A stretch of 64,000 nucleotides of DNA from Calcarisporiella thermophila CBS 279.70 (GCF_041956535.1 NW_027192198.1:1046540-1110539); one strand, 5' to 3'. Shown: positions 1 to 64,000, numbered from the stretch's first letter. Notes: generated by a model not told the origin, from the sequence alone. Numbers and translations: made by a program.

Positions 1-1785
1 CCAAGGAGGAATGGGGATCCCAGAACCATGGACATGGGCCTGCTCAACTCAAGTATGGCACGTCCTCTGCTTACTCAACTCCCAAGACGACGCGGTCCAG
101 CAAACGGCGCGCCGTGAGATCCGAACCCTCGTCCGAAAACGCTACCTTGACAACATCGATGGCATGGGAGATGAAGACCTGATCCCGAAATATTTCAACG
201 GCCAACTGCGTCTCAGGGAACCATATCGCCGGTACATTGACTGCATGGACCCAATGGCACACGCTCCCAAGGCCCTTGCCACAGTAAAGCTTCCGATCAA
301 ATACATCAGAAGCAGCAACACCTTCGACATCGAACTTCCCCTAGATGAGAATGAGGAGAACCGGTACAACACGACGGGATGGAGACGGACCAAAACCATG
401 GTGGCCAGAATCAAACGAGCGTGTGAGGCACGATTTCCCAAACTCTGGACCGAACAGCCCATCCAAGGACGAGCGGTGGCACTCCTGCAAAACCCATGGT
501 CCAACGTGTGGATAAAAAACGACGACCTGTCCACCAGAACCTGGCAATTCGCAGCGAAGGCAAGAACCGACACTCTCCCAACCAACTTCAACCTACACAG
601 ATGGACACGCGGAGAGAAACCAAAGACCTGCAGCTACTGCGGAGTAACGGAAGGGATCCATCACATTCTTACACATTGTCCCCTCAACCGTCAACTCAAA
701 ATCGATCGGCATAACAAGATCGCCCGCAGGCTCGCCCGTGCAGCTCGGTACAACTTCCCGATGGCACAAGTCCTGGAAAACCAAGCCCCTCCAGGCTTAC
801 CCGAGGTTCAACAGCGGCCCGACATCATCATCATCGACGAGAACAGAAAGTCAGTTACTATCATTGATGTCGCAGTGTGCGGGCAAATGGACGCCGACTT
901 CCTCAGCAAAAAACGCAACGAGAAAGTGGAGAAGTACGCCCACATCCGCACCCACTACGAACAACTGGGCTACACCGTCAACCTCGACGCGGCTGTCTTT
1001 GGAGACCTCGGAGGAACGGACGACGCCAATATGAGCATCTTCATGGAGCTTCTTGGAACGCGGGATAGCTATGCCAACCGCATGCACAGGTACATTGTCA
1101 ACGACATTCTACGTATCGGCCACCGCATGTGGGCAGCGCGCTGCTCCCGAATGGCTACTGGACACGGCCCGAGACCCGAAAATCCTGATCACCAGCACTC
1201 TTCGCAACAGCAATCCTCACAACCCCCACAGCCTTCGAATGTGCAAACTGATACAGCAGAATCCCCTTCGGCCCCCCTCGAACCGCCATCGGAGCAATAA
1301 CTCATTATAAATCCTACTCCACCTCAGAGGAGAATCCGACCACTCTTCGACGCGCCATCCCCAGATACCCTCGCAAACCGCATCATACAGGAAGCCTATG
1401 AAACTGCAGTCGCCATCCGAGATACAAATAATCCATACATCAATGAGCTAGATACTATGCCTCCTGAACACGATCCAACATATCCTCCATCGCCATCATG
1501 CCCCGACACGAGTTAAAAAGCTCGCGTTCTCTTTTCTAATTTTCTTTCTATTTCTTTCTATTCCTTTATCCCCTTGTTTTTCTCTTTATGTTTCTTTTTT
1601 TTTTGATGTCTCCTTCTTGCCTTGTCTCGTTTTCTCTTGGTTCCTCTTCTTTTTTTTTCTTTTTTTCTTTTTTATTTTCCCTTTTGGCCCTCAGCTTATT
1701 ATACATCTTATTAGTGTTAGGCATGCAGCACGCAGGAGACGCAGTGGATAACGTCTTAATCTTTAAAGAAAGAATAAAGGAAAAG
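1..1785 (+). mobile_element. 3' portion of a non-LTR retrotransposon with restriction-like endonuclease (NeSL/Utopia/R2-superfamily type), 5' truncated by the window edge
   Basis: Frame is open from base 2 (QGGMGIP, end of the RT/thumb region). It contains W-F--ART-TLP, the CCHC knuckle CSYC..HILTHC, the RHN motif and the PD..D..K RLE motif (RPDIIIID..IIDVAV..EKVEKY). A T-rich 3' UTR and AATAAA at ~1773 follow; the 3' boundary is approximate. Confidence 0.88.
2..1300 (+). CDS. Retrotransposon ORF, C-terminal part (RT thumb, CCHC zinc knuckle, RLE endonuclease)
   Basis: ORF track 11..1300 plus the open upstream frame; motifs as above. Confidence 0.88.
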   Translation, partial: QGGMGIPEPWTWACSTQVWHVLCLLNSQDDAVQQTARREIRTLVRKRYLDNIDGMGDEDLIPKYFNGQLRLREPYRRYIDCMDPMAHAPKALATVKLPIKYIRSSNTFDIELPLDENEENRYNTTGWRRTKTMVARIKRACEARFPKLWTEQPIQGRAVALLQNPWSNVWIKNDDLSTRTWQFAAKARTDTLPTNFNLHRWTRGEKPKTCSYCGVTEGIHHILTHCPLNRQLKIDRHNKIARRLARAARYNFPMAQVLENQAPPGLPEVQQRPDIIIIDENRKSVTIIDVAVCGQMDADFLSKKRNEKVEKYAHIRTHYEQLGYTVNLDAAVFGDLGGTDDANMSIFMELLGTRDSYANRMHRYIVNDILRIGHRMWAARCSRMATGHGPRPENPDHQHSSQQQSSQPPQPSNVQTDTAESPSAPLEPPSEQ

Positions 1786-3033
1786 GGAGCACAGGACACA
1801 CATGTTGTTGGTAGTTTGATAACAACAATTGGCTTGTGGTGGTCTATCATACCAATATTAATTTTCAAGTGTAGTCGGTCTTTACACTAACGTATTAGTA
1901 CGATTCTCTTATCGTTTACTTTTCACCCTTATCACTCCATAAAATTTTATCAATCAATTTTAATAGGGCAATGTTGAAATTGGGTTATTGAAGGAGCAGA
2001 AGTTCCTGAAAAGCTGAATATTGCGGGTAATAACGATAAAGCTTTAAAAATTTATCAACTATATAAGACTCCTACTCATGAGGAGCTGGTTTTGGGACCC
2101 ATTATAACTGAAATGGGATATTAGGAATTAGCGTAAAATAATTTAAATCACTCCACTATTCAATCAGTTTATGAGAGATCTCTTAAAGTTATGTGGAATA
2201 ATGTCTCCAGCATGAACCTAAAGTTTATGAACCTTTAGAGGGCGATTTTGGAGATTATTCCTGCTCCTTTGTCATCATTATCCGCTTGGATGTTCACATA
2301 GAGTCAAACTCGGACAATAATTATATACTTTTTCTTATATCACTTTCCCTATTTTAATCTCTCTCCTTTCCTAATAATCACCCAAGAGGTAAATATTTTA
2401 TGATAGCTCTATCTTATCCTGGGCCCTTATTGAACCTCCTGAGTAAAGAAGTTGAGTGGTCCTCTATCATGTTCTCTCGATATTACTTTTCATTGGAGGA
2501 GAAAAAGGGTATGGTAGCTTCTACGTCAAAAGCACCTGAGTTCTACCCCAGCCTTCCTTTGAAACGAAATTAGAAATATGTTGATGATCGACTATAATAT
2601 TTAGTTAAAAATACATGATATAACAGGTTACCTTACATTCTCATGTCGTTTGATATGAGGAGAGCAAAGGGGTTGAAGGAGAATTACATTTTCTATCGCT
2701 GTAATAGATATTTGGGTTTAGCATTCCGCTGAGACCATCAGTTGATTTTTCCTTGGAGGAACTTTTTGCCTTAGAGATCATTTTTCATGCTGGTCGTTTC
2801 TAGTAAGCTATTTAGTGGAACTGAAACCGAACCTCATTGTTTTCTGGGAGACCAAGAATTCTTGAAGATATACCGTTTTGATTTCGGAACTCTTCTCGGA
2901 CGACACAGTAGATGATAAAAATTCGCTTCTCAAAAATAAATATATACATTATGTATATATATATATATATATATTGAAGCCTTTTAAATTGCAAAGGTGT
3001 AAAATGTTATCTTCAAAAATATTAATGATGTTA

Positions 3034-3105
3034 CTCTCCGGCCGGGAATTGAACCCGGGTCGCCCGCGTGACAGGCGGGAATACTAACCACTATACTACC
3101 GAAGA
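3034..3105 (-). tRNA. tRNA-Asp(GUC)
   Basis: Reverse complement TCTTCGGTAGTATAGTGGTTAGTATTCCCGCCTGTCACGCGGGCGACCCGGGTTCAATTCCCGGCCGGAGAG folds as a cloverleaf with anticodon GTC. Confidence 0.97.
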
Positions 3106-3192
3106 ATTTCAACTATATCTTTTTGGCAGATAATTAATATTTCTTTAAGAAAACTTTAACTGCGCCACTTCTTTTGAATAAATCTTTGTGCT

Positions 3193-3529
3193 GTCTTTGG
3201 ATGGCACATTGGTTAAGAGTCCCGGAACTTAACCATTGTTTGCTGAGTTCGATTCCCGGTGAAGGCACCAGTACTAGAGATGTAGCCGGGACATACTCTA
3301 GGAATTGAGTTATACGCTGCTTCGTTACAACTTCTCTGAAATGCAGTAAAATGTGTCAATGGAATTCTTCCATATATAATTTCAACTTAATCTGTATCTT
3401 TCTCGGTACAAGCAATTCTACTCTACTAGGCTGGTCTGGAGCATTACCTGGGTGATTTTAACGCAGAAGTCTACCCTGCCTTTATTTGTATAGGAGACTT
3501 TTCAATAAAGGTCCTTTGTTAAATAAAAA
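3193..3529 (+). mobile_element. tRNA-derived SINE (copy 1)
   Basis: tRNA-like head 3193-3270 with A box TGGCACATTGG, B box GAGTTCGATTCC and an acceptor stem ending ACCA. 3' stem-loop around AATAAA (3493-3514) and an A-rich tail. 12-bp direct repeat AATAAATCTTTG at 3177-3188 and 3530-3541. Confidence 0.8.
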
Positions 3530-3541
3530 AATAAATCTTTG

Positions 3542-3953
3542 CCAGAAATTGGCTATAACCTGCACAGAGAAATACAACTTTTTGATTCATCTTTACCGAC
3601 TGCCTTCATTAATACGCTTTACAATATTTGGACAATTTAAAATAAAATCTGCAGTTCTTAAAAATCAGTAACAACCTTTTCTTAGTAAATCAGGCAGTAA
3701 AATAGGGCGACTTCCTAACCCTATTACCTTTTCTTATCTTGGATTTGATGACTTCTGCTACCCTTCATCTTATATACTACTACAGATTATTTTTTTTTCC
3801 TTATTTTTTTTTCGAAAAAATATGAAGTGTATTCGCACTCTCATAATATCTCACAGGTTTCACTTGACATTCTTGTCTCCCTTGTTTCGTCCCTTTACTT
3901 CCATTAAATATCGAAAAGGAAGCTTTTTAATAAAGACCCTAAACAAAAAAAAA
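3542..3953 (+). mobile_element. Probable degraded LINE 3' remnant behind SINE copy 1
   Basis: Ends in AATAAAGAC (3929-3937) plus an A-run (3945-3953), the same tail motif as the LINE fragments ending near 17400 and 18690. Coding similarity is weak. Confidence 0.4.
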
Positions 3954-4735
3954 CTTAGGTTTAATGAACTAGTTTTTCTATCAATATTACAGCAACTAGC
4001 AACCATTATCAAATGACTACAAGAATAGGTAGCAAATATCTTCAGAAGAAATCCAAATACAGAGTGCACTAGTAAGTCTGCAACAACCTTCAGGAGTTGA
4101 CATGGGTCCGATAAATATCAAGGATCAAAAAAAATTTGCCACCTGACTGCTATAAATCGCGGGAACTATAAAGTCCAGTTGCTGACCACAAGAAGTCCAA
4201 TTGGCATTATATCTATTAGAAAAACACTAATAATAGCCAAAAATTTCCTCGAACGATAAAAAGTTCCATCTTTAGCTTATTAAAAGAATCTAATGTATCG
4301 ATCTCTTCGCAAAATATCCAGATCAATGCTTAAGGGATGACGCAAGTTCAAACCATCCTTTTCACATCTCTTTCACATATTATCATTCAATGTGGCAGTC
4401 CCTCTTGGGTATGAGAAAGTATGTTCTTTACCTATTTTGGCAATACAATATTTACTACAGGAATAAGCAAATTTTGAACTTGAATTTACTCTACGATATA
4501 ATCCACTGCGATATTTAGAAGAATACATTTTACAGGGTATATAGATTTGTCACAAGATATTTTATTCACTCGTAAGGCAAAAATATTATGATATACATCT
4601 TAATGTAAAAATAGTTAGTATAATAATAATAGTAATAATGATAATAATTAATGACAAATATTTAATAAAGGAAATAATTAAACTACATAAAAGGAGTATA
4701 ATTACTGAAGGGTCATTTTTTCAGTGCCTCTAAAA

Positions 4736-7700
4736 TTATGATGCTCTAGCTTCCAACTCCACCACCGCTGGCTCGGTTATGCCATCTCCAATGATGGCCT
4801 CAACCATGGCTTCCTTTTCTTGCTGCTCAGACTGAGCTCGTGCTGCTGCCAGACACTCCAAGTATTCTTGGTAGCGTACAAGCTCGGCCAGGAGATATTG
4901 GCTCTTACGCTCCCAATTGCTGGTTGCCTTGAGGAGTTGTGGAGATTTGGGTGGGTAGAGTTGCTCCATCGCTTCACGGTATTCGCTGTGGTTTTCCAGC
5001 TCTCGTTCCAAGCCCTCCACATGCCGATTTAGTGCCTGAATCTGCGATGCTTCATCAAGATTGCTCGAAACCATAGGAGGTGCGGGTGGCTGCCATTCAT
5101 TGATGGGTCGATCAACGACATATCCATTACCAGATTGCTCTGCCTTAAATTCATCCCCATCCTCTTCACCGCCGCTCTTAAGGCACCGAGACCACCCATA
5201 TTCTATATTGCTTACCCCCCCTGAAAGCGGCGGCCGACTCTCACGTGCTGCCTGGTAATTGCATGTACTGACCCACTCTGTCACCTGCTGTGCATTCGGT
5301 GCCTGGAAGAGGTAGATGCCTCCGTTTGATATCGTCAGCGCAAATACATGTGGCCTAGCTCGCGAGTAACCAGGTGGAGGCAATGTTTTTGCAAGAGTAT
5401 GCCTTAGGCTGATACGCCCGGCAAGCACAGCCCCTGCCATCCACGGGGGATGACGTTCTCCGTTACGGTGTACGGGCGTTACTTTCTTCGCGTCGGTTTG
5501 GAACATTCGCAAGGATCCACGATCAACTACAACGAAGAATTCTTTCCAATCCCGTTGTCGTGCCTTGTGGTCCTTCTTCTCCAGAAGGTGTTTTCTTAAA
5601 AGAACACCCTGCTTCATATATGGTACGCAAAGAGGTGTAGCAGAGGGTATGGGGGAATGAAGGGTGGAGGCGTTCGAAGCTCCACTTGTTATGGACATTT
5701 GGTCATCAAACTCGAAGTCCCCTGATTTACCCGCAAAGGTCGAGAGTGAGATGGAGGAGTGAGCGAAGCGGCGGTTGGGACTAAAAGGATTAGAGGGATG
5801 GTTGAGAGTATGCATGCTTTCACTCTTATGAACCACCTGGTAATGAAGTGAGTCCTTTTTATCATGCAATCGAGGAGAGGCACCATCCCTTGAATCTCTA
5901 GTGCTTGGGCGATTTAGCGTGCTACGACTGCGATTCAGACTGACGGCGCTTGTGAAACCTCCAGGATGCATCGATCCGCCGAGAAGTAGCATTGACTGGC
6001 GAGAAGGACGCACAGGTGGCTCGGAATTACAGCCAGTCGGCTGGAGTATCTGGTTGGTGCGGATAGCTGAGTACATCTCTTTTAGGACCGACTCGATATC
6101 TGAGAGTTGATTAGACAAGGGAGGAATTATAGTCTTTTTAATACTCTGGGAGCGACGAGGCCTTGAATTAGTTCCAGTTCTTGTAGGCGAATCCCCGTTA
6201 ACACGTTCATTAGGCAGATGCATTCGGACTGTACTTAGGGTATTTTTGACAAACTCGCTGCGTGTCATGCGATTGGAAAGTTCAGCGATATGAAGGTCGG
6301 TATTCAGCAGGAGAAGGGAATAAGCAACGGCATGGACAATATCTGGCAAAAGATAATGAAGAGCCAAAATCAAGTATTTGATGTAATATGTTTCAATATG
6401 GTTGCACTTACCGGCACTTCCAAATATTGTGCTCGAGTTACATTCAAAATAACGTTTTGCAAACGCTTCCAGTATTCTGTCAACTTTTTGCGTTTCTCCC
6501 TTTAAATAGAGTCGAGCGCATAAACTTCGAAGCGCGTCGTCCAGACGCAACTCGGAAAAATTAAAATAGGACATGTAGCAAGAAAGGACAAGGGTATTAA
6601 GCTCTTCGCTAAAGCATAATACAATTGATGTTAATTGATGAGATCAGCAACCTTGAAAATGCTTGACCCCTTACTTTTTTCCAAGAAATTCTGCGATATC
6701 CTCTTTCTTCAAAAAAGTTTCGTCCTCTTCGTAACAGCGCCGAGCAATTTGGCTCACCTCGTCTTCCTCTGTTTCCCCTTCTTTGCTATCTAAATTGGTC
6801 GTTTCTTCTTCTATCTTCTCGCTCAATACATTTTCCTCTACATTTTCCTCTATATTTTCCTCTGCTTTTCCTTTGCCACTACTACCTCTGGTCTCCTTAT
6901 CCTCGACCCAAAACGAAGGAGCGCAACTTCGCCGGGCATTCTCTCTATCAGGGTTGGGTCGCTCCAAGTTTAGTGAGGAAGAAACAGATCGAGAACGGGA
7001 GAGCATAGGCGTTCCTGGTTTTTCGAAAAAAGATGAGGCTGCGCCTTTCTCTGGTTCTGGACTCTTTTCTCCGATGTCTAAGAGCATGGCGGTGCTAAGT
7101 GAGTCAGACTGTTGAGAAGTATCAAACGGGAGCAGCGGCAATTCTGGCTTGTGCAAAATCTGCGTGAGGCGTTTTTCTTGCTTGGACATTTCAACTGCAT
7201 CTATTCGTGTGTGAATGTTTTCTGTCCGATCTGAACCAGGATCCGAGACTGAGGAAAGTGCCCGTAACGGCTCTTGTCGCCTATCTACTCCTCGGCATTC
7301 TAAGGGCGGAGTTGGGAGCTGTAGTGATGGCTCCATAGCAATTCTCCTTGAATTCCAGGATCTTATCGCAGGGGAATCGTTCTCAGTGGACAAACTTGTG
7401 GCGCGTATCAATTGTGTACGGTGCTTTTGTGGTGAGCTTGGCTGTTGCTGACTCTGTAGCTCATCTACTGCTGCCATGAGCCGCAGGCTTCGACGTTTAT
7501 TTTCCACATCCATTTGAAGTTTTGCATATATGTTAGCATAATCCAGAAGTGTACGTTGTAAATGTTTCTGTTCATCGTCGAGCTCGGAGTCATTTTCGTT
7601 ATCGATTTGCTTTTCGAGGGTACCAGAGCGCGACCGTGTAATGCTACTGCGCAGTGGATTCTGGATATGCCGAGGAAGTGGATTGAAAAACGAAGTTGAT

Positions 7701-8410
7701 TTTGGGGTAGAAGGAGGACAGGTTTCGTCGCCTGAAATAGAATTTTTCGGTTCCTCAGTCCACTGCGTGATAGTCTCGCCATCATTTGTCTAAGTATATA
7801 TAGAATTTCCAGTTAGGAATTGCGATTGTCAAGTGTTAAGAGGGATCCTAGAATACCTTTCCGAGTTTTCTGAAAAACATCTTAGTTTTAAACATACGCT
7901 TAGCAAAGCCAGATAGCATAGTCTGAAGCAAGATGTCCGCAATTTCTTTAATGAGAATATTCTATGTAGTAAAGTACACTGGGCTTACCTGTCCACCACC
8001 ATTCGTGTTCAAGTCAGAATCTGTATGCTTTTCTTTCATTCTGTATCTCCTTTTAGCTTGTCCTATGTGAAAGAATGCGGATGGAGATGAAGTGCATCTT
8101 GAAAGACCGAAAGAAGACGGGTTGAATTACCTTCGCGCTGGTGAATTTCAGGGACGGATTTGGACCTAATACCTGCTACATCCGCAGGTAGCGGAGGTAG
8201 TTCTTTGGCCTTATTCCTGTCTGATGTCGGGGCGATGGATTGTGGGAGATCACCATTTGAAATGGGAGACATTTCAGGTACAGTAGTGGGGGCACGGATG
8301 ATCGAAGAGTCTGGATGAGACTTGTGCCAGGGTGGCGCACGGCTAGCGTATGGACTGGGTATTGGCTGCTGTAGATGGTGCGGCTGATGTGTGAGGGAGT
8401 GCGCGGCCAT
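4736..8410 (-). CDS. Sec7-domain/PH-domain Arf guanine-nucleotide exchange factor (Syt1/Yel1/EFA6-like), multi-exon
   Basis: Sec7 motifs (LRLDDALRSLC..LKGETQKVDRILEAFAKRY; AYSLLLLNTDLH) and a PH domain (KQGVLLRKH..RDWKEFFVVV..HVFALT). GT-AG introns join ORFs 8063-8410, 7465-7785, 6671-7513 and 4736-6574. Confidence 0.9.
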
Positions 8411-10134
8411 TTATAGGTAGGAAAACGTGGAATGCATTAAAGAAAAATGAAGGAAGGAGGAAGGAAGATTCTTGCAAACGAGACTTCAATAGACCTGTTA
8501 GGTTAATAAAAAATTTGGTGCAAGTTTCATTTCTATGAAGTTTGAGACCTAAATTTATTGGGGCGCAGCATTAGTACAACCTTTGAATCTGATTTCGAGA
8601 GGACTGATCTTCCAAGTAATTGTGAGGGAAAGAGAGCGGCCTCTGCCTCGAAGCAATAACATCCCAGCAGGCTATGTTGATCTCTCTGGGGAGCCGTCAT
8701 AGAGCTCGCTAATGCTAGTCTTTGGGTATATTTACTTCAACTATAGTGCTGCCTCGGTTATAAATCGATCTCATCTCAACAAGAAATTTGTGCGAGGTCA
8801 GTTATAAAAAGAAATTAACTTGGATGCCTACAGCGGAGAAATTGCCCAAAACCTTGGCTGAAGTTGAAATTAATTAAATGGCTCCTCCTGGCAGCCGGAC
8901 GTAAATGCCGGATAAGTTTGATCTGTGAGCACCTACTCTCAATACAAATCTTAACATGAGTCAAATGCATCCATAGCGTGATATAAACGCAAATCTGCGC
9001 AAGTTCAGAACAGCCTGATTATACGGTGGCCATTTGTATCTCCTAACCGATTCCTAGCACAAGGAAACAAAGGGGAATATTATATGATTGAATAAAAGCA
9101 CTCAAGCCCATCCGCGTGATGACGGCCAATTCAGGAGCTGGGTGGCCATCTTACGTGTCGTGATGAGACCCATCTCGTTTCCTGTCTTTTGCAGTCAACA
9201 AATACATCTAAATCGGTGTTATTTGAAAACTTTGTTTACCAGAGCTGGAAGCAAATTGAAGCCACCAGGTCTTGTATTAAGACGCCTGCTGCATAGAGTG
9301 GCTATACCTTCACACTTTTTCCTCATATAACTATTTATGCCAACTGGAGGGTTCTCCACACATTTCTGGTTTTCCTCCACTAAAGCTCATCGACTATTCT
9401 ACCCCACCAAAATGGATCTCTCTTTTAGTTTGGACATTTAGCATACGTATCGCACAAGACCCGTAGATAGATCTTACCTATTGCTATTATTACCCTATAA
9501 CTTCTTAGGTTATTATGGTTTGTGTTAGAGCGCAGGGCAGATGTGAAGATTCGCCTACCAATAGGATAAAATTCTTTCGAAAAAGCAACAAATCCATCAA
9601 ACCTTCCCTTATTTTCACTTAGCATTTGCTCCGATATCTACTTTCTGAAGACTTCAATGAGCAATATCACTAAATACGATCCTTTCCACCAAAGTTTCGC
9701 CATGACTAACCCTTCGGTGCTAATATTCTCATACTAGTGGAGAATGCGAGGATCTCATATTTATAAGTGTGCAGATAAGTGCTTCTAAAAGGTCCGGGCA
9801 ACATTAAATACGGTCTGAACGTTCTGTTTATTAGCACAAACACTTTTGATTTTTAAATAAGCCAAGGTGATATATAAAAGTTTTCCGAAATCCCTAATCA
9901 CGATCTTAACATTTCGCGCTTTTGTGTGATTTCAGATTATAGAAATATAAATGCCAATTCATAATAATCAATGTAACACTAATTATTTAATGAGGCTACG
10001 TGTTAACAAAATCAAGTGATACCGATTATAAAAACATCAGAGGGCTAAAATCACCTGCAAAATTCTCTTCTGTATTGCGTAGTTCAAAAAAAGTGCTTCA
10101 TTTATTTTGAATACAAGATGCAAACAATAATCGA

Positions 10135-10686
10135 TTAGTATTCATCGAAGTTAGTGTCATCACCAAAGACGAGATCGTCGTCGGAGTCTTCCTCCTCAGC
10201 CTCGGGGAAGAGACCCTTGGAGCGGAGGTAGGCAATGGAAGCGGGAATGGCCTCATCACGCATTTTGAGGGTGAATTTACCCTTTTCGGGATCAGCCGCG
10301 ATCTCACCAGTGGCGAGATCACCTTCTACTGACAGAAGCTTGCCATCGAAAAGGCCGAGGACGTGTTCCGTCCACTCCTTGATGTTGATTTTATCAGCTT
10401 TGTCCTTAGGAACGTAGCTCACAATAGCCAATTTCTCGTTATTAACGGAGAAGATCATTTTGCCAACTCCAGCAGAGCCACCGCGACGCTCCTCCTCAGT
10501 GGGGTCGATTTCGGCGTTCATGGCCTTCATGGACTCGACCAAAAGTCCGACATCACCTTCGGGCTCATCGACTTTGGTGCAGAAAAACTCCAAACCACCC
10601 ATCTCAGCGACGCCCAGGATTTCGATACCGCGCTTACCTCCCTCCTTGACGACCTTCTTGAGCTTTTTCTCGTCGAATCCGGACAT
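10135..10686 (-). CDS. Intronless 183-aa protein with a DHHA1/C-Ala-like segment and an acidic tail
   Basis: Clean ATG-to-stop ORF with strong C-ending codon bias. KMIFSVNNEKLAIVSYVP..KEWTEHVLGLFDGK resembles the AlaRS C-Ala domain. Confidence 0.85.
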   Translation of the reverse strand: MSGFDEKKLKKVVKEGGKRGIEILGVAEMGGLEFFCTKVDEPEGDVGLLVESMKAMNAEIDPTEEERRGGSAGVGKMIFSVNNEKLAIVSYVPKDKADKINIKEWTEHVLGLFDGKLLSVEGDLATGEIAADPEKGKFTLKMRDEAIPASIAYLRSKGLFPEAEEEDSDDDLVFGDDTNFDEY

Positions 10687-11843
10687 GGTGATTATTTCGT
10701 TACTTGTAAAAAAAAAATAAAAAACGAATGAAATAGAAAAATTTTTTCTCTAGTGATTTGCACTTTTATACCATAAACAACACGAGTTTACGCCAGCCAA
10801 TGACTGCGTGTCAAAAAAGTAGCTAAATAAATGCTGATGTCACCAAGACTGGGAAAATAGGATTGCGAATCAAAGATCATCTTTGGAGACTATCCCCATG
10901 GCTTGATATTTGATTGGGCGGGATGAATAAAATCTCCAATTGTACCAAAGTGTAGGAGCAGACATGCAGCTTTTCTCGATACCTACGCAAGATTGGTGAA
11001 AATGCCCGTAAATAATTTATTCTATTCTCCATCGCATTTCTATCGCGTTGAATTTTTAGCATTCATTCAAGTTGAGAGAGCAAACAGCACAATTTAAATT
11101 TAAAATCTTCCCGCTTAAAGATAATTATTAATGCTCTTTATGCTGCTGAGATCAATTTATTTGTAATGAACTTTATTTATATCGAAGGGGCATATTATGC
11201 AAAGTGTCAATCCCACTTACCATTACATCTCACTATTATCATGCATACAATAAACTAAGATTGTCTTAATATTCTCTCCTACTCAATGCGATACAAGTCC
11301 ATTTAAATCTATTTTATAAAGACAATGAAGATCCCGCTGCAGTTCATTTTATAAGGATGGCAAGCATACATATGGAAACTGTCCCGGCCTCGATTGTTCG
11401 AATCAGATTTGATCGAGTAGAGTCGTTCGATGCATATTGGCACGCCCTCCAACCCTATCAAAGTAGCCCACATTCGGAGAAAGCTCTTTGAGGGAAATGA
11501 GAGTGGCCCCAAAACATCACGTTGTAAACTCAAAAATTTCAACAATGCTGTTGCATGGCTTGAGTGGACTACCCTGTATTGATTCAATATATACGGGGTG
11601 AGAAATTACTCTCGTAATTTTGGGTTGACACTTAAGAATGCTTGAAGAGTTAAATATGGCGGGTTTATTTTATGAATAGGACGAAAGATAAACTGATCAA
11701 GATAACATTCAAACATCATTATTAATATCACGACATCGAAAAGAAGAGGTCTTAATAAAAGTTAACAAAGAAATGAAAGAAGCAAAAATGGTCGACATTA
11801 AATCTAATTAGAAAATGAAGGGAATGGAGCATCTCATAACGAA

Positions 11844-14289
11844 CTAATACTTGGGAGTGGATGACCAGCCCAGAGAGTTCTCTTGCAACATTGGAGGGGA
11901 GATCTCATTGGGAGGATACCGTTCTGACCCCAGGATACGGTCGCGTTTTTCTTGCCGACGCCGCTTGTACACATTAATGAAAAAGGCAACAATACCCAAC
12001 CAGACTATGGTGGTTGCGGCAACTGCTAGTCCTATCACAACTCCCTTATTAGAGTCAGAACTGGGCTCCGGATTCGATTCTCCAGAGGCAATGATGTTCA
12101 TTCCTAACAAACACAATATTAAATGTCAGCACAGGGATTCAGGATGGCCGACGCCTAAATTATGATTGATGGTACCTTCATTGTTGGTGAGCGCAAGCGG
12201 GAAAGATCGATCGATGAACTGGCTGATCTTCCCGTTTGGATTCGTGTATAGCTTGCTCTGCCCATCACTAAGGACCTGCTTAATTGGCTCGATGGATTCA
12301 CTTGGCACAGCCATTACCACCAACACACCGCTAGTTCCATCCTCGTTTCGTCGCACCTGGCGAGCTTTTCTAGTTGCATCGCTCATGCTCAGCACAACCA
12401 TGCGGGACGGAGGAACACCAACAGCAGAGCCAAGCTCATTGGGCAAGAAGTTGACAATCTGCGCAGCAAGGATTGGATCGTGGCATACCTGGGCGTACTG
12501 AATCCCCATCAGTTTGAGCATTACTGTGGTGCTTCCGGGGGGCGGCGTTGCCTTTGTGTCGGGAACAATCACTTCAGGAAGATTAGAGGCTGGCGAAGCA
12601 CGAGATGTAGAAGTAGTGGAGGTAGTTGCGGCATCGGCTGTTTCTTCCATATTAGTGCGTGTCTTTGTAACCGTGTTGGTTGTGGTTTCTTCGAGGCGGA
12701 GTGTAGGCGGAAGCCAATCTATATCACTGTAGTCTGTAGTGGGTGTAGTGGTGGCGGTAGTTGATGTAAAGGCTGTGGATGTGGTTGGGGTTGCAGAAGC
12801 GGTCTCGCTATCTGATGGTTTGGGAGAGGATGGTGTTTGGCTGGTTAAGCTAGACCCTGTGGCTTCAGTCGCACTGGCAATTGAGGTTGCGATGGTGGCC
12901 GAGGGCGAGGCACTGTTTGGCAACTGCGAGGTTGCAGTGGCCATGCTAGCCAAATTGGACTGAGTCGCAGTGGCTTTTTCTACGGATACGCCCTCCAATG
13001 TGCTCGTTGTTTCTGATGAAGAACCCCCCAAGAGTGGGTCAAGCAAGGGTTTCAATGGCAAAGACATGGAGAGTAAAGGTTGGTCTTTCTTTGCTGTGGC
13101 ACTCGATGGTTTCTCTTCAGATTGAAGAGGGGTAGTCATCGGTGTTCCTATCGCTGATTCATGCATGGGGCGAGAGTGTCGTGAAGGCGTGGGAGTGGCT
13201 TGTTCCATAGAGCGAGGAGGTTGGGACGCAACCGACCTGTGTTCCTCGTTAGACATGCCCGACCCTACGACAGAAGTTGGCTTGTTCGCCTTTGCTTCAG
13301 CTGAATTTGACGAGGTCGGAACATAACTGCTAGAAGATGGAGCGACACTGGAGGAGGTTGAGGGGGGAGGAGTGGGCTCATCACCGCCGCTGCTTGTAGA
13401 CATAGTTGGAGAGGCTTCTTGCGATGGGGTCTCAGTTGGAGTTGCGCTCGAACTCTCTGCTGAGGTACGCTCTGGAGATGCCTCCATGCTGGAGGAGGTA
13501 GTCTCGGTTGCTTTGTCCTTCTCCATTACTTTCTCTTTTTCCATGGTCTTTTCATCTGTGTCTGTTTGCTCCGACTTGAGCTTATCCGTTTTAGTACTCT
13601 CCTCCTCCATCTTGGTGTCCTCTTCTTCCGAATCATCCGTGGCGGCCACTTTCTTCTTCGTCGCCTCAGTACTCGAGCCCTTGGCAGTAGTCTCTTTTTC
13701 AGAGTCCATGGTCTTTGCTTTTGGCTTTGCCTTGGTCTTGACTGCTTCTTCTGTCTCCTTTGGCTTCATCGCCTTGGCGGTTGACTTGGTGGCTTTCGCG
13801 GTTCCTTCTGTAGTGGCCTTCTTTGGCTTTGCCTTTGGCTTGGTTACAGATTGCCGGCCGGTGTTTGCCTTGTTGTTTTGGGAGGAAGAGGGTTGATTGT
13901 TGTTGTTGTTGCCTCTCTGATTCTGAGGTTGGTTCTGGGGTTGGCTCTGGGACTGTACCTGCTGGCCACCTCCGTACTGATTTGAAAACTGAGACCCCTG
14001 TGATCCCGTCCCCATTTGTGCAGGATCAGGACGATTGATGCCCTATAGTAGACAAGCGGGTTGTTAGTTCGCCCTATAGTCCCAAACAGTATGGTCATTC
14101 CCTTCTCTCTCTCCCCTTACTTACCAGGACATTACTCTCTAGATTCTGTATGGCATTAAGGAACAGCCGAGATAACTGTCGCTTCTTATAAGAATGCCTC
14201 AGCTCTCCGTCTACGTGAATGGTCGCCATACTCTGGACGGATAAAACCATCATTAGGCTGACGGCGAGGTAGGGAGCAAGTCGCACCAT
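11844..14289 (-). CDS. Signalling mucin (Msb2/Hkr1-like), 3 exons
   Basis: Signal peptide (MVRLAPYLAVSLMMVLSVQS), long S/T/P-rich region, Msb2/Hkr1-type folded domain (AAQIVNFLP..LYTNP..IDRSFPL), one TM helix followed by YKRRR and an ISPP cytoplasmic tail. Confidence 0.85.
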
Positions 14290-16040
14290 GATGGCTATGC
14301 TTGAATTAAGGGCCCACTATTTGAAAGTGTTAGCGCTAACAGGAATAGGCAGGGAGGACGGAGACACTACAGAAATGAGGGGAATGGATAGGCAGTTGAA
14401 GATGGAGCTGTAAAAGACTCAAACAAGGAGAAATAAAGGAAGGGAATGGGAAGGGGGTGGTAATAGAACGAATGACACTTGGATATTAGAGGTGCTACAG
14501 TTGGTTCAAAGACTCACTCTCACTAAAGATAGAAATGAACACACTTGAATGAGTTCAACGGGGATGTAGAACGACCATTCAAGATGGAATGAGATTCAGA
14601 GATGGTCGTCTCTTTCCAACTTCTTCTTTGAAAGAGGAAAAGGGGAGAGGGAGGGGATGGATATCGTCTTATTTCGTATCGCACAGAAGGGAAAGCATTA
14701 TTAGGCATATGTAACGCTAGCTCATAACGTGCGGTGCACGGATATTGCTTATGTTTCAATCTTATCCCTATTTAAGACAATAGGGGATGCGAACGTGTGC
14801 GACGTTGGCCTCAAGGGACGGAAGTGAGCACAGGCCATTTAATTCTATGAAATTCATTCCCAAAACACCGATTGCCGGAGTACAAAACGTCTTCTCTAAA
14901 TTAAAAGCAACAGTATAAAAATAAATGATTGTGCTGACAGTTCGATCTCAAAGCGCCAATAATGGTGCGCTAAGCTCCCTTAAAGTCTCAGGCAACTCTT
15001 GTAAAGCAAATTAAGAAGCATCGCAATAAAGAGAATACACCTAATTATAAGATAACCGGGAATAATTCGGTCTTTAAAGGCCGAAAATTACTATGAAAAT
15101 AAGAGAACTGAAACAAAATAATTCTATTAAAAAATAAACTAGCTATTAAAAAAGCAAAGGGAACGCTCAATCGCAGAATGCTGAGCGTTTTTTTTTTCTC
15201 ACAATCATATTGAGCTTCAACTAAAGAAACACTAGTAAAATCAATTAAACCCGACTTGACTACAGATGAGAAGATCCTAGATAAACCTCTGGTATAAAAC
15301 CAGTTTTATAATATAACCAAGCATCAACTAATGCTACACAAGGGTGCGAGAGGCGACTTGTGCCTTTTTCTTAATATGAATTCAGAGCAATGAGGCTAGC
15401 ACACTGCCGCAATCGCTGTAGCAGAGATAGTGATGCTTAAATTTATTTGACATTTTTATATGTCAGAAGAGCAATCAAATCGTTTTATAAACGCCCGTTG
15501 TAGTGGAGTCACAATCGCGGTTAATCCCTTTTCTATATCGGTGGTCAGCATCGCCCTTTCTCTCAAGTGAAAAAGAAAAAGCGTGTTCCTTGAGGAGAGA
15601 TTTTGAAAAATTCGTATTTTCTCAACCTATTATTTTTATTGAAATATAAAAGAGACTGGCATTGCTCGGTATCCTATTACTAATATATATACCACGGCGA
15701 CGCGATTATAGTAAAACAGAGCCTGGGCTTGTATGCACTGCAGTTTGTAATACGAGCGCATGATGCATTTTCGTTCTCTCTCTGTATCACATTCTACAAA
15801 AGTGGATAGAAAATTGATAGGAAGAAACCCCATTTTTTACGATTCTAGGTAATACAACTAATAGATGAGTGCAATGGTCTTCATACAGTAATATAAATGG
15901 AAATTACGCAAATGGAGAATAGGGCTGTGTTTGTTTAAGGATAAAATAATAAGATTTTCTTTAGAGATATCCATTTTTCTTGTTCTCAGTAGTAGTGTGG
16001 ATTGGGCTGAGAATCATTTTAGCAAAAAACAAAATTGAAT

Positions 16041-16113
16041 CGCCCAACGTGGGGGTCGAACCCACAACCTTGAGATTAAGAGTCTCACGCTCTACCGATT
16101 GAGCTAGCCGGGC
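16041..16113 (-). tRNA. tRNA-Lys(CUU)
   Basis: Reverse complement GCCCGGCTAGCTCAATCGGTAGAGCGTGAGACTCTTAATCTCAAGGTTGTGGGTTCGACCCCCACGTTGGGCG. Confidence 0.97.
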
Positions 16114-16193
16114 TTCCGCTGAAAGAGAGTTCAAAAAGCCAAATTTGAATAACATAGAATCGTTTTGGATTTTTGCATTTTGCCGCCCTTGGT

Positions 16194-16527
16194 GGGGGAG
16201 GGTTAGTGTAGTGGACTATTCCTGGGATGCCGATGAGAACGGCGTGGGTTCGAATCCCACTTCCCCCACCAGCACTTACTCTTAGTTTGTGACTGCTGTC
16301 CACTTGATCAGAAGCTGAGTCTTGATTATTGAAAAGACCGCCCTTACGATAAGTACAAAAGATTACATCGGTTTCACGTACATGCTATACACGACAACTG
16401 CGATATACGCATATCGATTGAACGTCTATCGATCAAGGACCTATATCTCGTTAAGTCCATTGACATTAACTTCATGTAATATATGGAAATTAAATAAAAG
16501 TTTCCATTGATTGATCAAAAAAAAAAA
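16194..16527 (+). mobile_element. tRNA-derived SINE (copy 2)
   Basis: Head 16194-16271: GGGGGAG/TTCCCCC acceptor stem plus ACCA, A box TAGTGTAGTGG, B box GGTTCGAATCC. 3' hairpin ATGGAAA..AATAAA..TTTCCAT and poly(A). 16-bp TSD TTTGCCGCCCTTGGTG at 16179-16194 and 16528-16543. Confidence 0.9.
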
Positions 16528-16539
16528 TTTGCCGCCCTT

Positions 16540-17409
16540 GGTGCCTCGATTCTGGCCCGAGGTTGGATCTACACCAAAAGATTGGGAGAAGGTTTGGACC
16601 TCCGTCCACAAGCGACCCACACTCCCTAAAACACCGTGCGCTACGCTGGTGGATCCTTGTAGAACGAGTAATCGCTAACTCTACATTTCCTGGTCACGAT
16701 CCAAAGTGTACCCGTTGCAACGCTTCAAGGGTCACAATTCGTCATACCTTTTTCGAATGTCCGGAACCTACACCAGTGTGGTAGTGGGCGGAGAAGTGTA
16801 TCATCACCATCACAGGTCCCCCAGAATTCTCAGGTGCTGATTGCTCGCAACCTTATATTAGGAGACCTATCTGGATCCTCACGAACAGCAAGACACGTGG
16901 CTCAAATCACCTTCGATTCGGTACTGTGGCAAATCCATCGGGATCGTATCGCCTTTCATTTTGAAAACACTCGAGCCTTATCCGAAACCATTATCAATCG
17001 GGCCAAGATGGATATTGAGGAGGCAATAGGAGCCGAACTAACAAGAGCCCGAATAAAGCGACAAATTGAACAGTTCCGAAGCAGGTGGTATATACTGGCC
17101 GCAGTGAAAGAAGGAGCTAATAGAGCGGCTCTAGAACTGGACTGACGCAGTAGCCCCTACTACTAGCCCTTCTCTTTCCTCATATCTCTCTCTCCATATC
17201 ACCTATCAAGTCTTCCCCTAATACCCACAGTTAGCTGAGTTTTATTTCTCATCTACCCATCTGAGGAGAAAATTCGTTATGACCAATTTACCCCGAATTG
17301 CAATACCGCATTAATATCTAGCTCTCATTTTATTACTTTTAATAATGTAACGATTGTACTTTAGAGTCTTCTTAAACAATAAAGACTCATTTTTGATAAA
17401 AAAAAAAAA
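16540..17409 (+). mobile_element. 5'-truncated L1/Tx1-like LINE (3' end of ORF2 plus 3' UTR)
   Basis: zf-RVT-type CxxC..H..C motif (CTRCNASRVTIRHTFFECP) with stop and frameshift. 3' hairpin GAGTCTT..AATAAAGACTC and poly(A). TSD GCATTTTGCCGCCCTT (16175-16190) vs GCTTTTTGCCGCCCTT (17410-17425). Confidence 0.85.
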
Positions 17410-17425
17410 GCTTTTTGCCGCCCTT

Positions 17426-17872
17426 TTCGTAATAGTTTAAATAAACCACTGGATGCAAGTGCTTGGTCCTTTGAGGAAAAAAGCCGCCCTATTCGTCCAA
17501 GCCAAGGATTGTATTTATCACAGATAACCATGAACATGAAGATATTGCATTCAACTGTATCTCTTATCCGATTTACACATTGCCATCAAGGCTCAATAGC
17601 TACAGGCACAGAGGAAAGAATTTAAACTAAGGTTCGAGCAGAAATAGAAAAAGAACTCACCAATCCAGATCGATGAGAGCCGAGAGGTAGGCTTCTATTT
17701 CGAGGGAGTAAATAACACTTGGTTTGAACTTTACAAGCACGGGTCTCACCAGGCTATATCCCTTGATTTCTTGTACTATAAAATCTTGCTTGGAAGCCCC
17801 CTTCACTTATATAATATATTTTAAAATAAACCATAGTGTGCAAGTTTTCGCGTCCTAAAAGGAAAAAAAAAA
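17426..17872 (+). mobile_element. Possible older LINE 3' remnant
   Basis: KVRAEIEKELT resembles MDIEEAIGAELT of the adjacent copy, and the segment ends in an A-run. Confidence 0.35.
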
Positions 17873-17979
17873 GGCACTCGTTTCGTCCAGAAATGGCCAA
17901 CTCTTCCAAGGCATTACGCGCTACATTGACGAATCCATAATGCACGTGTGATCACCAACCTGACCTACCCTGATTGAGC

Positions 17980-18692
17980 CCCGAAGTGTGTACCCTCTGC
18001 AGCGCTTCGAAAGACACAACCCGTTACATTTATTCGAATGTCCTGAAGTAACGCCAATGTGCCAGTGGGCACAGAGATATATCAACATCATTGTATGTCC
18101 CCCAGAACACTCTGGTATCTACTTCTAAGTTTCTAACACTTGGCGTCTTACCCGAAGCCCCAAGTATGCTAAACCATGTGGTTCAAATTACTTTCGATTC
18201 AGCATTGTGGCAGATACACCTGGGCCGCATTGTTTACCACTCGAGTATCATCCGAGACTCTCACCAACCGTGTCAAATTTGGTATCGAGGAACCAAATTG
18301 GTAAAAAGCGCGAAAAGTGCGAGGGCTCGAGCTGTTTCGGGGCAGGTTGTGCAAACAAGATGTGTAGATAGAAGGAGTAGATAGTGCGGCCCCGGTGTTG
18401 AAATGGCGTAGTGGTCACTTCTTATTATTTTCTACCTTTCATAACTCCATGTCTTTTGTTTTCTATCTACTTGACCAATCTTCTAATTACTACTGTCAAA
18501 TTATTTCTTTTGTTTCCATTTTTCATTAGTTATTACTTGAGAAATACAAATTGTTATTTCCAATGTTTTATCTTGAATAGATTTGGCAAATTAACTTTTT
18601 CTTTTCTTTCTATTTTCCCATCATCCTGTAGCCACTGTATTTTATTAGGAATCTCTCTAGTAATAAAGACGCACAATAGCAAAAAAAAAAAA
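17980..18692 (+). mobile_element. Second, more degraded L1/Tx1-like LINE 3' fragment
   Basis: Homologous to 16700-17145 (TTCGAATGTCC; HVVQITFDSALWQIH vs HVAQITFDSVLWQIH). T-rich UTR, AATAAAGAC and poly(A) at 18682-18692. Confidence 0.75.
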
Positions 18693-20218
18693 GCTATCGG
18701 TTGCACTTTATAGATAAGTTTCCCTCTATTGTCTTCCTTCTTTACTAAGATCATCTTTTTTTGTTTTTCTTTCCTTTTGCTTACTACTACCATGGTCATT
18801 AGGTATTGAAAAGAGGACTTTAAGAAAATCCTCTCTTTGTTGTAAAAAATAAAGCCGCCCATTATGGATCTCTCATTCAAAAGGAACAAACAAATATTCT
18901 ATCCTATTTTAATAAAAAAAAAGAAAGCTTTCGACCGCCACTGCTCGAGCGTCATTTGAGAATCTCATCAACCTTGTCAAATCTGATATTAAGACGGCCA
19001 TATAAGGTTATCCTTTTCTTCTGTTTATTTTTTTTTTTATCAGGAGCCGATATGATTTGAGTTCATATACTTATGAATTAAAAACTTGGCTGAAAGTTTA
19101 CGTTGGCTGAGATGAATCTCTTTGTCACCTTAGCTATCCCAAAGCTGGATCAAATGTGAGCAAATTTGATCTTAAGCGCTACGTACTTCTCTAGGTCTAT
19201 AGAATACTTTACAATAAAATACTTGCATTTAAATAACAAGCACTTTATTTTCATTAGCCATTCAATAATTTTATATCCTGTTTTATTTCAAAAAGAAAAA
19301 TAAAAATCGTGCCCTGCAACATAGGGCTGCAATAAAACAGAAAATCAGATACAAAAGTAACTGTACGATACGTGCCAAGCATCCCACTCACCTAGGAAAA
19401 AAAAGCCTCCACTCAATGAAATATCCCAAGGCCTTCTTGGCCATTAGTCCGTTCTTGGCGTACCCTAAGTTCCATGGCGCTATCCACTCGATATAATGCA
19501 CAAAGCTTTGTGGGACTGTTTTCTTGCAACCGATAGCCTTCAAGCTAGCGGGAATTTATGTTGACGGTTCAAAGGATCCACTCCGGCTGCACCAGTTCAT
19601 ACTACGAGGAAAGAAGGCTTAACTCTGTTACATACTAGGAAATTTTATGCTACTGTTTCTTTTCATGTTTCTTTTAATAGCCTGCAGATGGCGGCTTCGT
19701 TTCTTTGTTGATAGCCTTCTGTCTCCGCTACACATCACTGTTTTCGCTTCACCTTGATTGACATTGGTATTGGCCTCTAATTATAGTTTGATAGCGAAAT
19801 GGCTTCATGGGGGAGCATCGGTTCAATTATCCGAGGCAAGCACCAACTCATTGTTTCCACCTAATTATCGACGGGGCGCCATTTTTTGGGTGACACTAGG
19901 CCACCGATCAGGGTAGGCCAGGGCTAGCCAGGGCAGCAATCCTTTCACTAGCTCCACATTATAATTTATTGCATTAAAGGCGGATGAATAGCCCGCAGGA
20001 GATAGAGCACAGTGACTTGGGGGAGGGGGGAGCCCTTCCATCTCCATATAGTGAGTATACCATAGAACGAGGGCAGACAAATTTGAATGGAATTGGCGAG
20101 GGACAGACGAGAATCGGTTGCCACCGCTTCTGACGTCACACCATAGGACAATGATATGGAAATTTTAGCCCGACCCCCACGCAACACTCCTCCTTCGTAA
20201 GATTCTCGACCTCGAGCC

Positions 20219-20611
20219 ATGGATAAGCCAGCGCAATCAGCCCCAGAACCTCTCCCCCACGATCCACCGCCGCCCCCTTATTCCTCAGAGCATCCTGGTG
20301 CCACTTCGAACGAAGCCACTCCATTCGTTCCGTCTAGCTCGAATCATGTATACTCGCCATTTGCCGATTACTATCACACCGTATCCACCCAGATCCAGCA
20401 GCCCCCGGAGTGGAATCGCTTCCCGCTCGCTGCCTGGATGTTTTTGCTGGGCTGGGCCTTCCCTCCGCTGTGGTTTGTAGGCGCATGCTGCTTTCTAAGA
20501 TCGAGCAATCCCTTCGAACGGGCTTGGGCCAAGGTGTGTCTGGTGGTCCTGCTTGTCAGTGTGGTGGTGGGCGTGTTTGTGGCCGTGGGGGAGATTTTCC
20601 GCATGATGTAA
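20219..20611 (+). CDS. Small membrane protein with a PPPPY (PY) motif
   Basis: 130 aa with an N-terminal PPPPPYS and hydrophobic C-terminal helices (FLLGWAFPPLWFVGACC). Confidence 0.75.
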   Translation: MDKPAQSAPEPLPHDPPPPPYSSEHPGATSNEATPFVPSSSNHVYSPFADYYHTVSTQIQQPPEWNRFPLAAWMFLLGWAFPPLWFVGACCFLRSSNPFERAWAKVCLVVLLVSVVVGVFVAVGEIFRMM

Positions 20612-20990
20612 CTGGGGGGAGGAGTGTAGAGTGCGTTTGTAAATATTTCCAATGTTCGTTTGACTCTCAATATTTGAACATCGTGTATCTTATTGCCCTG
20701 TTATTGCTTGTAAAAAAAAATAAAGAAAATTGCAATAGCTGGAGAGAAACAAGAGTAAAAAAAAGCATAGGTGAGGAAAAACAAGAGTGTAAGTAAAGAG
20801 TTTCTGATTTCAGCCCTTTCACAATTCAAGCACTTAACACGGACAGTTCGGTGCAGAAAAAAAAAAGTGGGAGAGGAGAGTGAAAAGAAGTGAAGAGACC
20901 AGACATTATATTATAGAAGAAAAGAAAAACAATTAGGTTGCGCGACATATTTCAGAGCAACAAAGACATCCCAGTAGAAACATAAATTAT

Positions 20991-21714
20991 TCAGGCATGG
21001 GCCTTCCTCCGCAGATGCCTAAGCAAAGCATCCCTGCGGGTGAAGTGCTTACCGCACTTGTCACATCGCACACCGGCATCGCCCATATGCCTCCGCATGT
21101 GGCGATACAAGTCATACACGCGGTTGAACGACGCTTTGCAGATGTCGCAGACGGGCAGCTCGCGGACGGCGTGGCGTGTCTTCCGGCCGGCGGAAGAGGG
21201 GGGCGAGGAGGCGTAGGGGTGGTGGGAGTGACGCATGAGGTAGGAGGGGTGGGGGATGGGGGAGGGGCGGGGGAGAGGTATCCGAGTGAGTCGGGGAGGG
21301 CATATCCGCGCCCCAGCCGTCCTTGTGGTGCTGCTGGTATTGGTTTGGGCTGTGGTGAGGGTAGCGCGTGGGCTGCAGCGGGAGGGGGCAGTGGGACCTC
21401 TCGGCAAGCACGGTGCGCCTCCAGTTGGAGCCATCGCCCACCGAGGATGGCCAGGGGTCGTGGCCGCCGCGCGGCCGATAGTTCTCAGGGAATTCATCCC
21501 GGGCCAGCGAGGGATGCCACTCGCTGGTGGGCTGCGGGGGCGTGAGCAGCCACGCGGGGCGGTCGCCCAGCGAGACGGGCGAGACGGGGGATTGCGGCGG
21601 TGGCGTGGGGTCGAGCACGGTCTCCAGCCAGGACGACCCGCGCCCGGCTTGGATGTCGGCGCCCGCATCCGCGCGCATTTTTGGATGCTGGGGGTAGAAG
21701 GAGTGCGAGGACAT
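20991..21714 (-). CDS. C2H2 zinc-finger transcription factor (apparent frameshift near 21245-21275)
   Basis: Two C2H2 fingers at the C-terminus (CDICKASFNRVYDLYRHMRRH; CDKCGKHFTRRDALLRH). The plausible N-terminus (MSSHSFYPQHP..) lies in a different frame. Confidence 0.75.
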
Positions 21715-23227
21715 GGAGGCAAGGAATGGAGTGAGATGAGCTAACAGGGGGAGGCTATGCACAGGAGGATTGGCGGCCGCTGGGGCAGGGATTTTGGGGA
21801 ATAAATTATATATTTGACAAGAGACACCGAGCTATGTGGCGGCGTCCGGGGCGTCGGGCGGGGGCTAAAGGAGAGGCAGGGGGGGGGGGGAGAGGGGGAG
21901 ACGGCGCCGCGAAGGAAGGTAAACAAAGAACAAAGGCCCGTTCGAGCGCTGGTATATAGGGAGGGGGAGGGGAGAGAATAAATAGGGGATGAGAATAAAT
22001 AGGCTATTCTGAACCAGAAGCGTTGGCCGGCAACGCCTGAAAGCAAATAACTTATTCGGGGGGAAGCGCGGGGAGAGGGGGAAGAGGGATGATGAGGGGG
22101 ATTCGATGATGATAAGGAAAGCAGAAGAAGGCCGCAAAAAAAAGCAAATAGTCAAACACAGCGCGTCCCCAGCCTTTGTTGCCTGTGTAGCGTGAGCGGC
22201 AAAATTCATTGGACTGAGCTTTATTGAGGTAGATCCCTTCCGCGCACCATTCGCGACATCATGCCTGCTGCAAACTTGCCACCATACAACCCGCCCGGAG
22301 GGGGGCGGCCGAGACAAAATGGAAAGGCCCAGAGAAACCTGGTCAGGGTGGGAAAAAGAAGCCGCCGCCCCCCTCCCTCGCCCCCAGCCGTGCCATGAGA
22401 CCGATCTGCACCTCCCGCGCCAATGCCCCGCCCCGCCCCCCCTCGTGGGCCCGTCCCAGGCCCGAGGGGCAGAGACGGGGGAAACTGCAATCTCATCTAA
22501 TTTGTCCCCTGTCAACCATGGCCCATCGCGGCCCGGTCCTCGATGAATACGAAACATGGTGCTCTTCGCCCAGCTCCGGGGCTTCTCCGCGGCCCGCTCT
22601 GGCTTTGCTCGACGCTGCACCACCGGCCCACGGTGTCTCTTCCAAGGCCGGCGAGGCTGGGCAGGACGCGGCCGCATCCGCAGCGGTGCATTTCCAGCCA
22701 AGCTTTGGGTCCGTTCGTTTCTGGGCCCAGAATCGTGAGAGAGCGGCTCACCGATCCAGTGCCGGCCCTCCCGATCCCGCCAACTTTGGAGCGGAGGTCA
22801 CCGCATGAGAGAGGCACCTCCGGCTTCCAAATCGAGCCAGCCCTCGTACGCTTCGGTGTCGTGTGTACCACCCGGCCGAACCATTTGTACTCTGGCCCGG
22901 CCGGCGCTTCCCTCGATGACGGGAGGCCAATGGCTGCGCCCTCGCCCAAAACAAAGCCCTCGATCTCGCAGCTCGATGGCGATCTGGACCATTTCCGCGT
23001 CGTTGCCCCGGTGCTGCGGGAACAGGAGCTCCTCTCCCCTGGGACCGGGCGGCGGCCGGCCTCGACCTGCTTAGCAAGCCATGCCGGTTCAGAGCCCAAG
23101 CTCGATTTGCCGGCTGGGCCTGTGTTGATTTTCGCCCTATAAGCAGAAACACCAATTAACCGGAGATAATTTGTCATATCGGCTAGCGTGGGCCTTCGCT
23201 AACCCTATTCCCTAATACCTCCCCAAT

Positions 23228-23897
23228 ATGAATTCCCTCCGCTCCATGCACAATGCTTTCCGCCTCCCCCTCTCGCGACCAAGGCCATTCTCCACCCTCC
23301 CCGCCTCCCCTCGGGACCCGCCTCCCCTCCGGGCGCCCATCCCCCCTGGCGTAGCCCGCCAGCTCGAGGGATTTCCCAGCGTAATGAATCAGATCGTTGC
23401 ATGGGGAGACATGGTATGTAACCCCTCCCCCCCCCCATCCCTAATCTCTAGCCCCATCATCGCGCTCATGTGGCTTCTGCTTTCATGCTTGGTAGGATAG
23501 CTTCGCCCATTTGAATAATGTGCAATACCTAAGGTACATGGAATCCGGTCGCATTAATTTTTTCCACTCTCTGAGCCCTTTCCTTCCCCCCTCCTTTATG
23601 GACAACTTTGTCACGGCCAAGAAGGTCGGCCCCATCGTGAAATCCATCCTGTGCAAGTACCGCTCGCCCGTGGTCTACCCAGACACCCTGGCCATTGCCC
23701 ATCGGATCTCTGACCTCGGCCCCGACCGATTTACCATGGCCTTTCGCGCCGTGTCCTATGCGCAGGAGAAGATCGTGGCGGAGGGAGAATGTGTCGTGGT
23801 GACGGTGGATTACGAACGCGGGGGCGTCAAGGCGCCGGTTCCGCGTGAGCTGGTGGAGGTGTTTGAGACCGTGTTGAAGAGGGAACAGGGAGAGTGA
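23228..23897 (+). CDS. 4HBT/hotdog-fold acyl-CoA thioesterase, probably mitochondrial
   Basis: VAWGDM|DSFAHLNNVQYLRYMESGR motif is joined across an intron at ~23414-23495; Arg-rich presequence. Confidence 0.88.
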
Positions 23898-24135
23898 ATG
23901 CCCGTCTTGCACAAGCAAGCGTTGCTTAGACTTAGGTAGACTCAATAAAGCAAACTAAAAGAGTGTATAGACACATTGACGAAAAGTTTATTGGTGCTAT
24001 TCTCGTGAACCATGAGGGGGAGATTTTCCTTGTTTTGTTAAAAAAAAAAATCAAAATAAAGAAGAGAGGGGCGCGGGGAAAGTGCAGCGGGAAGTAAGAA
24101 ATGGGAAATAAGAGGAGGGGATGCCAGCGGTTGCT

Positions 24136-25726
24136 CTAAAGATCGGCAGGGAGGATCTTGCCGGTGCACTCTCCAAATCCAACCCGGAATCCGTCTTTCG
24201 ACTGGCAGTAGCCCACAATGCGCACGGCATCTCCGTCCTCAATGAACTTGCGGGTGGTCGCGCCGCACTTCACGTCGCGCTGCCCGGACCACGACAGCTC
24301 GAGCATGGAGCCGAAGGAGTCCTCGGTGGGGCCGCTGATCGTGCCGGTGCCGCACAGATCGCCGGTGCGCATGTTGCACCCATTGACGGAATGGTGCGCG
24401 AGCTGCTGGAAGATGCTCCAGTACATGTACTTGAGATTGGACCGGCATACGGTGTGGAAGTCCTGCGCGCCGTTGGGCTTGATGTCCACCTCCAGAACGA
24501 TATCGTAGGCGGTGTTGCGCCCCTTCTCCTGCAGATAGGGGAGCGGCTCGGGATCCTGCGCGGGCCCGGGGACCAAGAAGGGTTCAAGCGCATCCAGGGT
24601 CACGACCCAAGGAGAGATCAAGGTGCCCATGTTCTTGCCAAGGAATGGGCCAAGGGGCTGGTATTCCCAGGCCTGAATATCACGAGCACTCCAGTCGTTC
24701 ATCAACACGAGGCCGAAGATGTGGTCCCGCGCCTGGTCAATCGGGATGCGGCTACCGAGCTCATTGCCCGTTCCAACGAGGAAAGCCTATCCAAAGGGGG
24801 GGGGTGCCACCATTAAGAAAAAAAAAAACACCCTAGAAACAGAGAAAAGGGGGTCCATCATCGGGCCTATCCTGCTTACCATTTCCAGCTCAAAGTCCAT
24901 ACGGGCAGAGGGCCCGTACACGGGGGGTTGATCGGGCTTCGGGCGGCGCTGGCCGCAGGGGCGCTTCAAATCCGTTCCAGACACCACGACGCTGGAGGCG
25001 CGACCGTGATACCCAACGGGAAGGTGGAGCCTTGTTCACAAACAGAAACAGACAAAGACAAATAAGCCATCGAGAACCTGTTTAAATCCATTCGACCATC
25101 TTTACCAGTTAGGCATAAGCGCATTCTCCTTGCCACGGAACATGATACCGACATTAGAGGCGTGCTCCTTCGAGGCGTAGAAGTCTGTGTAGTCACTGTA
25201 GAGCCATAAATAGAGTCCATCAATCCAATCCTTCTCGTGTTAGGAGACACATAAGGAGAAGAGGGAATTACCCAATCTCGGCGGGGAGGTGCATCCTGGC
25301 ATCCTTCATCGCAACAAAAGCCACTTGTCTTAGGGCAGCATCGTCGCGCAATGTGGCGCAATCGTCCGAGAGCAGCGTCTGCAAGAGACGGCGGGTGGCC
25401 TGCCACACGGGCTTACCCTGAGCCATGAAGGCATTGAGGGTGGGTTGAGCAAAGAGGGCCAAAGGATCCTTGATTTCCTTGGAGAGAAGAGAGGCAATGG
25501 CCGAAAGGTCGAGGATGTGATCGCCAATCGCTACTCCCACGCGAGGAGTGGGCTAAATTAATTATCCATGCGCATTAGGTTAATTAGAGGATGTGGAATG
25601 GAGGAAGAGGGGGAAAGGCCGGGCGCCATTTTGAAGACTTACGTTGGAGGAGGTCGAGAAAATACCATAGGGGAGGTTCTGGATGGGGAAGTGCGAGTCG
25701 GCGGGGACGTCGATGAAACTCTTCAT
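24136..25726 (-). CDS. FAH: Fumarylacetoacetase, multi-exon
   Basis: [58 protein letters not shown] and RVGFGEC motifs. Confidence 0.95.
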
Positions 25727-26288
25727 TTTAGTTTAGAATATTATATTTATTTATTATTTTTCAGCAAAAAAACCGAGACAAGCTCTTTTACGCTGGTTGT
25801 TTGTGATGTTGTATTTCGAGATTGCATCCGTGGGAAAATTAAGGGGAGGAAGGGTGGCTGATTTCTCAAAAGCACTCTTCTCCCCTTCGGCTCCCAAATC
25901 GAATTTTGGTTGGGTTGTGCAAGTGGCCCCCCAGGGGGGAGAAAGGTTGCAAGGCGACCAGGTGGGTGGCAAAAAAAGTTGTGCTTTATCAGTTGAAAGT
26001 ACACAAGAGGAAAATTATAAAAGAGATAGAAGAGGGGAAAATAAAAGAAGAGAAAAAAGAAATCAACATCAAAACGGGTGCCGGGAGAGAGAAAGGGGAT
26101 TCATTACATCCGCTAGCACTTCCCAATAGACACATTCGCAAGCAAAGGATTGAAAAAGAAATGAAAGGAAAAAAAATATAAAATATATATGAGCAAAGAA
26201 AGTCAAGACAAAAAAGAATCAAGGAAAGCTGGGGAGAAGAGGTAGAGAAGAAGGGCGACGCGATGGAAAAAAAAAAAGAAGGGTGGGA

Positions 26289-26323
26289 AAAAGAAGAAGA
26301 AGAAGAAGAAGAAAAAGAAGAAA
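26289..26323 (+). repeat. (GAA)n purine microsatellite in the PP1 3' region
   Basis: Direct reading: aagaagaagaagaagaagaagaaaaagaagaaag. Confidence 0.7.
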
Positions 26324-26399
26324 GTAGAGACTTCAAGAAAGAAAAACATGCCATTCTTCATGCACACCTTGGGAGAGGGGGGGGGGTAACCCACTTAAA

Positions 26400-27694
<1,295 letters not shown>

Positions 27695-28143
27695 GATGAA
27701 ATCGGGAGAATTAAAATGATCAATCTGGAAATGATGAGAAGCGTAGAGCAAGAGATTAATAACATTGGCATTCAGCACAAAAAATTATCTGAGCATCCAC
27801 ACGACGGATCTCTCCTGGGCAAGATGCAGAGAAAATCCAAGGGACGGAATGATGCAAGCAGCCCAGATCCATTTCTACCCATCCACAATACACGCTCTGC
27901 AAAACATCATCCGATGTACTGGGGAAACACCAACCTTGATTTCCTTCAATCACAAAGGGAAAACACGCACAAATGAAGAGATGTATTTTATATATGTGTC
28001 TGAGTCACGTATCTTGGTAGTATTAAAATATAGGATAATTAGTTGGTGTGTCTTGATGGAAAAAAGTGAGTATTGAAAAATAATTTTTAATTAGTGAAAA
28101 AAAAAAAAAAAAACTTCGGACGCAGCAGATGAAACCAAAAATT

Positions 28144-28215
28144 GGGCTCAACTGGGAATTGAACCCAGGACCTCTCCCACCCTAAGGGAGAATTATACCA
28201 CTAAACCATTGAGCC
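28144..28215 (-). tRNA. tRNA-Pro(AGG)
   Basis: Reverse complement GGCTCAATGGTTTAGTGGTATAATTCTCCCTTAGGGTGGGAGAGGTCCTGGGTTCAATTCCCAGTTGAGCCC. Confidence 0.95.
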
Positions 28216-29961
28216 ACCCTATTCGGTGAAATTTAGATTTGAGAAATCTTTTTATAGCGGAATTTTTCTGTATAATTTTCACAGATGGATTTTTTTAAAG
28301 AGACATTCTCAGGAAGGTTAGTGTTCATAGTTTAGGCCTTTTTTGAAATATACAAGGTTCGATAACCTTTGTAAGAGACTTAATACATTTTATCAGAGAA
28401 TCCTGGATACACTACGTTTATATTTCTAGGGATAATATCAACGCATTGGATGCCACGAGGAGACGCAAGGCAAAGACCGACAAAAGCATGATGGTATTAT
28501 ATCCAAAGGTATATTTCCGTTTGATCTACATATAAATCAATGGGCCATGAGTAGAGGTCCAAAGGAAAAAAAATGAAGAAGAAAGCTTAAAAATAAAAAT
28601 GGGTCAAGAGCCGACAAATTCAGATCATCGATAGTCAGGAGGTGACCTTTGATTTCGAAGACGTAGGGTATACCTAGAGCGACCTAATCTGTTTTGAGTC
28701 GTTTCAACCTTTATACTTCGATTACTTATATTTAATTTCTCTAAGTTGACCCCACTGTTATAATAAATTTTAAATTAACAGAGCACGTAAGTACTTGCCT
28801 CCAGAAAGGAAAAAAAAACCATTAAAATAAAAGTGATTTTTTATTTTACTTTCCCGTTTTCCTACAGCTGCTTTACTTTCAGCCTCATATACATATATAT
28901 ATATCTATTTACTATGTTTTTTTTTTTACACCATCACATTTCTCTTTAATCCATCTATGAATAGCCGCATTGAAAGTGACTTTATCATCCTATCCTAATG
29001 TACCTTCAATTTTTCGACACCTATCCTACCTTTTTCAACCTAGCCCTCATACCATCAGGAGTAGATATCTCCCAGCGTGAGCGGGGGCCTAACTGTCTGC
29101 CATTGAACTGGCGTTCAGTGGCCCATTTCTTTGATTACCCAGCCTCTAGAGGCAAGGGAGATTGCTTGTCATTTGTATTTAATTTTTACTTAAAAATGGA
29201 ATAATGAAGCGACCGATTTCTCTCCGTCCATGGCCCAAGCCCCCTCCCAGTTCCCCAATGAATGCAGCCTTCTGCTGAATTTCAATGCATCCCAGTAGGA
29301 ACGCGCATGTAACCAGATCCAAGTGCGTCCATATATTCTATTCAAGGCTTGAGTTGATGAAGTTAAATGAAAGTAAACCTTCTCACTATGACTATATATA
29401 GCAGTGTCGGGATGGTCAGATATCAAGATCGCCAGGGACGCTTCCTCAGAAATCCGATGTCTCCTTCTCATCAAGTAACGAAAATGGACGCTTGCCTCGG
29501 GGCAATACCGAATTCCAAATTCCAGAAGGAGAGAGAAGCAGGATCTTTTGGGAACAGAATATACCATTTGCTTATTTACCAGCATTGATTGCCTTGCTAA
29601 AAAGGCAGTCATCGCCCCTTTGTTGAAAAGAACAGAATGAGGGTCAAGCCTGTCCAGAATCCGCCGATGGGAGTGGCCGACTCAACCAGTAGGTCGGGTC
29701 TATTATGGGCTCAGGCCGACAGGGGGCAGGCTGACTCTCAGTAGGTTTTTCGTTAATGCGTCCATCCAAGTTGACAGCTGCGTTGTAGAAATTGTATATA
29801 TATTCTTTTTAACTTACAGAGGAGGAAAAGCAAAATGTAAATAAATTGTATAGCACCATGGATTAGTAGTAAACAGAAGAGGGGAAGATTTTTTCATATA
29901 TGGAAAATGCATCAACCCAAGGGCAAAGAGTCGGGCTCGTGGCTCTAGGAACTCTGGTCCA

Positions 29962-31540
29962 TTATTCTACAATGGTCAACTCCTTGATCCGATTGGGCGC
30001 GTAGGTGTCTTTGTACTTCTCCCAGATTTCCTTGAGTGCATCAATGTATTGCTCTTGAAGTTCGGCTATATCATCTGCGGTAATGTTGGTTTTTTTCTGG
30101 GTAGGAATGGGCTTTCCGTCTGAAAAAAATGGCCGGGGGGTCAGAGGAGTTAGCGCACTTTCCCAGAGAAGGGCATCCGAGGAGGAAGAGCAGAGTACTT
30201 ACACACGACGACAATAGGACGTCTGTGGGGTAGCAGCCCATAGTCATCTAGAGAGAGAATCGATGTTTGGGTGAGCTTACGGGTTAGGCTCGATTCGGCA
30301 ATAAAGAGAAAAGGGCTTACAATTAAAGATGCCTCGGCCATGGAAGAGCGGAAGCGTGAAGCTGAATATCCGCTGGAACTGTTTCTGGAACTTGAATAGG
30401 AAAGAGTCGCGCTCGTTCTTGATTTGGTCGAAAATGTCATTCTCTCCAAATCCAAGCACGGGAACCAGCGAGGCCCTATGGTCCACGGTCACACACGCGT
30501 TAGTTTATGGAGTTCGGGGGCGGCCAAAAAGACCCGAACATCAGCACGCTTACCCAGTCTGTAGGGCTAGTTTGATGAAGCCATGGCGCCTTCGCAAGGC
30601 CAAATCCATTGTGCCCGGACGAGAGAGCAGACTCTCCGTCGCTCCTCCAATGACGATGACAATCGAATTGCCGGGCCCCTTGTTCAAGATATTGAAGCAC
30701 GACGAGCGCGACTAAAGAGCAAAGAGAAATGAGCTCGACATCTATACCGGGGGGGGCAACTGGTGAGACAAGTGCCCAGCATTACATACCACCGCACACA
30801 CGCCGTGGGCCATCAGCCAATCTCTGTAAAATGGCGTTGTGAAATTAATGGTGAGCGTCAACAAATGCGGTTTGACACCCGGAAAGAGCTCGGAGAAACC
30901 AGTCCCCTCGGTAGCAAAATTAGCCCATGCGCCCATTCCAATGATGCCGTGGGGATGGTACCCAAAAATGTAGTTTTTCGATGGATCTAGATCTCCTTCC
31001 TAGAATGCATGGACAGAATTAGGGGATAAGAAAATGGGGATTCACGAAATGGGTGGCCGCCTGCCAAGTACCTTAATAGCTCTAATCGGAAAGAATCTGG
31101 GAGGCAATATAAAAACAGGGTGAGATTCACGCAATTCCCACCACCGAAAGCCCATGGGCCACTCACTCTGCAAACCATCGCCAAACCACCATTCTCCTGA
31201 CCCACTGCAGGGGTCGCCCCCCGTTTTCGGGGGCCCGATCAAATCGAGACCACACCAAGTATGAAATGACAAAGGGCCATGCAAAAGGAATGGCACAGAG
31301 CAGGAAGAAGACCCCCAAGCAGATCGACATCATGCAGAAGAAGACGAGCACGCCGAATGTCTGGCGGCGCCGGCGAAGAGGGATATTGAGCGGGGCAAAC
31401 CGAATGTGCTGATTGGGCTTTTTCTCAGGCTGTGAGGGAGGGGGAGGGGCCCCGTTGTCCTTGGGCTCCTTGCCGGCGACTGCGGCGGGCTCGTTTCGGC
31501 TGTCACCATTTTCATCCCGTGGGGCGTCGGGGATCGTCAT
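29962..31540 (-). CDS. DGA1: Diacylglycerol O-acyltransferase, DGAT2 family
   Basis: FAPLNIPLRRRRQT, HPHG, FATEGTGFS, LVPVLGFGEND and LPLFHGRG motifs. Confidence 0.93.
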
Positions 31541-32567
31541 GTCGAGGTGTGATTAAATGCGCAAATTCGAGCAGGTGTTTTGGACTATGAAGAGAGTTTG
31601 TTTGCAAAGCAGAAGCTAGAACGCGTGAAAGAAGTGAGAAAAAGAGAAGTGTTAATCTGAATTGGGAACCTCCAATCGCTTTCCGCCGAAAATTTGCAAT
31701 CTGGTTGGTCGCGGAGGGGCATAGCGGACGAGCGAGAGGCCGATGGAGACTCAAATCAGCCGAATATCGGCCTGCTCAGAGAGCTGCCGCTCACCCTGCA
31801 CCGATCCCCGTGCTCGGTAGGACTAAGCCACAGCCCGCTGCCCTATGCTTCCGCGGCATGCTCCAAAGTGACAGTTTGGTGCGGTACCAACCACCCGCCT
31901 TTGCCTCTTGCCTCCAGTGTAACAGCCCGAACTCAAAGGCCCCTTTTCATCAAGTCCCCACAAAAAGCAGCCCGTTCGTTTCAGCTTCATCCACGCCTTC
32001 TCCTCTCGAGCCCCCATGCGTCCCCCTCTCCTTCTCCCCTGCTCCACCACGCATAGAGTCCGTCCTCAGCGCCACGAGCCGAGCCTGGCTATCGTGGCCA
32101 GAGTATTGCTGAGTATGTTGCACAGTTAAATTTGCCGTAGAGCGAGAGCGCACCCATATCTCCACCACGAGCAGATGCTCTGCTCTTCCAGCCGCCTGGC
32201 CACAATGGCGCGGGAAGAGACATACTGTGAGCATCCTTCCCCAACTCCAGCCTATGATGTCAAATCGATAGAGAGTCGTGAAGCCGAGAATCATTACAAC
32301 CCTAATCAAGCTTGCGTAACAATGGCCGTAAAGGGATATTTGTCTTAATAATTCAGGTTGACAGTACCTTTCTGCACCTGACTATGGCCAGAAGCAAGGC
32401 AGCATCCACCTTTCCGGATGCGCTACTTCTCTCTACAGCTTAGCTTAGCTTAATTTTCCTTTTGGGATGGACGACCAGTTTTATCATATGAAAAAAAAAA
32501 TAATCAACCAAAAATTGAAGGTCAGAGCCATTTCTGAAATCAGGTAATGCGGCTTCGGGCTCATCGG

Positions 32568-34732
32568 CTAGTAGCCAATGGCTTGCCCATCGCCCCGCTG
32601 ATCGGAGCCGGCGGTCAGCACTCGTCTTCCTGTTCTCGCATCGCGCGAACACCGGATGATTTGCCCTTTGCCAAACACGTCCCGTTTCATGCCCGTGACG
32701 ACACGCACTCGGTGGCCTTTAGCCTCCAATCCCCGCACCACCTCCTCCTTGATCCCGTCCTCGAGGTAGATAACCCCGTCCTCCTCCACGCCAATGCAAA
32801 AGCGCGGGCGGTCTAGCGCGGTTTGCGGATCCATCTTGTAATTGAGAAGATTGAGAAGCACTTGAACATGGCCTTGAGGCTAAAGTTTTGAGTGGGAAAA
32901 AAAGAGAGAAAAATGAATACACAGGCAGAGAAAGACAATGGGATCATAGTTGCCTGCATGAATTTGCCCATGACTATGGTGCAAATAGAAAAAAGTCAAT
33001 CAATAGAATGGGTCAAAGAGCCAGCGGAGAGGCCAGGAAACTTACCGCCATAGCAGAGGAAGAGTTCCCCCTCCACCGTCACCATGGCCGGGATGATCGT
33101 GTGGTAGGGTCGCTTTCTTGGAGCGATGCAGTTGGGCGACCCCTCTGTCAGGTTAAACCCGCTGCCTCGATTCTGCAGCGTGAAGCCACAGCCCTTGGGA
33201 ATGGCCCCAGATCCAAATCCCTGGTAGTTTGAATTGATGAAACTGCACGCGTTGCCCTCTTCATCTACCACGGAAAAATAGACGGTCCCAGGCTGAGCGA
33301 GCGGCTTGCCCCGTTCCACATCGACTGACGCCCTCTCCGGGTCGAAGAGCTTCGACCGCTCAGCCAAATAGTCCTTGTGGAGCAGATTTTCGACGGGAAC
33401 GGGGCCATGGTCCGGATCGCTAACGTACCAACGCGCATCGATGAAGGCAATGCGAAGTGCCTCGATCACCGCGTGCAGATACTCGACCGAGTTGTGCTCC
33501 AGCGCCTTCAGGTTGATTCTTTCCTCCTTGTCGAGGGCCTCTAGAATGCCGAGGGCCATCAGCGCCGTAAGGCCCTGGCCATTCGGTGGACACTCGTAGA
33601 CCGTCACGCCCCCAAAGTCGATCCGAATGGGGTCAACGCGCGTCGACGTGTGGCTTGCAAGATCCTCCAAGGTCATGACCCCCCCACGAGACTGGATCAC
33701 ATTGACAATCTCCTGCGCGATTCTACCCCTGTAGAATCCGTCCTTCTTCTCCCGCGCCAGCACTCGGAAGGTTTCGGCCAAATTGGGCAATCGTATCACC
33801 TCTCCTGTCTGCGGGGCCCGCCCATCTACCAGCATCTCCTCGGAGTTGGGCGACGCTTCCTTGAGCTTCTTCTCCTCTCGCCCCCACGCATGGGCCGTAA
33901 TGGGGGACACGGGGTACCCTCCCTCGGCCAGTTCAATAGCGGGCTCCAATATCTCTCCCAGGGAAAGACGGCCACTTCCAAACCACTCGACCGTATCGAC
34001 CCAGCCGGCGGCCGCCCCCGGCACCGTGACGGAGTTGATGTTGGTATGGGGGATGGAGTCGCCTTGGACTTTGAGCATGTTCCGCACGAAGTCAAGGGTG
34101 AGAGCAGCGGGAGCGCGCCCCGAGCCATTCAAACCATAGACATGTCGCGATTTGGCATCGTAAAAAAGGCAGAAACAGTCGCCGCCAATGCCGGTTGAGC
34201 AGGGCTCTATGGAACCATGAGTGGGCATTAAAGGAATTTCCAAGCGATATTCCAAAAAAACATGGTTAATTGCTATACCTGTAACATTGAGCGCAGCAGC
34301 TGCGTTATAAATAGAAACAGCAGATGATAGTAATTAGTCAACGAATAGCTGATGCTAAAATTTTGCTTGCTCACCAACAGCAACGGCAGCATCCTAACCA
34401 TATATATATATTGAACAGGGTCAGTCAATATTCTAGCCATGAGGAGACGGTGTGCAAGGCGGAGCTACAATACTCACTGCAGCATTCCCTCCCTTCATTA
34501 ATATCCGTAGCCCAGCTTGTGATGCCAAGGGTTGACTATCCGGTAAAAAAAAGGAATTCGCCGCGCATTAGACCATTAATTCACTTCGTTAATAATGCAA
34601 AGGGTTGAATTCGGCATCTTGGATTGAGGAAGCTTACGAGGATGCAACCGCGGCCCTAGTTGCAAACACGGGCGAGCGACGGGATATGCTGGCAAAGCAG
34701 TCAGGTGGATATTCAATGGAGGGTAGAGCCAT
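32568..34732 (-). CDS. Gamma-glutamyltranspeptidase family protein
   Basis: RRSPV, EPCSTGIGGD, LNGSGRAP, PPNGQG, TVYFSVVD (Thr nucleophile), KRPYHTIIP and GSDQRGDG motifs. Confidence 0.93.
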
Positions 34733-35608
34733 GTGGAGAAAGAACTTGGTCCGAGTTCTCAAGATATCGGTCACAATAAATCAAGATGGACGCGAAATAT
34801 TAGATCCGAGCTCCTTTGAAATATCGATTGGCTACAGAGAGCTGAATCCGAAATGGGTCAAGCCAAATTCTCTCTATATTACTATGGTTCCCTCGTGGGG
34901 TTGAATAGGGTGCGTGTCTGGCCATTCTACAAATTTTGTTAAAGGCCACACGCGTTGCTTCAAAGACTCTGAACTTAGCTATCACTTGATCATTAATATA
35001 GTTTGCTGGCAAGGAATTGCTCCAAGGGGATGTACTTTCAGAGATGTTAGAACTGGAAGTTTTGGGCTGGAGGCCATTTGTTCCAAACTCTACAAAACAC
35101 AATATAGCACAGTATGTACCAGGAACATAGGGGTGCAAATATATTATTTTATGAATCTAGTTGTTTTGCCTTTTTTTAAACCAAGTAAGACATTAGAAAG
35201 CATTGGCATTTAATGAGATCCTATCCTATGCTCAATTACCTAAGGTCGTGGTGTATAGTTATTGATAGCCATGAACATAAATAAATTTGATATTACAATT
35301 AGCTCCAATTTTGCCTTCCGTTCCTAAGGCTCATTTATAGTGCTACCTTCAGGGGGTGGTATTACAAGGAAAATTATAAATGTTTTCAGGTTGTATTAGT
35401 GTAATTTTTTTCTACAAAAACAATTTTATTGTAATTCTCTTGTAAAAGCTCAGTTTATCAATAAGCGGTCCCATCATTATGAATTATGAGCAGCCTACAG
35501 GTCTCTGTCAAAATTGTTTAAACTTAGTATATACAACGGCTTAAACAAAGAATTGATATTATTTTGATGGTATTATATTATTCCTTATAGGGACGGATAA
35601 ATGAATTA

Positions 35609-36239
35609 CTAATGATCCTTCTTAATGAAAACACTGATATTATACTTTAAATAATATATATATATTCGAAACAACAAGTATGAAAAAAGAAAAAGGAATA
35701 TAACTGGAATAAAGAGAAAATAAAAAATAGATTTAAGCTTAAATACTATTAAAAGTATATTATTAATCTGCTCGTTTCTTTTTACATTTATCGTGAGGGA
35801 ATGTTTAGGACCAAACACTTTCTTATGGATATTAAATGTACGTGTGTAGAGTGGTTCTGCTTGCTCATATTTGCCTTGGTTATGATAGAGTTGAGCGAGA
35901 TTGTTTAGAGAAGTGGCTGTATTAGGGTGCTCGGGTCTCAGTATCTTCTCTCGAATGTTAAGTGCATGTGTGTAGAGTGGCTCTGCTTGCTCATACTTGC
36001 CTTGGTCATTATAGAGTAGAGCGAGGTTGTTCAGAGAAGTTACTGTGTCAGGGTGCTCGGGTCCCAGTCTCTTCTCTCGAATATTAAGTGCACGTGTGTA
36101 AAGTGGCTCTGCTTGCTCATATTTTCCTTGGTTATAAAAGAGTGCAGCGAGATTATTTAGAGTAGTGGCAGTTTCAGGGTGCTCGGATCCAAATCTCTTC
36201 TCTCTAATATTAAGTGCATGTGTGTAGAGTGGCTCTGCT
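35609..36239 (-). pseudogene. Headless TPR-repeat (kinesin-light-chain/NLR-type 42-aa repeat) gene fragment with a hydrophobic C-terminus
   Basis: 126-bp period (units near 35843, 35969, 36095, 36221) encoding QGKYEQAEPLYTRALNIREK.LGPEHPDT.TSLNNLA. No start codon or N-terminal domain. Confidence 0.85.
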
Positions 36240-36427
36240 CACGTGCTGTTAATATTCGTAAGAAAGTATTCGGTCCCATACACCCCCTCACTATAAATGC
36301 TAAAAGAAACGAACAAGTTAATAATTTATTTTTAATATTTTTTAAACTAAAATCTATGAGTATTTATTTCTATATTCCATTGATTCTCTTTACTCTTATT
36401 TCATTTATATATATCTGGATATTTTAA
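36240..36427 (+). pseudogene. Inverted paralogous 3' end of the same TPR gene family
   Basis: RAVNIRKKVFGPIHPLTINAKRNEQVNNLFLIFFKLKS matches the minus-strand RTFNIHKKVFGPKHSLTINVKRNEQINNILLIVFKLKS. Confidence 0.8.
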
Positions 36428-37706
36428 TTATCTATTACAATTTTACATTTTTTGAAAAGTTTCACTAGTAAAGTAAGTAATTCCGAAGAATTTTAAGAAA
36501 GCGTGCAAGAAGGCCGACAAGGGTGAAGTGTGTGTCGAAGGCAAGAAGAACTTCGATAATCTGCGCCGTATACAGCGAGAGATGCATTATGGTTGCACCG
36601 GAAATTATTTCGCGGGAGATGTAGAACTTTGTGAACGAGAAGTTACTGAAGAGGATAAAAACCGACTCGAGAAACTGAAGGAGACTACCTTCAAATGCTG
36701 TTGCAGACCTCTCTATCCTATTTAATAAAGTGCTAAGGGGATTTAAGAGAGGATAAAAATGCCACTAGCGCAACTAACCATGTTATAGGGCTTCGGGTAT
36801 GACCTATGGAGCGTATTATGGTAAGAATCATGGTAAGTATTAGGTTAAAAATTAATATAATTACTAAATTAAATATCGTGGTAAATATTTGGGTAAGCAT
36901 TGGTATATTATTAGGGAAAGTTATAGGTTAGGTTAGAAAATAAAATAAAACCTACTAGAGGAAGGGAAGGTTTTGATGGTGGTTTGAGGAAGCTACTACA
37001 AATGATTGTGTATCGATTGCACTAAAAATGAGCGCTCTAGGTTGGATACTCGCAGAGTTATTAGCACTCAAAGTTTTTGCTATAATACTAGAGATTTATA
37101 TCTAAATAGTTTGGTCCAATCAAATTTCATAATTCTTATTTCTAAATCTCTGATTCTGTCTGACTTTTTGTGGAAACCCCCATATCATGCTATATATCTA
37201 TTTTTACGGGATAATATAGAGTAAATATAAATTTTTTTATCAAGTTTGAATCGAGTAGTGTAAATTGTGATGGTCACAACCTCAATTCCTTTGATCGTGC
37301 CGAATTTCTTTTATTGAACCCGAAATCGGCCGATAATTGAAAAGTACGGAAACATGCACCAGTAATTCCATCCTATAGAATCTTGATTTCCCGACCAGGA
37401 GCAAAGTGGCTCCTTCTCCACGTAGTCTATCTTTGTGACCCAGAGAGCAAAGAGGGGAGGGGGAGAGTTGGAACTGGTTAAAAGCGCCCGTTGTTAACAA
37501 ATGAGTTTAAATAGAGGATATCGATATTGTATAGAGTTTTCGGGCTGAAAGGGGTGGGAGGGGGGGGGAGGGAGAATAGAGAAAGTGTTTAAATAAAACC
37601 AACGGTTTAAAACTAAAAGAATAAACATCGGACAATTAAGTTATGCAAAACATACAGATATTACAACAAAACAGGTGGAGCAGAACAAAGGAGGGTGGAA
37701 GGGTTA

Positions 37707-40700
37707 TCATGCCATGATGCCTTTTTGGTAGCTCGCCTCCTCGTCGGTGTCGACCAGCGACGCGCACAAGGAGACCAAACGCTGCACCCGCTCCAGGGCC
37801 AAAAACTCGGGGATGTAGCCGTCCGTCAATCGGGTCTTCGCCTTCTCCGCCCGCAGTACCTCTCCAATGGCCACCTCGCCCTCCCTGGGGTCGCTGGGTA
37901 TCATGGGCAAGTGAAGCCGATCGCTCTCCTTAACGCGCCTTCGAACCGCAGCAAGCAGCTCTGGTGCAACAGGTGCCTCGTAATCGGCGACATGATATCG
38001 CTCCAGAAGCCGCAGCAGCTGCCTGCCGTTCAGACACCAGCACTCTTCTAGCAACGCGGGGAGCTCCTTCACGTTCGTTTTCTTTCCCTGCAGGGCATGA
38101 GTGGCCTGCCGAACAGGCTCCATCACATTGGGGTGAACCTCGTGCGCCTTGCACCACTCCTGAATGCGCACCACATTGTGTTGGATCTGGACCGCGCGCT
38201 TCCAACAGCTGAATCCCCTGCGGTCGAGGAGCTCATTGAACGCAATCGCCCCCGTCATGGACAAAAGATCCGTCAATACGCGGTGGGCAAGGGGGGCGTA
38301 CAGGCAATAGCTGTGCATAACTCGCCGCAAGCGGTTAAGGGCGCGGAGGAAGAATTGGATAGTGGGCGGCTCGTCCCCTGAATAATCGAACGCGGAGGCA
38401 ACAGGCGAGGAGGTGGAGGAGAGGGAAGAGGTGGAGATGGGGCGGCCGTTTTGTGCCCCGGATGCGACCACAAAATAGGCTAGCGACTGGCTCTCGACGA
38501 TGCAGGGGATGACCAGGAAGCCGAATCGGGAGCGAAGCTCACGCACCCACTCTCCGTAGATCTGGGCCGCCAGTCGCGCGAGATGTTGCCGGGTGACTTC
38601 CGAACTGGGATCTAGCCGGGGTCTGTCGCTGAGGAGGGTGTGGAGCTCGAGCACGTTGCGCAGCCAATAGGCCCCCATCAGGATCGCGATTTCCTCGCCC
38701 CGATGATTGAAGCACTGCTCCTGCACGGCTCGAATCACGTCCGCAACCAACTGCTCTGCATCTCTCCTTAGCCCCATGCGCCACAGTTGGACCAGGGCTA
38801 GGGAGATCACGCGCGCAGGGAAAATGATTTCAAACACCGAGGGCGCCGCGTGCGTCAGTGGAGGTAGTCGACAGCCGCGAATGAGCCCCTCTACAATCTC
38901 ATCCCGCAGCGATTGTCCCTCCTGGCACAAAAGTTGCTGTAGCTCCCGCGCGGGATCCTCCCACTTGCTACTCAAGTGTCCGTGTATCCGCTCGGCAAAG
39001 GAGGCCGAGAGGTGAAGTGGCGAGTACCGCTCAAAATCCTGGTGATGGGGATGTGGCGCCATCCCACTTGCACCGTTCACCGCATTCATCCCGTTCACCC
39101 CAGCCCGACGCTCCTTCCCGAGAGCTTGCTCGCCCTCGCGAGAGCCAGGGCTGAGAGGCCCGTGTGCATTCATGTACGCCTCCTCCATTTCCTTCCATAC
39201 GCGCTCTAAGCGCGAGTACTTTTCGATCCAAGCGCGTACCCGAGACTCCAGGTGATGTGCCCTTGCTCTAAGCGCTTCGTCCTCTGAAATATGGTCAAGA
39301 CGGTTGTCTAGGAGAGAGCTACCGCCATTGCGCTTTGCGTTTCCTTGGGATTGTCTGGGGGAAGCAAAGTTGGCCAGGTGTTCCCCTCGGTATGGTTCCA
39401 ATCCACTCCCGTTCATGGCTCGGCTTTCCTGCTCCCTAAGTGTATCTCTCAGCACTGTGGCCTCTTGAGTCGCCCTCGCTTTGTTCGCTTGTTCCTCTCT
39501 CTCCAGTCGCGCCAGGAATGCTTCTCTCCTCTTCTCCCACTCTTTCGTGGCCAAATACCTTCGGATGCATGATTGCGCCACGATAATCTTACGTCGATCC
39601 TCCTTGTATCGCCTCCGTGTCACCCACCCACGATAGACTCGCTGGATGTTCTCCGCTGCCACATGCTGCTGCTGCAGTTCTTTTCTCACCTTGTAGCCTC
39701 GCCACAGCTTTTGAAGCGCAATGGCGCCTTTTTTCTGAGCACGCAGCTCACCTAGAATACGCCGTGCCGCACATCGCCTGGCAAAACATTGCAGGCGCAC
39801 CACCGCCAGCAGAATGCGGAGGTATCGACGGCGATACACAAATCGACGGATATACTTTTGAAGGACCACGACCGCTTCATCCAATTTTGCAGCGCGATAT
39901 CCCTCTAAAACTGCTAACTATCGAAGTCAAAGTATCAACATGGTTAGAGCAGGAAAAGTAGAAGATGCAGTGCAGCCGGAGTTCATATCACGATTAGGGC
40001 AATGAGCTGCCTAGAAAATTTTTTTTTCCAGGAAAAGAAAGGATGAGTAGGTCAACTTACCAAGTTCGATCGCAAAAATATCTTGGTCTTTCCAATGCGG
40101 TACATCTCGGGGTCCTTCGTGTGGGTGGACTCCAACACACTCTCGCATTTTTCTTTCGCCCCCAGGGGTACCAGATCATGGCTCTCCTGCTTGGGCACAA
40201 GCATCCCGAAACGTTTCCAAAAATCTTCCAGCCGCCACTTGGCCGGAAACCCAGCACAGCTGATTTTGATCGTCTCCAGCACTCCGCACGCTCGCAGCTG
40301 CGCCAGGACGGCGGCACGATCGAACTCCCACGCCGACTTCTGCTCGTTTGGCTTCACACACCGAATGTAGTGAACTTGGGTGGAACGCACCACTTCCATT
40401 AGACCGACGAGCGAGGCCTTGAAGATGGAGCCAAGGGTGGCGGGCTTTTTGCCGGTTCCAGGACCCCGCCCATTGCCGCCTGCTGGCGCCACCGGCGAAG
40501 AATTGGCGGACGAGGGCGAGGAGGCTCGGGACGACGCGTGGGCTACGAGTCCGCGCACAAAGTCGAAATCCGAGTCTTGCAGGAGGGCAAGGTGCTCCTC
40601 CGGAAGGGTGTCGCGATTTTTCTCCAAGAAACCGTCGACCTCATACGTCACTTCGTGCGCGTAGTGCACGATGGTGAAGGCGTTCCCCCCACCAAACCTA

Positions 40701-42608
40701 GGGCGGCGGAAATACTTTGCGGAGGGGGTGTCAAACTGTTGGTATAGCTTGGTGCATAGGCCCGCGTCTGAGCCCGAGGGCATTCGCGACTCCTCATCTA
40801 GCAGCGAGAGAATCCCCATCCGGCTCTCGATCATGTCGATGCAGGCCAGATTGTCGCTGAATTCAATGAACTCCCACGCAATGTCCTCACGCAAGTAATC
40901 CTCTTGCTCGAGTCGGAACACGTGCTCGTTGAATTCGCGCTGGAGCTTCTCGTTGGCATAGTTGATGCACAGCTGCTCGAACGAATTGCGGGTAAAGTGC
41001 TCGAACCCGTAGATGTCCAGGACGCCGATAAACGCGTCGCCCTGCACCGGAGAGCCCCGCGATAATCCCAGGTTGATGTGTGCAACCAGCCAATCAAACA
41101 AGTTGGCGTATACGTACTTCACGACGGAATCCCGCACGACCACCGCTTGGGCGGGCTGGAGGGCCGTCACTATTTTTTCTGAGCGGGTCGATATTTGACG
41201 CTTGATGATCCATTTTTTGAAACCGGCCGGCGGAATGCCCAGCAGCTGGCATGCCTTTTCGAGGCGGGGGTCCTCCTCGGAAACCAGGGCTTCATTTCGG
41301 CCGGTAATCGCAATATTTCCTATGTGCAAGAGGGCTGCCAGCAGCCGAAACATATCTCGCTGGGTATCTTCATCGATTCCGATGGTGGACAGGGCAAGTT
41401 GAGTTTGGGAAAACTCGAGCGCGTCATCGACCCCTTGAATGGACGCGACTCCTCCTTGGTTCAGGTAGTGGAAATGGTCATGGCTTGTGAGGCCAAGCAG
41501 CTCCCGGTCGGCCACAGAGGCCCCGGCACACAGCTGATAAAATATGTGATAGTTACGCTCGGTATCCGGCTGATACACAAGTCGCGAGCGTTCGAGCAAA
41601 TAGGTATCCAATTTGGCGCCGATAATGTTCGCCCGATCGTCGAATTGAATCTGCACAAGATTCGAGCGGAGAGTTAGGGCTGCATTGAATCCAATGGCCA
41701 AAAGGCGAGTCAACCTTGGGAATCTACCTTGATATACTTGCCAAATCTCGAGCTGTTGTCGTTCCTTGTTGTTTTGGCATTGCCGAATGCCTCCATGATA
41801 GGATTGGTGGCTAGAATTTGCTCTTCCACTCCAGCTGCCCCTCTTTTCTCGCTGGACCCCGTTTCTTCGTCCATTCGCCTTCCGCTGGCGGATGCAAAAT
41901 ACCGCATAATGAACTTTGCACTCATTGTTTTGCCGGCGCCACTCTCCCCAGAGACAATGATGGTCTGATTCCTTTGCTCGCGGATCATACATCGAAATGC
42001 CTCTTCGGCTATGGCGAACAGGTGGGGCTCCAAGTGGTTGCGTTCGGCGGACGAGTAAGTCCGGATCATTTCAGGGCCATAGAGATCGATATGCTCAAAA
42101 GGATTGACGGCAATCAGAACGATCCCTGAGTAGGTGTAGATAATCTTGTTGGAATAGCGATTCTGGATGGTGTATATGACTTGAAAGGAAGGGGGAGAGG
42201 GGTTAGAAACGGTGAAGCAACGAAAATGGGTCCGTAGTTTGGCAATACCTGATGGCTCGTTCAAGTGCGTAAGCTGGGTGAGATCATCGACAGCGTTTAG
42301 ATGAGGAGGATTGCGTAAAGGCGGAAGGCTTTTGTCTAGGGAGTCTTTATGGGTCTCAATGATGGACTCCTGGAAACGACCAATGAATGCATTAGATTAG
42401 ATAGAGCTACTTAGCATAGAGATGTAAAGAACAAAAGCAGTGGCAGCGAATGGGATACCTCTCCGCGTTCATCCATGACCACTATTCTTATTCGGTCATG
42501 AATGACTTTCTTTTCCAGCACCTCGCCTGCAATCCAGTCTTCAACTTCGCCATCCCGAGGAAGCCAGACCAGCGTTCCGCGGACATATGCGTCCAGGAGT
42601 GCGGGCAT
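37707..42608 (-). CDS. Class V myosin (motor, IQ repeats, coiled coil, DIL cargo domain)
   Basis: GESGAGKT P-loop, EAFGNAKTTRNDNSSRFGK, LDIYGFE, QLRACGVLE, several IQ motifs and the DIL motif AFNELL.RR..SWKRAVQIQHN. Confidence 0.95.
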
Positions 42609-43293
42609 ATGTGTTCTGTTGGCTGAGCACGATGGATGGTGATGTGTTCACTAGAATGAAGAGAAGTGAGCAGAAACAGAATTCAATTAGGAATACATGG
42701 ATTATCAATTATGCGGTCATCTGAACGCATTCGATAGAAGAAGGGCGGCATAGCTAGCCCATGTTGACATGGACGCCGTACCTACAATGAGGGGTGGGGT
42801 AATGAGCCGGTTAGCCGATGCGCATAGAGTGGCTCTTTAATCGTGGGGGGATGCTCGAGGGTAAGGGGAGAAATGAGCGATGAATGGATGCATGCGGATC
42901 GCTTATAAAAGAGGAAGAGAGGTCGACATTTAAGGTGTAACCGTTGTGGTACCTCAGTGGTCCCAGGGAAATTGAGCCTCGAAATTTCCTGGTTTGTCCG
43001 CCAAAATCATCACTTTCACCCTTCAAATAAAAAAAGCTCAGAACCATATATTCACCGGCATTCAGCATATATACAGGAGGGAGGCGGAATCATTAATAGG
43101 AGGGGTTTGAAAAGGCTATAAAGGCATAGAGGTGTATAGTACAAGACACAGTGCACAACGGGAAACCGGAAAGCAACTCATAGGAAAGCATACAACCAAG
43201 GTAAATGACAATATCCAATACAATCTCTGATGACAAGACAGCACACTTAGCATACATGTTACATATCAGCAGGAGGAATGGCCAGCGGCCGGT

Positions 43294-43863
43294 TCAGTTT
43301 GCGCCGAACGTTCCTATATCTATCGACCCCCACGCCCCTTCCTCTTCTCTGCGGACAGGCCGCGAGACCGAGCCGTCGGTGAATCTGCGGGCTGATCCCA
43401 GCGACGAGGATGAGCCGTTGTTGCACTTGGTGATGGTCGCCGCCCCCCTTGTGGTAGAAGATGGCGGCTCTTTCGATACAGTCCATTCCCCAAGATAGGT
43501 TCTGCTTTCCGACGGCGACGACGCGGAGGATTTCACAGAGGTACAAGCCGATTCGACGGGGGCTGCGGGCTCCGAGGCGCGACGCATTTCGGGGCGGGGG
43601 GGGAAAGGGCGCAGGGTGACGAGGGGGTGATCGAGGTAGAGCTGGTGTTGGAAGTTGCTGGAGAAGAGCAGCGAGGGCGAGGGCGGGGGAGTGATGATGG
43701 AGCTGCCTTCGGCGGAGTCGGGGGAGGAAGAGCGCGAGGAGGAGGAATGCAGCTGATCCAGCCCACGCTGGGCATGCGCCTTCTGCACGCATTGCTCGGA
43801 GCAGAACAGCGCGCGATCAATGGGGACGTGGTTGGAGCAGACAATGCACATTTCCACGTTCAT
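43294..43863 (-). CDS. Ecl1-family (life-span regulator) zinc-binding protein
   Basis: N-terminal CxxC..LFCSxxC followed by an S/P-rich tail. Confidence 0.75.
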   Translation of the reverse strand: MNVEMCIVCSNHVPIDRALFCSEQCVQKAHAQRGLDQLHSSSSRSSSPDSAEGSSIITPPPSPSLLFSSNFQHQLYLDHPLVTLRPFPPRPEMRRASEPAAPVESACTSVKSSASSPSESRTYLGEWTVSKEPPSSTTRGAATITKCNNGSSSSLGSARRFTDGSVSRPVRREEEGAWGSIDIGTFGAN

Positions 43864-44878
43864 GCTGGAGGAGATTGGAGAATTAGAATGGCTAATGTGA
43901 TGGGCGCGATGCGTGGAGTTCAGTCGGCAAAGAGGCGGGCAGAGGGGTGCGACTTTTTTCTTTTATAGGCTGGCTTCTTCCCCCCAGCCTTATCTGGCAC
44001 TCCGCCAGAAACAGACAGGCAGACCGAAACAGGAGTAAGGCGGTGCTTCAAAATTTCAAATTGGCCAAAGCTTAGGAAAGCTTTCTTAGTGGGGAAAATG
44101 CGCAGCAGGCTCACTTTTAAGGGGGGAGAAGCCGACCGGTGTGGGCCATTCGAGCCAGGGTGTGGCAATTTGTCCTGGACGCCTTCTCCGTTGGAAAAAA
44201 AGAAAAACGCAGGAAAAAAAATCGGTTTGGCTTTCCCCCGGATCTCATTCGAAAAAGACCGAATCATCCCGTTGTTTGAGCGGTTCAAACAACAGAACGA
44301 AGTTCCGTTATGGATAGATTGCACGTCAAAAGAATGTCTTAGGTGAGATAATTAAAACAAAATTCCCGTTGCTGCGAAAAAGAGGAAAATGCGCGTTCCT
44401 TACAGCCAAGCTGAGGTTTAGTCATCCGCTCATGCCCGCCCTCCCCCTCCAATGACACCGGGCCAGAATTCGCGCTTTTCCATTATATGGAAATAAAAAA
44501 ATAAAGGAGAAATGATCTCCTTCCCCTTTTATCAAGGCTTTTTTTGGGGGGCCGCTGCTGTGATTGCCCTTCTCTTCCCCTGCCGTCTCGCTTTTTTTTA
44601 CGTTATGCTCCAAGGTTAGTGGTACTCCTATTTTCAAGCAACCTCTTTCACAAACACAAAACATAGAAACTAACATAATCAAAGCAAATAGACAAGGAGG
44701 GAGGAAAGCGAAATGACATGGAATGAAGTGATAGATAGGCGTAGTACATCCAATGACTTAATAGAACATGGGTCTAGAGAAAAGAGGGCGTGGGGAAGAA
44801 TGGGAAAGAGAGAGCGAAATTGGGTTCGGATTTCCATTAATTTACACGAGAGCTTGCTTGGTTTGGGCCTGAGCGGAT

Positions 44879-46572
44879 TTAGAGGGGCACCCCCTGAACA
44901 AACTGCGCATCGGACTCGCGCTTGAACACGAGCCAGTGCACCCCCAACGTCCCCGCCCGGTATCCTCCTTCACAGTAGGCGAAATAGTACTCCCACTTCC
45001 GTCTGAAGACCTCCAGCTCTGGGGCGCCAATGTCGGGATACCGCTCCTGCAGCGCGGGCCCTATCCGCTTGCCAAACGCGGAGAGGAACTGCTCGCGCCA
45101 GAGGCGGAGCGTGCGCGCGTAGTGCGGCCCGAAATTCAGCACCTGGTCGGGCTGCAGCCCTCCCTGGGTGCCCTCGTAGGCGGCGTTCAGGAGGGCCGTG
45201 ACGGTGGGGGCGTGGCCTCCGGGAAAGATGTATTTGCGGATGAAGTCCACCTCGCGGCAATAGCTCTTGTACCGTGCCTCGGGCATGGTGATGGCTTGCA
45301 TCACCAGGATCCCCCCCTGCCGCTTGAGCAGCCGGTGGCACTGCTCGAAATACGTGGGGAGGAAGCGCTGGCCAACCGCCTCGATCATCTCGATGGACAC
45401 GATCTTGTCATACTGGTGCGAGGCCGGAATTTCGCGGTAGTCACACAGAAGAACCTTGATCTGGGAGGCGAGCCCTGCCGCAGCAATGCGTTCTTCGGCC
45501 AGCTGCTTCTGTTCCTTGGATAGCGTGACGGTGGTCACCCGGCAGCCCGTGGACTTGACGGCCTAAAGGAGAGATGGGGGTGGAGAGTGGGGAGAGTGGA
45601 TGGTTGGAACATGCGTGCAGGGAAACTCGGAAGAGAGCCAACACACTCATCGGTAAGCTCACTCACCTCGATGGCAAACGAACCCCAGCCGGTTCCGATC
45701 TCCAGGACATGGTCCGTCGCCGTCAGGCGCGCAAGCTCAATGACCTTACGCAGCTTCTGCTTTTGCCCCTCCTCCAGCGTGTCCTGCGGCGTTAACCAGT
45801 ATGCGGAGCTGTACGTCATGGTCTCGTCGAGAAAAGACGCGAACATGTCGTTGGATATGTCATAGTGAGCGCTGATGTTGCCCATCGTGTTGCTGAGGGT
45901 GTTGGCGAAACGGGAATTGGCGAGATACTGGAATGCCTGGTACACCGAAGAGTAGAGGTTGTTCATGCCGTTAAGATGGTCGCGGTTAAGGATGAACCAC
46001 TAGCAAGGAAGAAAAAGACAACGTGAGTCCAACCAGAGAACAGGTGCGGAAGCGGTAGAGGAGGGGTGGACAGATTTACATCGATAAGCCCCACGAGGTC
46101 GCTGCACTCCACATCCCCGCTCATATACGCCTCTGCAAAGCCCTAAGCATTCCCCAGGAGAGCGCGAACATGGTAAACGTCAGCCACAAGCGAGATGAGG
46201 GGTAGGAAGATACAAAGCTCGCAAAGCTACTGACCATATCTGAGAAGAGAGCCAACCTTAGCCAGAACACCTCTCTAATGACCTTGAGCTCGATATGTTC
46301 TTTGGCATTGCCGTCCCCAAACTCCCACGTGCCGTTGGGGCTCTCGACCCGCAGGCGACCCACTCTTGCGCGGGCCATGAGATTGAGCACACCGTACCTG
46401 GCTGCATGGAGGCATTGCAACACAACCACATCAGAGAAGAGCAAGACATGGACAAGCAATGGGCATTACCTAGGTTGCACAGCGGCTGCCAAGCGGTCTG
46501 CAGGGCGTGTTCCTTAATTGCAGTGAATGCACGGTCCGTGGCGGCTGTGAGGCTGTAATGATGGAGAGACAT
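44879..46572 (-). CDS. Cyclopropane-fatty-acyl-phospholipid synthase-like SAM methyltransferase
   Basis: ISAHYDISNDMF..FLDETMTYSSA, VLEIGTGWG, SIEMIEAVG, FIRKYIFPGG, HYARTLRLW and KWEYYFAYCEGG motifs. Confidence 0.93.
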
Positions 46573-47166
46573 CCTGCTTCTTTCGAAAGGAGGGCGAAGA
46601 AAGAATCAGAGCGGGGAAAATAAAAGTCGAACGGGTTTGAATGAGGCAGAGTAAGAGGAGAGAGGGGGAGGGAGGGGGGAGCTCCAAGTGGAAAAAAGAA
46701 TTGGGAAGGATCAGGGAAGATAGGGTTAGATCGCTCTTTAAATGATCGAGAAATTTAAAATTTCGTTCGACACCGGACCTAGGCAGGTTTAATCTCGGGA
46801 ATGGACTGCGCTTGCACCCCTTCGCCCTCATTGCCAATAAGCACGTGCCGCAGAGGGAAGGTGCGGATATCTTGTTTGGCGGTGCGTCCGCTCTGAGGGC
46901 CTCGGGCATGCAAGTTTGGCAAACACTAAAATGCATGGATCCCAACGGGGATCTCGATTGTGCCAGCTCCGGAGGCCCCGCGCATCGACAATTGCAGCGT
47001 ATTTCCGCAGATGACAGAATGCGGGAGCTTCGGAGTTTGCATCCAAGGAGAGGAGGGTGTGCAAATTGGGTGGCGGATTTGATCTGGACGCAGACAAAGG
47101 GCGCGGAATGAAACTCTCTTGCGGGCACAACAGGAAAGCAGGAAATCCCATGGCTCTTTGCCAACC

Positions 47167-49182
47167 ATGCTGATCCTGCTGATCCTCGCCGTTGCCTCCC
47201 TTGTCGCCATCGCCGCCCTCCTCCTGCTCCTCACAGTCCATCCGCATGTTCCTACCACTGTTCTATCGAAATTCCGATCCCACATCTATCTCTCCACCAC
47301 GTTCCACACTCGTCTCGCCCCAACCCGTCACAAGTTCTCCTATCCTGTAATTTACCTCAGCCTCGATCTGGATGAGCTCTCGCGCCTAGCGCAATCTTGG
47401 TGGTTTGGGTATAATCGGTGGCGGCTCTTGTCCGTGTGGGACAAGGACTACCTGGGCGGTGCCCGCGGGGGAATCAAGGAGAAAGTGCTATGGCATCTAG
47501 AACAGCATGTAAGCCCTGCCAGAGCTCTTGAAGCGTAGGCTCCATTCGCCCATCTGCTTACTAATTTTTGATTAGAATGTTCCAACCGCAGGCATCACTC
47601 GCATCCAGCTCGTCACCATGCCCAGACTTCTCGGCTATGCATTCAACCCAGTCAGCATGTACTATTGCTACTCATCTGAGCTCGCCGCTATAGTGCTCGA
47701 AGTCAATAACACTTTTGGCGAAAAGCACATTTATGTTTTGGACCCCAGACAACAGATTCAGAAGCACAGAGCCGGGTAGTTATTCTTCTCCACTCCTCTC
47801 GTCTCTCTATTACTCCCTTCGTTTCTACTTTCGTGACTAACGGGCTTTCGTTGTAGCTATCAATACGCCTTCAAATTTGCCCGCAAGTTCCACGTATCAC
47901 CATTCAACGATCGCACGGGCTCTTATGCATGCTACGTGAGCGACCCCGCCCATCCCGACGGCTTCAATCTCCGCCTCGTGGTCCACGAGGAGCAGACCAC
48001 CCTTGCTCCCCACAGTGGCGCCCCCCTTTCCGAAAATAAAAAGTTCATGGCCCAGGTTCGCGCTCACGAGGTGTTGCCGCTGACGAGCAATGCGGTGCTG
48101 AAACTACTGATGCGATATCCCGTCGATATCTTCTTGACTTTTCCCAGGATCCTGCGAGAGGCCGCCATCCTTGCTTACAGAAAGCACTTGCCTGTGTATC
48201 CGCGGCCGGAGCCAGTTATCCATGGAGATACCATAGTGAAACAGCATGCAAACGCAGTAGATAAGTAAGTACCGTGAGAGCGTCCGTTCTTTTCTAGCTG
48301 GAATCATAGGATTCACATGGGCTTCATGTTTCTCCTGTCCATAGGTACTGCCTCCAACTTGTCCTCTCTTTCCTCGAGGCCCAAAGGCTGGACCGAACTT
48401 TTCTCCTCCACCCGCCCGATCCATTTGCTCCTCCGTTCAAGATTGGCTCCGGGCCGCCCTTAGACCTCTGGCTAAAAAGCTATGCCCTGGTACGAGAGGT
48501 CGTATTCCGCGACGTGGGGTGGGGACTTGTGATGTCGTGGGGCGAGGGAACCTGGGAATGTGAGGAGCCCGAGGTAGTGTTTAGTGCATTTTTGAAGGGG
48601 GTGAAGAGCTCCCAGACCAGTGGCTGGCTCCAAGCTATGGCCCTCAAGTGTCGTAGACTGCTCGTCACCACTGGTGATGGCAATCCATTTCTCAAGCAGG
48701 AGACGTCGAATGAGCTTTGCGCGTACACCGACCTGATCAACACCTGTGGTTCGCTGCCACCCCGTCGCATTCTTGCTCTGCCGTCCCCCCGCCCCCCATA
48801 TTCGCACTTCCTCGACCCGTACGCAACCAACAGGTGGCACCACGCCTCCATCCTCCTCTGTGGCACTCTGAGCCATCTCCTCGAGAAGTTCTTCTTCGCC
48901 TTGCTCGCCAACTTTGCATCAGGACGGTCTCCCTTCGAGTCCGAGAAGCGCATTTTAGGATGGATACGGAGAATCCTGGAGCAGGAGAGAGGGCGCGGGG
49001 AAAAATGGTGGATTATAGAAAGACTCACTTCGGATGGACCGTTTATCACTAATCCGTGTGTTGAAGTCGAGAAGGAATACGCGGGAATCGAGGAGAAACC
49101 GTCCACTTGGGAAGAAATGGCCCAGGCCAGAACGAGAGTGGCGCTGCTTGCATTCGTAAAGGGATTGAGGACCAATCTTTAA
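47167..49182 (+). CDS. DUF1365 family protein with N-terminal membrane anchor and C-terminal extension
   Basis: HTRLAPTRHKFSYP..LDLDEL, TMPRLLGYAFNPVSMYYCY, LEVNNTFGEKHIY, FHVSPFN and PRILREA motifs spread over GT-AG exons. Confidence 0.88.
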
Positions 49183-50057
49183 CACATATACCATGGATTT
49201 GACGTTACTCTGTTCTTTCTTGTTTCAACCTATTTTATCATTATACAGCACTATGTCGGTGTCTTTGTGTTTCGAGCATGTCATTTTTTTTTTCTATTTT
49301 TGAAGGTTCTTCAACCATTTCATCCACCCAATATAACTAAACTTGCCATGATACGGTTGGCAATGCCGTGTATTGAAGAAAGCTTCGGGCGTATATCCCA
49401 CTGGGATGAAGAAAAGAACCTCCATGCGCATGCGGGTGCGGTCAAGGTTATAGTTAAAGCTGATTATGCACCCCCTTTGTACCCCTTTGTACCCCTTTAT
49501 GTCTCCATGACGCGTTTTGGCGTCAAAACTGCACCTAGCCTCGCAATAAAGTTAGCGCTCCCTCTCCGAATGTTTTTATCGGATCGACCTTCTCTTCCCA
49601 TCACCACTCCTTATCCCCTTTAGGACAAAGAGGTGCATAGGGCCACTTCCCTATGCAACCGAGGTGGTACGCTGGCTCCGCCACTCCTCGCTTTATTTTC
49701 TCGCTGCAGGCGCATCAGAGATACTGGGCAACGGCCTCGAGCTTAGGGGGAGTAGCTCTCCGTCTGCATGACCTAGGCGGAGATGCAGTCGATTGGGTGC
49801 CAAAGATTATTTTAAAAGTAGTGAGGGGCAGTTATTTTCATCCCATATTATATTATTTGAGTTTTCACGCCTAGCTCAATAAAGTGACACATTAACACAC
49901 ATCAAAAATATTAAGACAACATAACAATAACAATGAGAAGTGGAGAAAAGTGGAACCGAAAAAACAAACATGGCCAAAGGGACCTTGGTGGTGGGGGATT
50001 GGGGGCATGGTAACTAGTAGCATGATAAGTGGGAGAAGGGGAAGGGGGAGGGATGGC

Positions 50058-52409
50058 TTAACCGCTTGCCTCCAACTCGGAGTACATCCGCTCAATCTCC
50101 TCCTTGAAGAAGTCCTTCGCCTGCTGTCGCTTCAGCTTGAAGGTGGGGGTGAGCAGGTCGTTTTCGATCGAGAACATGTCCGGGTGGAGGTGCACGTTCC
50201 GGACGAGCTCGAACCCCTTGAGTCCCTCCTCCTTCGCCAGCTTATTGGCGGTCTTGAGCAGGTGTTGCTTCAGCTTGGGCTCCCGGCACAGATCCTCAAC
50301 GGATTTGCCCAGCAGGCCGTTTTCGTGGGCCCACTTGGGCAGGGTCTCGGGGTCGGGCACAAACACGCCCACCAGCTCCGACTTCAACGAGGAGCCGTGC
50401 ACAAAGGCTTGGGCTATCAGCTCGTGCTTCTGGTACACGCCCTCGATCTTCTCAGGGGCAATGTACTCTCCCTGTGACAGCTTGAAGATGTTCTTGATCC
50501 GATCGATGATCACAAGGCGCCCGCTCTCATCCCACATCCCAATGTCGCCCGTGTGTAGCCACCCGTCGGCATCGATGACCTCCGCCGTCTTCTCCGGCTC
50601 CTTGTAATATCTACGCATCATTGCGGGTCCGCGCATGCAGATCTCCCCCCGAGGTAGCGGCTTATCCTGGCTCGTGTAGTTCATCTCCGCGACGTCAACT
50701 AGTTTCACTTCGGTGCACGTCTCAGGCCCTCCAACACTCCCCGACTCGGGGTCCTTGATATCGGTGAACGTGATGGCGCCGCCGTTTTCCGTCTGGCCGT
50801 AGCCCTCCAGGACATGCGCGGAGAAGCAGATGCGAAGGAAATCCTTGACGTCGGGAGAAATGGGAGCCGCGCCTAGAGCAAAAAGGCATAAGTGGAATGC
50901 ACGCCAAACCCAACCCCTTTCCTCCGCTCCTGCCTCAGGCTAGGCCATCGAACTGGTTTGAACTTACCCGATACAATGAACCTGCACCGTCCGCCTAGCC
51001 TCGAGCGCACAGCAGAAAACACCAGCCAGTCCCACAGCCAATGGTCCACCCTGCCACTCGCAATTCCTTTCTTTTTCGCCTCAAACGCGTGCTTGAATAA
51101 GAATTGGGCCAGGGCACTCTTGGCACGTACTCCAGCCAACACCTTATCATAAATACGATTGAAGAGACGGGGAACGGAGACAAAGATGGTGGGCTAAAAT
51201 GGAGGAGGGTTGGTTGGTCATGGGATGCTTATGATCAGAAGAAGCGCCAGACAGTTTCAAGAAAGAGTGGATACCTTAAGGACGCCAATATCGTCCAGCA
51301 GCTTTTGCGTGTCTCCCTGATAGAAGCCGACCTGGACACCATAGTAGAGCATCAGAGCCATGGCCGAGCTAATATAAAAAAATATTGCAGGTTGAGTATT
51401 TTTGGGCCCACTGCAAATTGGATCCGGTATCCATACCGCTCAAAGACATGGCACAGTGGGAGATAAGAGATGTACACGTCTTCGCCGTTAACCACGGGGA
51501 AGTGCCCTTTTTCTCCCAGCTTGACAAGCGACGCAACCACCGCGAGCTGATTCCCTTGAGTCAATTCCGCACCTTTAGGCCGCCCAGTGGTCCCGCTCGT
51601 GTAGTTGATACAGCACAAGTCCTCCGCCTTCGCGCCCCTCGGCGCGACAGGATCCTCCGCACCCAACGCCTCCACACCTTTGCACGTGTGCGCCTCATAC
51701 CCGGCATCGCGGACCTTTTGCAGCAAATCCTCAGAAGGGTCATCCGTAACGATAATGTGCGTCAGCGTGGGGAGTTGCGATTTGAGCCGGATGAGATTGT
51801 CGACTTTATCGGGGGAGCACACGGCAAAAGAGAGCTCCGTCTGTTGGATAATAAAGGTAATCGCGTCTTCACCCAAGGTATCGTAGAGGGGACAGTGCAC
51901 GAAACTGTGGAGATAGCACGCATACTCAGTGATAATCTAATGAAATAGATGTTTGGTTCGTGATGGTGAGATGAATATTTCCGTAGAGACAATGTTACCC
52001 ATTCAGGCTTGTTCACCGAATAAATTCCAATAATTCCCTCGGGCTGAAGCCCAATTTTCCGCAAGCCGGACCCCATGTTTTCGATGCGCCGCTTCACCTG
52101 ATCATACGTCTGCCACACATATGGGAAAGCATGCCCAGATGAATCGATGGGGCGGTGCCCAGCGCAATTTCCTTCCTCTAAACGAAGACAAAACAAGGGC
52201 GTGTTACCTCACGTCTAAAATTTGGCCCATTGGCATCCAAAAATATTCAATTTACTGGACACTTTCCAACCGTGCAGGAAATTCTCCCACAGATTGGTCA
52301 CTCCCTCAGGAAACTTCACGAGCTCATCTGGTGAGCATATATGCCGGCGAGGAATGCCTTCTCCTGCTTTTGCCTCCACACCTTTGACTTCGACAGAGTA
52401 TTTAACCAT
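50058..52409 (-). CDS. Long-chain fatty acyl-CoA synthetase (ACSL/Faa2-like)
   Basis: YTSGTTGRPKG, SYLPLCHVFER, GYGQTE, GWLHTGDIG, IDRIKNIFKLSQGEYIAPEKIE and LLTPTFKLKR motifs. Confidence 0.95.
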
Positions 52410-53627
52410 TTATAATGAGTTATCCAATGGGGGAATTCGTGCGTGGTAGTATTGGCTCCCTTTTCTTTTTTTTTCAGGGGGGGAAGAAAAAAGATGGAGT
52501 GAAACTAGCAATGTGCAAAATAATGTTTAATGTAAAAAGGGTGAGAATAAAACGCGTGCTTTAATTTTGAACTTCTCTGTTCCACAACTCCACCACAAAA
52601 TCCTACTTGCATTTCCCTTTCTTCAGAGAAACTTCTCCCCGCCCTCAACAATCTTATGAAAATTTCCCTCTCCTGGCGCTCCTGGTACATGTGGCTGCTC
52701 GCCTGCCGTTCCTAAGCCCTCTTGTAACCCGACCAAGAGGCTTGGATCCTCTCGCGGAAAAACAGGGCTACAGTATTGACAAGCGCCCAAAAGGATTAGA
52801 CACATAATAGGAGTATCAATCGGGGATGATTTTGACACAATAAACTTCGAGCCCAGTGGGCTAGAGAAGCCATTCTATGCTAAGCGCTCTAGCGGAGGAG
52901 CCCGGTATCCGACGCATCGGGCTCTTGAAGAGATTTAGGTTAATGGAATAAGATTGATGGGGGTCGCCAGGATGAACACCGAGTGGAGGGGAAGCCACCT
53001 TGCGTGACGGTGGCAACGGTACTTGACAAATATCGGCGGATGGAGGAGAGACATAAGTCCTAATAATAGAGTGAGCATAGCGTGAATTCCCTATTGGGGT
53101 TGCAATATAAGGTTCAGAATCGAATAGAAATCAAAGCCTTTGTCTAATATTCTCTCCAATAATGCCCTTCATAATCAATCTGATAACAAACCAGAATAGA
53201 GCGCCTCACTAGTCCAGTAACAGGGCTACTCTAAAGGTCTTCATCGCATATTTCCTAGCAGGTAAACCATTAATGTGGGCCCTCGTCAACCGCCTTGGAT
53301 TGGTGACTTGTGGCTTTCTTGTTTTCGGGCAAATAGAGCCGGATATAGAGGGTACTGAATTTTGAAAATATTAAACATCAGTAATTTACTCTCTCATTGT
53401 AAATCAAAGAATAAAAATTTTATTCCAATCATGTAAAAAGCCAAAAACACCAAAAATATCCAAAAACAAGCTGTTGACCCTTTGGCTCTGCGTTCCCGGC
53501 AGTCCGAGTATACGAGCAGTTGAAATGAGTGGAATAAAATTAGATGCTCGATAAGATAGATGTGATGAAAATGGGTGTGGGCTCAAAGAATATTTTTGAT
53601 ACACAACGCACTTATCGGCTTATCCGT

Positions 53628-53775
53628 TTACTGTTTGGAGAAAAAGAAAAGTTAGCAATGTGAACATTTCATTCACAAGTTCAAAGTGCCAACAAAATAC
53701 CTTGGAACGGGCGCGCATCTTTCTTCTCTTGCGCTTAAGACGCCTTTGACGCTTCTTCTTCCACTTGGCCCTCAT
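53628..53775 (-). CDS. RPL41: 60S ribosomal protein L41 (eL41/eS32)
   Basis: 53775-53701 encodes MRAKWKKKRQRRLKRKRRKMRARSK; GT-AG intron 53700-53631; TAA at 53630-53628. Not in the ORF track. Confidence 0.93.
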
Positions 53776-54003
53776 TGTCTGTTCAAGGGAAAGGTTAGAG
53801 GATGGATGGATGAATACAGAGGGCCAAGGTTTAATTCTTACCAGATGATGATTTCGATGACTATAACAAGGGAGCGAGAGGGAAAACTAATTTTTCGGAA
53901 CCAATTTTTTTATAAAGGATTTCAGTCTGACGTCGACAGTAACCTGATATATACTTATATATCTATACTATTCGAAATTTCATAGCGCTTTCGGTGAACA
54001 AAA

Positions 54004-54565
54004 ATGAATAATCCGCAATCAGTTCTCTATGGATGGTATGTAGACATTGTGGACATGCAGCAGTAAATGAATGGTTATTTATCCTTGATCATCCTTTTTA
54101 ATTCCCTCTTTCACTCTTTACGAATAAAGGCTGGCGCTTATTGCAGGTATGTTCTTTCTTTTTCTTTTCATTCCGTTTTCTCTTCGTGTTGCTAAAAAGC
54201 TTTTGAAACTAGCTGGAGGTGGTGCATATTATTTTGCCAAAAAGGAAATTGATGCTCGTCGTAGGGAGCAGGCTTACCGGCGAGTAAGGCCAGAAGAAAA
54301 GCTTGAATGTAAGTCGTTTCACTTTGGCTAGCTGTTGCGTTGCCCGTTGCTTATTTCAACATTAGGGTATGAAAAAGTAGCACGAGAGGAGCAAGCCAAT
54401 CGTGAGGCTAAGGAAACAAAGGAGACGATGGAAAATAACCCTCCAGGGAAGAGTCATACGCAAGTCTCTTCAGTGGTTGAACCTTCCGAACGATACTCTC
54501 CCTCGAGATACCTTTCTTTTCTAACCAATTTTAGGGACCATCAGCAGTCCATTGACAATAGGTAA
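54004..54565 (+). CDS. Small DUF4748-like membrane protein, multi-exon
   Basis: Spliced reading MNNPQSVLYGW-LALIA-AGGGAYYFAKKEIDARRREQ. Confidence 0.7.
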
Positions 54566-54792
54566 CAAAATATAGAGGATTAAATGCTGTTTTCTAGCAT
54601 CTGTAAATTTCAACGTATTTTTGTCAAAGGCAAAAAAGAGAGTTGATAAAGAAGATATTTATAGATATACCCACGACTTCTATATGGTTAAATGAATATT
54701 ACAACATCTAGGGTCTTTAAATAGTTAAATAGACAAGAGTTATATCCTCTCTATAATCTCTAACCCTCAAATTCTAAATAATGGTGGCAGAT

Positions 54793-55116
54793 CTAATTCT
54801 TCTTTCCCTATCGAATGGACATGCTTTTAGCGCAAATGCCAACATGAACAGTATGTAGCATAATACTTACAGAGGCAAGGCGGCTAATCCCAAACACAGT
54901 ACCCAACATGCCCAAGCCCATCACACCAACATAGATCGTCATCCACATGCGATCGCGGGGACCACGAAGGTAAAGTGGGGTCTTGCTTGGAGACTACGTA
55001 GTTGCAAGCCAGAATTTAACTCACTAATGGATACAAACATTCGAAATTATGGCAATTACCTGGTAGTGAGCCTGAAGCTGGGCAATTTTGTTAGGCTTGT
55101 TGATGATGGATTCCAT
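54793..55116 (-). CDS. Cytochrome c oxidase subunit VIIa-like protein, 3 exons
   Basis: MESIINKPNKIAQLQAHYQ|SPSKTPLYLRGPRDRMWMTIYVGVMGLGMLGTVFGISRLAS|GKKN. Not in the ORF track. Confidence 0.75.
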
Positions 55117-55317
55117 TTGCAGTTTCTCTCGAATAAATTCAACACAAAACTGTTTTAAAAATTTATACAAGGGTCCGAAATCTAACAACTGTTGACGAAA
55201 ATATTACCAAGCCACCTAACTCTAGTCCATTATATTTGACCAATGAGCCACTTTTCAGGAACAGAATAGCCGATACCTCCTCTTACATATTTATTTTCTT
55301 CACTAATATTGTGGCTA

Positions 55318-55752
55318 ATGATACAACATCAGCAAAAGCGCATTGCCCTTCCCGTACGCGTCGAACCTAAAGTGTTCTTTGCCAATGAGCGCACATTTCT
55401 CTCTTGGCTCCAATTCAGCGTTATCGTAGGAGGACTGGCGATTGGATTGCTTAATTTCTCTGATCGGGTTGGGCGCATATCGGCGGCACTCTTTACTTTT
55501 GTGTCCATGGTGGTGATGGTGAGATACATTCTATGAGCCTGAAAAAAAAAAGAATAGGATTCGCATTAACCCATAATCATTGTTCTTTAGATTTATGCCC
55601 TTATTACTTATCATTGGCGTGCAGAAAAAATCAAGAGGCGCCAAATTGGACCATATGATGATCGGCTTGGCCCTACAGTACTATGCGTATTCTTATTAGC
55701 TGCAGTGATCACAAACTTCTGGCTACGATTTACTAACGATGGCGCTCAGTGA
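55318..55752 (+). CDS. VTC1: Vacuolar transporter chaperone 1
   Basis: [25 protein letters not shown] and YDDRLGP motifs; intron ~55519-55590. Confidence 0.92.
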
Positions 55753-55989
55753 ATATCCTTTGATGCCCGTTTTGTTTCTCTCTTCTTGGCATTTTTTTAT
55801 TATTCATACTCTTCTTCTAAGTTGATTGCTTTTTTCTTTTGTTAATGACTGTGACGAATGGATTTTTTTCTAAATCTTCTATTTATGAAGCTAAGAATTA
55901 AAATGATAAGATAACAAATGTATTTATTTTATTTGATATTTTGCCGACGTTTCCTTGGACATGTTGTATAATCGAGATTATTCTTTCGA

Positions 55990-58407
55990 ATGTATGGCGC
56001 CTCTCTAACTAGGACGAAGGTTATCCCTTGATGAGAAAGATCCCGTCTTGATACTTACCTTGCTAGGGCGTGGCCAAACTCAAGCAAGTGGCCCACCGCG
56101 CCTGTGAGAACTGCTATGCGCTGTTCACTCTTCTCGGAGGCTGCGTTGCAACAAGCCTAATAAGAAGCTGAGAAACAGTCTATACTGTAAAGCATCCATT
56201 CTCTGTCCAACTGCCTATGCGCACTATTCGGCCATCCGGGTGACAGCTGGCTGATAGATTCCCCCCTAGTTCATTTGCGTTCTCCCTAATTCCACCGATT
56301 CAGACGATTCGCTGTCACATATTCTTCAAATTATTTGGGCTTGATAATAAGGTTTTTCGAATATGCACATAGGCAGGAGTTGGGAACACCTTTTTTTTAT
56401 TCAGCTTTGAGAATCGGATCCGGTGCCGCCCTTGAAAATGAGTAGCATATACCCCGTTCTATTCTCCCAGATCGCCGACCTCTCCTCCCAAATGCTTGAA
56501 TTGGAAGGAGCCATGAACGACATTGTCACCCTCTCCGAGTTGCCTGAAGACTCCTACAACTCAAGCTCTGATCATAGAAATAGCTTTCCTCCAGACAAAG
56601 GCGCTTTAGAGCTGGTGAGAAGAGATCCGCTGCATAACTACGGCTGCTTCAGCTTAATTTCGGGCCAAAATTTACGATTTCAGCTTAAATTGAATTCGCT
56701 TGGAGATCTCCATCGCCTTCTAAGTGCACAATTAATCCTCGATGGCGTAGCTCCGCCTGACTTTATCCCCGCGGCTCGTCCGCCATCCCCGAAAAACAAC
56801 CAGAAGGCGAACCGCTGCACTCTACTGAAGTGGAGCTTCCCTAAACCACTGGAGGACAAAGATCTAAGATTGCCCCCAAAATCGCTGGTACCTGGCCGCC
56901 GGCTCTTGGACCACCTGTTCCACGTGTATACGAGCGAATGCTTTCTTTCGAGTTATATGCCGCATCCAAATCGTGCTGCTTTTCTTGAGAGCTACTATCG
57001 CGGAAAAATCGAACCCGCTCTTCTTCACACCGCCTGTGCCTATGCTGCCATCCACTTATTACTGATGCATGCCGAGACGCCAACGCTAAAGCAGGTGCGC
57101 ACTGTGGTAGGAGATTTGGTCGCCAAGGCTAAAGCATGTTTAGAAGAGTCCTTTGATTCACCTTCCCCCTACGTGGTGCTTGCATTCCTTAACATGGAAG
57201 CTTGCATGCGGGTGCTCTCACGGATCAACGAGGCATACATGTATCATACCCAGGCCGCTCTGATGGCCCTTGCACTCAGGATGGATATCGACGACCCGAG
57301 CGAGCATGATGCGGCACGCATAGAGTTTCACAGAAGAATATGGTTGGTGGAGCCGCACGACCCTTTGTTTATTCATTGAGCCCCTAACTCACCCCCATCC
57401 ACCTACAGGAGTTTTCTGTGCAGGATGGAGATTTTAAATGTATATATGGACAGGAGGCGATCAATAATACCCTTAGATGTGATTCGAAAATCAACAAGAG
57501 CATCAGTGAAGCCCAACGAGAGCAAGCGCTATAAAATTTTTATGGTAACCTTTGGACATTTTGAGTAGAGACAAGGGCCACTCTGCTACAATTTTATTAT
57601 TATTGAACACAATAGCTGAATTTAATGGTGGATATCATCTCCTGCTCCAAATTCGCTCATTTCACCGACATTGACTGGACACTCCCGGATGCCGCGATAG
57701 CACAGAAACTTTTTAGCATAACCGCCTTCCTACAGCAGGAGCACATTCTCCGGCTAAAACAAGGAAGCGAACACAAATTACTTGATAGCGACATGCTCTT
57801 CACCGATATTAGCTCTACCTTTTGGATTCACTGGTGTTGCATATGGCAGCTGTTTATCGAGTCAGATATTCCGCCACGTAGATTGGAGACCGATTTAATG
57901 AAACAGTTACAGGCAAAGGCATATGAAGAATATGCTAAGGTAAGAGCATGCATGGAGCTGTATACTACTTTTCCAGATGAATACTTACAAGTATATTAAA
58001 TCCTATACCCTTTGCATGTAAAATCAAAGGGGGTATTCAATGCGACCCACCACTTGGAGGCTTCGATTCGGGGTCAAGACTGGTGCAAATTCTTCCCGTA
58101 TACCATCATACGTCTCCATGTTATTTGCCAAATGCACAAATTTGTTGCCAGGAAGCACCCGGACCGTGCAATACGGCGTGAGGCTTTCCGGCAACTTGCC
58201 AAGATCCTCCAACTGCTGCGATCCCTCCCCAAGTCAAGAAGAATGGCAGAGCAATGGTTCGTGAATGAAGTGTTGCAGGCGCTGGAGGAGATGAAGCCTA
58301 TGGTATTTACGAGCGAAGAATTTGAGGAAATGAGGGCTAAAAAACCCAGTTTTACTCCAACATCAAAGCTAAAATCCCTTGCAATCAAGCGTTGTGAGGA
58401 TATTTAA
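55990..58407 (+). CDS. Fungal-specific (Zn2Cys6-type) transcription factor, multi-exon
   Basis: RACENC exon near 56095. Middle-homology-like region (AFL..YY; A.MALALRMD..D..EFHRRIW). The 5' exon structure is uncertain. Confidence 0.7.
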
Positions 58408-59384
58408 CAACTATTTATTTTTTTTATGTGTATTTGTATTGTAATCAAAAATCTTCTTGCTGTATCTATAATTGTTATCATTAAAACCCACCCGATATTT
58501 CATGAATATTTAAAGGATGTACTTCAGTCCATTGACCCTTCTGTTTTCACTTTTCTCTCATAACTGCCATCCAAACGACCGCGCCGAGTTTAATCGAAGG
58601 CATGCGATTCTAGATTATTTTTTATTCAGGTGCAGTGGCATATTTTAAGTTTGGATTCTAGTTTCTTGGTATGTGCTTTAACCAACTGTATTTGTTCATT
58701 CTAGCGTTTCTCACAATAATATATATATGCATTAGTCACTGATTCTTGTTGAAATTAAACCTAGAATTCATTCACTGCAGAATTCCTTGTAGATATTTTA
58801 AACAGAATAAAGATGCGATAGTACAGTCTGTAAGTCTGAGTAATTCCGAATATATATATATCGAACAGAATGCTTATTTTTATCGCATGTTTCATTTGCA
58901 TTAGACAAGCGGTCACCTAATTAGCAAAAAAAGATATAAAAATTGGGAATAAACAGATATACCCTAGGACCATTCAAGTATGAATTAAGCAACGAAAGCT
59001 ATAATATTATTTTTTAAAATAAACAAAAAAAAAATAAAACAGACTTTTAAGTATAAACGCAAAATAGTAGCCAGGAAGCTATAGATATACAGCTATAAAC
59101 CCCCAATAAAACTAAAAATTTTGGAATCGTCCTCAAGATCTAAGTTGCATATGCAGGGTCGTATCAAGTTCATGTTATGAAGCATCTAAAGATACATTGA
59201 ATTGAAGAGAGAAATGGGGCTGTAATTAAAGTATTTGATATTAGAGGGTTGAGTTTATTCCAAAAAGCTGAAAAATAGAGTGGTTTTGTATTAGATCAAT
59301 CATGAGGAGTTATATAAAGATCATGTAAAACTTTGGGAAAAAAAAAGGGTCGGTGCAGTTGTATGAAAAGCATTGGATATAAGC

Positions 59385-60228
59385 TTAGTAAAGGATGAAG
59401 TAGAGAAACGTGACGGCAGTGCAAAAAGAGATAGTGAATATCGTTACAAATGGCGACAGCAGGACTGCGCTGCCAAAACAGGTGGGACAAGCATTCGCTA
59501 GAGTCCACAATAATCGTCCAGTTAGTTGTCATCATCTATGTGTGAAGGATCAAATGTCACTTACGATCAGTTCTGTCGAAGTAGGGCTCTTTATTATACA
59601 TGGCAATTTTCAATCTGTTCTCAGGAGTCAACTGCCCGGCACTTGGAACCGCGTTCGGCCCTCCTTTCGCTCCCGGATCATATAACTTTACCGTATACAA
59701 TCCCTCAAGCATGGGTGGTAGTGTACCTGACTGCCTTGTATCCCATACAACGCTGGTAATACCTGCGCTCATATTCTTTGTTACAGGATAAGTGATGGTA
59801 TTTGGCCCCACTATCTCAAAATTGAGGAATGAGGGTGTGAATACCAAATTGGTGTATCCCCACACAAAGGTGACATTGGAAGAGATAGCATAGAGCGCTG
59901 GGAAGGAAGGATTTGCAGTAGGTGTCTGCCAGATTATAACGCCGGGCGGGGAACGAGGGTCAACATAGAGGGGTTTAGAGGTAGTGGCACCAGCAGGTGC
60001 AGGAGTGGGCGGGGGTGCATTGACTGGGCCTTGCTGTGGGTTATGTGCCGGTGGGAGCTGGTTTTGGACTGGTGATGGATTTTGGGCAGGCGGGGGCTGG
60101 TTCTGGGCGGGAGGGGGTTGATTTTGGGCAGGTGGGTGATTATCCTGGTTTTCTTCTTGAGCCAGTGCCATAGTGACCAAAACCAATATTGCCACCAACC
60201 AGACCAATTCCAATAGTTGTCGCCGCAT
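59385..60228 (-). CDS. Secreted/membrane-anchored protein (DUF7137-like) with QNQPPPA repeats
   Basis: Signal peptide, Pro/Gln repeats, VDPRSPPG..LYAISSNVTFVWGYTNL; spliced last exon PNACPTC plus hydrophobic tail. Confidence 0.75.
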
Positions 60229-60520
60229 AATGGTTCTTAATGCAATACAGCTTATTCTCTCGAAATATATATATATACAAGCTATAAATTGTAAAAATGA
60301 GAACAAAATGAAAAGAATGATGAGAAGGAGCGCGCATAAAAAAACAAGCTGTTAATAAAAGTCGTGTTTCATCGTTAGAAATGGAATAATTGAAATCTAG
60401 AAATTAAAGTACAGGAAAAGTCTGACGTCACCCCTCCTCTCAAAATTTTGTTTACAACTTCGTATCTCATGTTTTTCTTCCTCCTCCCTTTCAATTCTTT
60501 GAAATTCAATTTATATAAAC

Positions 60521-61160
60521 ATGTCGGCTGATCTCGTCTGGCAAATCATCAAGGCCAACAACTCGTTCCTTGTGAAGCGCGCTGGTGTTGAATTCTCGAG
60601 CGAGCCCGGTAATCTCAAGAACCTGAACTCGTACAAATACTCCGGACTTGCCAACGAGAAGGTAAATTTTATTTTCGATGATTTCGCAAATGAATGGGAA
60701 TTTTGGGAAATTACTAAATCGCGGGATGAGAGATGAGTGGCTTCAATCAGATGTTTATTGATGTGTCTTTTTTTTAGGTCGTCTCTATTGAGGCCAATGC
60801 TTCCGGTAAGGGGGCTGTCCTCTCCACCAAAAAGAAGGGCAAGGCCAATCATCCTTCCAAGGGTATCCAGAAGGCTCCCCTCACCAAGGGTATCCGTCGC
60901 TCTGCTCTCTCGGTCACTAACGTTGTTGCCCGCTCTGGATATCGTCCCGATTTGCACAAGGTACATATCCTTAATATAGAGCCTGTCACAAGGCTATTTT
61001 GTCGTGAATGGGTGTTTTTACTTTTTTCACATTTTCCTCTACCTAGGCTGCTCTTGCGCGTGTCTCGGCTATCTATGCTAGCCAGAAGCCAAAGAAGACT
61101 TTGCCCGCAAAGAAGGTTCGTGGAGCCCGTGCCGCCGCTGCCGCTACTAAGCAGGAATAA
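60521..61160 (+). CDS. RPL28: 60S ribosomal protein L28e
   Basis: [33 protein letters not shown] and [14 protein letters not shown]; 2 introns. Confidence 0.95.
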
Positions 61161-61605
61161 AATAATGGATTGTACTGCTCTTGAATAAATTTCTCTTATC
61201 CATTAATTCTATCGGAATATAAGAATATGGAATCAAATTTGTTGATGGCAGGTTAGGTTAGAGAACATGATTTCTGAAGAGATTCTAAACTTGTTCCAGC
61301 AACACCACCTTCAATAGTATCATCACATTCGCGTTTGATTGAGATATGTTTTTGATTAATTCTCTCATTTCCCTCTTTACACCAGTCCACATAGTTCTAC
61401 ACTAGGATAAAACACCATAAAAAAATAAAAAAAAACTAAAAACATATTTTAGTGGATTTTCCGTTCTTTTTTCCCTCGTCTTCGTTTATAATCCCAACCC
61501 TCATCTTACACTATCCTTATTTATTTTTATATTTTTATGCCATCACATTCGTTAAACTGTTTATAGTCTTATTCATTTTGCTATATTATAAGGGTTATTC
61601 CGAAT

Positions 61606-63207
61606 ATGCTCCACACTGAGTTTGGGCAACGTGTTCTCTCCTCTAGTTCCACAATCCCTTCCTTTGAAACTCCATTCCCTTCAACACGTTCCTTAGCAGC
61701 AGCTTCTCCCCACGCTCCTTTGAAAAACAAATATAATGCTGACCGGTAAATATCTCGTCTATGAGTTTAAATTTTTAGCGGCTTTTGTTTCAATCATCTA
61801 ATTCTTATTTTTAGCTTCATCCCGAATCGATGCAATCTCTCCACTCGTTTCCACCTCCTTGATGACAATGGAGAACCTCCCAATACGCCTTGCCCAAAAC
61901 GAACGCATTTTTCTAGTACATCTAGTAAATTTTTGAAAGATGATGGGGCCAAGCGTACATTTAACGATCTCCTACGCGCCGAGCTTTTTGGCCCTGACTT
62001 AATGCTCACTGATCTTGATGGATATAGCTCGGGCGATAGTAAACGCGGCTCCTCTTCGACCCCAAAGAAGCGCTTATTTACATATAACATGGGTTCCAAT
62101 TTTCACCAAGGGAGCTCTTTGGATGCGCCAGTTAGAGACTCGTACAGCCTGAGTCCAATAGGGATGCATAGTCAACGCTTACTCCTTATGCATTCACCTC
62201 GCGGTATTAATAACAGACGCAAGAACATACCCAAACGAGAAGCGTATAAAATACTGGATGCACCCGAGTTAAAAGACGACTTCTACTTAAGCTTACTCAA
62301 TTGGTCAGTGCGCAACGTATTGGCCGTTGGATTGGGGAGTGCCGTCTATCTCTGGGCTAAAGAAGGGGAAGTGACGAAACTCTGTGATATTGGCGAGGAG
62401 AGCAAAGCAGAAGGTGGGAAGGAAGATTTTCCTACATCTATATCATGGTCCCCTAACGGATCATATCTGGCGGTGGGAACGAATTCTGGCACGGTCCAGT
62501 TATGGGACGCGGCACAGTCGCGTCGAGTCTGCATTCTTCCTGGCCATATTGCACGAGTGGGAGCGATGACATGGTCCGATGGTGTTTTAACTACTGGCAG
62601 TCGCGATACAAGCATTCTCCATCGTGACCCTCGCGAGCACCGCCCGTATTTCCAGAAGCTTGAGCATCATTCTCAAGAAGTGTGTGGACTAAGCTGGAGC
62701 CCCGATGGAAGGTACCTTGCCTCGGGAGGTAACGATAACCTGCTATCCATAGTGGACGGGTTTCGTACAGAGCCATTGCACCGACTAGATGCACATCAGT
62801 CAGCGGTGAAAGCCCTTGCATGGCATCCACTTCAATCCGGCTTATTGGCGAGTGGAGGAGGCACCCACGATCAACGGCTTCGTTTCTGGAGTGCACAATC
62901 CGGCACGTTACTACACGAAGTCGAAACCGGTTCACAAATCTGTCAGTTGGCGTGGTCTCCCACGGGCCGTGAACTCGTTTCCACCCACGGATATTCGCAA
63001 AATCAGATTGGGGTTTGGAAATACCCCACCATGGAGCAGGTTGCTTTGCTCCAGGGCCATACGAGTCGTGTGTTGTATTTAGCGGTCTCCCCCGATGGCC
63101 GAAGTATTTGTACCGGTGCTGGTGATGAAACCTTGCGGTTTTGGCGAGTGTTTGCGGAATCTTCTCCTCGAGAGGAGGAAATGGATCTGTTCTGGCAAAT
63201 CAGATAG
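61606..63207 (+). CDS. APC/C co-activator, Cdh1/Fizzy-related WD40 protein
   Basis: C-box DR|FIPNR split by an intron, KILDAPEL.DDFY, WD40 repeats, GDETLRFW and a C-terminal IR tail. Confidence 0.92.
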
Positions 63208-63677
63208 AAGAACTTGGAAGCTGACGCTTGGGGCATTCCACGCGTGGTGAGGGGTTAGATGAGAGCAGCGGCTGGCTCCGTGTTTTTTCTCTATACTCTC
63301 AGTGTTATGTTTACCTATATCTCTCATTCATACATGGGCTGTCTGTTTTAATGTATTTTCATTCGAATCTATTTCATAAGGTTGGGCGTCTTTATTTCGT
63401 ATATCACTTATTGTTGGAATGGGGATAATAATTTTACCATCAGTTTTAATGTATATATTATTATTATTGTCAGGGCTGTATATCGTTCTTTATCTATTAT
63501 TTTATATATTTATCATTTAAATCGGGAATTATTTTATATAGTATTTAGTTTTAGTGGGCTAGAGAGTATTTGTATCATTTCATGCTCTCGCTTTGCTTTC
63601 CTATCTCATTGATATTTCACCCTTATCATTCATCTATTAAAGCCGTGGGATTTTTTTTTAAGCTGATATATATACAT

Positions 63678-64000
63678 CTAGTAAACAACACTAGCACGAA
63701 TCGTGTAATCGGAGCCGTACACTCGGCTCATAAATCGAGTGTTATGCACCTTGCGTACCATCCGATACGCATCGCTCTCGCTCCCAAGTTTAATCAGGAA
63801 TTTGGAAGTTAGAGCCTTCGCCGGATTTTGTAACTTAATCACACCTGGCTCTGTGCTTTCCATAGGCGTGAATCCTACCCGGTCAACCCATTCTCTAACC
63901 TCATCTTCCCCCAGCCTTCCCGGCAAGCCGCGCAAGACCACTGCGCGACCACTTGCAGCACCTAATTCGGGCCGCGAATGTTGGGACAGGATCTTGGCCG
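63678..64000 (-). CDS. 3' end of an unknown gene (RRM-like fold), truncated by the window edge
   Basis: VVLRGLPGRL..FLIKLGSESDAYRMVRKVHN; the frame continues toward the window end. Confidence 0.6.
   Translation of the reverse strand, partial: AKILSQHSRPELGAASGRAVVLRGLPGRLGEDEVREWVDRVGFTPMESTEPGVIKLQNPAKALTSKFLIKLGSESDAYRMVRKVHNTRFMSRVYGSDYTIRASVVY

What the first reader, a model, noticed from the sequence alone, without database searches (positions are those of the whole stretch)
16041..18940. Position-specific retroposon 'landing pad' upstream of tRNA-Lys: nested LINE and SINE insertions at the same site (TRE5-like system in a fungus)
Seen in sequence: 62-81 bp upstream of the tRNA 5' end (16113), a 16-bp TSD (16175-16190 / 17410-17425, one mismatch) brackets a 5'-truncated L1/Tx1-like LINE. 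A second 16-bp TSD (16179-16194 / 16528-16543) brackets a SINE and includes the first 4 nt (GGTG) of the LINE, so the SINE arrived later and was nicked only 4 bp away. Older LINE tails follow in the same orientation (poly(A) ends at ~17872, 18692, possibly ~18925) and look more degraded with distance. All elements face the tRNA head-to-head. Established: Dictyostelium TRE5 (L1 clade) inserts upstream of tRNA genes in this orientation through TFIIIB contact, whereas the well-known fungal tRNA-targeting elements (Ty1, Ty3) are LTR elements. Inference: this is a Pol III-tethered non-LTR integration system that repeatedly pushes older copies outward. I do not know of one described in fungi.
Basis: partly seen in the sequence, partly recalled or inferred. 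Interest (0 to 1): 0.9.

Follow-up and report, generated by a model that had tools for sequence, protein, structure and literature searches.

The report
Fungal retroposons that target tRNA genes
In the thermophilic fungus Calcarisporiella thermophila, L1-like jumping genes (LINEs) and the short SINEs they carry along land repeatedly at one spot about 60-85 bases in front of tRNA genes (and one 5S rRNA gene), always pointing away from the gene; this habit has so far been described only for TRE5-type elements of social amoebae.

Summary
tRNA-Lys(CTT) (16041-16113, minus strand) is followed upstream by a stack of at least five, probably seven, poly(A) retroelements, all head-to-head with the tRNA. 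The innermost is a tRNA-derived SINE with a perfect 16-bp TSD. The next is a 5'-truncated L1-like LINE whose TSD lies 4 nt away. Degraded copies of the same target sequence recur between the outer elements.

Genome-wide (G000 = C. thermophila), 19 of 35 SINE copies lie 77-98 nt (median 84) from tRNA genes with 17 anticodons (12 amino acids), all head-to-head. TSDs are about 16 bp and differ at every locus, so GCCGCCC is only this site's duplicated target, not a motif. Two young LINE copies with open ORF2 lie about 75-77 nt from tRNA-Gln and tRNA-Ser. One 5S rRNA gene carries two insertions at -56/-76 where its paralogue is empty.

The ORF2 N-terminus is collinear with human L1 ORF2p. Tethering to the Pol III initiation complex (TFIIIB) is inferred, not tested. 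Accessible literature lists such non-LTR elements only in dictyostelids.

I rate this a new member of a known kind, and the first fungal case I could find. First readers of this scan noted the same pattern in other windows of this genome.

The parts
16024..16036 (-). T-runs (T4, T6 on the tRNA strand) just after the tRNA 3' end; likely Pol III terminator
   Evidence: sequence reading
16041..16113 (-). tRNA-Lys(CTT) gene, the Pol III gene that defines the landing site
   Evidence: ARAGORN; Rfam RF00005 66.4 bits
16114..16174 (.). native 61-nt spacer between the tRNA 5' end and the first nick site
   Evidence: it has no similarity to other tRNA upstream blocks
16175..16194 (+). tRNA-proximal copy of the target site (LINE TSD 16175-16190, SINE TSD 16179-16194)
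16195..16527 (+). SINE1: tRNA-derived head (A and B boxes, ...CCACCA), 3' hairpin holding AATAAA, A11 tail; the youngest insertion
   Evidence: (tRNA-clan match 16194-16271, E 3e-5)
16528..16543 (+). distal copy of the SINE TSD (16/16); its last 4 nt belong to the LINE
   Evidence: for the LINE-internal ggtgcctc
16540..17409 (+). LINE-A: 5'-truncated L1-like element with the ORF2 C-terminus (frameshifted, CX2CX8HX4C knuckle), a ~250-nt 3' UTR, a hairpin plus AATAAA, and poly(A)
17410..17425 (+). distal copy of the LINE-A TSD (15/16)
17432..17483 (+). 52-nt, extremely 5'-truncated tail of the family-B repeat, flanked by gccgccctNttcgt copies (17418-17431 / 17484-17497)
   Evidence: sequence reading
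17498..17872 (+). family-B ~375-nt poly(A) repeat unit (old; genomic copies 71-75% identical, most starting at base 3)
17890..18692 (+). older, degraded LINE 3' fragment with an A12 tail
18693..18853 (+). remnant ending in a hairpin plus an A-rich tail, followed by gccgccca (another copy of the target)
   Evidence: sequence reading; weak
18868..18922 (+). short A-tailed remnant (weak call)
   Evidence: sequence reading
18923..18945 (+). outermost, degraded copy of the original target (gctttcgaccgccac versus gcattttgccgccct); the end of the stack
   Evidence: sequence reading
3033..3106 (-). tRNA-Asp(GTC), the second landing site in the window
3189..3529 (+). SINE2 (a second tRNA-derived SINE family) with its 5' end 83 nt from tRNA-Asp; TSD aataaatctttg at 3177-3188 / 3530-3541
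28144..28215 (-). tRNA-Pro(AGG), the third tRNA gene of the window
28487..28818 (+). old family-B copy (60% identity) upstream of tRNA-Pro, in the same head-to-head orientation

Best explanation
The region is a landing site for a set of L1-superfamily LINE families and the non-autonomous, tRNA-derived SINEs they mobilise in trans, in the fungus Calcarisporiella thermophila.

Shown: integration is by target-primed reverse transcription. The strand carrying the tRNA sense sequence is nicked about 59-79 nt (median 67) upstream of the mature tRNA 5' end. The second nick falls about 16 nt further out. The element therefore ends up with its 5' end 77-98 nt from the gene, its poly(A) tail pointing away, and a ~16-bp TSD. 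Because the site is set by distance to the gene and not by sequence, each new insertion re-uses the gene-proximal TSD copy and shifts older elements outward. This builds an age-ordered stack (16175-18945 here).

Inferred: the ruler is anchored on the Pol III initiation complex at the transcription start, most likely TFIIIB, which an element-encoded protein (ORF1p or ORF2p) contacts. Three observations point that way. tRNA genes of all kinds are hit. Class II tRNAs with long variable arms show the same distance. A 5S rRNA gene is hit about 11 nt closer to its 5' end, as expected if distance is counted from the transcription start.

SINE and LINE RNAs share a 3' hairpin holding AAUAAA, followed by poly(A). 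This probably lets the LINE reverse transcriptase pick up SINE RNA.
For: Window anatomy and TSDs.

SINE1 genome-wide:
- 19 of 35 non-duplicate copies lie 77-98 nt (median 84) from a tRNA, and all 19 are head-to-head.
- The targeted tRNAs carry 17 different anticodons for 12 amino acids (Lys, Pro, Gln, Leu, His, Arg, Ala, Thr, Cys, Ser, Asn and more).
- TSDs have a median of 16 bp and a different sequence at each locus. P < 1e-59 against uniform insertion.
- 5 of the 16 other copies cannot be assessed because of contig ends or withheld N exactly where the tRNA would start. Several more sit behind another element.

SINE2: distances of 83, 74 and 90 nt from tRNA-Asp, -Lys and -Thr, and 83 nt at two further loci by coordinates.

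LINEs:
- The window copy has its TSD start at 62 nt.
- The C3 copy has a 1372-aa open ORF2, a 17-bp TSD (TGCTGACCCCGTCGAAA) and its 5' end 77 nt from tRNA-Gln.
- The C9 copy is 99% identical over the 83 aligned ORF1 residues, has a 1346-aa open frame and lies about 75 nt from tRNA-Ser.
- In L028, two LINE fragments are stacked on the same 17/18-bp TSD before tRNA-Lys.
- Whenever a tRNA lies on the 5' side of a LINE fragment within 1.5 kb, the orientation is head-to-head (8 of 8).

5S rRNA: two A-tailed fragments with a 20-bp TSD lie at -56/-76 of one 5S gene, and the neighbouring paralogue has the empty site.

L1 nature: Exo_endo_phos plus the start of RVT_1; collinear match to human L1 ORF2p residues 7-572, E 4e-53; ORF1 with an RRM-like region and a CCHC knuckle aligned to ORF1 of distant relatives.

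Shared 3' hairpin.

Youth: SINE1 copies are 95-99% identical to their majority sequence.
Against: - The tether itself was not tested. No binding or structural data were obtained.
- Only one 5S locus is informative, and the single U6 gene has no insertion.
- At least two SINE1 copies (L036, L054) have no detectable Pol III gene upstream, even though L054 has a clean TSD. Off-target integration therefore exists.
- The loci are the best-scoring matches of capped searches (40 candidates scored per search), not a census. Only 63 tRNA genes were listed genome-wide.
- The RT core of every LINE reads N (withheld). ORF2 intactness and RT identity therefore rest on the search tool's own frame reports.
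- The hairpin z-scores are modest (-0.7 to -3.9).
Confidence: 0.85

Rival explanations
1. Targeting is real, but the anchor is not TFIIIB. The element may read another feature that sits at a fixed place upstream of active Pol III genes: a Pol III subunit (as Ty1 integrase does), TFIIIC, or the edge of the first upstream nucleosome.
For: Nothing here separates TFIIIB from other parts of the initiation complex. The nick zone (-59 to -79) lies beyond the usual TFIIIB footprint, about where a positioned nucleosome could begin (general knowledge). Ty1 uses Pol III subunits (review PMC5911963).
Against: The tRNA distance (67 nt from the mature end) and the 5S distance (56 nt) line up if counted from the transcription start. 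Class II tRNAs keep the same distance. Both observations argue against a box-B or TFIIIC ruler, but not against Pol III subunits or a nucleosome edge.
Confidence: 0.3
2. The endonuclease recognises a DNA motif (GCCGCCC or similar), and tRNA genes merely carry it.
For: GCCGCCC follows several poly(A) ends in the window.
Against: The TSDs of 26 SINE1 copies and of the LINE copies differ at every locus and show no shared motif. The repeated GCCGCCC is the duplicated target of this one site.
Confidence: 0.02
3. Insertion is random, and only copies in harmless places near tRNA genes survive selection.
For: The genome is compact (28 Mb), so selection against genic insertions must be strong.
Against: Selection cannot produce a 22-nt window, a single orientation (19/19) and re-use of the same nucleotide positions within 1-4 nt.
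Confidence: 0.03
4. The association arose by duplication of tRNA-plus-SINE modules, or the elements target the ~414-bp TGTTG...CAACA repeat that often sits before tRNA genes rather than the gene itself.
For: Many tRNA genes share upstream blocks, and some SINE1 copies lie inside that repeat (L033, L045).
Against: The flanks and TSDs differ between loci, and the tRNAs involved differ in species. At least 8 SINE1-bearing tRNA genes have unique spacers without the repeat yet show the same distance. The 5S site has no such repeat.
Confidence: 0.03

Closest known systems
TRE5 (TRE5-A/B/C), Dictyostelium discoideum
   Same: Both are L1-type non-LTR elements with APE, RT and a zinc knuckle. Both insert upstream of tRNA genes in the opposite transcriptional orientation. 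Both also hit a 5S gene about 10 nt closer than tRNA genes: TRE5 at 44-54 versus 37-41 bp (PMC5911963), here 67 versus 56. Both give TSDs and many 5'-truncated copies.
   Different: The host is a fungus rather than an amoebozoan. The site lies further out (nick ~67, element end ~84 nt). Abundant tRNA-derived SINE partners use the same site. No A/B/C-module UTRs were seen, and one copy has its ATG 7 nt from the junction. Kinship with TRE5 was not tested. The nearest database relatives are only 30-34% identical.
NLTR-B (Polysphondylium pallidum) and NLTR-A (D. purpureum)
   Same: Both are L1-type elements inserting upstream of tRNA genes. NLTR-B inserts at 39-64 bp, which overlaps the nick zone found here.
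   Different: They are dictyostelid elements. NLTR-A inserts at 2-6 bp. No SINE partners are described in the review.
Ty3 (S. cerevisiae), Tj1 (S. japonicus), Tyl6/Ylt1 (Yarrowia)
   Same: These are fungal retroelements tethered to the Pol III machinery at tRNA genes.
   Different: They are LTR elements that use an integrase, insert at or a few bp from the transcription start, and for Ty3 go in both orientations. The ~414-bp TGTTG...CAACA repeat seen here at -8 to -15 resembles that class. The LINE/SINE system does not.
Ty1/Ty2/Ty4
   Same: They prefer sites upstream of Pol III genes.
   Different: They use a wide (~1 kb), nucleosome-periodic window, an integrase that binds Pol III subunits, and no fixed orientation.
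Sequence-specific L1/Tx1- and R-type elements (Tx1, R1, R2, Zorro3)
   Same: They are non-LTR elements with restricted targets. Zorro3 and Ylli show that L1-type LINEs exist in fungi.
   Different: Those elements read a DNA sequence: a repeat, an rDNA site, or poly(A) for Zorro3. Here the target sequence is free and the position is fixed.
Human L1 with Alu; stringent LINE-SINE pairs
   Same: A poly(A)-tailed, Pol III-type SINE is mobilised in trans by an L1-type ORF2p. The ORF2 N-terminus is collinear with human ORF2p. LINE and SINE share a 3' stem-loop.
   Different: Human L1 has only a loose TTTT/AA preference and no gene-relative targeting.

Membership tests
L1 superfamily of non-LTR retrotransposons | N-terminal apurinic-type endonuclease in ORF2 | tested here: met
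   PF03372 E 1.8e-8 at residues 29-252 of L063:193-2019:-. L1 EN structures match at E ~1e-9.
L1 superfamily of non-LTR retrotransposons | Reverse transcriptase following the EN, collinear with L1 ORF2p | tested here: met
   Query residues 25-603 match human ORF2p residues 7-572, E 4e-53. RVT_1 and Exo_endo_phos hits lie in one 1372-aa open frame on C3. The RT core itself reads N and was not inspected.
L1 superfamily of non-LTR retrotransposons | C-terminal CCHC (zf-RVT type) motif in ORF2 | tested here: met
   CTRCNASRVTIRHTFFEC appears in the translation of 16545 onward. PF13966 was found in the distant relatives and, just under the cut-off, in the window fragment 2-1297.
L1 superfamily of non-LTR retrotransposons | poly(A) 3' end, variable 5' truncation, TSD of about 7-20 bp | tested here: met
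Tx1 group (sequence-specific L1 relatives) | Insertion at one defined DNA sequence | tested here: not met
   Target sequences differ at every locus. No phylogeny was made.
TRE5 family (dictyostelids) | Insertion upstream of tRNA genes, in the opposite orientation | tested here: met
   19/19 SINE1 copies and 8/8 LINE fragments are head-to-head.
TRE5 family (dictyostelids) | Distance of about 44-54 bp from the mature tRNA coding sequence | tested here: not met
   The TSD starts at 59-79 nt (median 67) and the element 5' end lies at 77-98 nt.
TRE5 family (dictyostelids) | Also targets 5S rRNA genes | tested here: met
   One 5S gene has two insertions and a paralogous empty site. This is a single locus.
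TRE5 family (dictyostelids) | ORF1 protein binds TFIIIB (TBP, Brf1, Bdp1) | not testable with these tools
No complex job was run.
TRE5 family (dictyostelids) | Common descent with TRE5 in an RT/APE phylogeny | not tested
   No TRE5 sequence was reachable and the RT core is withheld. The nearest relatives are 30-34% identical, unnamed metagenome contigs.
tRNA-derived SINE | Pol III internal promoter (A and B boxes) in a tRNA-like head | tested here: met
   TAGTGTAGTGG and GGTTCGAATCC are read in 16195-16270. A tRNA-clan match covers 16194-16271, E 3e-5. ARAGORN calls the head a tRNA in some loci.
tRNA-derived SINE | No coding capacity, many copies with a discrete 5' end, TSDs, and a LINE-like 3' end | tested here: met
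   186 first-look candidates, with copies spanning bases 1-333. TSDs. Shared 3' hairpin and tail.

The most novel reading that the evidence does not exclude
A whole set of retroelements in an early-diverging fungus has evolved, independently of the amoebal TREs, a ruler on the Pol III initiation complex. It comprises several L1-like LINE families diverged to about 54% protein identity and at least two SINE families. The fixed head-to-head orientation would then be functional: full-length elements carry almost no 5' UTR (ATG 7 nt from the junction in one copy), so they may depend on the nucleosome-free, divergently transcribed region upstream of the tRNA gene as their Pol II promoter. Together with the TGTTG...CAACA repeat at -8 to -15, this would reproduce in a fungus the two-tier occupation of tRNA genes known from Dictyostelium.
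Probability: 0.25. Interest if true: 0.8.

Novelty: new member of a known kind. Interest (0 to 1): 0.66.

Why it matters
Position-specific integration next to Pol III genes by non-LTR elements has been known only from dictyostelid amoebae. The 2018 review of the field lists no other case, and four further literature searches found no fungal one.

A second, phylogenetically remote instance allows a direct test of whether the same solution, contact with TFIIIB, evolved twice.

It also shows that the targeting information acts in trans. SINEs that encode nothing land at the same nucleotides as the LINEs.

The host is a thermophile, so its L1-type ORF1p and ORF2p and its TFIIIB may be stable enough for structural work on a targeted TPRT complex. 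That bears on how retroelements can be steered to harmless genomic sites.

Tried and rejected
- The RT cores of all LINE copies, and some tRNA positions, read N (withheld). I did not try to obtain them by other means. RT presence rests.
- The first long locus (L061) held no usable LINE ORFs.
- The nearest non-self relatives (P0003, P0004, P0007) sit on ~5-kb metagenome contigs without tRNA genes, so they say nothing about targeting elsewhere. Twenty top hits carry no useful names.
- The protein atlas gave only generic EN/RT clusters.
- No Pol III gene other than tRNA was found by Rfam near the SINE1 copies that lack a tRNA.
- The single U6 gene shows no insertion.
- For sequencing runs, none was listed, so no read-level evidence of expression was obtained and read laying was not used.
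- Complex prediction was not run, because the partner proteins were unavailable and the interface is unknown. Structure prediction was not run, because the readable ORF1 is 5'-truncated.
- The TGGCGCAG/GTGACTG upstream 'motifs' were first taken for promoter elements. At least the CTGCGCCA and CGACGCAACA blocks turned out to be the two ends of one repeat.
- In one search a majority sequence of the non-coding SINE1 was computed inside the script, only to measure divergence. It was neither printed nor used further.
Full report
**1. What is in the window**

ARAGORN finds tRNA-Lys(CTT) at 16041-16113 on the minus strand (Rfam 66.4 bits). Its upstream side is therefore at higher coordinates. The elements, reading outward from the gene:
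- A unique 61-nt spacer.
- The sequence gcattttgccgcccttggtg at 16175-16194.
- A 333-nt element (16195-16527) with a tRNA-like head (A box TAGTGTAGTGG, B box GGTTCGAATCC, ...CCACCA) and an A11 tail.
- An exact repeat of tttgccgcccttggtg at 16528-16543.
- An 870-nt LINE 3' fragment ending in poly(A) at 17409.
- The sequence gctttttgccgccctt at 17410-17425, a 15/16 match to 16175-16190.

The final ggtg of the SINE's duplication is LINE sequence, because other copies read ggtgcctc... internally. The SINE therefore entered after the LINE, with nicks displaced by 4 nt.

Further out lie five more elements, all on the plus strand:
- A 52-nt tail (17432-17483).
- A ~375-nt repeat unit (17498-17872).
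- A diverged LINE fragment (17890-18692).
- Two weaker A-tailed remnants (to 18853 and to 18922).

Increasingly degraded copies of the same target (gccgccct...) lie between them. A last copy at about 18923-18945 is followed by unique sequence. The stack holds at least five and probably seven insertions.

**2. The organism**

The best protein matches to the LINE are named Calcarisporiella thermophila. One of them lies on a contig of 1,376,677 bases, the length of contig C3 of G000. The host is thus an early-diverging, thermophilic fungus with a 28.2-Mb assembly.

**3. Is the position specific? (SINE1)**

A search of the genome with SINE1 gave 186 first-look candidates. Thirty loci with 1.5-kb flanks were read.
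- Of 35 non-duplicate full-length copies, 19 have a tRNA gene 77-98 nt (median 84) before the SINE 5' end. All 19 are head-to-head, and the tRNAs carry 17 different anticodons for 12 amino acids.
- TSDs are 13-19 bp (median 16). They place the gene-proximal nick 59-79 nt (median 67) from the mature tRNA 5' end.
- The duplicated sequences have nothing in common. GCCGCCC is simply the target of this one site, copied at each insertion.
- Under uniform insertion the result has P < 1e-59, and 19/19 for orientation has P = 2e-6.
- Of the 16 remaining copies, three lie at contig ends. Two have a withheld N-run beginning exactly where the tRNA would start (L045 at 83 nt; L051). Several lie behind another element of a stack. 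At least two (L036, L054) have no recognisable Pol III gene.
- All three tRNA genes of the window carry upstream poly(A) elements in the same orientation. tRNA-Asp has a second SINE family (SINE2) at 83 nt with a 12-bp TSD. tRNA-Pro has an old family-B copy.

**4. The LINEs**

The window fragment has 49 or more genomic matches at 70-92% identity, belonging to several subfamilies.
- On contig C3 a related copy has a 1372-aa open ORF2 frame holding both Exo_endo_phos and RVT_1 matches.
- Its readable N-terminal 609 residues match Pfam EN and the start of RT. They align collinearly with human L1 ORF2p residues 7-572 (E 4e-53).
- ORF1 has an RRM-like region and one CCHC knuckle. It aligns with the 379-404-aa ORF1 of distant relatives.
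- This copy is flanked by a 17-bp TSD, and its 5' end lies 77 nt from tRNA-Gln(TTG), head-to-head.
- A copy on C9 is 99% identical over the 83 aligned ORF1 residues and is reported with a 1346-aa open frame. It ends about 75 nt from tRNA-Ser(CGA).
- A copy on C51 (1678-aa open frame reported) has its ATG 7 nt from the junction with a tRNA-upstream block. The tRNA itself reads N.
- In L028, two LINE fragments share the same 17/18-bp TSD before another tRNA-Lys, the same stacking as in the window.
- In every case where a tRNA lies within 1.5 kb of the 5' side of a LINE fragment, the two are head-to-head (8 of 8).
- The RT cores read N in all fetched loci. I did not try to recover them.

**5. Mechanism**

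With the poly(A) end distal and the TSD as found, target-primed reverse transcription must start from a nick at the gene-proximal edge of the TSD, on the strand that carries the tRNA sense sequence. The second nick lies about 16 nt further out. This follows from the established TPRT model.

Because SINEs encode nothing yet land on the same nucleotides as the LINEs, site choice must be imposed in trans by LINE proteins.

Three observations point to an anchor at the transcription start rather than at the internal promoter:
- Any tRNA species serves as a target.
- Leu and Ser genes, whose box B lies about 10 nt further in, show the same or larger distances (83-98 nt).
- One 5S rRNA gene carries two A-tailed fragments with a 20-bp TSD at -56/-76, while the adjacent paralogue has the empty site. 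The 11-nt difference from tRNA genes is about the length of a tRNA 5' leader. TRE5 shows the same offset between tRNA genes (44-54 bp) and 5S genes (37-41 bp).

TFIIIB is the factor common to both promoter types at a fixed place before the start site, so it is the likeliest anchor. This is inference. A Pol III subunit or the edge of an upstream nucleosome is not excluded.

LINE and SINE 3' ends align. They fold into a 7-9-bp hairpin that holds AAUAAA, followed by about 10 nt and poly(A). The stem sequences differ between LINE, SINE1 and SINE2. This fits recognition of a shared 3' structure, but the statistics are modest.

**6. Comparison with what is known**

The 2018 review of Pol III-directed retrotransposition lists non-LTR elements only from dictyostelids (TRE5, TRE3, NLTR-A, NLTR-B), and for fungi only LTR elements. 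Four further searches found no fungal case (Calcarisporiella plus retrotransposon, tRNA gene plus non-LTR plus Mucoromycota, TRE5 plus fungi, L1-like plus tRNA gene plus fungal genome). A fifth, broader search returned 713 papers, and the 15 listed held none. The Yarrowia LINE Ylli and the Candida element Zorro3 are described with other or no target preference.

The system works like TRE5: L1-type, upstream, opposite orientation, and 5S also hit. It differs in distance, host kingdom, the presence of SINE partners and the lack of TRE5-style UTR modules. Descent from a common ancestor with TRE5 was not tested. The nearest database relatives are only 30-34% identical and unnamed. I therefore file it as a new member of the known kind 'Pol III gene-targeted non-LTR retrotransposon', not as a member of the TRE5 family.

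**7. A second tier of insertions**

While checking whether shared upstream sequence could explain the targeting, I found that many tRNA genes of different specificity share blocks beginning 8-15 nt before the mature 5' end.
- The blocks are the two ends of one ~414-bp repeat (a short form is ~118 bp) with termini TGTTG...CAACA and 4-bp TSDs. It is present in either orientation, and at least seven copies are 97-100% identical.
- It may be a solo LTR of a Ty3-like element that targets the start site, or a non-autonomous element. No copy pair flanking an internal region was seen.
- SINE1 has inserted inside it at two loci.
- At least eight targeted tRNA genes lack it and keep the same SINE distance. 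LINE/SINE targeting therefore does not depend on it.

**8. Limits**

The searches are capped and list only the best candidates, so the numbers are samples and not a census. No RNA or DNA sequencing run was listed. No binding test was possible. Earlier first-stage notes of this scan describe the same pattern in this and other windows of the genome. They were not used as evidence.

Noticed in passing
L012:3000-3413; L026:928-1342; L033:1429-1895; L045:1144-1908; L061:4192-4606: A ~414-bp repeat (short form ~118 bp) with termini TGTTG...CAACA and 4-bp TSDs sits with one end 8-15 nt before the mature 5' end of tRNA genes of seven kinds, in either orientation. At least 7 copies are 97-100% identical. 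It could be a solo LTR of a Ty3-like start-site-targeting element or a non-autonomous element; this is unresolved.
   Followed up: partly
tRNA upstream regions in L005, L013, L039, L041, L043, L047, L048, L061 and window 3107-3189: There are further shared upstream blocks: TGGCGCAGTTATGACTG at about -55, and GTGACTG...CCGTACCAAAAACCAAT..TCTCGTAACA ending about -10 to -20. They may be the ends of a second repeat family (TGTTAC...GTAACA) or real promoter elements.
   Followed up: partly
window 2-1297 (+): An open 432-aa stretch that runs in from the window's left edge is the C-terminal part of another LINE ORF2 (GGMGIP motif; zf-RVT 26.4 bits, just under the 27.5 cut-off). It lies downstream of tRNA-Asp, tail-to-tail. 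Its own target lies outside the window.
   Followed up: no
window 3542-4135: Beyond SINE2 there are further A-tailed remnants (A-runs near 3947-3955 and 4128-4135). They suggest a second stack upstream of tRNA-Asp.
   Followed up: no
L087:1432-1614: A weak 5S-like match (47.8 bits) has a SINE1 head ending only 10 nt before it. This does not fit the usual spacing, and the rest of the locus reads N.
   Followed up: no
L054:1935-2010: About 100 nt before an 'orphan' SINE1 copy lies a tRNA-like or SINE-like A-box sequence (ggttaagtctagtggac). It may be a Pol III unit that ARAGORN and Rfam do not call.
   Followed up: no
L038:1862-1990: The end of the TGTTG...CAACA repeat is present, but no tRNA follows where one is expected. 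The tRNA gene may have been lost or replaced.
   Followed up: no
G000 C9:763758-764006 and C51:24393-24812: The genome search reports open frames of 1346 and 1678 aa around ORF1 matches, so ORF1 may run into ORF2 in these copies. In the C3 copy the two ORFs are in different frames, about 170 nt apart.
   Followed up: no
many loci (for example L045:1922-3338, L068:1370-1478, L051:27-1468): Withheld N-runs cover the LINE RT cores and, in places, begin exactly where a tRNA gene is expected. Counts of tRNA-adjacent copies are therefore lower bounds.
   Followed up: partly
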